A stretch of DNA of 64,000 bases. Origin: a bacterium. GTDB lineage: Bacteria > SAR324 > NAC60-12. The translations under genes and the position numbers were made by a program. This document shows, piece after piece, positions 1 through 64,000 of this stretch (position 1 is the first letter of the stretch; each line of letters starts with the position of its first letter). The notes under the pieces are model-generated. The model saw nothing but the letters and a program-made list of their open reading frames with translations, had not been told where the DNA came from and did not search any database. The stretch is from NCBI GenBank assembly GCA_965233585.1, contig CBDDTI010000747.1:992001-1056000 (forward strand), given 5' to 3'.

Positions 1-380
1 GGAGTCTCAAAACAAAAGAGAGATTGCGGATCAAGTCCGCAATGACATTTTTCAAGATGAGCAAAATCCTGCCGTCATTCCGTGCCTGACACGGAATCTA
101 TCGTCAATCAGGGCATAGATTCCTGCTTTCGCAGGAATGACAATAGTTGTCACTTGGGTGCTTGACACGGAGTCTCAAAACAAAAGAGAGATTGCGGATC
201 AAGTCCGCAATGACATTTTTCAAGATGAGCAAAATCCTGCCGTCATTCCGTGCCTGACACGGAATCTATCACCAAACTAAGCATGGATTCCTAACATGGC
301 TGGATTCCTGCCCCTGTTTTCACAGGGGTGACGTTCTTTCGCAGGAATGACGGTTGTAGAGAGATTGCGGGTCAAGGTGA
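1..380. repeat. Cluster of palindromic REP-like (GTCA/TGAC-footed) elements, including a 102-bp direct repeat
   Basis: 1-102 is repeated at 169-270. Hairpins include gagattgcggatcaagtccgcaatgac, gtcattccgtgcctgacacggaatct and gattcctgctttcgcaggaatgac, resembling Rickettsia RPE / Neisseria dRS3-type palindromes. Confidence 0.85.
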
Positions 381-465
381 GCAACGACGATTTTCAAGAT
401 ATGCTATGACTAAAAGGCAAGCAATCATGTGAAAAAAAGGAAGGTTTGGTTTTGCGTAAGAAGAA

Positions 466-497
466 GCCACCCCGCTTGATCATTCAAGCGAGGTGGT
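466..497 (-). terminator. Probable hairpin terminator downstream of the kelch-repeat gene
   Basis: Imperfect stem gccaccccgcttga-tcat-tcaagcgaggtggt about 35 bp past the stop codon, with a pyrimidine run on the minus strand. Confidence 0.5.
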
Positions 498-530
498 TTG
501 AAGAGAAGATGAGTTTATGGGTGGCTGAAT

Positions 531-1898
531 TTAGGGAGCAACTTCCCAAACATCGTTTTTCCTGCCACCACCAAGACCTCCCATGACCCAGATTTTGTTG
601 TTGAACGCAACGCTTGTGTGATCACCACGGGCAGACCAACCTGCTGAAGAGGTTTCTTTTGTCCAAGTCTTACCATCAGAAGAACTCCAGACATCGTTTT
701 TGTCGTCATCATCAACTCCTCCCATGACCCAGATTTTGTTGTTGAACGCAACGCTTGTGTGAGCAGTACGAGCAGACCAACCTGCTGAAGAGGTTTCTTT
801 TGTCCAAGCCTTACCATCAGAAGAACTCCAGACATCGTTTTTCCTACCACCATCAAATCCTCCTATGACCCAGATTTTGTTACTGAACACGACGCTTGCG
901 TGTCCATTACGAGCAGACCAACCTGCTGAAGAGGTTTCTTTTGTCCAAGTCTTGCCATCAGAAGAACTCCAGACGTCGTTTTTCCTGCTAGGATCATATC
1001 CTCCTATGACCCAGATTTTGTTATTGAACACGACGCTTGTGTGATACTCACGAGTAGACCAACCTGCTGAGGCAGTTTCTTTTGTCCAAGTCTTACCATC
1101 AGAAGAACTCCAGACATCATTTTTCCTGTTCGATAACAAATCACCATCATATCCTCCTATGACCCAGATTTTGTTATTGAACACGACGCTTGCGTGTCCA
1201 TTACGAGCAGACCAACCTGCTGAGGCAGTTTCTTTTGTCCAAGTCTTGCCATCAGAAGAACTCCAGACGTCGTTTCTCCTGCGACCATCATATCCTCCTA
1301 TGACCCAGATTTTGTTATTGAACACGACGCTTGTGTGATCACCACGGGCAGACCAACCTGCTGAAGAGGCAACCCGTTTCCAAGTTTGTTTGGGAATGTC
1401 AGGTCCGTTGCCACCTGCAGGTGAGTTCTGGTTTCCATTGACCACTGCAAAAGCCCAGTTTGATTTTTTACTCAAGATTTTGAACTTGAGTTGCCCCTTG
1501 CCTGCTTTGACCCCTGTGAGCTTTAGCTTGGCTTGAAATCGTTCTTGTTTGGGCAAGGTGTAGGTCAGTTTTCCGCTTTGCCCAGCTGTTTCTCTGCCCG
1601 ACACGACCAGCTTCAAAGACGTCAAACTTGCATCGTAAGTGATGTTGAGACGTTTACCTTGATAAACAGATGTAGCAGTGCAAGTGAGGTTAGCAACCAA
1701 TTCTTGACCTGTTGTCAAAGAACTGCCAGAGGAGACCTCGCACGTGGCGTTACCCTTCTTCGTCCCTCCCTCCTTATTTTCTTCAGCAGGAGGTGTGCAA
1801 CCTGCTAAGACCAGAAGTGTCAAGAAAACGATTATTTTGTCATAAAAAGCACCACGCCCGACAGCAGGGTTTTGAATGGATTTGATTTGTTCCAACAT
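531..1898 (-). CDS. Lipoprotein with six C-terminal kelch-like (beta-propeller) repeats
   Basis: AGGAG RBS; hydrophobic stretch plus lipobox LAGC; six ~47-aa repeats WSAR..H.SVVFNNKIWVIGG....KNDVWSSSDGKTW. Confidence 0.85.
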   Translation of the reverse strand: MLEQIKSIQNPAVGRGAFYDKIIVFLTLLVLAGCTPPAEENKEGGTKKGNATCEVSSGSSLTTGQELVANLTCTATSVYQGKRLNITYDASLTSLKLVVSGRETAGQSGKLTYTLPKQERFQAKLKLTGVKAGKGQLKFKILSKKSNWAFAVVNGNQNSPAGGNGPDIPKQTWKRVASSAGWSARGDHTSVVFNNKIWVIGGYDGRRRNDVWSSSDGKTWTKETASAGWSARNGHASVVFNNKIWVIGGYDGDLLSNRKNDVWSSSDGKTWTKETASAGWSTREYHTSVVFNNKIWVIGGYDPSRKNDVWSSSDGKTWTKETSSAGWSARNGHASVVFSNKIWVIGGFDGGRKNDVWSSSDGKAWTKETSSAGWSARTAHTSVAFNNKIWVMGGVDDDDKNDVWSSSDGKTWTKETSSAGWSARGDHTSVAFNNKIWVMGGLGGGRKNDVWEVAP

Positions 1899-2001
1899 AA
1901 AAAACTCCTAAATCATGGTTCAATCAGAATGAAAAAAAAGAAATAGACAAGAGTCTTGGATTGTAGCAGACCTTTCAAAATAGATGCAACTCTTAAAACG
2001 T

Positions 2002-5000
2002 TCAAGTTTGGTTTTTGAGAGATTTGAGAGTGGTTTGTATGGCGTATTGGAGTTGTGCGTCTGTGGTGTCTTCAGGGTGTAGGTCAACAATCGTGTCTGG
2101 AACAACGCCTTTATTTTCTAGGCTCCAAGCACCTTGATAAAACCATGCGGCATATTGAGGTTGCGTGACAGTCGTCCCATCAGCCAATCGGTAACGGCTA
2201 TCTATCCCAATGACCCCGCCCCACGTCTGCTTGCCAATCACCTCACCCAGCTCAAGTTCCCTAAAACTATGGGCGAACATGTCCCCGTCAGACCCTGTAA
2301 ATTCATTGACCAGCAAGGTCAAGCAACCTTTGTGCGTGTGTGCAGGATAGACCTCAGCCCCTCCCCAACGGGGGAAATCATAACCCAGCCTACGATTTGA
2401 CAACTTTTCTAAAATGATGGGAGACGTCATGCCCCCTTCGTTATAACGAGCATCAATGATGAGAGCTTCTTTTTCTACTTGAACTAAATAAGCACGGAAA
2501 AACTCGGCAATCCCCCTTCTTTGCATGTCTGGAATATGAAGGTATCCGATTTTGCCTTCTGATAACTTATCAACAAGGGTTTGATTGTGATGCACCCAAT
2601 GGCGATAACGCACTTGTCTGTCAGAATGAAGGGGGATTACTGCAAACTTGAGAACTTCCCCTTGCCTGTCAATTTGTAAATCCACAGGTTGTCCCGCCTG
2701 TTGCAACAACAGCTTTTCTGGGGGTGTCTTGGGCTTCACAGGTTGCCCATTGATGCTTAAAATGGCATCGCCTTCTTGCAAATTGACCCCAAACTCTGCC
2801 AGTGGTGAATGTTCGTTGGGATTCCAGACATCGCCACGATAAATTTGATGCAAAAGATACTTCTGACTAGCTTGGTCATAGTGCCAATCTGCACCCAGTT
2901 TGCCAACTGACACATCAGGCACTGCCTCGTAATCGCCCCCGTATTCGTAAGCATGAGAAGTGCCAAGCTCTCCTTGCATCTCCCAGATTAAATCTGACAA
3001 CTCTGCACGAGTACTGACACGTGGCAATAGGTCTGCGTAAAGCTGATGAATGGAATCCCAATCCAAATGAGGTGCGTCTTTTTTCCAGAAAAACTCTTTT
3101 TGCAACTGCCATGTTTCTTGGAACATCTGATTCCATTCTTTTTGGAAGTCAATGCAGACTTTGAATCGGTCAAGGTGAATCCAACCGTGTTCATGTCCAT
3201 AATCTTTTGCAGATGCAGGCAGCGGAGGTGCGTCATTTTCAATGACTCCTGCTTCTGCCAACCTGACGTCTTTGTCATAAAAATAAAGAGCTGTCTGCCC
3301 AGATGGTGTGACTTGTACAAAGTTGACATCTTCAGCCGCCACTTCATAATCGTTTTTTTGCAGGTCATAGACCCAAAGTGTGCCTTGAGGTGCAGATTGA
3401 CTTTGAAAGGTTTCATGGTCTTGGGGGTATTCTACAAGTAACACTTTGTTAGTCAGAGCCACCATCTGCTCAAAACGTCCTGCATGGATGGGGAACTCTG
3501 CAATCCGATGTTCCAGTCCTTCAAGGTCAATGCTCATTTTTTTGCTAGCCGTTTCTTCTTCAGATTCTTTGACGCCTGGAATAGGGGCAGGCTTCTTGAA
3601 AGGATTGGGAGACTCTGCTTGAAGTGAGAGCAGATAAGGTTTGATGGCATAAGGAAACGAGGCGTTGAAGTGTGTTTGCTCAATGATGGGGTAGTATTCA
3701 CGTTGAGACAAGAAATAAAGATACCTGCCTTTGAGGTCAAAGGTTGGGGAAAAGTCTTGCCTGATGGGATTGGTCACTTGAATGGGTGTGGCATGAGCGT
3801 CTTCAAGATGAAGTAAAAAAATAGCACGTCGTTCCAAAGTGATTGATTTGCTGTAAGCAATCCATCTGCCATCAGGCGAAAACGTCATGTCTTGAATTTC
3901 TTTCAATTCAGAAGAATCCAGCAAGCGGTAACTTTTTTTAGAGATTTCAATCAGGTATAACTCCAGACGATTGGTTGCGGCAACCAATGCCAGTTTAGCA
4001 GGAGAAGCAACCAACTCTTGCACTCTACCTTGAGGCAAAGAGATTCGTTTGTGGGCTGAACGTTGTTGGCTTTTGAAGACAAGAAGCTGGTCTTGTTTGA
4101 GGACAGCTAGGCTTTGATTGCAAAGCCATGTAGGCAGACGGTAACGTTCTTCATCAAGTCCATATTGGGGCATAGGTCCTTGCCAGACATGACCCATAAA
4201 CAACTTGCCCCGACAAGTTCCTGCAATAGACTGCCCCGACTGACTCAGTGCTAAATGTTCCACATAGCGACTTCCATCAAAAAAAGAATGGTGAGGATAG
4301 GTTTTTTCATGCCATTCAATTTCAATCAAATGCTGCTTGCCTGATTGAAGATTGAGAGCAAACAAATCACAACCTGCTTGATACACCAGAGTTTTGCCAT
4401 CGGTTTGCAATGCCCTTGCATAATACTTGGGCTGTGAGGTTTCTGCCCTTAAATCTGAACCATCTACTGCACAAGAATAAATTTGCCCGATGCCTTCTGC
4501 ATCATAGAGAAAGTAAATTCTTTCATTAGCATAAAGGGGAGAAACGGCATTGCCTTCATGTGTTGATTCAATTTTAAAAAAAGGCTGGTCATCTAACGAC
4601 ACCCAGATTTCTCCACGCATTCCCCCCTTGTAATGCTTCCAAGATGAATTAGAAAGAGCATGGCGACCAATGAGTCTGCCACGTGTCCCTTGATGCTCAA
4701 ATTCATCAAAAAAATAGGCTTTGCCAAAGGGTAGCTTGTTCACTGCACCACCTTGAACAGACACACAATAAAGCTCTGACCCCACCGTGCCATGAGCCGA
4801 TTGATGTGAGCTTGAAAACAGAATGTCTTTGGAAGATGGCGACCACGAAGCAATCCGAACGACTGAATCAAGGTAAGTGAGCCTTTGTAACTTGCCACCT
4901 TGTGATGAAAGCAGATAGACATCTTTAGCACCTTCTTCTGTGGACAGGCATGCAATCCATTTTCCATTAGGTGAAAGTAAAGGTGATTTGACCAGACCCT

Positions 5001-5136
5001 TTGTGCTGCTGAGGCGTCTGGCAACACCCCCCGAAAGTGGCACGTTCCAAAGGTCATCTTCACAAATAAAAACAACTTGATTGCCACACACTGTGGGCGA
5101 GCGGTAATATCCTTTTTTTTGAGTGTCAGAGGTCAT
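2002..5136 (-). CDS. Tricorn protease (S41 family; beta-propellers, PDZ, catalytic domain)
   Basis: N-terminal GYYRSP..VVF.CEDDLW; GYLHIPDM, IIDARYNEGG, GSDGD (catalytic Ser) and TWGG motifs; 1044 aa. Confidence 0.93.
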   Translation of the reverse strand: MTSDTQKKGYYRSPTVCGNQVVFICEDDLWNVPLSGGVARRLSSTKGLVKSPLLSPNGKWIACLSTEEGAKDVYLLSSQGGKLQRLTYLDSVVRIASWSPSSKDILFSSSHQSAHGTVGSELYCVSVQGGAVNKLPFGKAYFFDEFEHQGTRGRLIGRHALSNSSWKHYKGGMRGEIWVSLDDQPFFKIESTHEGNAVSPLYANERIYFLYDAEGIGQIYSCAVDGSDLRAETSQPKYYARALQTDGKTLVYQAGCDLFALNLQSGKQHLIEIEWHEKTYPHHSFFDGSRYVEHLALSQSGQSIAGTCRGKLFMGHVWQGPMPQYGLDEERYRLPTWLCNQSLAVLKQDQLLVFKSQQRSAHKRISLPQGRVQELVASPAKLALVAATNRLELYLIEISKKSYRLLDSSELKEIQDMTFSPDGRWIAYSKSITLERRAIFLLHLEDAHATPIQVTNPIRQDFSPTFDLKGRYLYFLSQREYYPIIEQTHFNASFPYAIKPYLLSLQAESPNPFKKPAPIPGVKESEEETASKKMSIDLEGLEHRIAEFPIHAGRFEQMVALTNKVLLVEYPQDHETFQSQSAPQGTLWVYDLQKNDYEVAAEDVNFVQVTPSGQTALYFYDKDVRLAEAGVIENDAPPLPASAKDYGHEHGWIHLDRFKVCIDFQKEWNQMFQETWQLQKEFFWKKDAPHLDWDSIHQLYADLLPRVSTRAELSDLIWEMQGELGTSHAYEYGGDYEAVPDVSVGKLGADWHYDQASQKYLLHQIYRGDVWNPNEHSPLAEFGVNLQEGDAILSINGQPVKPKTPPEKLLLQQAGQPVDLQIDRQGEVLKFAVIPLHSDRQVRYRHWVHHNQTLVDKLSEGKIGYLHIPDMQRRGIAEFFRAYLVQVEKEALIIDARYNEGGMTSPIILEKLSNRRLGYDFPRWGGAEVYPAHTHKGCLTLLVNEFTGSDGDMFAHSFRELELGEVIGKQTWGGVIGIDSRYRLADGTTVTQPQYAAWFYQGAWSLENKGVVPDTIVDLHPEDTTDAQLQYAIQTTLKSLKNQT

Positions 5137-5228
5137 GTTTTGAAATTTTTTGAATATCTTTGCCTTGAAATATCTTTGCCTTGAATATCTGTTGTTTGTT
5201 GAATGACTGTTTCTGAGTTTTGAGAAAA

Positions 5229-5423
5229 TTATTTGAGAAATTGGGGAAGCACCACAGCTTGGGCACAGAACATCATTTGTTCTTTGTCATTGTAGGTATG
5301 GCAAGGATTTCCGTAAAGCTGGTAGCCGTCTTCTAATGCTTGGGCAACTCGTTTGCAAAATTCTGCGTCGTCTTTGCCTGTGATGAAACGATAGGCTTGT
5401 TTTGATGATGGGTTGTGTTCCAT
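5229..5423 (-). CDS. DUF1737-like small protein
   Basis: YRFITGKDDAEFCKRV...GYQLYGNP...CAQAVV pattern; AGGAG RBS. Confidence 0.75.
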   Translation of the reverse strand: MEHNPSSKQAYRFITGKDDAEFCKRVAQALEDGYQLYGNPCHTYNDKEQMMFCAQAVVLPQFLK

Positions 5424-5516
5424 AAATGCTCCTTTGAAGTGAGGTTGTTTTTAAAATTAAGTTGATTGCAGTTGATTCAAAATGATTGAGAAATAAGCGG
5501 GTTCTTTGATTTTTTG

Positions 5517-6620
5517 CTAACAAAGTCTGTGGTAAAGGCTTTTGAGTAAGAGAGTGTTGTCTAATTGCAAATATTTAAACTCTCCCCCCATGCGTGAGAA
5601 GGATTTGCAAAAACGCAAATAATAGGCAGGGTGATTTTTGGGAGGTTCTCCTTGACTCCAGTCCCATTGACCCTCTTGAATGTCATTCACAATTAAAAGA
5701 TAATTTTTTAAGGGGCGACCTTCTTGCAAAGCGATGTTTCTTGCCATAGAAACGGACTTCTCAAATGTCATGGGTGCCATAATTGCAGAACCGACTGAAA
5801 GAAAAACCCCACCTTCTAAATGAGAGACACTGTTAGCAAATGCCAGAAAATCGGCAAGAGTGCTGCGACCAATGGCAGAGCCATTGTTTAATGGGTGTCC
5901 GTAAATGATGTCATACCCAATGCCTGGGCAGACACTGAATGGGATTTGTAAGCAATACGCATGATGCTGGATACTCACTTTTTTATGAGGATGCAGGATT
6001 TCCATTTCTCCAGCAGGGATTTTGAAATTTTGGATAGATGCCAGTAAATTGGCAACGTCTGCGACCCTTTCAGACATGGGTTGTTGTTGCATCAAAAAAT
6101 CCATCTGATAGTGAAGCACTTCAGTTGCTGGAATAGACAAGCCGTCGTCATAAATCATCTTGCCAACTGATTCACCATATCCCAAACCGTATGCTGCACC
6201 CACTAACACTGCAAGATTGAGAAAAAAACCTGTCTCTTGCCATAAACCAAATTGTCCTTCTTGAATGTAACGTTTGACGTCTTCTTCAGTTTCTCCATGG
6301 AAGGCTAACTCCCAATCATGGATACTGCCTGCCCCATTGGTCAAGAGGTGTTGAATCCAACCTTTTTTCATCAGTTCAATCAGCAAGGGGGCAAGTCCAT
6401 TTTTGAACAGATGCGCCCCATAAGCAAATAGGATTGGCGCACTCTTAGACTTGGCTTGCTTCATTCGCTCTACAATCGTTTCTACAATGGCTTCTGATTC
6501 TTCTGACAATTCAGGGGGAGGCTCATCAAGAGAGGCTAAGATGTTGAGGTCGCTTTTAGATTGTCGCTGGGACAATGGCTTAAAAATGATTTTTCTACGG
6601 TCAAAAAGAGGATACGGCAT
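5517..6620 (-). CDS. Deoxyhypusine-synthase-like (DHS-fold) protein of unknown function
   Basis: GAHLFKNGL, TNGAGSIHDWE, GIGYDIIY.HP, GGVFLSVGSAIMAP motifs; likely start MPYPLFDR at 6620. Confidence 0.6.
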   Translation of the reverse strand: MPYPLFDRRKIIFKPLSQRQSKSDLNILASLDEPPPELSEESEAIVETIVERMKQAKSKSAPILFAYGAHLFKNGLAPLLIELMKKGWIQHLLTNGAGSIHDWELAFHGETEEDVKRYIQEGQFGLWQETGFFLNLAVLVGAAYGLGYGESVGKMIYDDGLSIPATEVLHYQMDFLMQQQPMSERVADVANLLASIQNFKIPAGEMEILHPHKKVSIQHHAYCLQIPFSVCPGIGYDIIYGHPLNNGSAIGRSTLADFLAFANSVSHLEGGVFLSVGSAIMAPMTFEKSVSMARNIALQEGRPLKNYLLIVNDIQEGQWDWSQGEPPKNHPAYYLRFCKSFSRMGGEFKYLQLDNTLLLKSLYHRLC

Positions 6621-6682
6621 AGTTTTTGTTAAATTTGAAAAGACCATTTAGGATTACACAATCGTCAAAAGATTTCAAAGAC

Positions 6683-7213
6683 ATGATTCTTTCAGATAAT
6701 GAACTTCAAAAATTGGTAGATGCTGGTTGCTTGCCAGAGTCTGTCAAAATCGGACCTTCTAGCATTGACCTTTGTTTGTCTCGCTCCTTTAGCCGTCCAG
6801 TTCCAACAGGTGAGCAGATTTCTTTGGGCGAAGATGTCCCGCATCATTCTTTTGAGTCAGAACAACTCGTCTTAGCTCCACAAGAATTTATTCTTGCCAG
6901 TACTGAAGAATTTATCAAAGTTCCCAGTCATCTTGCCGCCTATGTTGAGGGTCGTTCAAGTATTGGTCGTTTAGGTTTACAAGTTCAAAATGCAGGGTTC
7001 ATTGACAGTGGCTTTCATGGAAGAATCACTTTAGAGCTTGCCAATCAAGCCCCCTTTGGTATTGAATTGAAAGCAGGTCTCCGAATCTGCCAAATTGTCT
7101 TTTTAAAAATGACTTCTGCTGCAAGTCAAGTGTATTCAGGAAAATATCAAGGTCAGTTTTTAGCCACTTCAAGCCGTCTTAGCCAAGATGAAGAATTTAG
7201 CGAACAAGGTTGA
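6683..7213 (+). CDS. dcd: dCTP deaminase
   Basis: MILSD start, PSSIDL, EGRSSIGRLGL, AGFIDSGFHG.ITLEL, RICQ, YSGKYQGQ. Confidence 0.93.
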   Translation: MILSDNELQKLVDAGCLPESVKIGPSSIDLCLSRSFSRPVPTGEQISLGEDVPHHSFESEQLVLAPQEFILASTEEFIKVPSHLAAYVEGRSSIGRLGLQVQNAGFIDSGFHGRITLELANQAPFGIELKAGLRICQIVFLKMTSAASQVYSGKYQGQFLATSSRLSQDEEFSEQG

Positions 7214-7263
7214 CTATTCACAAATTGAAAAACTTGGGTCAGTTTGATTTGCGTCAAATGGAT

Positions 7264-7737
7264 TCATGTCAAAGTCCCTTTCATTGTCCCTTCTGGATAA
7301 ATATTTTCTAATTGGAAACGAGCCAAGACTTTTTTTTCTAGGCTCAACATCTCCCTTTCTTCTTCTTGTGTTTGGTGGTCATAACCTAGCAAATGGACGC
7401 AGCCATGCACCAGCAACCGAATCGCTTCCGTTTCTGTACTCCATTGATTTTGCTTTGCCTGTGTTCTAACTTTGTCCCATGACAAAGCAAGTTCTCCTAA
7501 ACATTCCTGACTTTCATCAAAATAAGACCATGACAAGATGTCAGTGGGTTTTGAAACGTGACGATATGTTTCATTGAGTTGAGCAAGTTCTTGGTTGGTG
7601 GTGATGTAAAGAGACACGTTTGCATTTGGAACATTCAAAACTTGAGTAATTTTGGACAAAATGTTGTCTATTTTTTTGTGTGATACTAGATTTTGCAAAC
7701 TTTCTGCGATGCGAATGTCTATCATTTGGAATATCAT
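7264..7737 (-). CDS. ybeY: rRNA maturation endoribonuclease YbeY
   Basis: LNETYR...PTDILS and HGCVHLLGYDH zinc motif. Confidence 0.92.
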   Translation of the reverse strand: MIFQMIDIRIAESLQNLVSHKKIDNILSKITQVLNVPNANVSLYITTNQELAQLNETYRHVSKPTDILSWSYFDESQECLGELALSWDKVRTQAKQNQWSTETEAIRLLVHGCVHLLGYDHQTQEEEREMLSLEKKVLARFQLENIYPEGTMKGTLT

Positions 7738-7745
7738 TTGGAATG

Positions 7746-8726
7746 TTAACTTTTTTGAATGTCTGCCGTATTTTGAATGTCAACGATGGCTTGGTCTGCA
7801 TCGTTTTTTTGAAAAATGCGGAGTTTGGCGCTGCGACTTCTTGAGTTTGCTTGCACTTCCTCAACAGAAGGTTTGACAGGCTTGCGGGTGGTGATTTGAC
7901 CTAATGAACGTTTTTGACATTGACAAATGGGCAGACGAGGAGGGCAGAGACACGATTTTTGCCAATGCTTCAAGGTGTGTTTGGTCAGCCTGTCTTCCAG
8001 TGAATGAAAGGCAATCACTGCAAATCGCCCACCAGCTTTGAGCAAAGAAGGGACGAGGTCTAGCAACGTCTCAAGCTCTTGTAACTCTTGATTGACTTCC
8101 ATACGCAATGCCTGAAAGACACGTGTTGCAGGGTGAATTTTGGTTTGCTTTTGTCGGGGGATTGCATCAGCTACCAACTTTGCAAGCTCTCCTGTGGTTT
8201 CAATTACTTTCATCTTTCTGGCATTGACAATATTTTTGACAATGCGTCTGGTGTATCGTTCTTCCCCATATTTCCAAAAAATCTTTTCTAATTCTTCTGC
8301 TTTCATGTCATTGACTAAGTCATAAGCAGTTTTTGATGAAAGTGTTGGACTCATCCGCATATCTAATCTTGCATTTTGCATAAAGGAAAAACCCCTTTCT
8401 GCCACGTCTATTTGAAATGATGACACTCCTAAATCTGCAATGATGTAGTCAAATTGTTGGGAAGTTGGCAATGTTTCTGAAAGGTCAGAAAATCTAGCAT
8501 GTAAGAATTGACATTGAGCTTGGTACGGGTGCAAATTTTTCTTGGCAATGTCCAGTGCAGAAAGGTCTCGGTCTATGCCAATCAACACAAGGTTTGAAAA
8601 GTGTTGAAGAAGAGCTAAGGCATGCCCTCCACCACCTAAGGTGCAGTCTAAGACTGCTTTCGTGGCTTCAGGGGCAAATTGGCAAATCTCACGTTTTAAA
8701 ACAGAAAGATGACGGGGTTCATTCAT
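7746..8726 (-). CDS. rsmH: 16S rRNA m4C1402 methyltransferase RsmH
   Basis: HLSVL, DCTLGGGGH, DLGVSSFQID, LDMRM, HPATRVFQALR, FHSLEDR, RSRSAKLR; start at 8726 overlaps the lolC/E stop. Confidence 0.95.
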   Translation of the reverse strand: MNEPRHLSVLKREICQFAPEATKAVLDCTLGGGGHALALLQHFSNLVLIGIDRDLSALDIAKKNLHPYQAQCQFLHARFSDLSETLPTSQQFDYIIADLGVSSFQIDVAERGFSFMQNARLDMRMSPTLSSKTAYDLVNDMKAEELEKIFWKYGEERYTRRIVKNIVNARKMKVIETTGELAKLVADAIPRQKQTKIHPATRVFQALRMEVNQELQELETLLDLVPSLLKAGGRFAVIAFHSLEDRLTKHTLKHWQKSCLCPPRLPICQCQKRSLGQITTRKPVKPSVEEVQANSRSRSAKLRIFQKNDADQAIVDIQNTADIQKS

Positions 8727-9987
8727 AACGGAGAGATTCAGCAGGCAGGAGGCGTGCCGCTTTATTGGCAGGGTAAAGTGTTGCAAAAAAGCAGATTGAG
8801 AAGGCAGACAAGACAATCCATGCGACTTCATCAAAATAAAGAGCAATGGGGATTTTGCCTCCGCCTGGGTAGACTCCAGCAGGGACGTCAATGATTTGAA
8901 AGTTCATCAAAACCCAAGCGGCTAGTAAGCCAAGTAGCAATCCTGAAAGTGAGCCAATCCAACCAATCAATGCACCTTGTAGCATAAAAATCACTCCAAT
9001 ACTGCGGTCTGTTGCCCCAATGGATTTGAGAATGGCAATTTCTTTGGACTTTTCCAAAACCAACATAGTCAATGAGCTTAAAATGTTAAATGACACGACA
9101 ACAATGATTAAAGAAAGTAAGAGAAATAAGCCTATTTTTTCCAGCTTCATCACTTGAAAAATAGACTGATTGTCTGATGCCCAGTTGCTGGTGAGGAATC
9201 TTGGAAATGACTTTTGAAGTTTTTGGGCAATATCTGGGGCTTGTTCCACATGTTCAATACGGATTCCTAAGCCGCTGACATGGTTGGGGATTTGATAGAG
9301 TGTTTGAATGAGCTGGTAGTCCACAAATGACAAGGTTTCGTCATATCCAGAAATCCCTGATTCAAAAATGCCAATGACTTCAATTTGTTTCAGACGAGGG
9401 ACGCTTCCAAGTGGAGTAAGACGTTCTTGGGAAGAGACCAACCTGACAAAATCACCTGTATTGACATTGAGTTTTCTGGCAATTCTTGCACCCAGAATAA
9501 TCCCCCCATCTTTGAGCGAGTGGACAATCTGTGTTCCCATTTCAAGTTGTTGTTCTTCATCAAGTTCTTCTAAGAGACTTAAATCTTGACGCACAAACAG
9601 GGCAATATCGGTGACGTCAAGCTCATGCACTGGGTCAATGCCCCTGATGAGTGTGCCAAGACTTTCTTGCTTTGACATGAGTAAGGTTTGTTTAACAATG
9701 TATGGAGACACAGCAAGCACGCCTTCATGTTCCAAGATTTTTTGATTCATCTCTGGAGAGTTTGCAATGTTGTCTATGACGCCATAGATGTTGATATGAG
9801 GCAAAGAGCCGATGATGGAACGTTGCAGGTTGTCGCGGAAGCCATTCATTAGGGAAATAGCGATGATGAGTGCCGCAACCCCAAGTGCCACCCCAATCAT
9901 GGAAACCCATGTGATGATAGAAATGGAGTGGTCTTTGCGTGGAGAACGGAAGTAACGTAGAGCGACAAAAAGTTCGTAACTGCTCAT
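8719..9987 (-). CDS. Lipoprotein-releasing ABC transporter permease (LolC/E family)
   Basis: YELFVALRY, GVALGVAALII..S.MNGF, EK.KEIAILKSIGA, ATLYPA.KAA.L.PAE.LRYE. Confidence 0.92.
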   Translation of the reverse strand: MSSYELFVALRYFRSPRKDHSISIITWVSMIGVALGVAALIIAISLMNGFRDNLQRSIIGSLPHINIYGVIDNIANSPEMNQKILEHEGVLAVSPYIVKQTLLMSKQESLGTLIRGIDPVHELDVTDIALFVRQDLSLLEELDEEQQLEMGTQIVHSLKDGGIILGARIARKLNVNTGDFVRLVSSQERLTPLGSVPRLKQIEVIGIFESGISGYDETLSFVDYQLIQTLYQIPNHVSGLGIRIEHVEQAPDIAQKLQKSFPRFLTSNWASDNQSIFQVMKLEKIGLFLLLSLIIVVVSFNILSSLTMLVLEKSKEIAILKSIGATDRSIGVIFMLQGALIGWIGSLSGLLLGLLAAWVLMNFQIIDVPAGVYPGGGKIPIALYFDEVAWIVLSAFSICFFATLYPANKAARLLPAESLRYE

Positions 9988-12629
9988 GTTTGGTGAAGCA
10001 AGTTTTGCATGAGTTGAGGAGCTTGTTTGAGTGCGGCAGTCAGTTGGTCAGGGTTTTTGATGCCTGCTTGTGCAAAATGAGCTTTTCCACCTCCTTTGCC
10101 ACCAGCTAGCTGAGCGACACAATTTAGGGCAGTTGGTGCTTGAATCTTTTTGGTGAGAGAATCAGAGACGGCACAAATCAAAGCATGCTTGCCTTTCATC
10201 TCTGCAGATAAAAAGACAATACCAGCAGACATCTGGGAACGTAAAGATTCTGCAAGGTCTCGCAAGACGTCTTGGGATTCTACATTGACAGGTTTTGCAA
10301 TGACTTGAACATCTCCAATCATTTGAGCCTCTTGTAAAAATTGCTCAACGTTGCCAAGCGTGAGTTGTTTCTTGAGTTGGACAAGTTGTTTTTCTAAATC
10401 CCGCTTGTCTTGCATGAGTTGCTGTATTTTTGGGGCAATGGCATCGGTTTCTACATTCAACAATGTTCTCACGTGGGCTAGGGTTTGAAACTCTTGACGG
10501 CAATGTGCTTCTGCTTGTTCCCCTGCCACTGCAACAACTCGCCTGACTCCTGCGGCTAAGGCTGTTTCTGACAAGATTCTGAATGCCCCAATGTCCCCAG
10601 TAGATTTGACGTGGCAGCCACCGCATAGTTCCATAGAATGCTCTTTCATCTTGACCACTCTGACAACAGAGCCGTACTTTTCCCCAAATAACGCAATGAC
10701 TCCAGAGTTGATGGCTTGGTCGTACGATTCTTGATAAATCTCTACATGATGGTTTTCATAGATTCGTTTTTTGACAAAGTTTTCCAGTTGTTCTAAGGTG
10801 TGCTGGCTTAATTTTTCGTGGTGTGTGAAGTCAAACCTTAAATAATCAGGGTTAACAACACTGCCTGCTTGATGCACATCTTCTCCAAGTTCTTGACGCA
10901 ATGCCGCATGAAGCAGATGCGTTGCAGTGTGATGCCTTGTTGCAGATGCACGGAGTTTCTGGTCAATGCTAGCCTGCACAGGTTCTTGGTTTGGTGTGTC
11001 TTGACCTTGACATAAGCAGACAATCCAATCTCCTTTTTTTTGAGTGTCTTTGACCTGCCAAATTGCTTGTCCTTGCTTGATGATGCCTTGATCGCCAACT
11101 TGTCCGCCTCCTTCTGGATAAAAAGGGGATTCTTCCAAAACGACTAACCAGTGCTGGTCTTTTTGTTGAACGTAACGTAACACTTTGGTTTGAATCTCAA
11201 AAGTGTCATATCCTACAAATGTTGTGGAGTTTCCTTCCTGAAGCACCTCCCAGACTTCTGAATCTGCTTGAAATTTGTTGGCACTCCGTGAACGTGTGCG
11301 TTGTTCCTCAAGCATGTGTTCAAAACTTGTCTCATCAAGTTCAAGACCTCTTTCTTCACAAAGCAGCCTTGTCATGTCTATCGGGAATCCGTAAGCATCG
11401 TAAAGTTTAAAGGCATGTTCTCCTGATAGTTGAGTTTGCGTGTTTTTGGCAAATGTTTCAAAAACCTCTAGCCCTCTGTCCAGTGTTTTTTCAAAGAGTC
11501 TTTCTTCATACTCAATGGTTCTTCTGATTTCATCTTGCATCTTGTGGAGTTCAGGAAAAGTTTGCCCCATCAAATGCACTAAAGTTGGCACAAGCTGATA
11601 AAGAAAAGGTTTGGTCTGTCCTAGCTTTCTTCCGTAACGTGAGGCACGCCTTAAAATTCTCCTCAACACATAGCCTCGTCCTTCGTTGGAAGGTCTTGCT
11701 CCGTCTGCAATGGCAAATCCTAAAGAACGTAAGTGGTCGCTGATGACGTAAAATGAAATTTCGTGGGGGCTTCCAATCTTGTATGCTATGCCTGTTTGAG
11801 CGGTAATGGATTCAACAATCGGTTGGAATAAGTCTGTATGGTAATTGGAATCTACACCTTGCAAGACACGGCAGAGTCTCTCTAACCCAAGCCCTGTGTC
11901 AACATGCTTGGCTTGTAAAGTCTTGAGCTGTCCTGTTGCCAGACGTTCATATTGAATGAAGACCAGATTCCAGAGTTCTACAAAACGCCAACAGCCATCA
12001 ACATTGACTGCGCATTGGTGTTGCTGGGACAAAGGGCATGTCCCCTCACCTAAATCAATGTGTAATTCAGAACATGGACCGCATGGACCCACATCTCCCA
12101 TCTCCCAGAAATTATTCTTCTTGCCAAATGACAAAACTTGATGAGGTAAGACTGATGTTTCAGAGATCCAAAAGTCTCTTGCTTCTCTGTCTTCCTCTGT
12201 TCCCTCTTTTTGACAACCTGCAAAGTACGTTGCCCAAAGTTTTTCAACAGGCAGACCAAATTTTTGGGTGCAAAGTTCCCAAGCCCATGCGATAGCTTCT
12301 GCTTTGAAGTAATCGCCCAAAGACCAATTCCCAAGCATCTCAAAAAAAGTATGATGGTAATTGTCACGTCCGACATCTTCTAAATCATTATGCTTTCCAC
12401 TGGCACGGATACATTTCTGGGAGTTGACAGCACGGTTGTAGTCCCGTGAACCAGTCCCCAAAAAGACGTCCTTGAATTGATTCATGCCTGCATTGGTAAA
12501 AAGTAGGGTAGGGTCATCAAGGGGGGCAACAGGGGAACTTCTGACGTGGCGATGGTGACGTTGCTCAAAAAAAGAGATAAATTCACTGCGAATGGAATCA
12601 GCAGTGAAAGAGTGGGGTTGGAAGGTCAT
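9984..12629 (-). CDS. alaS: Alanine--tRNA ligase
   Basis: DPTLLFTNAGMNQFK, HHTFFEMLGNWS, HHTATHLLH editing motif, ELCGGCHV, C-terminal GGKGGG. Confidence 0.98.
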   Translation of the reverse strand: MTFQPHSFTADSIRSEFISFFEQRHHRHVRSSPVAPLDDPTLLFTNAGMNQFKDVFLGTGSRDYNRAVNSQKCIRASGKHNDLEDVGRDNYHHTFFEMLGNWSLGDYFKAEAIAWAWELCTQKFGLPVEKLWATYFAGCQKEGTEEDREARDFWISETSVLPHQVLSFGKKNNFWEMGDVGPCGPCSELHIDLGEGTCPLSQQHQCAVNVDGCWRFVELWNLVFIQYERLATGQLKTLQAKHVDTGLGLERLCRVLQGVDSNYHTDLFQPIVESITAQTGIAYKIGSPHEISFYVISDHLRSLGFAIADGARPSNEGRGYVLRRILRRASRYGRKLGQTKPFLYQLVPTLVHLMGQTFPELHKMQDEIRRTIEYEERLFEKTLDRGLEVFETFAKNTQTQLSGEHAFKLYDAYGFPIDMTRLLCEERGLELDETSFEHMLEEQRTRSRSANKFQADSEVWEVLQEGNSTTFVGYDTFEIQTKVLRYVQQKDQHWLVVLEESPFYPEGGGQVGDQGIIKQGQAIWQVKDTQKKGDWIVCLCQGQDTPNQEPVQASIDQKLRASATRHHTATHLLHAALRQELGEDVHQAGSVVNPDYLRFDFTHHEKLSQHTLEQLENFVKKRIYENHHVEIYQESYDQAINSGVIALFGEKYGSVVRVVKMKEHSMELCGGCHVKSTGDIGAFRILSETALAAGVRRVVAVAGEQAEAHCRQEFQTLAHVRTLLNVETDAIAPKIQQLMQDKRDLEKQLVQLKKQLTLGNVEQFLQEAQMIGDVQVIAKPVNVESQDVLRDLAESLRSQMSAGIVFLSAEMKGKHALICAVSDSLTKKIQAPTALNCVAQLAGGKGGGKAHFAQAGIKNPDQLTAALKQAPQLMQNLLHQT

Positions 12630-14857
12630 ACTTGAGTAGGACTCTTGCTTAATTTGTAGGTGTGTTTAGAGTGGCTTTCCAACAGCTTCCAACGAACGAT
12701 TGGAATATCTAAAAGGTGTTCTGCTCTTAAAAAACAGATTTCTGTTTTCTCCTTCGCTTTCGTGTAGTAAGGGTAGGGAATTTCCTTTTCTAACATGTTG
12801 TACTCCCCCCAAAATTCTCTTGCTCTAATCTCTTGGTGTGTTTTGTCAGATGATTTGTCTATGATTTCAACAACACCTTGTCTTAAAAGGTGGACTCCTT
12901 CGGCATATTCGTTGAGCCTCTCACCTGCATTGACGTAGTAAGAATGAAGAGAAAGAGAAAGCTGGTTCTGTACGCTGTATGGAATGGCTTCACAAAACAG
13001 CCATGTACTTTTCAAAAACTCACGATTCCCTGATATACGTAAAATGCTGTCATACAGACCATTTTGTCTGACAAACCGATAATAAACGCGTGAGTGGATT
13101 TCTAAAACCTTCACAGAACTTGCTGCACGGAAGGTGGACTCAAGCGGTACTTCTAAGATTGAGGAAAGCTCGCCCAAAAATGCACCTGCTGAAAAAACAT
13201 TGCCTACGGTGGAGACTTGAATTTGTTCTACATTCCCTGAAAGAATCAAATAAACATATTCTGTCTTGGCGCCTTTTTTTAATAAAATAGACCCTGCATT
13301 GAAGTAGTTGATGCGTCCATTGAGCAAAGTTTCTATCTGATCAACGGCAACGTCAGGAAAATAGGAGTAAAGGCAAGACTCTGCGTAGCGGATATGGTAG
13401 TTGCTTCTGGTAGGGATTAAGACTTCTGTGGTGGCAAACGGGGCTTCTGAACCAATTTCTTTTTCATGGTCAAATAAATCTCGGTTGATATGAGAGAAGA
13501 TAATCTTGTGAGATTCGTCTTCAATAAAGTCATCGGCTGCACCATGAATGAGACCACCCCCAATGTCTATTTTTTTAAGGTCAACATGAGTGAGATAAAG
13601 GCTTTTAATTTTGTCATAAAATTTGTCATAGACATCATCTTTTTCACGGGAGTTATTCGTTTTCTGTTTGTCTAAGATGGTTCTTAATCGTGGCAAAGCG
13701 ATGATGTCTGCCAAGTGAGCGTAAGTGTAGTATTGATTTGCCCAGTGCGCACGGAAGATAAAAAAGCTGGTTTCCACAGGGTGAGGTGAATAGATGGGTT
13801 TGACCTCCAAACCATTGACGTTGTTCCACGAGTCAAAATCTAAATCATGGATTTCAAAGTATCGTGTAAATTCCTTCTCATCGGTGTCAAGTAAGGCACT
13901 GAGCTTCTTCATCACAGAATGCCGAACCATCTTGGTTGCGTAGTATTTGATGCGATGCCCAGACCTCATCAGTGTTGGAATCCCTGCAAAATGGTCATCA
14001 TGGGAGTGCGTGTGAAAAACCCCCTCAACTTCATTGACAGCAATGCCAAGAGCAGTCAGTGAGTAAAGAATGTTGGGACCTGCATCAATCAAATAGATTT
14101 TACCTTGAAACATGACGATACTTCCCATACAAGGACGTTTGACGTCCCAGCCATCTCCTTCGCCTGAATGAATGACCGAAAAGTATTCTCTGTTGACTTC
14201 ATGGTATCCCAGTTGATAGGGGGGTGAGTACGACTCGCCAGACTTTAAGTTGAGGTCTATCTCAACGCTTTCTCCTTGGTAAGAGATTTCAAAGACATTC
14301 AATGCTTTACGTTGAACATGACAGCCTTCTTTTATCTCAGCAGGAGTGTCTCTGTCCACTTTCAAAGTGTCTATCAGACTACTTGCTTCTCTAATTTGAC
14401 CAAATGCAAACTCTAACTTGATCTTCATGTAGATGTCTGCTTGGTTGTCTGCCACCCCTGAATTTTTGATTTCATCTAGGGAGATCAAGCCGTAGTTTCC
14501 GCGATAGATGTAGGCAAGCTGCGATTTGATTTGGCTAGGAGAGCCAATGAGTAAAGGTTTTGACCCATCATTGTTGGGGTGATTTGGCAGGATCATTCCC
14601 TGTCTGTAAAGCATTTGCAAAACGGGAAATTCTGCAAGGTTGGAAAACATACCATTCTGAATCAAGATGTCAGAAAGAAGCACGGCATTTGGACCAGATT
14701 CATAAGTGACTTCTCCTTGATTCCTTTCCACGACGAACCCACAGTTCATCAGATGTTTGACTGAATCAGCAGGACAACCACAGAGGATTCTAAGGTTGAT
14801 TTCAGGAATATGCACCCAATAGACTCCATTCGTTACTCTTGTTTTTTCTATCTTCAT
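12626..14857 (-). CDS. MBL-fold metallohydrolase with C-terminal cyclic-nucleotide-binding domains
   Basis: HTHSHDDH motif, HPVET, LKKIDIGGGLIHG; cNMP-like segments VYLILSG.VE...FLGE and LLRQGVVE...FWGE; likely start MKIEK. Confidence 0.8.
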   Translation of the reverse strand: MKIEKTRVTNGVYWVHIPEINLRILCGCPADSVKHLMNCGFVVERNQGEVTYESGPNAVLLSDILIQNGMFSNLAEFPVLQMLYRQGMILPNHPNNDGSKPLLIGSPSQIKSQLAYIYRGNYGLISLDEIKNSGVADNQADIYMKIKLEFAFGQIREASSLIDTLKVDRDTPAEIKEGCHVQRKALNVFEISYQGESVEIDLNLKSGESYSPPYQLGYHEVNREYFSVIHSGEGDGWDVKRPCMGSIVMFQGKIYLIDAGPNILYSLTALGIAVNEVEGVFHTHSHDDHFAGIPTLMRSGHRIKYYATKMVRHSVMKKLSALLDTDEKEFTRYFEIHDLDFDSWNNVNGLEVKPIYSPHPVETSFFIFRAHWANQYYTYAHLADIIALPRLRTILDKQKTNNSREKDDVYDKFYDKIKSLYLTHVDLKKIDIGGGLIHGAADDFIEDESHKIIFSHINRDLFDHEKEIGSEAPFATTEVLIPTRSNYHIRYAESCLYSYFPDVAVDQIETLLNGRINYFNAGSILLKKGAKTEYVYLILSGNVEQIQVSTVGNVFSAGAFLGELSSILEVPLESTFRAASSVKVLEIHSRVYYRFVRQNGLYDSILRISGNREFLKSTWLFCEAIPYSVQNQLSLSLHSYYVNAGERLNEYAEGVHLLRQGVVEIIDKSSDKTHQEIRAREFWGEYNMLEKEIPYPYYTKAKEKTEICFLRAEHLLDIPIVRWKLLESHSKHTYKLSKSPTQV

Positions 14858-15061
14858 AGACCTATGTGTAGGATTTTGTTGGTTCTCACACTCAAAACGA
14901 AAAGTCTTATAGACTATCATCAATGAAAAAATAAATCAAAGCAATCATAGACTATTATCAGTAATTAGAAAACAAATCAAAAAAGCTATGACTGAATTTC
15001 TCTTTTGTTTTTAAAAGTTATTGGATACAATCGCATAATTTTTGAGCGTTAAACCTAAATT

Positions 15062-15757
15062 ATGTCCACACTGGTTGTCATTCCAACTTACAATGAGAAG
15101 CATAACATTGCTAAGCTGATGACCAATATTTTTGAAAATGTTCCTGACTCCACCGACGTTCTAGTGGTAGATGATTCATCTCCTGACGGAACAGGTGAGT
15201 TTGTGCAAGAACTGGTAAATCAGAATCAAAGGATTCATTTGTTTTCAAGAGAGGGAAAGCAGGGGCTAGCCAGTGCATACATTCTTGGCTTTCAATGGGG
15301 AATCAAGCAAGGGTATGACTATTTGATTCAGATGGATGCAGATTTTTCGCACCACCCCAAGTATTTGCAGGCAATGATCAAGCATCTGCAAAGTTATGAT
15401 TATGTCATTGGTTCTCGTTATGTGAGTGGTGGCGGAGTTGTCGGTTGGGGTTGGGACAGAAAGTTCATCAGCAGAATGGGAAGTTTCTACGCAAGGCATG
15501 TTTTATGTCTGCCAATACAAGATTTTACTGGTGGTTTTAATGGCTGGAATAGTCAAGTCTTAGAAGTCATCGGTTTAGACCAAATCATCTCAAAAGGATA
15601 CTTGTTTCAGATTGAAATGAAGTATCGTGCCTTTCAAAAAGGTTATCGCTTTTTGGAAATTCCTATCATCTTTGAAGATAGGGTCGCTGGTCATTCAAAA
15701 ATGAATCAAGGTATTTTCTGGGAGGCAGTGACCAAGATATGGGATATTAAAAAATAA
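15062..15757 (+). CDS. Polyprenol monophosphomannose synthase-like GT2 glycosyltransferase
   Basis: VVIPTYNE, VVDDSSPDGTG, QMDADFSH.P, IGSRYV.GG, D.TGGF, FQIEMKY, F.DR..G.SKM. Confidence 0.9.
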   Translation: MSTLVVIPTYNEKHNIAKLMTNIFENVPDSTDVLVVDDSSPDGTGEFVQELVNQNQRIHLFSREGKQGLASAYILGFQWGIKQGYDYLIQMDADFSHHPKYLQAMIKHLQSYDYVIGSRYVSGGGVVGWGWDRKFISRMGSFYARHVLCLPIQDFTGGFNGWNSQVLEVIGLDQIISKGYLFQIEMKYRAFQKGYRFLEIPIIFEDRVAGHSKMNQGIFWEAVTKIWDIKK

Positions 15758-15835
15758 CATGGGGTTTGAAAAATGACGAATCAATAACAAAGATTCAAGC
15801 AAGTTCAGGCTATTGTAGAATCTCATTTTTATCTA

Positions 15836-16252
15836 TTAGTCTAAAAAATCATCTAAATACAAAACATCTATTTCTTCAATAGATTTAAATTGCTTATCAT
15901 TTGTCACGATTGAAGAACAGCCACTTTGTATTGCTGTTGCTATATGAATTGCATCAAAATGTTTGATTCCATACTTTGCTCTGACTTCTGATGATTTAAC
16001 AAGTATATCTCTATTAATTGGAATACTTTCAACTAAAGAATTATAAAAAATCATCTGTATATAAAAGTCTTCCAACTCCTTATTATGATTCATCTTGGGC
16101 TTTACAAGACATTCTGATAAAGTCAACTCACTCGTTGTCACTTGACTACTATTGTTTAGAAAATGATTTGATAAAGTTTGATACTTTTCTATACCTTCCA
16201 CTAAATAAATAAAAATATTTGTATCAAAATACACTCTATTTTGATTTAACAT
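15836..16252 (-). CDS. vapC: PIN-domain (VapC-type) toxin, copy 1
   Basis: YFDTNIFIY, SELTLSE, DAIHIATA, IVTND; conserved acidic PIN residues; overlaps the upstream antitoxin. Confidence 0.9.
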   Translation of the reverse strand: MLNQNRVYFDTNIFIYLVEGIEKYQTLSNHFLNNSSQVTTSELTLSECLVKPKMNHNKELEDFYIQMIFYNSLVESIPINRDILVKSSEVRAKYGIKHFDAIHIATAIQSGCSSIVTNDKQFKSIEEIDVLYLDDFLD

Positions 16253-16518
16253 TCTTCTCTTGAATGACGAATGAAAGTATCTACTTCTTCAGCAGTTTCA
16301 AACTCTCTACAATGTTTTGCAATGCCAAACATTGAACGAAGATCAATAGCGACTTTCTCTCTTGGTTGTATCGTTTGGGGTTCTAAGATGATTTTTCCAT
16401 TTTCAGCTCTTGCTTCCAAAGTATCGCCTTCACTAATTCCAATCTCTTTACGAACTGCAACAGGAATTGTAATTTGACATTTTTGTTTCACTTTGACGTA
16501 TGGCATTGCGTTCTCCAT
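16246..16518 (-). CDS. AbrB/MazE/SpoVT-family antitoxin, copy 1
   Basis: VKVKQKCQITIP..VRK.IGISEGD.LE swapped-hairpin motif directly upstream of a PIN gene. Confidence 0.9.
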   Translation of the reverse strand: MENAMPYVKVKQKCQITIPVAVRKEIGISEGDTLEARAENGKIILEPQTIQPREKVAIDLRSMFGIAKHCREFETAEEVDTFIRHSREEC

Positions 16519-16541
16519 TTTAAGTAAGGGTTAGAAAGTGA

Positions 16542-16573
16542 GATTTTAGCAGATTCAAATTACATTGTGTCAA
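16542..16573 (-). promoter_or_regulatory. Putative sigma70 promoter of the TA operons (identical in the three units)
   Basis: Minus strand TTGACA-19 nt-TAAAAT with an extended -10 TG; repeated at ~17427-17458 and ~18389-18420. Confidence 0.5.
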
Positions 16574-16706
16574 CTTTGTCTTTCTTTTTGTGATTTTGTT
16601 TCTGCTCTTCAGAAAAAGTGCCGAAAAGAATGATTTAGGGCAGGTGGTTTGACTTTGGCCTTTGTTTCTGGAAGGAATCAAGTTGTTTTTCATTTACCTG
16701 ATGATT

Positions 16707-17138
16707 TCAATTTAAAAAATCATCTAAATACAACACGTCTATTTCTTCAATAGATTTGAATTGCCTATCATTCGTCACGATTGAAGAACAACCACTTTGA
16801 ATCGCTGTTGCTATATGAATTGCATCAGGAAGTTTAAAGCTATACTTTGCTTTGATTTCTGATGCTAATATCCATATACCCATATTAGGTTTAACTAACA
16901 ACACATTTTCATTGTCCACAAGAAAATTCAAATAAATTTCTTCTAAAACTTGATCATTTAGCTTTTTAGGCTGAACGAGACACTCTGATATTGTCAATTC
17001 ACTTGTTATAATCTGGTGACCATCTTTGAGTAATGATGAAAAAAATTGATAAATAGAAAATTCATTAATTTCAATTTCTTCTATGACATAAATAAAAATA
17101 TTTGTATCAAAATATATTTTATCGTTCAATGGTTTCAT
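16707..17138 (-). CDS. vapC: PIN-domain (VapC-type) toxin, copy 2
   Basis: YFDTNIFIY, SELTISE, LPDAIHIATA, IVTND; ATGA overlap with the antitoxin. Confidence 0.9.
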   Translation of the reverse strand: MKPLNDKIYFDTNIFIYVIEEIEINEFSIYQFFSSLLKDGHQIITSELTISECLVQPKKLNDQVLEEIYLNFLVDNENVLLVKPNMGIWILASEIKAKYSFKLPDAIHIATAIQSGCSSIVTNDRQFKSIEEIDVLYLDDFLN

Positions 17139-17404
17139 TCATCTCTCAAACTACGGATATGAATATTCACTTCTTTCTGTGTTTTGAAACTTCTGCAATG
17201 CTTACCAGCACCTATCATTTCAAGTAAGTTCGTTTTTTTCTTTTTTCTTGGTTGTATCGTTTGGGGTTCTAATATGATTTTTCCATTTTCAGCTCTTGCT
17301 TCCAATGTATCGCCTTCGCTGATTCCGACCTCTCTGCGAACGGTAGCAGGAATTGTAATTTGACATTTTTGTTTGACTTTGACATATGGCATTGCGTTCT
17401 CCAT
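17135..17404 (-). CDS. AbrB/MazE/SpoVT-family antitoxin, copy 2
   Basis: Same N-terminal 53 aa as the other copies (few substitutions); start MENAMP at 17404 by homology. Confidence 0.9.
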   Translation of the reverse strand: MENAMPYVKVKQKCQITIPATVRREVGISEGDTLEARAENGKIILEPQTIQPRKKKKTNLLEMIGAGKHCRSFKTQKEVNIHIRSLRDE

Positions 17405-17645
17405 TTTAAATAAGGTTAGAAAGTGAGATTTTAGCAGATTCAAATTACATTGTGTCAACTTTGTCTTTCTTTTTGTGATTTTGTTTTTTCTGGTTGAGAA
17501 GTTTCATTCCTTCCCTTGTGGCATAACTGGTTTTGCTAATACACGAGCCAGAAAAGGTGTGAAAAAGAATGATTTAGGGCATGTGGTTTGACTTTGATCT
17601 TTGTTTCTGGAACGAATCTAAATTGTTCTTCATTCACTGATGACG

Positions 17646-18083
17646 TTAGTTTAAAAAATCATCTAAATACAACACACCTACTTCTTGAATAGATTTGAAT
17701 TGTCTATCATTCGTCACGATTGAAGAACAACCACTTTGTATTGCTGTTGCTATATGAATTGTATCAAAAAGTTTAACCTGATAATCTGCTCTAATCTCTG
17801 ACGATTTGATCAAAATTTCTGTACTTATCTGTTGACATTGAACATAGGAATTGAAAAGTATTGCTTGCATATAAACATTTTCTAGGTCTTGGTTTTTATC
17901 TTTTTTAGGTTTAACAAGACACTCTACAATCGTCAAAGTACTAGTCACAATTTGATGATTTCTTCCTTTTAGAACATTAAAAAAATCGCCAGCTAAACTT
18001 TGATATTTTTCTACTCCTTCAAAAACATAGATAAATACATTTGTATCAAAGTATAAAGGTCTATCAAAAAACTTATCTTTCAT
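17646..18083 (-). CDS. vapC: PIN-domain (VapC-type) toxin, copy 3
   Basis: YFDTNVFIY, TIVE, FDTIHIATA, IVTND. Confidence 0.9.
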   Translation of the reverse strand: MKDKFFDRPLYFDTNVFIYVFEGVEKYQSLAGDFFNVLKGRNHQIVTSTLTIVECLVKPKKDKNQDLENVYMQAILFNSYVQCQQISTEILIKSSEIRADYQVKLFDTIHIATAIQSGCSSIVTNDRQFKSIQEVGVLYLDDFLN

Positions 18084-18095
18084 TGAACTTGTCTT

Positions 18096-18365
18096 TCATT
18101 CACTTCTTAGATGACGGACGTATTCATTGATTTCTTCAGCAGTTTCAAAGCTTCTATGTTCTTTTGCTATTCCTAACATAGAATGAAAATCAATAGCGAC
18201 TTTTTCTCTTGGTTGTATCGTTTGGGGTTCTAAGATGATTTTTCCATTTTCAGCTCTTGCTTCCAATGTATCGCCTTCGCTAATTCCGACCTCTCTGCGA
18301 ACGGCAGCAGGAATTGTAATTTGACATTTTTGTTTGACTTTGACGTATGGCATTGCGTTCTCCAT
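18096..18365 (-). CDS. AbrB/MazE/SpoVT-family antitoxin, copy 3
   Basis: QITIPAAVRREVGISEGD motif upstream of a PIN gene. Confidence 0.9.
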   Translation of the reverse strand: MENAMPYVKVKQKCQITIPAAVRREVGISEGDTLEARAENGKIILEPQTIQPREKVAIDFHSMLGIAKEHRSFETAEEINEYVRHLRSE

Positions 18366-18572
18366 TTTAAATAAGGGTTAGAAAGTGAGATTTTAGCAGA
18401 TTCAAATTACATTGTGTCAACTTTGTCTTTCTTTTTATGGATTTTGTTTCTGCTCTTCAGAAAAATTGTTGATTGTTGAAGATGAACAAAAAATTTTTTT
18501 AAAGACAGCATATAAAAGTAGTGAATATAATAAAATTTATAACTTAAATAACTAATTATGAAAGGAGAAGAA

Positions 18573-18851
18573 ATGAAATATTTTGATGAAGAAGAAAAAG
18601 AATTGATTGAATCAATAGAAAATGGAGTCAATCAAGTTGATAGCGTTGCAAATTTAGAGGAAGAGAAGGCGAGGTATCAAGAAATATTTGCAAAAAATTT
18701 TTCTAAAAGGAAGGCAATAAGTTTGCGTATTTTAGAAAGTGATTTGTTTGATTTAAAAAGCCGAGCATTGGAAGAAGGAATACCTTATCAAACATTGATA
18801 AATTCAATTTTGCATAAGTATTTAAAAGGTTCTTTAAATCAAAAAAGCTGA
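18573..18851 (+). CDS. Orphan antitoxin-like protein (CopG/BrnA-type C-terminal RHH)
   Basis: AAGGAG RBS; DEEEKELIES..NG...ISLRI...DL..LK.RA.EEGIPYQTLI.SILHKY; no toxin ORF upstream. Confidence 0.75.
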   Translation: MKYFDEEEKELIESIENGVNQVDSVANLEEEKARYQEIFAKNFSKRKAISLRILESDLFDLKSRALEEGIPYQTLINSILHKYLKGSLNQKS

Positions 18852-18964
18852 TAACACTCAATACACGAGCAAAAAAAGTGCCGAAAAGAATGATTTGCAG
18901 CAGGTTATTTGACTTTGGTCTTTGTTTTGTGAGAGACTAACGGATTTTTCATTAGGAAAACGAT

Positions 18965-19708
18965 ATGATTCAACTCATTGCAGGCAACTGGAAAATGAAT
19001 GGGTCGCGTGCTTTACTTCAGGAGATGGTGGAACGATTAGAAGCATTTGACCCCACAAAAATTCAGATTGCAGTCTGTCCTTCTTTTGTTCATCTCTCTG
19101 ATGCCCTCCAGCTTTTTGAAAAGACTCCTTGGACGATTGGGGCGCAAAATATTTCTGACCAATTATCAGGTGCATTGACGGGTGAGACTTCTGTTTTGAT
19201 GCTCAAAGAATATCTTGTGCAGTTGTGTATTGTGGGGCATTCGGAACGGCGTCAATTTTTTCAAGAAAATGATGTGTTGATTGGCAAAAAAGCCTCGTTG
19301 TTACTGGAACATGGAATCCGTCCCATTATCTGTGTAGGTGAGACATTAGAGCAACGTCAAAACAACGAACATGAAAAAGTTGTCTGTCAGCAGTTAACAG
19401 ATATTTTTGAGCAAATTGCTCAAGACCATGTTGGTCAATGTGTGATTGCTTATGAACCTGTCTGGGCGATTGGAACAGGCAAGACAGCATCTGCACAAGA
19501 TGCCAATGCGATGCACATGGTGGTCAGGCATTTTTTGAAGGAATTGCATGCTCCTGTTGCTGATGCAATACCCTTGCTTTATGGTGGTAGTGTCAACGAA
19601 AGTAACTCTGAAGAATTGATGAAACAACCCCAAATCAATGGTGCATTGGTAGGTGGGGCAAGCCTGAAACCTGATAGCTTTGCCAACTTGATTCAAGCCA
19701 CACTTTAA
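18965..19708 (+). CDS. tpiA: Triosephosphate isomerase
   Basis: AGNWKMN, GHSERR, AYEPVWAIGTG, LYGGSV, GALVGGASL. Confidence 0.98.
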   Translation: MIQLIAGNWKMNGSRALLQEMVERLEAFDPTKIQIAVCPSFVHLSDALQLFEKTPWTIGAQNISDQLSGALTGETSVLMLKEYLVQLCIVGHSERRQFFQENDVLIGKKASLLLEHGIRPIICVGETLEQRQNNEHEKVVCQQLTDIFEQIAQDHVGQCVIAYEPVWAIGTGKTASAQDANAMHMVVRHFLKELHAPVADAIPLLYGGSVNESNSEELMKQPQINGALVGGASLKPDSFANLIQATL

Positions 19709-19741
19709 ACCTATTTTTTACTTTAAATTTATTTTTTGACC

Positions 19742-20143
19742 ATGTTTGAACTAATTCTAACAATACACATTGCGATTGCCGTGATCCTCATTTTTACTGT
19801 TCTTCTTCAATCTGGGAGGGGGTCGGAGATGGGCGCAGCATTTGGTGGACTTGGACAAGCCGCATCTGCCCGTGGTGAGATGAGTGGGCTTGCCAAATTT
19901 ACCAGCTCCATTGCTGCTATTTTTATGGTGAGTTCTCTGACCCTTGCTTATCTTTCCTCCAAAGAAGTAGGTACCTCTGTCATCTCTAAAATTCAAGAGA
20001 CTCCGATTTCTGCTTCTGCAACTGATACCACTCAAGAAGGTCAGGAAGAGACAACAGAGACGCCGACTTTAGACCAAACTGACGCTCCAGACCTGCAAAA
20101 TTCTGGTGCTTCTCCTTCTGAAACAACTCCACAGGATCAATGA
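19742..20143 (+). CDS. secG: Preprotein translocase subunit SecG
   Basis: VLLQSGRGSEMGAAFGG, two TM segments, follows tpiA. Confidence 0.92.
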   Translation: MFELILTIHIAIAVILIFTVLLQSGRGSEMGAAFGGLGQAASARGEMSGLAKFTSSIAAIFMVSSLTLAYLSSKEVGTSVISKIQETPISASATDTTQEGQEETTETPTLDQTDAPDLQNSGASPSETTPQDQ

Positions 20144-21837
20144 TTCAAATCTTTCTTCTTACTTTTCTGTAAGGAGGAAGCCAACATTTCTTCAGCCGTT
20201 TCTATGGCTTGGGAACTTACAGTTTTTCCCCCAATGAGTTTGGCAAGACCTAGAGGAAGATTTTTTTGTGTGAGTGTTTGGGCTTTGGTGTAAACCGCAC
20301 CTTGTTTGGTCGTTTTGCTGACCACGATGTGCTGTTGTGCAAACGATGCAATTTGTGGCAGATGCGTAATACAAATCGTTTGCCTCTCTTGAGAAAGTGA
20401 AAGAATTTTTTCTCCAACCATCTCTGCAATTCTGCCGCTGATTCCTGCATCTATCTCATCAAAAATGATGGAACAGTACTCATCTTGTTGTCTCAGGACT
20501 GTCTTGATGGCAAGCATCACTCTTGAAAGCTCTCCTCCTGATGCAATTTTTTCAAGAGGTCGCATTTCTTGTCCAAGATTTGCAGAAAAATAAAATTGCA
20601 CAAGGTCAATGCCATTTTCACTATATGGGGGTGTTTTTTCAGAAGACCTTGTTTGAACGTTTGCTTGAAATTGGGCATTAGGCATTCCCAAATCATGCAA
20701 CTGTCTGCAGACTTGGGCGTCAAACTGTGTGGCAAGTGCTGAACGTTGTTGCGAAAGTTTTTGCGAGGCGTTTTCAAGTTCTTTGGTTAGCTGAAGCAGA
20801 CGTTTTTCTGTCTCTTCTACCTCTAGTTCTAAATGTTCCAGCTGTGTCCGTTCTGCTTTTGCTTTTTCAAGGAAGGCAAGAATCTCATCAAGCGACCTGC
20901 CGTATTTCCGTTTGAGTTGCTGAATGGTATTTAAGCGGCTGTTAATTTGCTCAATACGTTCAGGGCAAAACTCTACTTTTGAATGGTAATCTGAAACCTG
21001 ATAGAAGGTTTCTTGTAGTTGTAAGAAGGCATCTTCTGCAGATTGCAACAAAGGTTCTAAGGAAGGATCTATTTGGACAAGGTGAGAAAGTGAGTCCCGC
21101 GTTTTGTCAAGGTGGCTCAAGATGGATAGGTCGCTTTCAATACCTTGTTCAATGATGTCATAAGAGAGTGTTGCAAGTTTTTGGGCATTGACCAGCTTTT
21201 TGGATTCTTCTTGCAATTCTTGTTCTTCATTCTCTCGGAGTTGTGCATCAGTGATTTCACGAATTTGATAATCCAATAAATCTATGCGCAAGGCACGTTC
21301 TTGAAGCTGTTGCTGAATTTTACAGAGCAGTTTTTGTGCATCATGCCAAGCATGATAGAGGTCATAGACATGGAGTGTTTTCAAATTCCCAAAAGTATCC
21401 AAAAAAGTCAGATGTGCTTGCCTGTCTAATAAATTTTTATTTTCATGTTGTCCATGAATCTGCACTAAAGATGAGCCGATGGCTTCCAATGTTCTTAAAT
21501 TGACATTGACATCGTTGAGGAAAATGCGTTGTGAGCCTGCTGATTTAATGATTCGCCTAACAATCAAGGCATCATCAAAATCAATTTCTGCTTCAGATAA
21601 TAGTTTTTGGGTATGAGGTAGTTTTTTAATGTCAAAAATGGCTTCAACTGACAACTTTTCGCATTGATCCCGAATGAGACCATAATCTGTTTTTTTCCCG
21701 ATCGCTAATTGAATCGCCTTAATGATGGCAGACTTCCCTGAACCTGTCTCGCCCGTGAGAACAATAAACCCAGAATCCAAAGATAACTCTAATAACTCTA
21801 TCGTTGCCAGATGAGAGATGCGAAGATTCGTCAGCAT
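20137..21837 (-). CDS. recN: DNA repair protein RecN
   Basis: LTGETGSGKS Walker A, IHGQH, ASGGELSR, FDEIDAGISG, ITHLPQIA. Confidence 0.96.
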   Translation of the reverse strand: MLTNLRISHLATIELLELSLDSGFIVLTGETGSGKSAIIKAIQLAIGKKTDYGLIRDQCEKLSVEAIFDIKKLPHTQKLLSEAEIDFDDALIVRRIIKSAGSQRIFLNDVNVNLRTLEAIGSSLVQIHGQHENKNLLDRQAHLTFLDTFGNLKTLHVYDLYHAWHDAQKLLCKIQQQLQERALRIDLLDYQIREITDAQLRENEEQELQEESKKLVNAQKLATLSYDIIEQGIESDLSILSHLDKTRDSLSHLVQIDPSLEPLLQSAEDAFLQLQETFYQVSDYHSKVEFCPERIEQINSRLNTIQQLKRKYGRSLDEILAFLEKAKAERTQLEHLELEVEETEKRLLQLTKELENASQKLSQQRSALATQFDAQVCRQLHDLGMPNAQFQANVQTRSSEKTPPYSENGIDLVQFYFSANLGQEMRPLEKIASGGELSRVMLAIKTVLRQQDEYCSIIFDEIDAGISGRIAEMVGEKILSLSQERQTICITHLPQIASFAQQHIVVSKTTKQGAVYTKAQTLTQKNLPLGLAKLIGGKTVSSQAIETAEEMLASSLQKSKKKDLNH

Positions 21838-21947
21838 AGTAGAAAAGACAATTTGAAAGATTGACAAGACAAGATCGTTTCATTATCCTGCATTCTATGT
21901 TCCATATTCTGTGTTCCATAGTTTGATGCCATTAAGAAGGAAAAAAG

Positions 21948-22226
21948 ATGAATAAATTAGAACTTGTACAAAGACTCTCTGAAAAGCTGGGAAGAGATAA
22001 AGAAATCCTTGCTAAAAAAACAGTAGATTTATTTTTTAATCAAATCAAGGAATCCTTGCTTTCAGGGGAAGATGTTGAAGTGAGAGGCTTTGGAGTGTTT
22101 AGAGTGAAAACGACAGAGGCTCATGTTGCTAGAAACCCCCGAACAGGTGAGCAAGTGCAAGTCCCTAGCAGAAGGCGCCCTGTCTTTAAGGTTGGGTTGA
22201 ATCTTAAAGAACGTATCAATAAGTAG
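21948..22226 (+). CDS. HU/IHF family DNA-binding protein (IHF-beta-like)
   Basis: MNKLEL, VEVRGFGVF, ARNPRTGE.V, PVFK.G..LKERIN. Confidence 0.92.
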   Translation: MNKLELVQRLSEKLGRDKEILAKKTVDLFFNQIKESLLSGEDVEVRGFGVFRVKTTEAHVARNPRTGEQVQVPSRRRPVFKVGLNLKERINK

Positions 22227-22239
22227 TTTGCTATTCTTG

Positions 22240-24150
22240 TCATTCTTTTTCTTGAAGCTGTTGTAATAGCTTCAAATTGTCTTTGGCTTGAGTGTATTGG
22301 GGGTCAATTTGAAGAGCCGCATTGAAAGCAGTTTTTGCCTCTTCTGCCTGACCTGCATTGGCTAAGATGACGCCTAAATTGTTAAACACTTCTGGGTCAT
22401 TTGGATTGATTGACACCGACTGTCTTAAATGTTGAAAGGCTTTTTCGTAGTTTCCCGCTTGTAATTCTTGTTGACCAAGTGCTTTGTGTGCTGTGGCAAG
22501 GGTCAATCTTCCTTGATTTTGATTTGCAACAGCAGGACGTCGTTGCAACAGTTCAATGATTTTTGAATATTCTCCTCTTGTTCCGTGCAGTTGTGCTTGT
22601 TCCAAGAAAGCATCGTTAATAATCCCCTGAACTTCCCACATACTGACATGAGGTGCAATTTTGGTAATGATTTGGTATTCCTTCAGACTTTGGTCATAAT
22701 TCCCCATAGAGCGATAGACACGAGCAAGATTGATTCTTGCTAATAAAAATCGTGACGCACTTTGTAAAGATTTATTGAAATAGACCTTTGCCGCACGAAA
22801 TTGCTTTTGTTCTCCATAAGCAAAGCCCAAATTGTGCAAAGTTCGGGCTTTTGTAGGGGCTTTGTGTGCGGCATCTTTCCAAAGTGTCTCTGTTGTCTCA
22901 TAAACAGCATTTCTTTGGCGAGTCCCCCAGATTCCAAAAAGGACGAAGGCGACCAATCCACAACCTATGATTTTTGATTTTTGATTTTTGATTGCCCAAA
23001 AAATGACATCTGCTAAAAAAAGCATCCAGCCAATCATTGGCAAGTAGGCTTTGTATTCCACCAAAATATCCCGCTCTGGGACAATAATATAAGGTCCAAA
23101 AGTGAGATAAAACCAAAATCCCCCAAATGCACACAAACGGAACTTTTTATGAGCTAAGAAAAGCAACATTGCAATTACTGCGACATGAAAAGCGACGGCA
23201 TACAATGTCAAATCCTGACCAACTGCGGGGTCAAAATTATGATCAACGTTCATCCAATTTAAAACTGGTAAAGTGATGAGCTTCCAATAAAACACCATCA
23301 CGCGGGACATCGTTTGCCAATGTTCAGTAGCAGACCACAAAGTGTCAGAGCCAAAACCAACAAAATAATTCCCATCTTTAAATAAGGCATTGTCTTTTAA
23401 AAAATAAAACAAAACCCCAGCGATTCCTAAAGTACCTAAAATGACAGGCAACAAGGCACGTTTGATTTTTTGCCAGCTGTCTAAGTGCATGAGGGCTTCA
23501 TAAAGCACTGGCACAACGAGCCATGTCATTGCCATTGATTTAGAACCTGCCGCCACCCAGTATGATGCTAATGCCAAAGAAACCCAAATGACAGAAGGTT
23601 TGTAATTTTTATCAAAAAAGGAGTCCCTTGCCTTCACATAGCAAAGTGTTGCAAGCATGTAAAACAAGGTTGCCATTTGGGACGTGCGTTGTGTCAGGTA
23701 GGTGACTGCTGCACTTGCCAGAGGGTGAATTGCAAAGATGGTCGCAACACTCATGGCTGTTAGGAGGAGAGAATATTGACGTTCTTGATGCTGAACGTAT
23801 GTACTTTTAAGCAAAGTATAAACCAACAGGCACAAAACCCAAGCATTGATGATGTGGATAGCAATATTAACAATGTGGTATCCGTAAGGATTCAATCCGT
23901 CCCACTGGTGATTGAGGGAAAATAAAATCAACGCAAAGTTTCGCCCTCCCAGACTAGAAAAAGCCTCTTTGAAGTAATAAGTCCAACTTTCCCAATTCCG
24001 TTCTACAAGAAATGGAATGTCGTCAAAGTGAAAAACAGCGTTCAGAGAGTTGGAATATCCTAGCCAAATAATGCTAGGAACCCAGATGACAAAGAAAAAT
24101 GTGAGGTTTCTTTTGCTGAGAAACTGATTGAAAAGATTGGATTGCATCAT
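22240..24150 (-). CDS. Multi-TM + TPR protein (TMTC-like, GT-C fold candidate)
   Basis: FHFDD in the first loop, YHIVNIAIH, FAIHPL...AVTY..QR, E...YLP, RNAVY...TLW.D, C-terminal TPRs. Confidence 0.8.
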   Translation of the reverse strand: MMQSNLFNQFLSKRNLTFFFVIWVPSIIWLGYSNSLNAVFHFDDIPFLVERNWESWTYYFKEAFSSLGGRNFALILFSLNHQWDGLNPYGYHIVNIAIHIINAWVLCLLVYTLLKSTYVQHQERQYSLLLTAMSVATIFAIHPLASAAVTYLTQRTSQMATLFYMLATLCYVKARDSFFDKNYKPSVIWVSLALASYWVAAGSKSMAMTWLVVPVLYEALMHLDSWQKIKRALLPVILGTLGIAGVLFYFLKDNALFKDGNYFVGFGSDTLWSATEHWQTMSRVMVFYWKLITLPVLNWMNVDHNFDPAVGQDLTLYAVAFHVAVIAMLLFLAHKKFRLCAFGGFWFYLTFGPYIIVPERDILVEYKAYLPMIGWMLFLADVIFWAIKNQKSKIIGCGLVAFVLFGIWGTRQRNAVYETTETLWKDAAHKAPTKARTLHNLGFAYGEQKQFRAAKVYFNKSLQSASRFLLARINLARVYRSMGNYDQSLKEYQIITKIAPHVSMWEVQGIINDAFLEQAQLHGTRGEYSKIIELLQRRPAVANQNQGRLTLATAHKALGQQELQAGNYEKAFQHLRQSVSINPNDPEVFNNLGVILANAGQAEEAKTAFNAALQIDPQYTQAKDNLKLLQQLQEKE

Positions 24151-24170
24151 GTTAAAAAATTAGCAAAGAA

Positions 24171-25205
24171 CTATGAGGATTGGTCTGTGGCAACAGGGAG
24201 TATTTTGATTTCATGTTGACCATCAGAAGTGGTCAATGTTGTTTGACCAGCAATACTTTTGTAGTTGACCATGGCGATTGCATGATAGGTGTCTTGATGT
24301 TGTAATTTGCTGACACTGGTGACGGTGGCAACTTTTTTTTCATTCTCAAATTTTCCATTTTCAAAAAGAGAATCTTGGGCTTGAAGCTGAACAGAACAAG
24401 GGACTTTTAGCCCCATCAATTTTTTATTTGGGTGTCCAAGATGTTTCATTCTTGCATGGGTTTCTTGCCCAAGATAACAGCCTTTGCGATACGACATGTG
24501 CGATGTCAAAGAGGCTTCTTCAGGCAGACAGTTTTCATAATCTACACCATAGCGGGGAATCAGCTCATCAATTCGTTTATTTTCTAACACTTGAAACCCG
24601 ATTAAACAAACGTTTTCTTGGCAAGATAAGTTCTGAAAGACCTCAAAATAATCCTGATAAGGAATGAGAAGACAGCAAGCTGAAGTGTTGCCAAAAGGTA
24701 GAGACCACCAGAAGCATTGATGGAATGTTTGACAGAATTGAGAGGCAATCACTTCTGCATTTTGACCAATGAGCTGACAATACACAAATTGTTCTTCCAG
24801 AAGAATTTCAACGTCCTCTTGAATGTGGAATTTTTGCAGATGGTCTATGACAAAAGATGCGTGATTTGGCTCAGTCAAGAGGATAAGGTCTTCTTCAGTT
24901 CTTTGCAAAATGTCAATTCGTGTTAAAATCTTGCCTCTGTGTTGACAAATTAAACTTTGTTGGGATTCTCCATTTTGTAGAGTCAATACGTGATTTGTCA
25001 CCATTCCATTTAAAAAATGCCGAACATCTTTTCCCCACAAACGCACCAATTCAAATGCCTTACAATCCAGCAAACCGCATTGGTTTGAAAGGTGATTTTG
25101 CTCTTCTTGTGCATAAGAGATGGGTAGCTTGCCTTTGGGCAGTTGAACAAACTTGGCTTGGTGGTCTTGATGGAACAAGTCAATTTTTTCAAAAGGTTTC
25201 ATCAT
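24171..25205 (-). CDS. ygfZ: YgfZ/GcvT-family folate-binding protein
   Basis: KGCYLGQE signature; G.D...FL.GMVTN. Confidence 0.85.
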   Translation of the reverse strand: MMKPFEKIDLFHQDHQAKFVQLPKGKLPISYAQEEQNHLSNQCGLLDCKAFELVRLWGKDVRHFLNGMVTNHVLTLQNGESQQSLICQHRGKILTRIDILQRTEEDLILLTEPNHASFVIDHLQKFHIQEDVEILLEEQFVYCQLIGQNAEVIASQFCQTFHQCFWWSLPFGNTSACCLLIPYQDYFEVFQNLSCQENVCLIGFQVLENKRIDELIPRYGVDYENCLPEEASLTSHMSYRKGCYLGQETHARMKHLGHPNKKLMGLKVPCSVQLQAQDSLFENGKFENEKKVATVTSVSKLQHQDTYHAIAMVNYKSIAGQTTLTTSDGQHEIKILPVATDQSS

Positions 25206-25316
25206 GTCTGGAAGATTGTGTCTGGAATATTATGGCATTTGAAGAACGATTTTTATTATAGCTAAACACACACTTTTATCTAGCACTTATATTTTTATCT
25301 AGCATTTATCTGGTTT

Positions 25317-26792
25317 ATGAAATTACAAACTCCGTATGTCGCATGTCTTGTCTTATCAGTCACTTTCCTCTTCAATTATCTTGCTGTCAACATTGGACTT
25401 CACACTGTTGCAGAAGTCGTCACTTATGCACTGCCTGCAATCTTGCTTCCTTTGATATTTTTACTATGTTCTGTCTGGTCTTTAGAAAAGCTATTTCAGG
25501 GTTCACCAAAGGCGATTAGTAGTTTTTTTATGTTCATCACGCTTGCGGCTGTTGTGGAGCCTCATCGTCAGAACAACCCTGAAATGCCCCTTTTGATCTT
25601 TTGGTCTTATGTCACTCCTTTGCTCCTGTTTGTCACGTGCTTGGGATATTTTTTTTGGAAAAAATCACTTCAACTTTTGCTGGTGTTTTTAATCGTTTTT
25701 GGGGCAGAGAGAGCGTATCAAACGAGCTTAAAACTTTATGAAAGGTGGGAAAAGCAGAGTTATGTTGAATCAGAAAGCTACCAAAGAGAATCAGCAAACT
25801 ATTTCAATGACACCCAAGATGTGAAGCCATTTGTTGAGAGATTGAATGTGTACCATGTCTTGATTGATAGTTATCCTTCATTGGAGGGACTTAAACGTTT
25901 TAACGCAAATAATGAATCCTTTTATCAAACACTAGAGTCCAAAGGGTTTCGTGCGTATCGGCATGCGTTTTCAAATTATCCCAATACGCAAGAAAGTTTA
26001 ATCTCTATGTGGGCTATGCAACATACTTACAACAATTCAGATGACAATTTTGACCCGTATGCACTGTATGGACGCAATGAAAGTTTTAGACGTTTGATCC
26101 AAGAAGACTATCAAATCTATTGTGATTACCCTTGTTATTCAAAAACACAAAGTCCAAGTCAACCTGTCTCTCCCAATATCAAATCTCAACTCCGTTTAAG
26201 GAATGACAGGCTTTTGCAATATTACATGCTTTATTATTTGGGACCGATTATTTCTACACTTTTAGGCACTTCTGAAAAACCTCAAGACTCCCTTGCAAGA
26301 GAATGGCTTTTGATCAATGATCACCTTCAAAACCCTGCTTTTGTGTATTTGCACGACCTTTCTCATCAGGCACACCACCAAAAAAGACGCGAGGTTCTAA
26401 ATCGCTCTATTCTGAAAATTGTTGACGACATTTCTCAAAAACAAGAACCTAGCATCATCATTTTGAGTTCAGACCATGGAAACAGAAAAGAATGGGCAGA
26501 AAATAACACTGAAAAAGAGACGCCACTTCATAACTTTGGGATTTTGCTGGCAATCAGATGGCCCCAAATGTGTGAGTCGTTCAATCAAGTAGAACGCATC
26601 ACGCCTGTCAATTTGTATGCTTATGTTTTTGCTTGTTTAGATGGAAGCCCTGAACCTGAAGAATTGCAACCTGATGACAGCTACATGAAGGGAAAGACTT
26701 TGCTTGAAGACATCAACATCGGGGAAGACAATTATTTGCACATTCAAGATCATAAACCACTGAAGATGCCAAAACTTGTAGAGCAAAATTAA
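25317..26792 (+). CDS. Membrane protein with C-terminal sulfatase/alkaline-phosphatase-like domain
   Basis: Several N-terminal TM helices; NVYHVLIDSY, SNYP.T..S, IIILSSDHG, ITPVNL. Confidence 0.65.
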   Translation: MKLQTPYVACLVLSVTFLFNYLAVNIGLHTVAEVVTYALPAILLPLIFLLCSVWSLEKLFQGSPKAISSFFMFITLAAVVEPHRQNNPEMPLLIFWSYVTPLLLFVTCLGYFFWKKSLQLLLVFLIVFGAERAYQTSLKLYERWEKQSYVESESYQRESANYFNDTQDVKPFVERLNVYHVLIDSYPSLEGLKRFNANNESFYQTLESKGFRAYRHAFSNYPNTQESLISMWAMQHTYNNSDDNFDPYALYGRNESFRRLIQEDYQIYCDYPCYSKTQSPSQPVSPNIKSQLRLRNDRLLQYYMLYYLGPIISTLLGTSEKPQDSLAREWLLINDHLQNPAFVYLHDLSHQAHHQKRREVLNRSILKIVDDISQKQEPSIIILSSDHGNRKEWAENNTEKETPLHNFGILLAIRWPQMCESFNQVERITPVNLYAYVFACLDGSPEPEELQPDDSYMKGKTLLEDINIGEDNYLHIQDHKPLKMPKLVEQN

Positions 26793-26809
26793 AGATGTCT
26801 TGAGGACGC

Positions 26810-27928
26810 TTAAAAACGTAGGCTGACACCTATATTGAGGAGAGTGCTGCCGATTTTTTCGGTGTTGAGAAGTCTTTCTTGTTTGGAGAAAAAGCCATGT
26901 AAGCGGTAGCCTTTTAAATCATCAAAAGGGAAGATTTCTACACCAATGGTAGAGCTGTTAAATTCTTCCCGTTTCTCTAGTTGAATGGCATCAATAGACC
27001 ACTTGACAAAAGGCTGGAATCGCTGCCCTTGATGTTGTGCTTTCACGACGATGGAATCTTCCTGTTCTGAATCATGGTTAATAATTTCATCTTTGTCATT
27101 CAGCTCTTTATAAGCATCTTGTTGTCTATTTAAAAAATCAAAATCAATGACTCCGTTTTGTGTTTTCAAAGATGCCCCAATAGAATAAACTCTTGATGTA
27201 AATGCTTCTTTTGTTTGAACTTTTTCGTTCTCACTATCAAGCCGAAATTCTTCTGCAGAGGGAAAGAAACCATATTGAATGACAGGTTTAAAATTCCCAT
27301 CTATAAACTCTCCATACCATGCAAGATTGTATGACATGGCATATTGATTTTGATTGCCACTTGGAATCTGATTGAGCAGTTGCAAAATCAGAGTTTGTTC
27401 TTTGATTTCAGGCATGGCTTGTTTCAGATTGAGCAAAAGCGATGCGCCTACTGTGTATAAATCTTTGAGACGGTTACCGATGTGTGAATAATGAAAAACG
27501 TCAATGGGATTTTTGCTCCCTTCTATGCCACCTTGCAAGACAAACTGCTTGCCAATACGAAACTGCATGAGTTCTGAAAAGTGATGACGAAGATACCAAT
27601 ACTCTAATCCTAAGCTGGTGTTATCTTTTTGTTGTTGAAAATCACGATTCCATCGGACTCGCATGTGGTAGTCTATTTTTGGACTGACAGCACCCCTAAG
27701 GTTGAGGTGCGCTCGGTTGACCACAAACTGTGTGGTAGTGCCTGATGAAGAGTTGTTTTTAGAATGGTCATCACTGAAGCCTGATTGTAAATCTGTTCGG
27801 AATTCAGGTTCTAATAATAGTAATTCTTCTGCAGCCAATACAGATGTTTGAAAGGCGAGGAAACACAGTGTGCAAACAATGCGTCTGATAAGAGAGAAGC
27901 AATCTTTTTCTTGTTGCATAGTAACCAA
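26810..27928 (-). CDS. Putative outer-membrane porin
   Basis: Signal peptide, F...RA.LNLRG, FRIGKQ, amphipathic beta strands, C-terminal Phe. Confidence 0.65.
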   Translation of the reverse strand: MVTMQQEKDCFSLIRRIVCTLCFLAFQTSVLAAEELLLLEPEFRTDLQSGFSDDHSKNNSSSGTTTQFVVNRAHLNLRGAVSPKIDYHMRVRWNRDFQQQKDNTSLGLEYWYLRHHFSELMQFRIGKQFVLQGGIEGSKNPIDVFHYSHIGNRLKDLYTVGASLLLNLKQAMPEIKEQTLILQLLNQIPSGNQNQYAMSYNLAWYGEFIDGNFKPVIQYGFFPSAEEFRLDSENEKVQTKEAFTSRVYSIGASLKTQNGVIDFDFLNRQQDAYKELNDKDEIINHDSEQEDSIVVKAQHQGQRFQPFVKWSIDAIQLEKREEFNSSTIGVEIFPFDDLKGYRLHGFFSKQERLLNTEKIGSTLLNIGVSLRF

Positions 27929-28041
27929 TTTAAACCTGTCAATCTATCATGGGATTAAGAAAGAATCCATTGAATAGTGGTGAGGGCTTATGATACGATA
28001 AGAGTTTTGCTTCATCGTTAAAGAGTGACCAAGTTTAGAAA

Positions 28042-28413
28042 ATGATTAAGGACGCATTAAGTTATTTATCACCTGATTTAGAAATTGAAGGGACTGTGAT
28101 TTGCAGTGGTCCTATTCGTGTTGATTCAAAGATACGGGGAAAAATAGAGTCAAAGCAGCAAGTCAACATTGGCACTCCTGCTTTAATTCAAGGACCGATT
28201 CGGGCAAAAACAGTAGTCGTAAATGGCACAGTCAAAGGAGATTTGCATATTTCAGAAACGGTTGCGATTCTTTCACAAGCCAAAGTTGAAGGAGACATTT
28301 ATGTCCCCGAAGGCGGGTTGTCTGTTGTGAAAGGAAGCAGAATTGAAGGAAGATTGAAGATAGGTTTTCCAAAAATTCCTAAACTAAAATCTATGCAACA
28401 GTCTGGCGTGTAG
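28042..28413 (+). CDS. Bactofilin (polymer-forming cytoskeletal protein)
   Basis: IEG.V...G.IRVD..IRGKI, I.G.I.A..VVVNG.VKGDL, VEGDI beta-helix repeats. Confidence 0.88.
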   Translation: MIKDALSYLSPDLEIEGTVICSGPIRVDSKIRGKIESKQQVNIGTPALIQGPIRAKTVVVNGTVKGDLHISETVAILSQAKVEGDIYVPEGGLSVVKGSRIEGRLKIGFPKIPKLKSMQQSGV

Positions 28414-29011
28414 GACTTGGAGCATTGGCAGCTTTGATTGCACTGGCAGCTTGTGCTGTCTTAATCTTCTGCATGGCTATATTTTCAGGCTTGATTTCTG
28501 CGGGCTTTTCAGCCTCCACTTTCTGATGAGTCGCAGGCTGGTCTTTTGCTGTTTCATTTGATTGAGGTGAATATGTTGCTTTTGGCTTGTCCTGCATAAA
28601 CTCCATGAATTTAGGGTTTTTTAGGAGAGCAAGAGTTTCTTCTTTTGTCTCGTCATTAAGCAAACCTTCTTTAATTTTAGGTGCAAAATCTTCCACCTTT
28701 TCAATATCCAAATCCTCCACAGCATCAAGTTCTAAAATTTGCTCACGTTCTTGGTCTGTCACTTCTTTAAGCCTTCTTTCTATGGCAGCTGAAAAAATAT
28801 CAACGGCTTTTTCTTTCAAAGCTGGGTCGCCTTCTATATTTTCAATGCGTGAAAGCACTTTGGCATATGCAGAGGTTTGTTCTGTTTTTTCTCCTTTCTC
28901 ACTGCCTTGGGCTTGAGCTGTGTTGACCTGAGGTTTCTTGACCTGTGCCTCTTCAGATTTGACTGTGCGTTGTTCTAAACGTGGTTGTACAGTTTGAGCT
29001 TGAACCTGCAT
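28391..29011 (-). CDS. Hypothetical protein (Q/A/E/K-rich)
   Basis: 206-aa ORF with AAGGAG RBS; no recognisable family. Confidence 0.7.
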   Translation of the reverse strand: MQVQAQTVQPRLEQRTVKSEEAQVKKPQVNTAQAQGSEKGEKTEQTSAYAKVLSRIENIEGDPALKEKAVDIFSAAIERRLKEVTDQEREQILELDAVEDLDIEKVEDFAPKIKEGLLNDETKEETLALLKNPKFMEFMQDKPKATYSPQSNETAKDQPATHQKVEAEKPAEIKPENIAMQKIKTAQAASAIKAANAPSPTRQTVA

Positions 29012-29325
29012 GGAACTCCTTTTGTTAAATCAATTTTTCACTATGGATAACTAGCCTAAAGTCATTCAATAATGATGCCAATGTCTGAAAATTTGATGAT
29101 TGATGATGAATCACGAATCTTTAAACTTGTAAAAGTTTGAAGGATTTGCTTTCGGCATTTGAAAACTTGACTCAATCATTTCTTTCTTGTACATGTTTTG
29201 CTGTCTTTAAAATTAAGAGTGATTTATGTTATTTATAAAAAAGCGTCAATATTATGTAAAATAATTTTAAATTGAAAAAAAAAGAGAAAACAGAAATAAT
29301 AGAAAAATTAATACAAAAGACCAAA

Positions 29326-29688
29326 ATGAAATCACACAAAATCAATAACAACAACTACTTCATTTTTGACAAAGATTTAAAAGATCAAAAACTTCATTTC
29401 TTGTGGGGTAAATTTGACTTTCGCATCAAATTTCGTTCCGTAGAAGATAGAAAGCAAGCACAATATCAAGACCATGCTGGAAACTTCTTTGCAATGGACT
29501 ATTTGGAAGGATTTTTAAAAAAGCAATGGCATCGCTTTGAACGTGTGACAGGACATGGCTTTACTTTTGAGGAAACTTGTTGGAGTTTTGATGGAAGTTT
29601 GTTCTATGTAGAATTACCCAAAAATTTGAAACGAGCCGCAATGGAACTGGCAGCAATAGAATTTGATTGGGAATCAACTCAATCTTGA
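29326..29688 (+). CDS. Hypothetical protein coupled to clpB
   Basis: Stop overlaps the clpB start (TGATG); likely start MKSHK. Confidence 0.6.
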   Translation: MKSHKINNNNYFIFDKDLKDQKLHFLWGKFDFRIKFRSVEDRKQAQYQDHAGNFFAMDYLEGFLKKQWHRFERVTGHGFTFEETCWSFDGSLFYVELPKNLKRAAMELAAIEFDWESTQS

Positions 29689-32159
29689 TGATACCACACC
29701 GCCTTTCTCCTCTTGCCCAAGAGGCATGGCAATCTGCCAAACAAAATTCATCTTCTGCCTTACAACCAGAACAACTTGCGATCGCGTTGCTTCAGCAACA
29801 AGAATCATTGCTGATTCCTTTCCTACAACTCACTGCGAAAGATATTTCTCATTTAATTGATGATTTAGAACTTTCTTTAAAGGCTTTGCACCCTTCAAAA
29901 GACTCAGGATTTTCTGACGAACTTCAAACTCTTCTTTCTCAAAACCAAGATGAATTAATCACTCCAGAAGTTTTATTTTTGAAGATTGTCAACATCTCTC
30001 GCTTACAAAAACTTTTTGAAAAACATGGCATTTTTGCAAATGAGCTTCAGCAAAAAATTACTCAAACCAATTATCAGCAGCATTCTGGAGTCCAAGATGT
30101 TTTTCAACTGTATTGTGTAGATTTAGTTGAACTTGCCAAACTGGAAAAATTTGACCCCGTCATCAGCAGAGAAAAAGAACTCAAACGTGTCATTCAAATT
30201 CTTTGCAGACGTTATAAAAACAATCCACTTTTGTTAGGAGACCCTGGAGTTGGAAAAACCGCCATTGTGGAAGGTTTGGCGTGTAAGATTGCATCAGGTA
30301 AAGCACCAGAGACGTTAAAAAACAAACGTCTTTTAAGTTTGGACATTGGTGCATTGATAGCGGGGGCTTCCTATCGTGGAGAGTTTGAAGACCGTCTGAA
30401 AAAACTGATTAAGGCACTAGAAAACGACGAGGGTGAAACATTGTTGTTCATTGATGAATTTCAAACCTTGATGGGAGCTGGTAAAACTGATGGTGGTATT
30501 GATGCTGTCAATTTGTTCAAGCCTGCTTTGGCACGTGGAAAATTGAGGTGCATCGGGGCAACAACTTTTGACGACTTCAAACAAATTGCAACAAATACTG
30601 CTCTGACAAGACGTTTTCAACAGGTCATGATTGTTGAACCAGATTTTGAAGCGTCTCTTGAAATCCTACGAGGTTTGAAACCTAGATATGAATCGCATCA
30701 CAGCATCAAAATCAAAGATGAAGCTCTTGTTTCATCTATTCGGCTTTCACAAAGGTATCTACCTGAACGTCAGTTACCTGATAAAGCGATTGATTTGATT
30801 GATGAAGCCTCTGCTAACTTAAAAATTCAAAGAGAATCACCTCCTGAAGAACTCACACAACTCAATGAGCAGATTGCATCGTTGGAAGCCAAACCGCTCT
30901 CCAAAATTGAAGAAAAGCATCATTTGCAAGAATTGCGAGAACGTCAAGAATCGTTACAAAAAATTTGGAATGACGAGCTGGCACATCGTTTGGAACTTCA
31001 AAAACTTAAAAATAAACTAGAACAAGTCAAGCATCAAGAAAAGATTGCCCAACAAAATAAAGATTTTGAACTTGCTGCCAAACTTCGTTATGAAACTTTA
31101 GAGACTTTAGAAAGTCAGCTTGACTCACATCAAGCCAAGCAACCCCGTTTTGCATTTAAGGAGTTTGTGGAACAAGAAGACATTGCCCAAATTATTTCAG
31201 AATGGAGCAGTGTGCCAATTTCAAAAATTTTAGATACAGAACAAGCAAAACTGACACAGATGGAACAAGCGTTGGAGTCCAGAATTGTAGGACAAAGAGA
31301 AGCTGTTTTGGCAGTTTCTAACGCCATTCGCAGAGCAAGGGCTGGTGTTCAAGACCCAAACCGTCCCATCGGGTCGTTCATTTTTTTAGGTGTTTCTGGT
31401 GTTGGAAAAACGGAACTGGCACGTTCGCTGGCAGAATATCTTTTTGATGATGAAAAAGCCTTAATCCGCTTTGACATGTCTGAATATATGGAACGTTATT
31501 CTGCAACCCGTTTGATTGGCGCACCTCCGGGATATGTTGGGTTTGAGTCTGGAGGAGAATTGACAGAGATCATTAAACGCAAGCCATATGCTGTCATTTT
31601 GTTTGATGAAATTGAAAAAGCACACCCTGATATTTTTAACCTGTTCTTACAAATCCTTGATGATGGCAGACTGACAGACACCAAAGGTCGTAGTGTCCGA
31701 TTCAATGATACGTTAATCATTATGACCACCAACCTTGGCAGTGACCAACTACTGAACATGCAACAAAATCAAACGGCTCAAGATGTGGCACAGACGATTG
31801 AACAAGAACTTTTTACACATTTTAAACCAGAGTTTTTAAATAGGATTGATGAAATCATTGCATTCAATCGTTTGGGGGTTCATGCCTTTGAAAAAATTGT
31901 GAGGATTCAGCTGGAAGGCATTCAAAAAAGGTTAGCTGAACAAAACAGAAGTATTGAGTTTCAAGACAGCATTAGACACGAACTTGCTAAAAAAACGGCT
32001 CGTTCACCGCTTGGAGCTAGACCTTTGAAACGTATGATTCAAAGAGAGATTCTTGACCCCATTGCCTCTAAAATTATTGATGGTAGCTTCCCGCAAGAAC
32101 AAACTTTATATGTGAGGTGGGAAGATGGTTTATTTTATTTTGATTTGGAGAAGAAATGA
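29688..32159 (+). CDS. clpB: ClpB-family AAA+ chaperone
   Basis: KNNPLLLGDPGVGKT, LFIDE, LPDKAIDLIDEA, coiled-coil M domain (AAKLRY), G.SGVGKTE, RLIGAPPGYVG, GARPLKR. Confidence 0.9.
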   Translation: MIPHRLSPLAQEAWQSAKQNSSSALQPEQLAIALLQQQESLLIPFLQLTAKDISHLIDDLELSLKALHPSKDSGFSDELQTLLSQNQDELITPEVLFLKIVNISRLQKLFEKHGIFANELQQKITQTNYQQHSGVQDVFQLYCVDLVELAKLEKFDPVISREKELKRVIQILCRRYKNNPLLLGDPGVGKTAIVEGLACKIASGKAPETLKNKRLLSLDIGALIAGASYRGEFEDRLKKLIKALENDEGETLLFIDEFQTLMGAGKTDGGIDAVNLFKPALARGKLRCIGATTFDDFKQIATNTALTRRFQQVMIVEPDFEASLEILRGLKPRYESHHSIKIKDEALVSSIRLSQRYLPERQLPDKAIDLIDEASANLKIQRESPPEELTQLNEQIASLEAKPLSKIEEKHHLQELRERQESLQKIWNDELAHRLELQKLKNKLEQVKHQEKIAQQNKDFELAAKLRYETLETLESQLDSHQAKQPRFAFKEFVEQEDIAQIISEWSSVPISKILDTEQAKLTQMEQALESRIVGQREAVLAVSNAIRRARAGVQDPNRPIGSFIFLGVSGVGKTELARSLAEYLFDDEKALIRFDMSEYMERYSATRLIGAPPGYVGFESGGELTEIIKRKPYAVILFDEIEKAHPDIFNLFLQILDDGRLTDTKGRSVRFNDTLIIMTTNLGSDQLLNMQQNQTAQDVAQTIEQELFTHFKPEFLNRIDEIIAFNRLGVHAFEKIVRIQLEGIQKRLAEQNRSIEFQDSIRHELAKKTARSPLGARPLKRMIQREILDPIASKIIDGSFPQEQTLYVRWEDGLFYFDLEKK

Positions 32160-32758
32160 CAAACATTTTATGGCATGTGCATGACCCCATGTGTTCTTGG
32201 TGCTGGGGTTTCAAAAAAACTTGGGAGACAGTCAAAAGTCGGTTGCCAGACTCTGTGATTGTGAAAAATCTTGTTGGTGGACTTGCACCAGATAGTGACG
32301 TTCCCATGCCTGAACAAACAAAACAGTACTTACAAAACGCATGGCACAATGTGGCACGAACAACAGGTGCGACATTTAATTTTGACTTTTGGACGCAGAA
32401 TATTCCCAGACGTTCTACTTATCCTGCATGCCGTGCTGTGATTGCCGCATCAAAACAGCATGCAGAAGAAGCTATGATTGAAGCCATTCAGCATGCTTAT
32501 TATTTGCAGGCAAAAAATCCTTCTGATTTGGAAACTTTGGTGGCTTGTGCAGAACAATTAGGTTTGGACTTAGAAAAGTTTCAAAGTGATATAGCCAATG
32601 CAGATGAAGAATTTCAAAACCAGATACAAAAAGCACAACAACTTGGAACACAAGGATTCCCTTCTCTTATCTTGGAGACACCAAGTCAGATGACTCAGAT
32701 TGCCATTCACTATACAGACCCAGATTTAATAATCAAGCAAATCATCAAAAATCTATGA
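32156..32758 (+). CDS. DsbA-family (FrnE-like) thioredoxin-fold protein
   Basis: HDPMCSWCWGF, GGLAPD, RRSTYPACRAV, GFPSL. Confidence 0.9.
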   Translation: MTNILWHVHDPMCSWCWGFKKTWETVKSRLPDSVIVKNLVGGLAPDSDVPMPEQTKQYLQNAWHNVARTTGATFNFDFWTQNIPRRSTYPACRAVIAASKQHAEEAMIEAIQHAYYLQAKNPSDLETLVACAEQLGLDLEKFQSDIANADEEFQNQIQKAQQLGTQGFPSLILETPSQMTQIAIHYTDPDLIIKQIIKNL

Positions 32759-32772
32759 GTGGACATCAAGTT

Positions 32773-33555
32773 TTAAAGGTCTCTTTTGGGAGAGAATAAG
32801 AACTTTGTGCAAGGCTTCTTGTCATTTAAAGAATCAATCACAAAGTTGTTATTCATTCCATTGACAATCCACATTTCAACATGATGTTTTTTGCAAATTT
32901 CTGCAGCTTGAATTTTTGAGGTCATACCTCCTGTTCCCAAAGCTGATTCTTTTTCTTGTACAAAAGATGAAATTTGTCCGAGGTCGGTAATGGTGTGTAA
33001 AAGTTTTGCTTGTGAATAAAGATGAGGGTTTTGGTCATAAACTCCATCAATGTCTGATGCAAGGATTAGCAAATCTGCATGTACAACAGAAGCCACAAAC
33101 GCAGAAAGTTTGTCATTGTCTCCCAAGATGATTTCCTCATAAGACACAGTGTCGTTCTCATTGACAATGGGAATATACCCATGTTGCACCAACTTTAACA
33201 ACGTGTTTTGAGTATTCAACTTGGAGTGTTCATTTTCAAATGCCATGTATGTCATCAAACATTGCGCAATCTTTAACCCGAAGCTACTAAAAACTTCGTC
33301 ATAAAGAAGCATCAATTTAGGCTGTCCAATGGCAGCCATCGCTTGCTTTGAATTGATTTGCTCATCAAGCCCGCTTATGTCCACAAATTGCCTAGCTGCT
33401 GCAATGGCGCCAGAAGAAACGATGATGATGTCGTAGTCTTCTTGCAAGGTGATAATCTGCCTTGCAAGGTCTTCTAGTTTTGCATAGGAAAAACGATTTG
33501 TGCCAGCTGTGAGGGTCGCTGTTCCCATTTTGATGACAAGTCGTTTTTTGGTCAT
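32773..33555 (-). CDS. proB: Glutamate 5-kinase (no PUA domain)
   Basis: VIKMGT, VSSGAI, AAIGQ, PIVNENDTV, GDNDKLS, GTGGMTSK. Confidence 0.95.
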   Translation of the reverse strand: MTKKRLVIKMGTATLTAGTNRFSYAKLEDLARQIITLQEDYDIIIVSSGAIAAARQFVDISGLDEQINSKQAMAAIGQPKLMLLYDEVFSSFGLKIAQCLMTYMAFENEHSKLNTQNTLLKLVQHGYIPIVNENDTVSYEEIILGDNDKLSAFVASVVHADLLILASDIDGVYDQNPHLYSQAKLLHTITDLGQISSFVQEKESALGTGGMTSKIQAAEICKKHHVEMWIVNGMNNNFVIDSLNDKKPCTKFLFSPKRDL

Positions 33556-34739
33556 GTTCTGATTTGACCAGTACCACAAATCAGCCATTTGTTGGTGACG
33601 AGCTGATTAATTCCAATAGGTCCTCTAAAATGGAGCTTTTGCGTACTGATTGCCATTTCTGCACCCAAACCGAATTGAGAACCATCGGTAAATCGTGTTG
33701 AGACGTTATGAAAAACCGCAGCACAATCTACATGAGTTTGAAAATGCTTGGCAGTTTGGTCATTGTAAGTGATGATGCAGGCAGAATGTCCCCCTGAATG
33801 CTTGTTAATTGTTGCAATGGCTTCATCAACACTTGGTACCATCACCAACAGCATTTTTGCTGATAAAAATTCTTCTGATAGTATTGCTGAATTTTGTATT
33901 TCTTGCACATCTGTTTTGAACTGACGAATAGTTTCATCTCCTATGATTTCTATGTTATGTTCCCGCAAAGCATCAATTAATTTGACAACTTGAGTCTTCA
34001 GATTGGGTAAGTCAGTATGAATTAACACCTTATCTAAAGCATTGCAAACACTGATGCGTTGTTTGCCATTCACAATCACCTGAATTGCCATCTCAAAATC
34101 AGAATTTGAATCAACATACAAAAAATTATTTCCACGTCCACTCACTAAAACAGGAACAGTCGCATATTCATTGACAAAGTCAATCAAACTATCTCCCCCT
34201 CTTGGCACAATCAAATCAACATGATATGTATTGTGTTTGATCAATTCTTGTGTCTGGATTCGGTCTAAACGAAGATATTGAATGTAATTTAAATCTACTT
34301 GATGCTTTGCCAGTGCTTCATGCCAAAGTTTTACAAGAAATAAATTAGTATGAACAGCTTCTTTGCCTCCTTTCAGTAAAACTTGATTCCCTGCTTTAAA
34401 TGCTGTGATGGCGGCTTCAATGGTGACGTCAGGTCGTGATTCGTAGATAATCAACAGCTTGCCAAAGGGCACTGTTCTGTTTTCAACAGAAAAACCGTTT
34501 TCATGCTGAAATGAATATAAAACTTGTGATTCTGGGTCTTCAGAGTCAACCACTTGTTTAACAGACTTTACCATGCCCTCTATTTTTTCAAAGCTGACTT
34601 CTAACCTTTCCAAAAGTGAAGGGTCAATCTGCTGACAATTCAATAAATCTTTTTTGTTTTCTTCAAGAATCTCATGCTTATTTTCAACGATGAGCGATGC
34701 CAAGTCATTGAGAACCTTGTTTTTGATGAGGGTGTCCAT
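33552..34739 (-). CDS. proA: Gamma-glutamyl phosphate reductase
   Basis: IYESRPDVT, LKGGKEA, VPRGG, VCNALD, NVSTRFTDG, GAEMAISTQKLHFRGP. Confidence 0.95.
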   Translation of the reverse strand: MDTLIKNKVLNDLASLIVENKHEILEENKKDLLNCQQIDPSLLERLEVSFEKIEGMVKSVKQVVDSEDPESQVLYSFQHENGFSVENRTVPFGKLLIIYESRPDVTIEAAITAFKAGNQVLLKGGKEAVHTNLFLVKLWHEALAKHQVDLNYIQYLRLDRIQTQELIKHNTYHVDLIVPRGGDSLIDFVNEYATVPVLVSGRGNNFLYVDSNSDFEMAIQVIVNGKQRISVCNALDKVLIHTDLPNLKTQVVKLIDALREHNIEIIGDETIRQFKTDVQEIQNSAILSEEFLSAKMLLVMVPSVDEAIATINKHSGGHSACIITYNDQTAKHFQTHVDCAAVFHNVSTRFTDGSQFGLGAEMAISTQKLHFRGPIGINQLVTNKWLICGTGQIRT

Positions 34740-34770
34740 ATTTTAGTAAAAATATTTATTTTAAGAAGAA

Positions 34771-35598
34771 TTACACAGAATATAAACCGTGTTGTTTATG
34801 TTCCATGACGGAAATACCTTGCCGAATTTTGTCTAAATAATTCAGATCAATTTCTGCTGTAATCATACATGGTTGCTCTGATGCACATGCAATCACTTTC
34901 CCCCAGGGGTCAACAACAACTGAATTGCCATAAGAACATCTTGTTCCATAATGCACCCCATATTGTGCAGCAGCGATGACGTAAGATTGCGTTTCAATGG
35001 CTCTTGCCCTGAGTAAAGTGATCCAGTGGTCTTTGCCTGTTTCTAAAAAGAATGCGGCAGGCACTAGGAAGATTTGAGATCCTTTTTCTCGTAATGCTTG
35101 GTAAAGCGATGGAAAACGTAAGTCATAACAAATGGTTGAGCCAACCCGACCAAGCGAAGAGTCAAAGACTGTTAAGGTCTGACCTGAAACGATGCTACTA
35201 GATTCTAAATGTTGCAAATTATCTGTGCGAATGTCGCATAAATGGATTTTGCGATACACGCCAAGAATCTCGCCATTGGCTTCAATAAAGACAGAGGTGT
35301 TATAAAGTTTGTTGGGTACGTCTGTTATTTTTTCATAAAACGAGCCCATGGCGATTGCGATGGAATACTTGGAAGCATATTCTTGGAATTGCTGAACCAA
35401 TTCTCCTTCAAGCGTTTGTGCTGTCTCAAATTTTGTCTCCTGACATTCTCCTAAATAATGGAACATTTCAGGTAGTGCGATTAAAGCAGACCCACAACTT
35501 TTAGCATGTTCAATAAAACTTTTTGCTTGCTTCAAGTTTTCAGAAACGTCTGATGTGGAACACATCTGCCCAACGCTTACTAAATAATTTGATGTCAT
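34771..35598 (-). CDS. Carbon-nitrogen hydrolase (Nit1/deaminated glutathione amidase-like)
   Basis: LPE, YRKIHL, ICYDLRFP triad; LLRARAIE.Q.YV. Confidence 0.9.
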   Translation of the reverse strand: MTSNYLVSVGQMCSTSDVSENLKQAKSFIEHAKSCGSALIALPEMFHYLGECQETKFETAQTLEGELVQQFQEYASKYSIAIAMGSFYEKITDVPNKLYNTSVFIEANGEILGVYRKIHLCDIRTDNLQHLESSSIVSGQTLTVFDSSLGRVGSTICYDLRFPSLYQALREKGSQIFLVPAAFFLETGKDHWITLLRARAIETQSYVIAAAQYGVHYGTRCSYGNSVVVDPWGKVIACASEQPCMITAEIDLNYLDKIRQGISVMEHKQHGLYSV

Positions 35599-35767
35599 AC
35601 GAAAAATCTATTTTGAAGTAAAAAATACACCTAGTTGAGAATGTACAAAAGCCATTCATTGTATCTTATGCCAACGGATTTAGCCAGTTCTAAATGGACT
35701 CTGACAAAAATTGATTTTCTTGTCAAATGAAGATAGACTGGAGGGTTTACCTTTGAATAGGAGTTTT

Positions 35768-37249
35768 ATGCTTGACGAAAGTTTAGAAAAAGGATTGACA
35801 TTTGATGATGTTTTGCTGGTGCCTGATTACTCTGATATTCAACCCAATAAAACCGATATTTCTAGTCGCTTAACAAAAAATTTAACGCTCAAATTGCCGC
35901 TGGTTAGTGCAGCAATGGATACTGTAACAGAATATGAGGTCGCAGTTTGCATGGCACAAGAAGGTGGCATTGGAATCATTCACAAAAATATGAGCATTCA
36001 GGAGCAAGTGGGACAAGTAGAACGGGTCAAACGTTCAGAAAGTGGTATGATTGTAAACCCCATTTCTATTGAACCAGAACGCCCTATCTTGGAAGCAAAA
36101 GCATTGATGGATCGCTATCGTATTTCTGGAGTTCCCGTCACAAAATCTCATCAGCTCGTGGGAATTTTGACCAATCGTGATATTCGCTTCTTAGATGACT
36201 ATTTACAGCCTGTTGAAAATGTCATGACCAAAGGCAAAGACAAATTGATTACTATCACAGGCAAAATTTCCCTAGAAGATGCCAGACGTATTTTGCAAGA
36301 AAATCGGATTGAAAAATTACCTGTGGTCAATGAACACTATGAATTGACAGGTTTGATTACCATTAAAGATATTGAAAAGAAACGAAAGCATCCTCATGCA
36401 AACAAGGATCATTCAGGACGTTTGTGTGTTGGTGCTGCAGTCGGTGTGCAAAATGCGCTAGAACATACTCAAGCTCTGGTGGATGCACAAGTAGATGTGA
36501 TTGTGATTGATTCTGCTCATGGACATTCTCAAGGAGTAATTGATGCTGTGAATCAAATTCGTTCTACTTTTCCAGATTTAGAAATGATTGCAGGTAATGT
36601 CGTCACTCCAGAAGCGGCAGAGGCTCTAATTCAGGCAGGAGCAACAGGAATTAAAGTTGGTGTCGGTCCGGGGTCTATTTGCACAACTCGTATCATTTCA
36701 GGGGTTGGAGTTCCTCAGTTAAGTGCAATCAAAAATACATTGCGTGTGACACAAAAATATGATGTTCCTATTATTTCTGATGGTGGAGTCAAATTTTCAG
36801 GAGATATTGCCAAAGCGATTGCAGCAGGCGCTCATTGTGTGATGGTCGGAAGCCTTCTTGCCGGGACTTCAGAAAGTCCGGGTAAAGTGATTTTGTATCA
36901 AGGCAGACGTTACAAATCTTATCGTGGCATGGGGTCGCTTGGAGCAATGAAAGCCGAGGGGGGAAAAGAACGATATTTTCAGAGTGGTGAAAAACGTTCT
37001 AAATTAGTTCCCGAAGGTGTGGAGGGACGTGTTCCCTATCGGGGACCTTTGTCTGATACACTTTATCAATTAGCAGGGGGTTTGCGTTCTGGTATGGGTT
37101 ACACAGGTTCTCGTACAATTGAGGATTTGAGGCAAGGCTCAAGGTTTATGCAAATCACATCTGCAACTTTACGAGAAAATCATGTACACGATGTCTTCAT
37201 TGTGGAGGAAGCTCCAAACTATCCTGCAGACCATGCAACTGAAACATAA
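35768..37249 (+). CDS. guaB: IMP dehydrogenase
   Basis: LTFDDVLLVP, SAAMDTVTE, CBS pair, GVGPGSICTTR, YRGMGS, VPEGVEG. Confidence 0.98.
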   Translation: MLDESLEKGLTFDDVLLVPDYSDIQPNKTDISSRLTKNLTLKLPLVSAAMDTVTEYEVAVCMAQEGGIGIIHKNMSIQEQVGQVERVKRSESGMIVNPISIEPERPILEAKALMDRYRISGVPVTKSHQLVGILTNRDIRFLDDYLQPVENVMTKGKDKLITITGKISLEDARRILQENRIEKLPVVNEHYELTGLITIKDIEKKRKHPHANKDHSGRLCVGAAVGVQNALEHTQALVDAQVDVIVIDSAHGHSQGVIDAVNQIRSTFPDLEMIAGNVVTPEAAEALIQAGATGIKVGVGPGSICTTRIISGVGVPQLSAIKNTLRVTQKYDVPIISDGGVKFSGDIAKAIAAGAHCVMVGSLLAGTSESPGKVILYQGRRYKSYRGMGSLGAMKAEGGKERYFQSGEKRSKLVPEGVEGRVPYRGPLSDTLYQLAGGLRSGMGYTGSRTIEDLRQGSRFMQITSATLRENHVHDVFIVEEAPNYPADHATET

Positions 37250-37271
37250 CAATTCTACAAACCCACATTCT

Positions 37272-38312
37272 ATGAATCTCTTTTCGCTTAAATCTGTTTT
37301 AAGTTTTTCTCTGCTCATACTGAGTTTGAGTGGTTGCTCCTTTCACTTTCTACGTGGTCAAGAATTGGAAGCAGAGAAAAGGTGGGAGGAAGCATCAACA
37401 GAATATCAGCTGGCTTTGGCATCATTTCCTAACGATGAAGACATTAAAGCGTCTCTTGATAGAGTCAACATCTTCGTCGCTAAGGACAACATGCAACGAT
37501 ATTATGAGATGTTGAAGAAAAAAGAATATAACAAAGCATATCGTAGATTGGTTGACGCAACAGTGCAAGATACCAATCTACAAGAAGCCAAAGATGAAAT
37601 CAAACGTTGGACAAAAGTTCTCATTGCAGGTCAAGCAGAATTTGACTTTAGTGAGGTGAATTACAATTTACATCTTGTTGATGAAATCAATCTTGAAGCT
37701 CATTTTCAAAGTCCGTCAGGTCGTACAGTCAAAGCACCTATCTCATATGAAACAGGAATCTTTTTTACAGAAGATTTACTTTACGACATGCCAACTCAAA
37801 AAGCACTTCAATACATCATGAAGTCAGTTGGCGTGAAGCTCATCAAAAAATTATCACCCACACGTAAAAGTGTCATTTATCGTAAATTTGTTGAGTTCAG
37901 GGCTCCGGGTTCTCAATCTATTTCTGGAACATTGAGTAAGTCAAACAGGGAAGAGCAAATCATTCAACTCTCGCAACGTTTGCAACCAAGTTCTCCTGAC
38001 TTACCCTTAATGACCTCTCCTAAATTTTTCCGTTATAGTTTGAATTTTGACAAACAGCAAATTCGGATTACTTCAAGTGGTTCTAGGTTAGAGCCATTTC
38101 CCAACGTAAGTTATGTCAATGGGAAAAATCGTAGAATTTTTGTAGATTTTGGATCATATCAATTCAAGCGAACAGACTCCACTTGGCAAATTAGAAAGTT
38201 GGCAAACAAAACGATCACAGATGATTACTTCGTCATTTTGCAAAATAACTTTGCACTTTTTCCTTACTTCTTTTACCGAGAAGGACAATACCGCTACGTT
38301 AATTCTCAATAA
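37272..38312 (+). CDS. Hypothetical lipoprotein with N-terminal TPR-like helices
   Basis: Lipobox LSGC after a hydrophobic stretch from ATG 37272. Confidence 0.7.
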   Translation: MNLFSLKSVLSFSLLILSLSGCSFHFLRGQELEAEKRWEEASTEYQLALASFPNDEDIKASLDRVNIFVAKDNMQRYYEMLKKKEYNKAYRRLVDATVQDTNLQEAKDEIKRWTKVLIAGQAEFDFSEVNYNLHLVDEINLEAHFQSPSGRTVKAPISYETGIFFTEDLLYDMPTQKALQYIMKSVGVKLIKKLSPTRKSVIYRKFVEFRAPGSQSISGTLSKSNREEQIIQLSQRLQPSSPDLPLMTSPKFFRYSLNFDKQQIRITSSGSRLEPFPNVSYVNGKNRRIFVDFGSYQFKRTDSTWQIRKLANKTITDDYFVILQNNFALFPYFFYREGQYRYVNSQ

Positions 38313-38682
38313 AAAGAAACTTCTCATCTTCTCGTTCTACATCATCCTTTTCCATGGTTTCCCTCTTCTATTTTTATTGATAATTTATATAAGCGATAAT
38401 ATTGATTATAAATTATATAAAAATATGCCTTCCAATGTACTCAAATAAAGAACTAGAAATTTTATTCTCTTATAGAAGAATAATTATATAACATTAATAT
38501 ATAGCACTATTTAAAAACTCAGCTCAAAGGTTTTATCGGTTGATTTTAACCATACCATCTACGACAATATATTTTACCGCTACTAGAATCATTGTTAATA
38601 TGGCATGGGAAAGGGAGAGGATAAAGACCGTGAGGTCACTCATGAGACATTTGCATTTAGAAGTTAAACCTATTTTCTGTAT

Positions 38683-39581
38683 ATGAAAACATTACGGACT
38701 CCCACTTTTTTTTGATTATGTCCTATTACTTATTTTAGGAGCGATGTTGGGAAGTAGTTTTTTATTAATGAAAGTTGGCTGTGTCCTCTACTCCTACACT
38801 AGTTGTCGTCTTTTTCAGGTTGTTAGTTGGGTTTATCATTTTATATGGTGTGTTGAAGGTAAAAAATTAACAACTTCCTACTTACCATAATCTACACTTT
38901 TGGAAGATTTGTAGTATTCTTGCTATCACATCTAACATGATTCCTTTTACTTTAATCACTTGGGCAGAAAAGGAGATTGAAAGCGGGTTTGCCTCAATCT
39001 ACATGTCAATGATTCCTATTTTTTCAGTCATATTGGCTCACTTTCTCACTGAAGATGAAAAAATATTAACTAAGAAATTGATAGGTACAACAATCAGTTT
39101 TGCTGGGGTTCTCTTTTTATTGTGGAAAAGCTTAGCAGGGATTACACTCAATTTATTAGCACAGTTAGCTTGTCTGCTTGCTGCATTTTGTTATGCTTAT
39201 TCCAGAATCAAAACCAAACAGCTGACTAATATCTAACCTGTTGTGGCAAGTACAGGTGTTTTGTTGTGTGCTGTGATTCTGATGCTACCTTTGACTTTTC
39301 TGTTTGGAGAGTTTTCAAATTTCACACCCTCAATGGAATCCGTCATTGCTATCATTTTGCTAGGAGCTTTTCCCACAGCGATTGCATTTGTCATCCTTTA
39401 TAAACTCATTGATGAAGTCGGGGCGGTTTTTATGACACTTGTCAATTATCTTGCCCCTTGTTTCGGTTTACTTTGGGGGTATTTTATCCTTTCAGAAGAA
39501 TTAAGCTATCAAAACTTTATGGCTTTAATTGTTATTACTGTGGGTGTTATGGTGACTTCTTATTCCAAGAAAACTAAATAA
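38683..39581 (+). pseudogene. EamA/DMT-family transporter pseudogene
   Basis: Frameshifts at a T8 run (~38706-38713) and near 38777, plus in-frame TAA at 38868 and 39234. Pieces join into LG..GSSFL.MK, FRL, IPFTLITWAE..I.SG.AS, YLAP.FG..WG...L.E. Confidence 0.85.
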
Positions 39582-39687
39582 ATGCTGTCATTCTCATACG
39601 ACATTTTATATTTTCACAAAAAATAATTTAGCTAATTGAAAAGAATTTTTGAAGTCATTGCATGCGGTATCAGGAGTAATAGCTTAA

Positions 39688-40731
39688 CTATGCAACGATT
39701 CTACCTCCTTTACTGTCAAAAAAATGAATTTGACTGTTGTCAAATTTCAATCCAACTTTTGAGTCTAAAGGGTATTGAGATTGTCCTTTGACACGGATAT
39801 TGATTTTTCCTAGAACTTCGCAATTTACTAAAATGAAGCTATCAGCTCCTAGATATTCTACTAAGTCAATTATTCCTGTACAGTCTCCTTCATTTGCAGA
39901 GACAACCTCTATAGACTCTGGTCTCACACCTAAATAGCTTGCTTTTGAAAAAATATCTTTTAAATGCAAACTATTCGCAAATTGGCTACTTTTCTCTTGA
40001 AGAGGAATGATATTCATTTGAGGACTACCAATGAATTGAGCAACAAATAGATTGTTTGGTTTTTCATAAAGCTCCTTTGGTGTTCCTATTTGTTCAATTC
40101 TTCCACCTTGTAACACGACTATTCGGTCTGCTAGTGTCATAGCCTCTACCTGATCATGCGTCACGTAAATCATGGTAGATTTTAAGGTTTGATGTAGTTT
40201 GGCAATTTCATAGCGCATCTCAACACGAAGTGCGGCATCCAAGTTAGAAAGCGGTTCATCAAATAAAAAAGCAAGAGGAGACCTGACAATAGAGCGTCCA
40301 ATGGCGACACGTTGCCTTTGTCCTCCTGATAAATGCTTCGGTTTTCGTTCTAAATAAGGTTCTAATCGTAAGACAGAGGCTACTTTGTTAACTTTTTCAG
40401 TCATTTCAATTTTAGAACTTCCTGCTGTTTTTAAACTAAATCCCATATTTTCCCGAACCGTCATGTGTGGATATAAAGCATACGACTGAAAAACCATAGC
40501 CAACCCTCGTTGAGATGGAGGTTGGTCTGTGACATCTTGACTGTTGATTAAAATTTGTCCTCTATTGGTGTCTTCCAAGCCAGCAATCATACGAAGTAAT
40601 GTAGATTTTCCACAGCCAGAAGGTCCGACAAAAACAATAAATTCTCCCGTGTTGATGGATAAACTGACCCCTTTGATCACTTGTAGGCTTTCATACCATT
40701 TTTCTACTTGGTTCAGTTGAATTGTTGCCAT
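39688..40731 (-). CDS. Carbohydrate ABC transporter ATP-binding protein (MalK-like)
   Basis: GPSGCGKST, VFQSYALYPHM, LSGGQRQR, DEPLSNLDA, YVTHDQ. Confidence 0.96.
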   Translation of the reverse strand: MATIQLNQVEKWYESLQVIKGVSLSINTGEFIVFVGPSGCGKSTLLRMIAGLEDTNRGQILINSQDVTDQPPSQRGLAMVFQSYALYPHMTVRENMGFSLKTAGSSKIEMTEKVNKVASVLRLEPYLERKPKHLSGGQRQRVAIGRSIVRSPLAFLFDEPLSNLDAALRVEMRYEIAKLHQTLKSTMIYVTHDQVEAMTLADRIVVLQGGRIEQIGTPKELYEKPNNLFVAQFIGSPQMNIIPLQEKSSQFANSLHLKDIFSKASYLGVRPESIEVVSANEGDCTGIIDLVEYLGADSFILVNCEVLGKINIRVKGQSQYPLDSKVGLKFDNSQIHFFDSKGGRIVA

Positions 40732-40733
40732 AG

Positions 40734-42005
40734 TTATTTCCTTTCTGCAGATGGTGATGCCCATGCAAGCCAAGTAGAAGCTGTCCACGTAAAGTCTTGC
40801 CCTCCCGATGGCTCACCATTTTGGGGCGAAAAATACTCTGCAAATCCATGATTTTGGATCAATGTTGCAGTCTGTGTTCTAATAGTTTCTGCAAAAGCGT
40901 GGTATCCTGCATCTGATAATCCCATAGCAATTAGAGCATTCATAATTCCCCAAATAGGTCCACGCCAATAACGTTTAGCATCAAAGTGAATGCTAGATGG
41001 GTCACAACTAGGAACAACAAATTTTGAGCTTTTCAGAAATCTTTCTAAATGCACCATCATCTCCTCGTGGCGAAGCCCTGCATACCAACATAGAAAAGAA
41101 GCATTAGAAAGGCAATGACTATGAGTTGAACTTCTAAAATCAAAAGCATTGTAAGCCTGTGTTTTGGGATTCCAAAGTTGTTGACAGCCTTCTTCAATTC
41201 TTTTAATCCATTGAATTATAGCGTTTTGTTCTTCTCCTAAGATTTCAGCAATCTTTTTTAAGTCTTTATTGGCTCGGAGCAAAATGAAAGTCAATGTTGG
41301 GTCTGCTACCCAAAAGAACCCATGAGTTCTAATAAAATCTTGATCCCAATCAGCATCTCTAGCTTGATAAAGAATGGTGAGGTATCGGTCATAGTCTAAT
41401 TTTGTAGGACGTGCATCAGCTTCCACATGTTTAATATCTTTTCTCTGGTAATCACCAACATTTGTCTCCTTCACATGACTTAAAGGAATATCCCAGTCAG
41501 GAGAATTATCTCGCCCACTTTCCCAAGGATGTGTCGCAACAATAGCTCCTTGTTCACTTCTGTTATCATCAAACCATTGATGCCAACGTTTCAATTTAGG
41601 AAATAAGGAATAGAGATGAGGCAACCCTAATGAAGGGTCTTGCTGATAAATTTTTAGAGCAAAACTTGCTACCAAAGGAGGTTGGGTGATTCCCGAAGAG
41701 GCAATGCCAGTGGTGACCGTTTGATTTCCTGTTTTCCAAACATCAGGTCCGGGGAAGTATCCATCATCTAACTGATGAAATAAGATATGAGGCACCATTC
41801 CATTTGCCCACTGTCCTTGAAATAAAGTATGGAGTTCCTCCCAAGCTCTTGGAAGATCAAAAGTCGCAAAACCTAAGGCGGCAAAAGCACTATCCCAGTT
41901 CCACTGGTAAGGGTAGAGTCCTGAAGTAGGAATGGTGTAACCACCTTTATCATTTGATTTTAATATTGCCCTTGCTTGTTGGTCTATTGCTTCAGTTTCT
42001 TTCAT
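40734..42005 (-). CDS. GH63/MGH1-like glycoside hydrolase (glucosyl/mannosyl-glycerate hydrolase type)
   Basis: LYPYQWNWDS, GMVPHI, SGITQPP, HPWESGRDNSP.WD, YWRGP.W, F.EYF.P..G, FTWTA. Confidence 0.88.
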   Translation of the reverse strand: MKETEAIDQQARAILKSNDKGGYTIPTSGLYPYQWNWDSAFAALGFATFDLPRAWEELHTLFQGQWANGMVPHILFHQLDDGYFPGPDVWKTGNQTVTTGIASSGITQPPLVASFALKIYQQDPSLGLPHLYSLFPKLKRWHQWFDDNRSEQGAIVATHPWESGRDNSPDWDIPLSHVKETNVGDYQRKDIKHVEADARPTKLDYDRYLTILYQARDADWDQDFIRTHGFFWVADPTLTFILLRANKDLKKIAEILGEEQNAIIQWIKRIEEGCQQLWNPKTQAYNAFDFRSSTHSHCLSNASFLCWYAGLRHEEMMVHLERFLKSSKFVVPSCDPSSIHFDAKRYWRGPIWGIMNALIAMGLSDAGYHAFAETIRTQTATLIQNHGFAEYFSPQNGEPSGGQDFTWTASTWLAWASPSAERK

Positions 42006-42018
42006 TGTTATTATTTTC

Positions 42019-43242
42019 TTATTTGACTGCACCAGCTGCCAAACCTTTCACCATAAATTTTTCCAAAACAAGAAAAATAATAAGTATAGGGATTGTTGCG
42101 ATGACTGCACCAGCCATTAAATGTTGACGCGGTATTTCGGAGCTGTTGAGCATAGCGATTCCTCTCGTCAATGTAAACTTATTGGGGTCATCTAAAAGCA
42201 TAAATGCTAGTAAAAACTCGTTCCATGCAATCATAAAGACATAGAGAGAAACAGATGCGATTGCAGGTAAGCTCAGTGGCAACGTAATTTTTAAAATCAC
42301 TTGTATCCGATTGAGTCCGTCCATTAAGCCTGCTTCTTCTATTTCTGCAGGTATCCCCCTAAAATATCCTTGCAACATATATAAAGCTACTGGAATTGTC
42401 GTGACAGGATAAATCAATAAAATACCAAGCAATGAATTTCTCAGCCCCAATATAGAAAAGCCAATATAAATTGGCAATGCCAAAACAATCATTGGCACAA
42501 GGTAGATCAACAGTATTGAGCGAGAAAGTATTTTTCTTCCCTTGAAACGAAGCCGAGCGACTGCATAAGCTCCTAAAATGCTCACCACTAAAGTTATGAT
42601 GACAGTAGCAGAAGAGACTAAAAAAGATGTAACAAGGTAGTTTCCAAAGTTAAATTCTTCAAATAATTCAAAATACGAGCGAAACAATCCCATTCCTTTT
42701 TCCAACTCCAAACTGAAGTCCAGCGGATTAGCTAACAAAGTTTGTTGGCTTTTAAGGCTGGTCATCATCATGACATAAAACGGAACAGCCACAATCACGA
42801 TAAAAAACAAGTAACCAAAGCCAAGTAAAAACCTAATGACAGTAGATTCAAATTCATGCCTATTCATTTGTCCCATCGACGTTTCTCTGAACATAGAAGT
42901 CAAAGGAACAATGAGAAATATCATCAGCGCCAAAAATGAAACCCACTGAATATCTATTAGCTGAACATTGATTCCAAATGGTCTCATCAATGAAAGCAAA
43001 AGGAAGCTAAGCGAGCTGAATATCCCTAAAATCAACATTTGCCTGACTGGAGAATAATATTTTTTAACAATAAGAGATAGTTCTGCCACGAATGCCCCCG
43101 TACATGCACCTGCTATTAAATCTGGTACAACAGGTTTTCCTGAAACTAATGCCAAAATAGCAGTGATGACAACAGAGCCACACACTCCCCATGTTAAGCC
43201 AATACCTAATGCCAGTAACCAGCCTTGTCTCAAGACTTTCAT
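42019..43242 (-). CDS. Carbohydrate ABC transporter permease (MalG-like, N-terminal extension)
   Basis: IPAEIEEAGLMDG EAA loop, FMIAWNEFL, GLAAGAVK. Confidence 0.92.
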   Translation of the reverse strand: MKVLRQGWLLALGIGLTWGVCGSVVITAILALVSGKPVVPDLIAGACTGAFVAELSLIVKKYYSPVRQMLILGIFSSLSFLLLSLMRPFGINVQLIDIQWVSFLALMIFLIVPLTSMFRETSMGQMNRHEFESTVIRFLLGFGYLFFIVIVAVPFYVMMMTSLKSQQTLLANPLDFSLELEKGMGLFRSYFELFEEFNFGNYLVTSFLVSSATVIITLVVSILGAYAVARLRFKGRKILSRSILLIYLVPMIVLALPIYIGFSILGLRNSLLGILLIYPVTTIPVALYMLQGYFRGIPAEIEEAGLMDGLNRIQVILKITLPLSLPAIASVSLYVFMIAWNEFLLAFMLLDDPNKFTLTRGIAMLNSSEIPRQHLMAGAVIATIPILIIFLVLEKFMVKGLAAGAVK

Positions 43243-44558
43243 AATCCTTCTTCTTGGCTAAATAACTTAAAGAAAAGCAAAGCAAAAACGATGAGACATA
43301 GAAAAATGACGACAGCTACTGCTGCCCCCGCTCCTATGTCTGACAAAGCAAAGGCTTGTTCATAGACATTGACAGTCAAAGTTCTGGTACCTGCATTGCC
43401 CCCAGTCAGTAAGAAAATGTCATCAAACTTGTTAAACGTCCAAATAAAGCGAAGTAGAAATAAAATAGAAAGAATGCCAAATAAATGAGGAATAGAAAGG
43501 TACCAAAACTGCTGAAAAGGGGAGGCCCCATCCATTTTTGCAGCTTCATAAATATCTGAATCTATGGACTGCAACCTTGCTAGAATAAATAAAAATGACA
43601 AAGGGAAGTATCTCCAAATCTCAAAGACCGTCACAGTAATCAACGCTAGAGGTTTCTCACCAAAAAAGTTAATCGCCTCGTCTATTGCCTTCATCTGTAT
43701 TAAAAGAGCATTTGCTGAGCCAGAGAAGGGGTCAAATAAGGTGACCCAAGTTAATGCTACTGCAATGACAGGGGCTACATAAGGAAAGAGAAGTAACCCC
43801 CGCAAACAGCCCCTTCCTCTAAAACTGACGTTGAGAAGCAGTGCTGCCATACATCCAACAACGATTGCTCCAATAGTACCAAAAACTGTATAAAAAAACG
43901 TAATTCCCAAAGTAGAGATAAATTCACTACTATTAAAAAACTTTGTAAAATTTTTGAAGGTAAACTCAGCATTCCAAAGACTAGAATTAGACTCTCCTAG
44001 TATGGTTGGTACAGAATCTTTAATGTTCTGACCTTGATCTAAAAAAATTTGCTGAACTACAACAGGAATCTTTAGTTTTTCCTTGTAACCGGGCTTCCAA
44101 GTTCCAAATGAGCAAAAAAGAACTCTTGAATCTAGCTTGCATCTTCTGTCTAGTGCCTGAACTTCCAAGCCTCGTGGAATGATGTCTGACAGAGTGACAT
44201 TGTAAATCGCTTTTTTTTGAGATGAATTACTGAGGCGATACTCTATGTTCACATCATCGCCTTCTTTTTTAGCCTGACCTTTCATACGTTCATACACTTT
44301 GGGAGAAACAGTGCGTAAGTCAGCCAATTCAATGGGCTTTAAGCTGATCCAAAAAATAGCCAGCAATGGAAGAGCGACCACCAGTGCGACGCTGAGTAAG
44401 GTGGGAAAAAGCAGTCTCCATGCTAATAGAGTTTCTCGTTTTTGCAGAAGACTGATTTCTGTAGGGGGGAGAGTTTGTTCAACATGATGGGTAGAATTAA
44501 GGCTATTCACATCGGTAGAGCCACCCAAAGTATTCATGTTGAACAAATTCCAGAGCAA
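43239..44558 (-). CDS. Carbohydrate ABC transporter permease (MalF-like)
   Basis: LQSID..IYEAA.MDGAS, FIWTFNKFDD; start uncertain. Confidence 0.92.
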   Translation of the reverse strand: MLWNLFNMNTLGGSTDVNSLNSTHHVEQTLPPTEISLLQKRETLLAWRLLFPTLLSVALVVALPLLAIFWISLKPIELADLRTVSPKVYERMKGQAKKEGDDVNIEYRLSNSSQKKAIYNVTLSDIIPRGLEVQALDRRCKLDSRVLFCSFGTWKPGYKEKLKIPVVVQQIFLDQGQNIKDSVPTILGESNSSLWNAEFTFKNFTKFFNSSEFISTLGITFFYTVFGTIGAIVVGCMAALLLNVSFRGRGCLRGLLLFPYVAPVIAVALTWVTLFDPFSGSANALLIQMKAIDEAINFFGEKPLALITVTVFEIWRYFPLSFLFILARLQSIDSDIYEAAKMDGASPFQQFWYLSIPHLFGILSILFLLRFIWTFNKFDDIFLLTGGNAGTRTLTVNVYEQAFALSDIGAGAAVAVVIFLCLIVFALLFFKLFSQEEGL

Positions 44559-44604
44559 AGGATTAGGAAATAAATTAAATCATAGTGAGACTATGGAGAG
44601 ATGA

Positions 44605-45960
44605 CTACAATTTGCCTAATTCATCATTTAGCTTATCCACTGTTTGAGTGGCAGAACGTACGCCATCCATATATTCTCTGACTAAACGGTTAATGACTTG
44701 ACTATTGATGATCTTAGATGCCAAAGAAAGTTGTCTTTCTGAGACTCCCCAACGTTTTGCAGTGTCTAAACCATCTACAATCTCATTGATCATCTCACTA
44801 GCGTAAAGCTCTGAAAGTGGTGCTTTACGGTCTACACCTACGGGCAAAGTTGCCCATGCTTTAACAAACTTTTCGGGGTCTTCAGCATCTCCACGACGGA
44901 CTGGAAATTTACCTTCTGGGGCAATGGAAAGCGTTTGCATGTAACCTTCATCCATAGAATATTTGACAAATGCCATCGCACTGTCAATATCTGCATCTGC
45001 AGTAATCCCAAAATAACGGACATCTCCCCAAGCTGCTCCATTTGGATTAGAAGGTCCTGACAGACGGGTCACAATACTTGTCTTAGAAGCAAGTTCTCGG
45101 CTAGTTGGGTCATCATTTATCGTAGGTGGAGCACTGTCTCGCAAACCAGCAAGTTCATCTAAAATGAAAGGAGACCATATAATCATTGCTGCTCTACCAG
45201 CAAAATAAAGTTCACGCGACTGCTTCCAATACAATTCTCCTTTAGGGGAAGAATCAGTTAATGCCTTGTAGAATTTGAGAACCTCCATCGTTTTTTTCTG
45301 ATCAAGAACTTTAAAACCGTTGTCATCTACGGGGGAAACTCCGTTGGCTAAAAAGACATGTTCTAACACTTGACTCATAAAATTCTCATCAATTTTAGTG
45401 GCAGCAACAAACCCAAAAATTTCAGGAGGATTGTGTAATTTTCTCAAAGCAGCTTGTATGTTTTCATAGCTATTTGGAGAATCAAGCCCATATTTGTCAA
45501 ATAAATCTTTACGATAGACAATCATCTGAGTCCATCCATCAACAGGAACAGAAGCATAACCATCATCTACCGAAGACATATTCAAAGCACCCGGTGCAAA
45601 AGTCTCCATTCCAAGTTCATCAATGATTTCAGTTGCCGCATCTACATCTAAAATGCCAGCCTCAGCCCAAGGTAGTGCATATTGTAGGGGGTGGTAAATC
45701 ACATCGGGTAAATCTCCTGCAGAAAAAGCTGCCGTAGCTCTAGTCCCTAAATCAGACTCTGAGACGGGAGTGACTTTGACTTGAATCCCTGTCTTTCTTT
45801 CAAAATCTGCTGCCATCTTTTCCTGTTTTGCCAACCTTGCTGGTTGCTCTTCTGTTGTCCAAAAACGGATAGAGTCAGCATGGACAGACTCCAAACCAGT
45901 TAATGCCACACCACCTGCCAATAAAGCATAGACACTTTTTTTCCAAAACTTTGTAACCAT
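44605..45960 (-). CDS. Carbohydrate ABC transporter substrate-binding protein
   Basis: Signal peptide, IRFWTTE, AGDLPDV, YRKDLF; first gene of the ABC operon. Confidence 0.92.
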   Translation of the reverse strand: MVTKFWKKSVYALLAGGVALTGLESVHADSIRFWTTEEQPARLAKQEKMAADFERKTGIQVKVTPVSESDLGTRATAAFSAGDLPDVIYHPLQYALPWAEAGILDVDAATEIIDELGMETFAPGALNMSSVDDGYASVPVDGWTQMIVYRKDLFDKYGLDSPNSYENIQAALRKLHNPPEIFGFVAATKIDENFMSQVLEHVFLANGVSPVDDNGFKVLDQKKTMEVLKFYKALTDSSPKGELYWKQSRELYFAGRAAMIIWSPFILDELAGLRDSAPPTINDDPTSRELASKTSIVTRLSGPSNPNGAAWGDVRYFGITADADIDSAMAFVKYSMDEGYMQTLSIAPEGKFPVRRGDAEDPEKFVKAWATLPVGVDRKAPLSELYASEMINEIVDGLDTAKRWGVSERQLSLASKIINSQVINRLVREYMDGVRSATQTVDKLNDELGKL

Positions 45961-46199
45961 CGTTTAACGATCTCCAAATTAAAAATTATTAATACTCAAG
46001 AATAAGCTCGCAAGTGTACTGACAAAAAGAAATGATGTCAAGATTTTTTGAAAAAGACCAGAGAAAGGGGCTGGATTTGATTTAAAGAATGGAGAGAACA
46101 CCTTAAAAAATCATCAAATTCATGCTACACTACGTGTCTCAAAAATTGCTCATCATTCATCTTATCTCGCTCTAGGAAAACTCAACTTCATTAGTAACT

Positions 46200-49100
46200 A
46201 TGTTTCAATTTGCTCATCTACACCTTCACACTGAGTACAGTCTGCTAGAAAGCACGATTCGGATCAAAGAATTAGCATATCGTTTAAAAGAATTAGATTA
46301 TTCTCATTGTGCCATCACTGATAGTGGCAACATGTTTGGCGCCATAGAATTTCACCATGAATTACGAAAATTGGATATTGTTCCAATTATAGGTATGTCT
46401 GCTTATGTTGTCTCTGATTTATCAAAAATTGAAGGAGGAACACATCAATATCAAACCTTATTCTTGTGTCAAAACAAAGAGGGATATAAAAATCTAACTT
46501 ATCTTGCAAGCAAAGGATACACAGAAGGCAAGATTGATGGAATCCCACACATAGATCATGCTTTGATTGAAAAACATCATTCGGGATTGATTGTGCTCAG
46601 TGGAGGCATCAATGGAGAGGTGGGGACAAGACTCAATCACAACCAAAAAGATGAAGCGTATCGTATTGCATCTTGGTATAAAGATGTCTTTTCTGGCAGA
46701 TACTATATTGAATTGCAGTCAACAGGATTAGGTGATGAGCAACGAATCAATGAATTATCTATGACTCTTGCTCAACAATTAGACTTACCTTTAGTGGGTG
46801 CAAATCATTGTCTTTATCTTTCGCAGGAAGACGCTGAGGCTCACTACATTTTTCAGTTGTATGGTTTACAAAAGAAGATTACGGACGTTGATGCCCCAAA
46901 ACAGCCCCCCAATCATGCTTATCTCAAATCTCTACTTGAGATGCAAGAAGTGTTTCAAGACAATCATTTGCCCCAAGAAGCCTTGACCAATACAATGGTG
47001 ATTGCAGAACAATGCAATTTAGAACTCTATAACTCTACACATTATTTACCTAAATACGTCCCACCTCCAAATCACACACTGGCATCATGGTTTGAGCATG
47101 CGTCCAAAGAAGGCTTAAACCAAAGGTTAGACACTCTTTATCAGCAATATCAGCCTAGCGAAGACTTTCAAACCTTTCGTCTCCAATATGATGAAAGGTT
47201 AGATTTTGAGTTAAGTGTCATTAATCAAATGAACTATGCAGGATATTTTTTGATTGTTGCCGATTTTATTAACTGGGCTAAAGACCATGATGTTTGCGTA
47301 GGACCAGGTCGGGGGTCTGGTGCTGGTTCAATTATTGCCTATGCTTTGAAAATTACAGATGTTGATCCGTTAAAATATGGGCTTTTGTTTGAACGTTTTC
47401 TGAATCCTGAACGTGTCAGTTTGCCCGATTTTGATATTGATTTTGATGGAGCAGGCAGAGAACGTGTCATTCAATATGTCAAAGATAAATACGGGCAGGA
47501 AAACGTCTGTCAAATTTCTACTTTCCAATCACTTGGAGCCAAGGCAGTGTTAAGAAGCGTGTGCCGTGTTCTGGGGTTTCCTTATAAAAAAGGAGATGAA
47601 ATTTCAAAATTAGTCCCTAATAAACAACCAGCACCTAGTTTGAGCGAGGCTATTCAACAAGAAGTTGAATTAAAAAGGTTACTCAATTCTGGTGAAGAAG
47701 AAGAAAAACGTCTAATGAATCTCGCCTTAAAGTTAGAGGGGTTAAAAACTCATTTGGGAACTCATGCTGCTGGAATTATTATTATGGATTCTCCTGTCAG
47801 TGACGTCATGCCTGTTTGCACAGGAAAAGAAGGTGACATGCAGTCCATGTTTACCATGTCACATGTAGAAGATCAGGGAGGGGTTAAATTTGATTTTTTA
47901 GGCTTACAAAATTTGATCATCATTAAAGACACCGTGGATCTCATTCAATCTAATCACCACCAAAATCTTGACATAGATGCCATTTCTCTAAATGATACCA
48001 AAACTTTTGAACTGCTTAGTCGGGGGGAAACAACTGGAATTTTTCAACTGGAATCTCAAGGGAATCAGAAACTTTTGACCTCAATGAAGCCATCATCTTT
48101 TGAAGATATAGTGGCAACTATTGCCCTTTATCGTCCCGGTCCGCTGAAATCTGGTATGGTAGATACATTTGTTGAATGCAAACATGGTAGAAAAAAAATT
48201 GTTTACTTACACCCCTTACTTGAACCAATTCTATCGGAAACTTATGGTGTTATGGTTTATCAGGAACAGGTGATGCAGTCTGCTCAAAATCTTGCTTTAT
48301 TTTCTCTTAGTCAAGCTGATTTATTGCGGAGAGCTATGGGGAAAAAGAAACCTGAAGAACTAGCAAAGCAGAGGGAAAACTTTGTCAATGGCTGCCTAAA
48401 AAACACTGAATTTATCAATCTATGTCAAGAAGAAGATCATCAAAAAATTGCAAATACTATTTTTGAAAATATTGATCATTTTTCAGGTTATGGATTCAAT
48501 AAATCTCATACTGTTGCTTATGGGTTAATCGCATACCAAACCGCATATCTCAAAGCTCATTATCCTATACAATTCATTACAACATGGCTAAATTGTTCAA
48601 TTGGAAATTCTGATAAATTACTACATTTTATCCAAGAAGCTCACAACATGGGGGTTCAAATTCTTCCCCCAGATGTTAATTTTAGTTTTCAAAATTTTAG
48701 CATCTCTACTATTGGCTACCAAATAACAGAAGACACTCTTCAAAAATTGCAAGAATTATTTCAAGACAATCACATCATACTTCAATTACAAGACCTCAAA
48801 AATCAAGAATTTACAGAATTAGAACATTTTTTGGAGAGTTTGAAAAACTGTTTAGAAGAAGATTTTGAAAAATATAAAGAAGTTCTTTTATCTCTGTCTC
48901 AAAAACAGGCTGTTAGATTCGGTTTACATGGCATCAAAGAATTAAGTAAACATGCTGTGGAGTCCATCATAGAAACAAGAACGAAGCAAGACAATCAAAC
49001 TTTTAAAGACTTCATTGATTTTTTTAAATTTACAAATTTATCAAACTTTAGCAAAAAAGCTTTAACGACATTAGTGCAGTGTGGTGGCTTTGATTCTATC

Positions 49101-49940
49101 AATCCTAACCGAGCTTTATTATTAGAAGTGTTAGAACAAGCTTATTTCTTAGGAAGTTCTTATCAAAAAGAAATGATTCCAGACCAAAATTCTTTATTTG
49201 ATCTTTTGTCTAACGATGAATTGAAGAAAGCAGAGGTGAGTTTAGAGTATCCAGATATTAAACCATGGAACTATAAAAAATTACTGGCTATTGAAAAAAC
49301 AAATTTAGGATTTTATATTTCAGGGCATCCGTTGAATCATTGTTTGTCAGAAATTAAATCATTCGGGGTCTGTATCAATTCTGTTCAGGATTATATCAAC
49401 AAAGAGAGTTTTTACATCATTGGAATGATTAGTCATAAAATGATCAAGATGGATAGAAATATGAATCATTTTGCTATGATCACACTAGAAGATTTAACTG
49501 GCAGTATTAATATTTCTATACGTGGCAAAGTTTATGATGAGTATCAAGATAATTTAGTAGAAGACGAACCTATCATTATTAAAACAAAATATAACCAATT
49601 TGTTTCAAAGTCTGATGAAAAAGAATCTGAACAAACTATCAATTTTTTTAACATAGAAGAAATCTATCTATTAGATCAATTTAGAGAACAGCATGTTAAA
49701 TCAATTCATTTATCACTTAATTTTAATCAAGATTTACAAGGCAGAAGTTTAGAACAACTTCAATCTTTACCTCAAATACATTCAGGTCAAACTCCCATCA
49801 CCATTCATCTATCAGATTCATTAAACAATCAGGTGTCAATTCAACTTAAAGAAAAAGTGAACTTATCACCACAACTAATTCAAGATTTGCAAGAAAATCT
49901 GAAGAATTTTCAAATTGATTATTCTTATCCAATAAATTAA
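46200..49940 (+). CDS. dnaE: DNA polymerase III alpha subunit
   Basis: HLHLHTEYSLL PHP domain, GPGRGSGAGS, FERFLNPER, PDFDIDF, KFDFLGL, YGFNKSH, LGFYISGHPL. Confidence 0.97.
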   Translation: MFQFAHLHLHTEYSLLESTIRIKELAYRLKELDYSHCAITDSGNMFGAIEFHHELRKLDIVPIIGMSAYVVSDLSKIEGGTHQYQTLFLCQNKEGYKNLTYLASKGYTEGKIDGIPHIDHALIEKHHSGLIVLSGGINGEVGTRLNHNQKDEAYRIASWYKDVFSGRYYIELQSTGLGDEQRINELSMTLAQQLDLPLVGANHCLYLSQEDAEAHYIFQLYGLQKKITDVDAPKQPPNHAYLKSLLEMQEVFQDNHLPQEALTNTMVIAEQCNLELYNSTHYLPKYVPPPNHTLASWFEHASKEGLNQRLDTLYQQYQPSEDFQTFRLQYDERLDFELSVINQMNYAGYFLIVADFINWAKDHDVCVGPGRGSGAGSIIAYALKITDVDPLKYGLLFERFLNPERVSLPDFDIDFDGAGRERVIQYVKDKYGQENVCQISTFQSLGAKAVLRSVCRVLGFPYKKGDEISKLVPNKQPAPSLSEAIQQEVELKRLLNSGEEEEKRLMNLALKLEGLKTHLGTHAAGIIIMDSPVSDVMPVCTGKEGDMQSMFTMSHVEDQGGVKFDFLGLQNLIIIKDTVDLIQSNHHQNLDIDAISLNDTKTFELLSRGETTGIFQLESQGNQKLLTSMKPSSFEDIVATIALYRPGPLKSGMVDTFVECKHGRKKIVYLHPLLEPILSETYGVMVYQEQVMQSAQNLALFSLSQADLLRRAMGKKKPEELAKQRENFVNGCLKNTEFINLCQEEDHQKIANTIFENIDHFSGYGFNKSHTVAYGLIAYQTAYLKAHYPIQFITTWLNCSIGNSDKLLHFIQEAHNMGVQILPPDVNFSFQNFSISTIGYQITEDTLQKLQELFQDNHIILQLQDLKNQEFTELEHFLESLKNCLEEDFEKYKEVLLSLSQKQAVRFGLHGIKELSKHAVESIIETRTKQDNQTFKDFIDFFKFTNLSNFSKKALTTLVQCGGFDSINPNRALLLEVLEQAYFLGSSYQKEMIPDQNSLFDLLSNDELKKAEVSLEYPDIKPWNYKKLLAIEKTNLGFYISGHPLNHCLSEIKSFGVCINSVQDYINKESFYIIGMISHKMIKMDRNMNHFAMITLEDLTGSINISIRGKVYDEYQDNLVEDEPIIIKTKYNQFVSKSDEKESEQTINFFNIEEIYLLDQFREQHVKSIHLSLNFNQDLQGRSLEQLQSLPQIHSGQTPITIHLSDSLNNQVSIQLKEKVNLSPQLIQDLQENLKNFQIDYSYPIN

Positions 49941-50533
49941 AGCCTGATAATTTGTACTTGGTCTATGAATCCAAGATTTTCCAAGTTTTTTGATAATTTC
50001 TCTGATTCATCTTTAGTTGTTTTTCCTACCCTCACTCTGTAAAGAGTTCTTTGATCTGTGGAAATATATGTATGTAAATAAGCATCATTAAATCCATGGT
50101 TTTTTAAATTATTTAATAACTCATTTGCTCTTGATCTACTAGATGAAGTAAAGACTTGGACTGTATAATTGCCTCTTACTCTTTGTGGCATTTTTACAGA
50201 TTTAGGTTTTTTGATTTTCGCTTGATTGACCTTTTGAGGTTTTTGATTTTTTTCTTCTTTTTGTAAATCTTTTGTATTTTTTTGTAATTTTTCTAAATGT
50301 TCCTGATCAAAGACAAATGAATCAGTTTGTTGATTAGAAGTATTATTTAAAAAATTTAATTCTTCAGGCTTAACTGTAATAGATTGCTGATTAATAATTT
50401 TTTGAGATTCTGGTATAGAAGCAAAATCTTTCCCTGATAGAATCCCTAAAATAAAGCTAATGATTAAAGAGGTTATTGATAAAAAGAATACAATGAACAA
50501 CTGGAATTTTGTTAAATTAACTTGATAATTCAT
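49937..50533 (-). CDS. SPOR-domain protein
   Basis: N-terminal TM; C-terminal YTVQV...A..L...L...G...LYRVRVG. Confidence 0.85.
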   Translation of the reverse strand: MNYQVNLTKFQLFIVFFLSITSLIISFILGILSGKDFASIPESQKIINQQSITVKPEELNFLNNTSNQQTDSFVFDQEHLEKLQKNTKDLQKEEKNQKPQKVNQAKIKKPKSVKMPQRVRGNYTVQVFTSSSRSRANELLNNLKNHGFNDAYLHTYISTDQRTLYRVRVGKTTKDESEKLSKNLENLGFIDQVQIIRL

Positions 50534-51675
50534 AATTTATGTTTGTTTTTTAGCCATTTAAAATATGTAGATTGAATTGCATCTCCCATTTCTTTCCTAT
50601 ACCGTTCACGAGAAAATAGATTCGCTCTATCTGAACAAATTTGAGGGTCAAACTCTTTCCACCTTAATTCCATTGAAGCAACTGCTTGAGATAACGACTC
50701 AACTATTGGCAAGTCAAAAAATATCCCAGTTTCTTGGGTTACAGTTTCCAAAGCTCCTCCCTTAGCATAAGCAATCACAGGAATACCCGATGCCAATGCT
50801 TCTAAAGGTGTGATTCCAAAATCATCTTCACCCGGAAAAATAAATGCTCTTGCTTTACGATAAAATTGTGCTATTAGTTCATCATTAACATTCCCTAAAA
50901 ATTCAATATTTTCACAAGCAATATGACGGCAATAAATTTCTGTTTGTCCTGTCCCTATAATTTTCAAAGGTAAACCCAATTGATTGAAAGTGTGTATTGC
51001 CAAATCTACATTTTTGTTTGGAGCAAATGCACCGACCATCAAGTAATACGTATCTCTATTTAATTCAGATTTTAAAGGTTTAAATTGATCTAAATTGGCA
51101 GGAGGGTAAATGACAATAGAATCCTTACAATAAATATTTTTAATTTGCTTTTGAATATTTTGACTATTACATAAAATTTGATGAATATTTTGATTAGAAT
51201 TAAAATCCCAGTATTGAAGGTAAGGACGGATTAATTTTGCAACACAGCTTGTCAATGTATTGGAAGAAGTCGTATTAAAATATTGGTCAAACAAATTCCA
51301 CATGTATCTCATAGGTGCATGAATATAGGAGACATGACAAGTTTTTTCAGTAATTTTAACTCCTTTAGCAACACAATGACTAGAACTAATGACTAAATCA
51401 TATTGCTCCAAATCAAATGATTCAATAGCATGAGGAAAAAGTGGTAAATAATATCTATATTTATCAAATGAATATGGAAATTTATTGAGGTATGAAGTAT
51501 ATATTTTATGATTTAAGATAGTGCCTGAAATTTTTTCAGAATGACAGAACAATGTATAAATATCTGAACGAGGAAATAGCTCGCAAAGGACTTCTAAACA
51601 TTTTTCACCTCCTCTCATTCCAGTTAACCAATCATGCACCAATGCTATTTTTAATCCACTTTTCCAATCAGTCAT
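50530..51675 (-). CDS. GT4-family glycosyltransferase
   Basis: ALVHDWL.GMRGGEK, ISSSHCVAKG, DFGITPLEALASG.PVIAY..GGALETV. Confidence 0.92.
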   Translation of the reverse strand: MTDWKSGLKIALVHDWLTGMRGGEKCLEVLCELFPRSDIYTLFCHSEKISGTILNHKIYTSYLNKFPYSFDKYRYYLPLFPHAIESFDLEQYDLVISSSHCVAKGVKITEKTCHVSYIHAPMRYMWNLFDQYFNTTSSNTLTSCVAKLIRPYLQYWDFNSNQNIHQILCNSQNIQKQIKNIYCKDSIVIYPPANLDQFKPLKSELNRDTYYLMVGAFAPNKNVDLAIHTFNQLGLPLKIIGTGQTEIYCRHIACENIEFLGNVNDELIAQFYRKARAFIFPGEDDFGITPLEALASGIPVIAYAKGGALETVTQETGIFFDLPIVESLSQAVASMELRWKEFDPQICSDRANLFSRERYRKEMGDAIQSTYFKWLKNKHKL

Positions 51676-51678
51676 AAA

Positions 51679-53364
51679 CTAATAAGAAGCAACTTGATTG
51701 ATTGTATTAGAAGCATATTCTTTAATAGCATTTGCAATAGATCTTGCCATTTTTTCTCTCTGAACAGGTTGCAACATATTATGTCGATCTTGACGATTTT
51801 TAAGATTTGCAATTTCTATAAGAATAGAAATAGGAATCTTGCTATATCTTAAAACTCCGGGTAAAGATTTTTTTCCATGACGATAATAATAGGAACGTAT
51901 TGGTGAATTTTTATGAATCTTGATATGAGCAGATTTTAAATTTTTGATCATTTTTTTCGCAAAAAACAAACTTTTTTGTGCTTGATAATAATTGTCAATT
52001 TTTTGAAATTTGATACGAGAAGCAAATTCTTTTCTTTTTGTATAAATTCTTTTTAAAGTGCGAAATTCTGGTACTTTAAGCTCTGCATCAGGATAATAAA
52101 TTGTTGCACCACGAAGAGAAGAGTGCAAAGCATCAGCATGCAAGCTAATAAAAATAATATTGTCCTTAGGAACACCTTTTTTGACTAGCTGGTGATAAAG
52201 ATAGTTAATTAAGTAAATACGAAAATTGATGCTAATTTTGCTACTGGTTAAATTATAGTTTGGATTCACTAACAAAAATTCATCGCGATCCTTCGTTGTT
52301 TGTAATTTATGAACAGGCTGCTTTTGATTCGCATCTTTAACGGTTTGATAAACTTTAAATTGACTTCGTTCTAAAATGTTTTTCAATCGTAAAAGTACGT
52401 CATAAGTCAGTTCATCTTCAAAAATTAAATCACGATTTTTTTTGGATCCCCCAATCGCACCGGGATCATTACCTCCATGTCCTGAATCAAGAATAATATG
52501 TAAAGGATAAAGTGAACTAGGAGCATGATTTTTGTGAGAATCTAAATTGTCTAAATCTAATTCAGATTGAAGATTTTCAGAATTGTTTAAGTATTTATCA
52601 CTAATCCAAGCAAGTGGAATCTTTAATTTTGTTCCAACAGGTATGTTGTTTTCATTTTTAATCTTATTGATCAGTAGCAGTTGGTTTGCTAAATGACGAA
52701 CTTCTTTGTCCCAAATCCTGCCTGTAAAACGGATAATGACAGCAGAGTAAATAGATTCTCCTTGTAATATCTTATAAGTTGCAAATTTATTTTGATGACT
52801 ATCCTCAAAAAGTTTTAATGGTTTTTTCAAAGAAATTTTTTGAACAGGTAATAACTCCTTTCTTATCCAAGACAGAGGAATCCAAACTACATCTCCTTTT
52901 CTCAAATAATTTTTTTTCACCTTATTAAATGATTGAAGTTTCTTGTAACTAATATGTTGTTTTGCAAAGAGACCTGAAAGCAAGCTCCATGTCTCATGGT
53001 TAGAAACAACAGAATGTTTCCAAGAATTTTTAATGATTTGATCATTGGGGAAAAGATATTTTAAAGACAAACTTTGCAATTCTGGCTTCAGCAAAGAAAA
53101 AGGAATTTGAATGAAATGATTTGGATAAAGTCTTCGGTTTTGATTCAGTTTCTTAATCTCTTGATAAGCAGTTTGCCAATGAGCAGTCAATTTTTGAGCA
53201 AGAGAATAAAACGAATCCCCAGATTTTATCTTTGTTTTGAGATGAATACCAGTTTGAATGCAAACCGAAAATTCTCTTTGAAAGGACATAAATTTTTTAC
53301 ATGGAAACGCTAATGCAATCTGACTTGTTCCTATTGTTAGAAGTGTGAAGATTATTTTTTTCAT
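51679..53364 (-). CDS. N-acetylmuramoyl-L-alanine amidase (Amidase_3) with LysM-like repeats
   Basis: ILDSGHGGNDPGA, FISLHAD, ILIEIANL; N-terminal IKSGDSFYSLA-type LysM segments. Confidence 0.85.
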   Translation of the reverse strand: MKKIIFTLLTIGTSQIALAFPCKKFMSFQREFSVCIQTGIHLKTKIKSGDSFYSLAQKLTAHWQTAYQEIKKLNQNRRLYPNHFIQIPFSLLKPELQSLSLKYLFPNDQIIKNSWKHSVVSNHETWSLLSGLFAKQHISYKKLQSFNKVKKNYLRKGDVVWIPLSWIRKELLPVQKISLKKPLKLFEDSHQNKFATYKILQGESIYSAVIIRFTGRIWDKEVRHLANQLLLINKIKNENNIPVGTKLKIPLAWISDKYLNNSENLQSELDLDNLDSHKNHAPSSLYPLHIILDSGHGGNDPGAIGGSKKNRDLIFEDELTYDVLLRLKNILERSQFKVYQTVKDANQKQPVHKLQTTKDRDEFLLVNPNYNLTSSKISINFRIYLINYLYHQLVKKGVPKDNIIFISLHADALHSSLRGATIYYPDAELKVPEFRTLKRIYTKRKEFASRIKFQKIDNYYQAQKSLFFAKKMIKNLKSAHIKIHKNSPIRSYYYRHGKKSLPGVLRYSKIPISILIEIANLKNRQDRHNMLQPVQREKMARSIANAIKEYASNTINQVASY

Positions 53365-53480
53365 ATTATCGTTTTAGGGTTTTTGTTTTGCTTTTGAGCA
53401 ATATTTTTTCCTTTTTAATAAAAATATTTTACATAATATTGACCATTTTTTATAAAAGTTTAAAAACCTTGGTAATTGAG

Positions 53481-53556
53481 TGCTTGACACGAAATCTCAA
53501 AAAAAGGAGTTGTTGGGAAAAAGACAAAAGAGATTGCGGGTCAAGCCCGCAATGAC
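53481..53556. repeat. REP-like palindromic element, same family as 1-380
   Basis: tgcttgacacgaaatctcaaaa...gagattgcgggtcaagcccgcaatgac matches the elements at the window start. Confidence 0.8.
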
Positions 53557-53618
53557 TGATGACTTTTGACAGCAAGTATGACAAAACTTGCTAGGGGACG
53601 AAATACTACTCCAAAACA

Positions 53619-54008
53619 CTACCTCCCAAACTTGATTAAAAACATGTCCCAACTGCCTGAATTGCTGTGTCCATCAAAATTTCCTCCAGCAGAATCCACA
53701 CTCACTCCTCTTCCAGAATCATAACTGCTAGTGCCAAGCAATTTAGACCACTGCTTCACTCCTGAACCATCATACTTGATTAAAAACATGTCCCAACTGC
53801 CTGAATTGCTGTGTCCATCAAAATTTCCTCCAGAGGATCCTGTCACGTAAACATTGCCTGATGAATCCACACTCACTCCAAATGCTCTATCATCACCGCT
53901 AGTGCCAAGCAGTTTTGACCAGCTTGAACCTCCGATTTGCTTCCAAGAGTATTTGGCAGCAATGGCTTGTGTATAGCAACTCCAATCTGATGCAGGCGTG
54001 TTGTCAGA
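53619..54008 (-). pseudogene. 5'-truncated SBBP/beta-propeller repeat protein fragment
   Basis: Frame is open from ~54008 without a start codon (SDNTPASDWSC...WSKLLGTSGDDRAFGVSVDSSGNVYVTG); the second repeat lacks the GNVYVTG segment. Confidence 0.75.
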
Positions 54009-54012
54009 GGCT

Positions 54013-55368
54013 TTAGCCCGTTCGCTGGAGTGATTTGTTGTATGTTAAACTAATGATACTGATTTTTCGTTGTCTTAGTACCCAATAAAACATTGCATAT
54101 GTGAGCAAACTATCAATTGCAAGTCCTACGGCAAACATAACGGCAATTAACATCAAAGTAGGTTTGTAAACTCCAAGTGAATACAAAACAAACAATGTCC
54201 CATAAAAAAGTGTGTTGACTACAATTGACTGAAACAACATGTAATTTGTTTTTCCAATACCATAAAAAATACTGTCAATCACATTATTGAATGCAAAAGC
54301 AATATAAAAAATTAACGATACTAGGATTACTTGATATACACCAGCATAATTTTCTACATTCATTACGTTTTTTACAAATGAACTCCAAAAGGGAATTGTG
54401 ATTAGCCATACCAACGTAATTATTCCTGTTATCGTAAAATATCCCAAAGTTTTTTGCTTAATTGCATTGTTGCCAAACTCTCCACAATCCCTTTTAATTA
54501 GTTGTCCTAACTGCATTACTGGCAACAAAAGCCAGCCCCATATAAAGCTATTTGCCACCCAAAAAGTGCCTTGTTCTCCAACAACATTAACCATTTTAAG
54601 AATCATTAGCAGAAAAGCGGTATTCCTAACAAAACTTTCAAGACCAGAGTAGCTCCCTACCTTTACCCACTCCTTCATCCAAGCGTACGAACCTCGTTCT
54701 TTTAAAGAAATTCTGTAGCCTTCCCAATTTAGGAAAACGATGGCAATCAAAAGTAGAATAAGATTCACAATGATGTTTCCAACACCAATGCCATTGACGC
54801 CAAGTTGAAGAGAAAACGATAGTGAAGAGATGAGGAAAGTATCAGAAGAAATAGTTAGTAGCATTTGAATCACTAACAAAGCGTACAAATATCTATCTTT
54901 TTTAATTGTAATGATGACAAGCGTTAAAAACTGCACAACAGTATAAAAAATTGAGGCAATGCTTTCCAACCAAATATAAGTGATTGTAGCAGGTATAAGC
55001 TCCTTTTTTTGACTCATAAAAGCTGTTAATGGCTCGGTAAATATAATGATAATTACTGAAAAAAGCGTATAAATTCCAAATGTAACAACTAACCCAGTTT
55101 TTATTTTATTTTTTAGCTCTGATTGATTAGCTAATGACTTTCCCATCAAATAAAAAAGAGGTAACATAATTGCCTCTTGTAGAACTTCGTATACTACATT
55201 CAACCATGCTAACTGACTCGCAATATTCAATCCCCAATCTATGGGCATATTACCTAAAAAGAAAATTCTTACTGTCTTATAGATGTTTGGGATAAATCCC
55301 ATTACAAGCAGAGTTGTGAAAAGTCTAAGATTTATATAATTGAGAGACAGTACTATAAATTTAATCAT
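54013..55368 (-). CDS. MATE-family efflux transporter
   Basis: About 12 TM segments, IASQLAW.NV.YEV.QEA, SGLESFVRN, W.AN.FIWGWLLLP; AT-rich. Confidence 0.8.
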   Translation of the reverse strand: MIKFIVLSLNYINLRLFTTLLVMGFIPNIYKTVRIFFLGNMPIDWGLNIASQLAWLNVVYEVLQEAIMLPLFYLMGKSLANQSELKNKIKTGLVVTFGIYTLFSVIIIIFTEPLTAFMSQKKELIPATITYIWLESIASIFYTVVQFLTLVIITIKKDRYLYALLVIQMLLTISSDTFLISSLSFSLQLGVNGIGVGNIIVNLILLLIAIVFLNWEGYRISLKERGSYAWMKEWVKVGSYSGLESFVRNTAFLLMILKMVNVVGEQGTFWVANSFIWGWLLLPVMQLGQLIKRDCGEFGNNAIKQKTLGYFTITGIITLVWLITIPFWSSFVKNVMNVENYAGVYQVILVSLIFYIAFAFNNVIDSIFYGIGKTNYMLFQSIVVNTLFYGTLFVLYSLGVYKPTLMLIAVMFAVGLAIDSLLTYAMFYWVLRQRKISIISLTYNKSLQRTG

Positions 55369-55375
55369 AGTTGGA

Positions 55376-56319
55376 TCATGGTTTCACTATGTAGTCACGA
55401 ACTTTTTTCCATATATTTCCATCAAGATTGTCGCCATGGTGTTCGCTAGCTAGTTTTAAGATACGAAATTTTTCTAAAATATCATCTGCAAGAGAACTAT
55501 CTGGCAATTTATTAGTCAATTTGTTTGACTTGACTAATTCAATCAACTTTAACTCACCTACATTTTCTGGTGGATTTAGCCCCGATTTTACAACAAGCTT
55601 TTCCAAGACTTCAATTAAACATTTCTCAGCGTTACGCATTCCAAATTCACAATTATCAGATACAGTTTTCTTTCTTTTCCATCGCACAACTAAAACTGTC
55701 CTAAGTCCTTTTTTACTTTCATGAGATGCATGCAAGAGATGAGGGGAAAACAAAACAATATCTCCTGCTGACATATTCAATGTCTTAACTTCACTCTCAT
55801 AGTTATCTGCAGGATCTATGAAATCTTTTGCCAGGAAGTCAACATTAGGTAAATGTGGCAGATAACGAGCAAAAGGAAACACTTTTAATGCACCATTTGA
55901 TGTATTTACATCTTCTAGTGCAATCCATGTAGTTAAATCATAACTTTCGGATTTATTTATTGACCAATAATCAGAGTCTCTATGTCCATGAGTTTTCTGG
56001 CTAGCACTTGGAGATTTCTGAATAAGTGCAGATCGAACGATTTCTACTTCATGTTCCAATATTTCACAAACAAGCGGCTTAACTTGAGGGGTTATTCTAT
56101 CACACAGATATTCCACAATTTCACATGGCTTACTCCACCGATCAATAACACTCATATACTCAATTTTGGAACATTAATAGACTGTGCCATCTCCTCTATT
56201 GCTTTATCAACTTGATCGCAGCAGTGTTTCTGCATATCCAAACCCAGCACTTTTTTTACCAAGTAGCCATTATTTTGATAAAAATATAGATCTTCTTTGC
56301 TCAACATAGTTGATTTCAT
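55376..56319 (-). pseudogene. Phytanoyl-CoA dioxygenase (PhyH)-family gene with a frameshift
   Basis: H.D motif (HRD), TWIALEDV...NGAL, AGDIVLF...LLHAS. The N-terminal MLSKEDLYFYQNNGYLV lies in another frame; one extra base at the A4 run 56164-56167 rejoins the frames. Confidence 0.75.
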
Positions 56320-56352
56320 GTCATCTCATTTTTCTTAAATTTCATAAAAAGA

Positions 56353-56382
56353 TGCTACTTGAGACCATTATCTCAAGTAGCA
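56353..56382 (-). terminator. Perfect 12-bp hairpin followed by a U-rich tract on the minus strand
   Basis: tgctacttgaga-ccatta-tctcaagtagca; minus strand continues TCTTTTT. Confidence 0.55.
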
Positions 56383-56614
56383 AGGAAAAAGAAGGAGGCC
56401 ATGCAGTAGCTGAGTAAAAAGTGAGATGCAAGCATTTTTTGCAAAAAATGGAATGATTGAAAAAATCGTGCTGGAACACTGGAATGGCTGAACGTGCTTT
56501 TCCACAGGGACAGCAAACGAAGTCATAAAAAACTTTTCAGATGATTTGCAATTTAGGCTATACTGATACGCTCAAAAGTTTTTGGGTATCAAATCAAAAA
56601 GTATAGAATCAGCT

Positions 56615-56791
56615 ATGAAATTTTCGCCAAGTCACTGGGTTGGTAGTATTGGTCTGTTACTGATGCTCGTCATGTGTGGGTTCATGGCATACATGCTTTT
56701 GAATTATGATGAACTCAGGCGGGAACAAGTCAACATTGTCCGCGATTATATGAACACTCGCTCTCACTCTCAAGCATCACCTCAACCATGA
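56615..56791 (+). CDS. Small single-TM hypothetical protein
   Basis: MKFSPSHW start, hydrophobic helix, ATGA overlap with ilvE. Confidence 0.55.
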   Translation: MKFSPSHWVGSIGLLLMLVMCGFMAYMLLNYDELRREQVNIVRDYMNTRSHSQASPQP

Positions 56792-57864
56792 ACATTACAG
56801 AACAACTTATTCCAGAAGCACAACGTAAAGCCCTCCCAAAGGATATTTCTCAAATTGACTTCGGCTCTCAAATGTCTAACCATATGTTTATGATGGATTG
56901 GGAAGAAGGTCAAGGCTGGCAGAATCATCGTGTTGTCCCTTATCAAGAGATTCCACTTTTTCCTGCGGCAAAAGTATTTCATTATGGTCAAGAAATTTTT
57001 GAAGGTTTAAAAGCCTACACCTTAGCTGATGGAACGCATGCGTTATTTAGACCACGTGAAAACTTTAGCAGAATGAATCGTTCTGCGGCACGACTTGCCA
57101 TGCCCCAAATTCCAGAAGAAGAGGCACTTTTAGGCTTAAAAAGGCTGTTGCAAATTGAAAGAGATTGGATTCCCAAAGAACCTTACACCAGCCTTTACAT
57201 CAGACCGACTTTGATTGGCACTGAACCCACATTGGGGTTGGCTGCATCTAAAAAGTTTTTGTTTTTTATCATTTTATCTCCTGTTGCTCCGTTTTATTCG
57301 TCAAATCTCAAAGCCGTTAAAATCTGGGTGACATCAGAGTATTCTCGTGCAGCGCCAAAGGGAACAGGTCAAGCCAAGTGCGGGGGAAATTATTCTGCAA
57401 GCCTCATTGCAGTCAAGCAAGCACGTGACAAAAATTATCAACAAGAATTATGGCTTGATGCGGCACAAGGCAAGTATGTTGAAGAGGTGGGGTCTATGAA
57501 TCTTTTCTTTCGGATTGGTGATGAATTGGTCACACCAAGTTTGGAAACTGGAACGATTTTGTCTGGAATTACCAGAAAGTCTGTCATAGACATTTTTAGG
57601 CATTGGGGAATCCGTGTGGTAGAACGTATGATTGAGTTTGAGGAGGTTGTCAACCGTGCAAAAGATGGCACACTCACAGAAGTTTTTGGAGCAGGCACTG
57701 CGGTTGTCATTGCCCCAGTTGGTCAAATTGACAGCCAAGACCATCAATGCACCATTGCCGATGGACAAACTGGACAATGGACTCAACGCATCTATGACTA
57801 CTTGACAGACCTCCAATATGGACGCGAACAAGACATCTTCCAGTGGATGGAGTCCATTGACTAA
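56788..57864 (+). CDS. ilvE: Branched-chain amino acid aminotransferase
   Basis: HYGQEIFEGLKAY, SLYIRP, AKCGGNY, EEVGSMN, ILSGITR.S, FGAGTA. Confidence 0.96.
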   Translation: MNITEQLIPEAQRKALPKDISQIDFGSQMSNHMFMMDWEEGQGWQNHRVVPYQEIPLFPAAKVFHYGQEIFEGLKAYTLADGTHALFRPRENFSRMNRSAARLAMPQIPEEEALLGLKRLLQIERDWIPKEPYTSLYIRPTLIGTEPTLGLAASKKFLFFIILSPVAPFYSSNLKAVKIWVTSEYSRAAPKGTGQAKCGGNYSASLIAVKQARDKNYQQELWLDAAQGKYVEEVGSMNLFFRIGDELVTPSLETGTILSGITRKSVIDIFRHWGIRVVERMIEFEEVVNRAKDGTLTEVFGAGTAVVIAPVGQIDSQDHQCTIADGQTGQWTQRIYDYLTDLQYGREQDIFQWMESID

Positions 57865-57909
57865 AAAGTGCCAATGACTTGATTCAAGTCAATGATTTGA
57901 ATGATTTGA

Positions 57910-58644
57910 TTGAAACAAATGATTTTGACCAACAAAAGTTTTTGGACTCATGCCATAGCCTCATCTGTCCTTGCATTTGGTGTTCTGCTTCCTGCAGACT
58001 TTGCACACCGTGCCATCTTCATTCAAGCCGCTTTGTTTGCCCTTTCTGGAGCAGTAACGAACTGGCTGGCTGTTTATATGCTGTTTGAAAAAATTCCTTT
58101 GGTCTATGGTTCAGGTGTCGTTCCTACTCATTTTGAGGAATTTAAGGCAGGCATTCACAAGATGGTGATTGAGAATTTTTTCACAGAAGAAAAGATTTCT
58201 AAAATCACACAAAATTTAAGTCAACAATTTTCCAAAGAGCAAATTGTTCAAAAAATCAATTTAGATGATTTGTTTGATGACTTTGTCAATGTCATCTGCG
58301 ACTCTTCCTTTGGCTCATTTTTAAGCATGCTTGGGGGTAGAACAGCATTGGAAGTGCTTCGTGAACCATTCAAAAAAGAGATGAGCAGGCGAGTGGACAC
58401 CATGATTGACACCCTCCAAATAGAAGAAAAAATTGCACAAATGACAGACCCCCAAATGTTACTTGAAAAAATAGAATCATTGATTGACAACAGATTGAAC
58501 GAACTCACTCCAGAAGGAGTCAAAAAACTGGTAGAAGACATGATTCGCAAACATCTTGGCTGGCTGGTCGTTTGGGGCGGTGTCTTTGGTGGATTGATTG
58601 GTGCTTTGTCTGCTTATCTGCAATCGGTGACGTCATTCTTTTAA
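57910..58644 (+). CDS. DUF445-family membrane protein
   Basis: FALSGAVTNWLAVYMLFEK.P..YGSGV and HLGWLVVWGGVFGGLIG. Confidence 0.85.
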   Translation: MKQMILTNKSFWTHAIASSVLAFGVLLPADFAHRAIFIQAALFALSGAVTNWLAVYMLFEKIPLVYGSGVVPTHFEEFKAGIHKMVIENFFTEEKISKITQNLSQQFSKEQIVQKINLDDLFDDFVNVICDSSFGSFLSMLGGRTALEVLREPFKKEMSRRVDTMIDTLQIEEKIAQMTDPQMLLEKIESLIDNRLNELTPEGVKKLVEDMIRKHLGWLVVWGGVFGGLIGALSAYLQSVTSFF

Positions 58645-58813
58645 ATTTCCTTGAAACAAAATCAGTCCAAAGAAGTTAAATATAAGATTTTTGGGGATTC
58701 ACAAGTCAATTTTTGTGTCAAAACATTCTTTTAAATTTCCTTGAAACAAAATCAATCTACAGGAGTTAAATATAAGATTTTTGGGGATTCACAAGTCAAC
58801 TTTCATATCAAAA
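58634..58813. repeat. 90-bp imperfect tandem duplication
   Basis: cattcttttaaatttccttgaaacaaaatca...ggggattcacaagtcaa at 58634 and 58724. Confidence 0.85.
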
Positions 58814-58864
58814 ATTTGACTTAATTAGGTGGTGATTGTTTGTGTCTATTTTTAAAATTTGATT

Positions 58865-59692
58865 ATGGAAGGGCAACAACTGAAGGACATTGTCAAAGAT
58901 TTCTGGAATGAGCAGTCTTGCGGAGAAGTGTATGCAACAGGAGAATCTGAACAAGACTATTATGAATCTCATGCAAAGAAACGTTATGAACTAGAACCTT
59001 ATATTTACGATTTTGCAAAGTTTTCTGAAGGAGCAGGTCAAGATATTCTTGAGATTGGTGTCGGAATGGGTGCAGACCACATAGAATGGGCAAAGTCTCA
59101 ACCTCGTTCACTCACGGGAATAGACCTCACTCCAAGAGCTGTTGAACACACCAAAAAAAGACTTCAGTTCTATTTTCCCAAAGACTCGTTCAAGTCCAAA
59201 GTTGAGACCGCTGATGCTGAAATCCTACCTTTTAACAATGACTCGTTTGACATCATTTATTCATGGGGGGTGCTTCATCACTCACCAAACACGCCTCAAG
59301 CATTTCAGGAAGTCTTTCGCGTGCTTCGGGAAGGAGGGACAGCAAAAATTATGATTTACCATAAATATTCTTTGACAGGCTACATGCTTTGGATCAAATA
59401 TGGGTTACTAAAAGGTCAAATTTTTCGTACGTTAGATGACATTTATTATCACCATTTGGAAAGTCTTGGCACTAAGGCTTACTCTGTGGAAGAGGCAAGG
59501 CAAATGTGTTCTGCTTTTTCAGAAGTTAAAATCAAAACGCAGCTGAGCTTTGGCGATTTGTTAGAGGGTCAAGTTGGACAGAGGCATCAAGGGCTTTTAC
59601 TCACCATTGCCAAAAAAATTTATCCCCGAACACTTTTTAAATCTCTTTTTAGAAAACATGGAATTATGATGATGATTGAGCTAAAAAAATGA
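58865..59692 (+). CDS. Class I SAM-dependent methyltransferase
   Basis: ILEIGVGMGAD, GIDLT, DAE.LPF..DSFD.IYSWGVLHH.P. Confidence 0.9.
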   Translation: MEGQQLKDIVKDFWNEQSCGEVYATGESEQDYYESHAKKRYELEPYIYDFAKFSEGAGQDILEIGVGMGADHIEWAKSQPRSLTGIDLTPRAVEHTKKRLQFYFPKDSFKSKVETADAEILPFNNDSFDIIYSWGVLHHSPNTPQAFQEVFRVLREGGTAKIMIYHKYSLTGYMLWIKYGLLKGQIFRTLDDIYYHHLESLGTKAYSVEEARQMCSAFSEVKIKTQLSFGDLLEGQVGQRHQGLLLTIAKKIYPRTLFKSLFRKHGIMMMIELKK

Positions 59693-59779
59693 GATTTAAA
59701 AAGAAAAATGAAGTAAGAGGTCAAGCAACAAACGATCGCTCCCTCAATCCAATCATATTTCAAACTTTGACATTTTAAA

Positions 59780-61417
59780 ATGACAGCATTAGACGACATT
59801 AGACAACATTTCACAGGACGTTCCCTCACATACATTGTGCTTGATGGCTGGGGAATTGGGGAAACTGCCAAGTACGATGCAATCCATCTGGCAAAAACTC
59901 CAACCATTGACAGACTTTTCAAGGACTATCCGAACACAAGACTTTGGACTCATGGCACTCATGTTGGTTTGCCAAGCGACAATGATCTTGGGGGGTCAGA
60001 GGTAGGACACATGACGATGGGTGCAGGTCAAGTTTTGGAGCAAGGACCAACCTACATCAATCGGCTGATTAATGACGGCTCTCTTTTTAAAAGTCCTGCA
60101 TTGGAAAAATTGATCAAAAACTGTCTTGACAAACAAACGCCATTTCATTTGATTGGTCTGCTTTCTGATGGCAACATTCACAGCAACATTGCTCATGCAG
60201 TGGCTTTGATAGAACATGCTTTTCAGGTTGGAATCAAACAGGTCTATCTTCATGCGTTGTTAGATGGTCGTGACGTTGGAATCCAGTCTGCTCTTGATTA
60301 CATTGAGCCGATAGAAAGTTTATTCCAAAAGCTCAAATCCCAACGACCAGACATTGATTATGCTTTTGCAAGTGGAGGAGGGCGTGAGCAAATCACGATG
60401 GACCGAGACCAAAATTGGCAGGTCATGCAAGAAAGTTGGGACGTTCATGTCTTGGGCAAATGCGAACGCAAGTTTCCTTCTATGACTGACGCTGTGTTGC
60501 ACTATCGCCACATGCACAAAGGTATCATTGATCAAGCCATACCAAGTTTTGTCATTGAACGAGACGGCAAGCCTGTTGCCACCATGCAAGATGGACATTC
60601 TTTGGTCTTTTTCAACTTCCGTGCAGACAGGGCTTTGCAGTTTAGTCAGATGATTGAAGATGACGACTTCCCACATTTTGACCGCACTCCACGACCTGAT
60701 TTGATGTTTGCAAGCATGATGGTCTATGACCAAGACAACCAACGTCCTGTTCTCCATCTTGTCAAACCTCCAACTGTTGAAAATCCTCTTGGCAAGCGAG
60801 TTTTAGAGCTTGGCATGAAGCAATTTAGGTTGGCTGAAACCCAAAAATATCCACATGTTACTTTCTTTTTCAATGGAGGATACCGCGAACCGCTTGACCC
60901 CAAACGAGAGCTTTATCATCTAATTGATTCTGACAAACTGGAGTCTTTTGACCTGAAGCCTGAAATGAAAGCCTATGAAATTGCAGACCAAGCTGTGCAA
61001 TTCATTGCCTCTCAAGACTATCAGTTTGGTGTCATCAATTTTGCAAATGCTGACATGGTTGGGCATTCAGGAAACTTACAAGCGGCTATCCAAAGTGCTG
61101 AAGCCGTTGACCAAGCACTTGCCAAAATTGTTGCTGAAACAGAAAAACAAAAAGGCATGGTTGTCATCACTGCAGACCACGGAAACGCAGATGAAATGAG
61201 TGTCTGGAACAAATCCCGTGAAATCTGGGAGCCAAGTGCTAAACATTCATTGAATCCTGTCCCTTTCCTCTTGTTTGACCCACTTTACCAAGACAACTAT
61301 CAACTGAAACAAGCCAGTCAACACTCATTGAATTTAAGTCACATTGCCTCAACTAACATGATTTTATTAGGGCAATCTGCTCCCTCAGATATGAACGACC
61401 CACTTTTTGAAGTGTAA
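59780..61417 (+). CDS. gpmI: 2,3-bisphosphoglycerate-independent phosphoglycerate mutase
   Basis: VLDGWG, G..VGLP...GSEVGH, LSDG.IHS, DGRD, NFRADR, ETQKYPHVTFF, N.DMVGH, TADHGN. Confidence 0.95.
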   Translation: MTALDDIRQHFTGRSLTYIVLDGWGIGETAKYDAIHLAKTPTIDRLFKDYPNTRLWTHGTHVGLPSDNDLGGSEVGHMTMGAGQVLEQGPTYINRLINDGSLFKSPALEKLIKNCLDKQTPFHLIGLLSDGNIHSNIAHAVALIEHAFQVGIKQVYLHALLDGRDVGIQSALDYIEPIESLFQKLKSQRPDIDYAFASGGGREQITMDRDQNWQVMQESWDVHVLGKCERKFPSMTDAVLHYRHMHKGIIDQAIPSFVIERDGKPVATMQDGHSLVFFNFRADRALQFSQMIEDDDFPHFDRTPRPDLMFASMMVYDQDNQRPVLHLVKPPTVENPLGKRVLELGMKQFRLAETQKYPHVTFFFNGGYREPLDPKRELYHLIDSDKLESFDLKPEMKAYEIADQAVQFIASQDYQFGVINFANADMVGHSGNLQAAIQSAEAVDQALAKIVAETEKQKGMVVITADHGNADEMSVWNKSREIWEPSAKHSLNPVPFLLFDPLYQDNYQLKQASQHSLNLSHIASTNMILLGQSAPSDMNDPLFEV

Positions 61418-61441
61418 AAACAAGGTATTTGTAAAATCAAA

Positions 61442-63424
61442 ATGTATCAAAACGAAAATGAGGGTGAACATGACTATTTATCTTTGTTTGGAAACATTGA
61501 TATTGAGGAAGTAGTCAATCAAATTTCTAAATCTTCAAATCAAATCAATCAAATTTTAAGGAGCATGGATAGTCAGAAAAGACCAATTATTTTGAGTTCT
61601 CTAATGATTTGTCTTTTTGAAAAAGAAAATTTACAAAATGATTTTAAAAATCATTTTATGACATTTGCACCAGAGACTATTATCACAAATGTTCCTTTAA
61701 CACTTGAAAAAGTTTTAAAGAAAGAGCAAATCCCCCAAGACAAAATTGACATACTCAAAAACCAATTTGATTATGCAATCAAAGATGATATAGATGTTCA
61801 GAAAAGTGATCTTTTAAAAGAAATTTTAAGAGAGCTAGAAGATCATGTCATTCCTCTATTTCAAACAAAGACAAATTATGACATTATTGGAAAGTTTTAC
61901 GAAGAATTTTTAAAATATGCTGGTGTGACAAATGTTAAAAATGGCATTGTTTTAACTCCAAGACATATCACAGAATTTTTTACTGATTTAATTGAGATGA
62001 AATATAATGATGTCATTTTTGATCCTTGTTGTGGAACAGGTGCTTTTTTAGTTTCTGGAATGAATAGAATTTTAAACATCATTGAAAACTCTCATTTAAC
62101 AAACAAACAAAACCTTAAAAATCAAGTCAAGGAAAAGCAATTAATAGGTTTTGAAAAAAATCCTACTATGTTTGCCTTATCTATTTCTAATATGCTTTTT
62201 AGAGGTGATGGAAAGGCTCAAATTCACCATATAGATTTTTTTGATGAACAAACAAAAGCTGTTTTAGAAAATAAGAATCCTACAATCGGCTTCATCAACC
62301 CACCTTATGGGGGTCAAGACAATAAGAAAAACCCTACCAAGAAAGAGATTCAATTTTTAGCTAAACTTTTAGATCAATGTAGTCGCTATGTCATCATCAT
62401 TGCACCACTTTCTACTTACTTCAAAGAAGACCATTTGAGAAACTCCATTTTAGCAAGACATACACTAAAAGCTGTGATAAATATGCCAAATGAATTATTT
62501 CAACCTAATGCTTCAACTCACACTGCCATTGCTGTTTTTGAAACTCATACTCCTCATTGTCAAAAAGAAGTTTTGTTTTATGACTTAAAAGATAATAGTT
62601 TTGTCCTATCCAAACAGAAAGGAAGAACTGATGTTCTAAACAAATGGAATACTCTCAAAAAATCTTTATTAAGAGAGATTAAAAACCCCAATCAGTACGT
62701 AGATGCTACCAGTTTTTTAAAAACTTCTATACAAGAAAATGATGAATGGATTATTCAATCACATTCAAAAACAGATTACTCACAGCTTAGTGAAAAGCAT
62801 TTTTTAAACTCAATAAGAGAATATGTTATTTTTAAAACTAAAAAGAATTTAAATTTATTAGACAAAGATTTGAATGAATTAGAATTTTTAGAAATTTTAC
62901 AAAAAAATCATATTGACAATCAATCTAAGTTAAAAAGAGAATTACCCAAAGAATTGAAATGTAAAGAATTTGATATTCAAGATGTATTCATTGTTAGAGG
63001 TTCAAAAAAAAGTTTTACACAACATCAAATCGTGACAGGAGAATACGCATATATCACAACCTCTAACAAAAACAATGGATTTTTTGGAACTTCTGATGTC
63101 TATACCGAAGAAGGAAATGTGATTACTTTTGACAGCGCAACTGATGGGAAGTGTTTCTATCAAGAACATGCTTTTGTCGGGTCTGACCATGTAGAAATTT
63201 TAGAACCTAAAAACTTTGAATTAAATCAATATCTTGGTCTGTATTTCATTACCATACTAAACATGGAATTATTTAGATATTCTTTTGGCAGAAAAAGATC
63301 ACAAAAAAGAATGAAAAAAGATAAAATTTACTTGCCATACATCAAAGAAGGAAATGAAGACGTTCCAGACTTTTGTCGTATGGAAGAATACATCAAATGT
63401 TTGCCATACTCACAACATCTTTAA
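61442..63424 (+). CDS. N6-adenine DNA methyltransferase fused to a target-recognition (S-like) domain
   Basis: GKFYEEFLKY, GIVLTPRHI, FDPCCGTGAFL, NPPY; C-terminal YITTS..NNG, FYQE..F, RYSFGRK, PDF..MEEYIK.LPYS. Confidence 0.85.
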   Translation: MYQNENEGEHDYLSLFGNIDIEEVVNQISKSSNQINQILRSMDSQKRPIILSSLMICLFEKENLQNDFKNHFMTFAPETIITNVPLTLEKVLKKEQIPQDKIDILKNQFDYAIKDDIDVQKSDLLKEILRELEDHVIPLFQTKTNYDIIGKFYEEFLKYAGVTNVKNGIVLTPRHITEFFTDLIEMKYNDVIFDPCCGTGAFLVSGMNRILNIIENSHLTNKQNLKNQVKEKQLIGFEKNPTMFALSISNMLFRGDGKAQIHHIDFFDEQTKAVLENKNPTIGFINPPYGGQDNKKNPTKKEIQFLAKLLDQCSRYVIIIAPLSTYFKEDHLRNSILARHTLKAVINMPNELFQPNASTHTAIAVFETHTPHCQKEVLFYDLKDNSFVLSKQKGRTDVLNKWNTLKKSLLREIKNPNQYVDATSFLKTSIQENDEWIIQSHSKTDYSQLSEKHFLNSIREYVIFKTKKNLNLLDKDLNELEFLEILQKNHIDNQSKLKRELPKELKCKEFDIQDVFIVRGSKKSFTQHQIVTGEYAYITTSNKNNGFFGTSDVYTEEGNVITFDSATDGKCFYQEHAFVGSDHVEILEPKNFELNQYLGLYFITILNMELFRYSFGRKRSQKRMKKDKIYLPYIKEGNEDVPDFCRMEEYIKCLPYSQHL

Positions 63425-63430
63425 AATCAG

Positions 63431-63697
63431 ATGGCATCTCTCAAAAAAGTTTTCTCTTTTCTGCATCGTTTGACTGGTTGGTTAGTCATTTTTCTAATCC
63501 AATGTTACCAAATTTGTCTGTCACCTTATTTGCCTAAAAGTTGCAGGTTCACACCTTCTTGTTCTCAATATGCGGTGGAAGCCTTCAAAACTTTTCAATT
63601 TTGGTATGCCTCTTACTTGACTATCAGACGCATCTTGCGTTGCAATCCTTTTGGTAGCTGTGGCGATGACCCTCTGCCCAAACCCAAGCATGTTTGA
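63431..63697 (+). CDS. yidD: Membrane protein insertion efficiency factor YidD
   Basis: YQ...SP.LP.SCRFTPSCSQY, RI.RCNPF...G.DP. Confidence 0.92.
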   Translation: MASLKKVFSFLHRLTGWLVIFLIQCYQICLSPYLPKSCRFTPSCSQYAVEAFKTFQFWYASYLTIRRILRCNPFGSCGDDPLPKPKHV

Positions 63698-64000
63698 CCA
63701 AAAACAACTGCACCAGCTTTGCACAGCACAAGACATGCAAAAGCTAGACAGCCACACCATTCATCAGTTAGGCATGCCTAGTTTGTTGTTGATGGAAAAT
63801 GCAGGGCGTGCCGTAGCAGATTGGGTTGATGCTCATCACCTTCAACAAAACCCTGATGACCTTGTTGTTGTGTGTTGTGGCAATGGGAATAATGGCGGAG
63901 ATGGCTATGTGATTGCTAGATTGCTTAAAAATCGTGGTTACTCTGTCAAAGTGGTCTGCCTCCAATTTCCTAAGTCTGATGATGCACAAGCCAATGCAAA
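63690..64000 (+). CDS. nnr: NAD(P)H-hydrate epimerase (NnrE/Nnr), partial, runs off the window
   Basis: Own translation from ATG 63690: TAQDMQKLD...LLMENAGRAVA...VCCGNGNNGGDGYVIARLL. Confidence 0.9.
   Translation, partial: MFDQKQLHQLCTAQDMQKLDSHTIHQLGMPSLLLMENAGRAVADWVDAHHLQQNPDDLVVVCCGNGNNGGDGYVIARLLKNRGYSVKVVCLQFPKSDDAQANA

Follow-up and report, generated by a model that had tools for sequence, protein, structure and literature searches.

In paralogous toxin–antitoxin (TA) systems, divergence is usually expected on two sides, in the operator and in the interface with the toxin. In AbrB-type VapBC systems, as described for Shigella flexneri (3TND, PMC3384007), Klebsiella (7BY2) and Rickettsia felis (VapBC2, 3ZVK), the antitoxin lies upstream and joins an N-terminal SpoVT/AbrB domain of about 45–49 residues to a C-terminal tail, and the toxin has a PIN fold with four acidic residues. 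In the Shigella complex, the antitoxin tail is reported to bind toxin helices 1–4 (PMC3384007). Homologous recombination is described for the esaG/tipC arrays of the firmicute T7SS, tandem paralogues in which high-identity blocks surround a variable toxin-binding part; these are immunity genes against secreted toxins, and their copy number changes across strains (PMC9484751). The amplified and diversified cidA-cidB toxin-antidote operons of Wolbachia wPip have highly identical flanks proposed to drive recombination (PMC13439711), and the target recognition domain of Type I R-M systems is a specificity block reported to move via conserved flanks (PMC3077401). Among ParD–ParE paralogues, type II pairs of about 41–42% identity are described as free of cross-reaction; the accessible part of that report makes no mention of tandem layout or homogenised arms (PMC7669267).

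The locus analysed here has the same PIN fold, four acidic residues and gene order as the characterised AbrB-type VapBC systems, although its toxins are just 15–29% identical to those of Shigella, Klebsiella and Rickettsia felis and its three units stand in tandem with nearly identical promoters. As in esaG/tipC arrays, tandem paralogues carry high-identity blocks around variable parts together with a statistical recombination signal; unlike them, the repeat is a whole intracellular TA operon, the variable block extends over two genes, and a single genome is concerned. The cid operons differ in targeting an insect host, in sitting in prophage islands and in encoding unrelated proteins, and the Type I R-M block is a domain within one gene with many alleles, whereas here a two-gene interface block is seen in one genome. 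The cores at this locus, 41–52% identical, compare with the ParD–ParE pairs, which belong to another toxin family. In contrast to integron and shufflon cassette systems, the array has no recombinase recognised nearby and no fixed crossover sites. In the literature searched, which comprised main texts mostly outside subscription journals, we found no description of type II TA units in tandem whose arms are homogenised.

Layout of the array and family of its parts

The array lies within a 1.07-Mb contig, in a 64,000-nucleotide stretch (the window) from whose first letter positions are counted. Three intact AbrB–PIN (vapBC) units stand in tandem on the minus strand between a GT2 gene and tpiA:

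15062..15757, plus strand: GT2 glycosyltransferase, flank
15836..16252, minus strand: vapC1 (T1), PIN toxin, 138 aa; core clusters with P0005/P0004 of other organisms
15957..16359, minus strand: variable core 1, made up of the antitoxin tail and toxin helices 1–5
16246..16506, minus strand: vapB1 (A1), AbrB antitoxin, 86 aa if read from the probable start; in-frame ATG upstream at 16518
16507..16590, minus strand: putative promoter region 1, TTGACA 16573–16568, 19 nt, TGC-TAAAAT 16548–16543
16610..16667, plus strand: first copy of the tpiA leader in a spacer (50/57 identical positions)
16707..17138, minus strand: vapC2 (T2), PIN toxin, 143 aa; core clusters with the genome's unlinked non-AbrB pairs V5–V7
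16828..17245, minus strand: variable core 2
17135..17392, minus strand: vapB2 (A2), AbrB antitoxin, 85 aa, V-type tail
17393..17479, minus strand: promoter region 2, TTGACA 17458–17453, TAAAAT 17433–17428
17549..17606, plus strand: second copy of the tpiA leader in a spacer (45/57 identical positions)
17646..18083, minus strand: vapC3 (T3), PIN toxin, 145 aa; core clusters with the unlinked unit U4
17767..18206, minus strand: variable core 3
18096..18353, minus strand: vapB3 (A3), AbrB antitoxin, 85 aa; nearest tail is that of P0162 from another organism
18354..18465, minus strand: promoter region 3, TTGACA 18420–18415, TAAAAT 18395–18390
18475..18546, plus strand: 3' end left over from a brnT-like toxin gene; 16/24 identities with the intact BrnT-like gene adjoining U4
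18558..18851, plus strand: orphan CopG/BrnA-type antitoxin (PF12441)
18870..18927, plus strand: tpiA leader, likely source of both spacer copies
18965..19708, plus strand: tpiA, flank

All six vapB and vapC ORFs are intact and exceed the Pfam cut-offs (PIN PF01850; MazE/AbrB PF04014), which bears out the three AbrB–PIN pairs placed at 15836..18465 in a preliminary description of this DNA. PF01850 scores 64.5–70.9 bits against a cut-off of 23.6 in 3/3 toxins, and both PF04014 and TIGR01439 are above cut-off in 3/3 antitoxins. The active-site acidic residues D10, E47, D100 and D119 are invariant in T1–T3, and all four are at least 90% conserved among 86 relatives. Each vapB lies directly upstream of its vapC, with overlaps of 7 and 4 nt in units 1 and 2 and a gap of 12 nt in unit 3. 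T1, the one toxin of the three that was folded, gave a structure model with pLDDT 92.2, whose best Foldseek matches were VapC chains at a TM of about 0.7; the tRNA-fMet VapC equivalog NF047863 scored 25.4 bits, far below its cut-off of 140. By family, active-site residues, fold and gene order, the units are VapBC-type TA pairs with predicted RNase activity. PADLOC defence models matched 0/7 proteins at E ≤ 0.01.

A sigma-70 promoter scan allowing spacers of 16–18 nt missed the vapBC promoters because their spacer is 19 nt. In promoter 3, the one searched for an operator, there was no inverted repeat with arms of at least 5 bases within 12 nt. Antitoxin translation probably starts at the second ATG (MPYVKV; 16506/17392/18353), since a GGAG ribosome site falls on the first four codons of the longer reading, U4, which is unlinked, has CTG at the position of the upstream ATG, and the protein collection calls these antitoxins 85–86 aa; the longer start is called in two relatives. 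Read-through of the TGA at the antitoxin end was also considered and rejected, as this stop shares bases with the toxin ATG and TGG is the codon used in genes nearby.

Constant arms and variable cores

From MPYVKV onwards, the antitoxin arms are 45/49, 46/49 and 48/49 identical, that is, they differ by 4, 3 and 1 substitutions. The preliminary description had counted 1–4 substitutions over a common N-terminus of 53 aa; the substitutions stand, but with the start probably at the second ATG the compared length is 49 residues. The promoter DNA it had seen as shared is 79/81, 80/81 and 80/81 identical (98–99%), and the toxin C-terminal arm common to T1–T3 is likewise real, at 97, 87 and 89% pairwise over residues 100–137. 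Between these arms, the toxin cores (residues 8–99) are 41, 52 and 46% identical and the antitoxin tails 16/36, 23/36 and 14/36. The block was rightly called strongly divergent, but not evenly so, as islands are kept around FDTN and TSELT-ECLV.

The position of the arm/core boundary shifts between unit pairs; at the 5' side, units 1 and 3 stay alike about 20–25 nt further (EKVAID) than unit 2. On the toxin side, the boundary coincides with the start of helix 6 in the T1 model (pLDDT 92). The variable block thus holds the antitoxin tail and toxin helices 1–5, and the toxin core would contain the predicted antitoxin-binding helices. The analogy with Shigella VapBC supports the earlier suggestion that this block is the neutralisation interface, as a prediction. 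The proposed dN/dS check returned pairwise core values of about 0.3–0.45, below 1, with dS near saturation, which does not demonstrate positive selection on the core.

Silent sites and the ancestry of the cores

The silent-site test compared arms with core for differences at codons encoding the same residue, using a boundary-free maximum chi-square permutation. All tandem pairs differed less in their arms: 14/81 versus 21/54 for U1/U2 (p 0.024), 9/78 versus 26/72 for U1/U3 (p 0.002) and 7/82 versus 25/58 for U2/U3 (p 0.004). Divergence is not uniform along the units; uniform divergence had been named beforehand as a refuter of the cassette reading. With the unlinked unit U4, U3 is evenly diverged (24/75 versus 31/83, p 0.86) and U2 shows no arm/core contrast (p 0.39); U1 versus U4, like the tandem pairs, gives a mosaic signal (p 0.024), a point against recombination between neighbours. 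Two-state sites in the core most often pair U3 with U4 (30 sites versus 17 and 11), and the tracts are patchy, including a six-site patch where U1 matches U4.

The two arms give different signals. The AbrB protein of U4 is 45–47/49 identical to those of the array units, and its promoter just 56–57/83 (67–69%); AbrB silent differences number 15/136 among tandem copies versus 48/135 with U4, and 23/23 two-state promoter sites separate U4 from the array. Across organisms the arm protein is also similar (A3 versus P0162 43/49, A1 versus P0162 46/49). Silent differences in the toxin-tail arm number 15/105 among tandem pairs versus 21/94 with U4, and the unlinked pairs T4–P0004 and T4–P0005 retain 87% arm identity at 48% core identity. 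The toxin-tail arm thus appears to be conserved largely by selection, and homogenisation of that arm is not clear.

In the toxin-core tree, T1 groups with P0004/P0005 (99/98), T3 with T4 (86/80) and T2 with V5–V7 (95/92), and a single T1–T3 clade is rejected (AU p 0.0009), as it is when tail and core are aligned together (p 9e-5, and 7e-4 under a mixture model). The antitoxin tails by themselves do not reject a single clade (p 0.065), nor do they resolve the place of unit 2 among V5–V7; the toxin-arm tree (38 columns) gave no resolution. As judged from these alignments, the toxin cores derive from three older lineages and the mosaic of the array is real recombination. The earlier proposal of recombination between constant arms is upheld to this extent, by fewer silent differences in arms than in cores (p 0.002–0.024) and by cores that do not form one clade.

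The antitoxins give a similar picture. The A1 tail is nearest to that of P0161 (28/36) and the A3 tail to that of P0162 (29/36), and the A1 arm is nearer to A3 (46/49) than to P0161 (41/49). Tail and toxin core of unit 2 cluster with the same outside clade, V5–V7, whose pairs lack AbrB, and would therefore have moved as a pair.

Probable recombination between neighbours and its rivals

We favour, with a probability of roughly 0.6, a tandem array of three VapBC units in which the cores descend from older lineages, while homologous recombination among neighbours has likely made the shared parts alike. The recombination substrate would be the continuous block between two cores (toxin tail, spacer, promoter and AbrB domain); its length and similarity should suffice for gene conversion and unequal crossover to act there. 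Crossovers within a core are probably uncommon, given how far the cores differ, and selection would remove them, since the antitoxin tail of one unit would meet the toxin groove of another; a core would therefore survive or move as a matched pair, and unit 2 resembles a graft of such a tail–toxin core. Core import and arm overwriting probably both took place. Each antitoxin is predicted to block mainly its own PIN RNase, and the three toxins are probably non-interchangeable. All three AbrB domains are predicted to bind all three promoters, and may heterodimerise; the three toxins would therefore be repressed and released together.

The mosaic likely arose as a side effect of this genome's tendency to tandem duplication, not as the work of a dedicated switching machine. 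As a control, tandem gene arrays on the five largest contigs were analysed, excluding pairs above 90% identity or with fewer than 60 aligned residues; 30/36 were testable, two rows being the vapBC locus itself. In six of the 28 others, including a five-gene DUF29 array, silent differences were scarcer towards the ends of the genes than in their middle (p<0.05, against an expectation of about 1.4 arrays), and 22 showed no significant signal of this kind. A genome-wide count gave 422 repeat clusters and was set aside, since most small contigs have a non-bacterial look; the bin contains much DNA of that look.

With a nearly identical regulatory half and old, distinct interface halves, the array is a natural experiment, posing the questions of whether one repression circuit serves three insulated toxins and whether antitoxins of different units dimerise. 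DNA-binding domains and toxin-binding tails are known to occur in mixed combinations, and the array points to recombinational grafting of a two-gene core as one way in which these could arise. Its weight is limited because this is one genome, in which further arrays also show the ends-over-middle pattern.

The preliminary description had read the locus as a cassette design, with a hypothetical role against phage or in persistence. In a strong form, this would be a selected exchange locus whose arms are landing pads, where matched cores circulating among strains or loci stack up and, under a single type of promoter, broaden an anti-phage or anti-addiction repertoire; we consider this unlikely. 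Equally doubtful is an exchangeable TA repertoire in which matched tail-plus-toxin cores, grafted between constant promoter–AbrB and toxin-tail arms, act as insulated RNases under one operator and are gained, lost or swapped whole. Such exchange would fit the V-clade tail and toxin of unit 2 within AbrB-type arms, the young look of the array junctions (tpiA-leader copies in the spacers 79–88% identical) beside cores near silent-site saturation, the composite tail of P0161, which resembles U4 at its start (10/11) and U1 over the remainder (21/25), and the occurrence of the tail family behind AbrB, Phd-like, RHH-like and other N-termini. Against it, boundaries shift between pairs, and no recombinase-like ORF was seen among the 42 ORFs in 10–25 kb, inspected by eye with a profile scan of those near the array. 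The missing PADLOC match and a core dN/dS below 1 also speak against it, as do a toxin C-terminal arm about equally conserved in unlinked relatives and the same pattern in unrelated arrays of the genome.

Nor did new cores or copy numbers appear in the genomes of relatives and the metagenome runs covered. No tandem copy occurs in 87 other genomes of the phylum, and constant arms were found at 0/124 loci outside this genome's four AbrB units. Two PIN matches occurred at 3/124 of these loci: a frameshifted gene, a distant opposite-strand match, and an adjacent pair without a shared 100-nt repeat. The sole relatives found in metagenome and genome scans were at ≤46%, and the tpiA loci of 23 relatives keep secG and lack GT2, vapBC and BrnA within 1.5 kb, so that none of them displays the ancestral empty site. 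In independent unitigs from four public runs (two samples of one study, which may include the source sample), each of the three cores and each of the two spacers is present without a differing letter, so the sequence is identical in two samples; no new core and no rearranged or lower-copy form was found in these runs, whose contigs drop rare variants.

It is improbable that ordinary triplication and divergence sufficed, with purifying selection keeping the arms, cores drifting or co-evolving faster, and recombination unneeded. Operon duplication is reported to produce paralogous TA pairs, which then become insulated (PMC7669267), and the AbrB domain and the DAIHIATA-TND motif are conserved at the protein level in unlinked relatives. 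However, silent sites and non-coding promoter DNA are homogenised among the tandem copies only, and the cores are not one clade. Triplication without recombination is thus largely refuted for the promoter and AbrB arm, and is a fair account of the toxin-tail arm.

It is very improbable that the array is an artefact of assembly or polishing in which similar repeats were merged or separate loci joined: among the unitigs listed none spans the whole array, their breaks inside the arms leave the order of the cores unfixed, and the bin is of mixed look, but several unitigs cross arm–core junctions and both spacers without a difference and connect the T1 tail with GT2 and tpiA with the promoter of unit 3, copy-specific substitutions are kept in the arms, and the contig is long. 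Other letters and joints traced in the four runs fit the genome's own paralogues (U4 and the C745 loci) or the tpiA of other organisms.

Layout of the vapBC array

Two genes border the array:
15062-15757, GT2 glycosyltransferase, left flank
18965-19708, tpiA, right flank

Three units on the minus strand lie between them; in each, an AbrB antitoxin (A1-A3) precedes a PIN toxin (T1-T3). All six proteins passed Pfam cut-offs, no NCBIfam model scored above cut-off for T1-T3, and D10, E47, D100 and D119 are kept in all three toxins. The AlphaFold model of T1 has a pLDDT of 92.2, with VapC structures as its best structural matches, and every unit carries its own promoter-like region (TTGACA-19 nt-TGC-TAAAAT). 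The array is real, and its units have every testable VapBC character bar an evident operator palindrome. Unitigs of four runs matched both spacers, all three cores and several junctions between arm and core with 0 differing letters; these unitigs do not fix the order of the cores.

Both spacers carry a copy of the tpiA leader, and the genome has no further copy at E<1e-4. The unit that was repeated therefore once extended from the toxin end up to a point just short of tpiA. Within spacer 2 (17480-17545), about 50 nt match no other part of the genome over more than 20 nt. A 3' remnant of brnT and an orphan BrnA-type antitoxin adjoin unit 3. BrnT/BrnA-like pairs were found with this vapBC family three times (window 18475-18851, L007:729-1357 and L156); the pair beside U4, an unlinked AbrB unit of the same genome (A4/T4, C747:170650-171350), is intact, the window brnT is reduced to its last 24 codons, and on contig C745 a BrnA-like gene abuts a truncated PIN toxin. 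At 18083-18100 a short local duplication has pushed the start of T3 to 13 nt past the A3 stop, so that the antitoxin/toxin overlap of units 1 and 2 is lost in unit 3. In the antitoxin subfamily (alignment A5) the terminal Trp is near-invariant and its codon overlaps the toxin ATG in inspected pairs; A1-A4 end with TGA or TGT in its place. Nearby, 12626-14923 on the minus strand encodes a 765-aa protein with a metallo-beta-lactamase-fold domain and two cNMP-binding domains.

Selection and recombination in the arms

The preliminary description had reported constant arms around a variable core, and the identities bear this out: the AbrB arms differ by 1-4 substitutions, the promoters are identical at 79-80 of 81 positions, and the toxins share 87-97% of their tails versus 41-52% of their cores. 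The antitoxin start, however, is probably four codons later than assumed there, and the sharp common boundary gave way, units 1 and 3 staying alike in the tail for about 20-25 nt beyond the point where unit 2 departs.

U4 served as the control that separates selection from recombination. Its AbrB protein matches those of the array at 45-47 of 49 residues, and conservation of the AbrB protein is therefore ascribed to ordinary selection. The U4 promoter, in contrast, is only 67-69% identical to the array promoters, and AbrB silent differences number 15/136 among tandem pairs versus 48/135 with U4. Nei-Gojobori dS, computed with four extra 5' codons, was 0.13-0.34 in the arms and 1.08-1.74 in the cores of tandem pairs, and 0.63-0.92 in arms against U4. 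Since promoter DNA and silent sites are alike only among tandem copies, the promoter-AbrB arm appears homogenised by recombination. In a two-breakpoint test independent of hand-set arm/core boundaries, the three tandem pairs had p values of 0.024, 0.002 and 0.004, and the three pairs with U4 had 0.024, 0.39 and 0.86. Judged from these sequence comparisons, recombination in the array, as proposed earlier, is well supported.

The toxin tail is weaker evidence. Its silent differences number 15/105 among tandem pairs and 21/94 with U4, and two unlinked toxin pairs are 87% identical in the arm but 48% in the core, which argues that the tail is kept largely by selection.

Function and ancestry of the cores

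In the antitoxin, arm gives way to core where the AbrB domain ends; in the toxin, core gives way to arm where helix 6 of the T1 model begins. In Shigella VapBC, as excerpted from PMC3384007, antitoxin tail residues 46-67 bind toxin helices 1-4, and the toxin dimerises via helices 4-6. The complete predicted neutralisation interface would thus lie within the core. By this analogy the variable block may well be the interface, as first proposed. The core dN/dS is about 0.3-0.45, which indicates old rather than fast-evolving cores. Across 128 loci one tail motif is found behind AbrB, Phd-like, RHH-like and other N-termini, which makes the antitoxin boundary a natural dividing line between modules in the subfamily. 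At L011-L128, from many phyla, the motif with its varied N-termini precedes the same PIN subfamily. Antitoxin and toxin families are known to pair in mix-and-match fashion (PMC7354431, in excerpt). Because ParDE paralogues 41-42% identical are insulated (PMC7669267, in excerpt), unit 2 is likely to be insulated, and insulation is less certain between units 1 and 3, whose antitoxin tails match at 23/36.

The source genome also holds the toxin subfamily with other antitoxin N-termini, as three intact pairs (V5-V7) and one truncated pair. A toxin-core tree of 16 rows (nine of 23 aligned rows plus seven outgroups, seven other outgroup rows being excluded) placed T1 with P0004 and P0005, toxins of other organisms (support 99/98), T3 with T4 (86/80) and T2 with V5-V7 (95/92). 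A single T1-T3 clade was rejected (p 0.0009); joined tail and core divided the units in the same way (p 9e-5; 7e-4 under a mixture model), and antitoxin tails alone gave p 0.065 for this comparison. Among antitoxins of other organisms, P0161 is closest to the A1 tail and P0162 to the A3 tail, and the A1 arm is closer to A3 than to P0161. By sequence affinity the antitoxin relatives agree with the core-tree split; because the contigs are equal in length, we infer that P0161 partners P0005 and P0163 partners P0004. Young junctions and a V-type core inside AbrB arms suggest core import, and a six-site patch where unit 1 equals U4, with the drifting boundary, suggests piecemeal overwriting of arms.

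A habit of the genome or a dedicated system

The array behaves like the esaG/tipC arrays (PMC9484751) and is also reminiscent of wPip cid repertoires (PMC13439711) and of restriction-modification domain movement (PMC3077401). A review of TA cross-interaction (PMC10305079) lacks the words 'tandem' and 'duplication'. The literature searched, which covered few subscription papers, contained no comparable type II TA array.

The array is probably not a designed system. The cassette design proposed earlier lost ground: no recombinase was recognised nearby, unitigs of the four runs contained no variant form, other copy number or new core, and other arrays of the genome have the same pattern. PADLOC returned no match. 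The 87 other genomes examined from the phylum lack tandem copies, and at the 124 other loci no units share arms; two adjacent pairs of the toxin subfamily on a metagenome contig (L060:3896-5405) have no 100-nt repeat in common. It is unlikely that the array is an exchangeable TA repertoire under one operator.

As a control set we took 36 tandem paralogue arrays on the five largest contigs, 28 of them testable besides the vapBC array. Six of the 28 had fewer silent differences in the ends of their genes than in the middle part at an uncorrected p<0.05 (about 1.4 expected), four of these at p<0.01; the other 22 had no such signal at this level. A five-gene DUF29-type array (C747:729684-731877; four of five genes scanned against Pfam) has the same arm-core-arm profile, with near-constant ends (90% identity; silent differences 39/205) and a variable middle (58%; 62/175). 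Since other arrays, including this one, have conserved ends, junction homogenisation is a recurring habit of the source genome. Several tandem arrays of small CCDC90-like coiled-coil, lipoprotein-like and flagellin-like genes occur on C745-C747 (L176, L177 and others), some with the conserved-ends profile.

About 9.1 of the 12.0 Mb of the assembly lie in 742 smaller contigs, which are rich in local repeats and in which open frames of at least 200 aa cover only 21.5% of bases, versus 75-85% in the five largest; the smaller contigs probably represent non-bacterial DNA that was placed in one bin with a bacterium of about 3 Mb.
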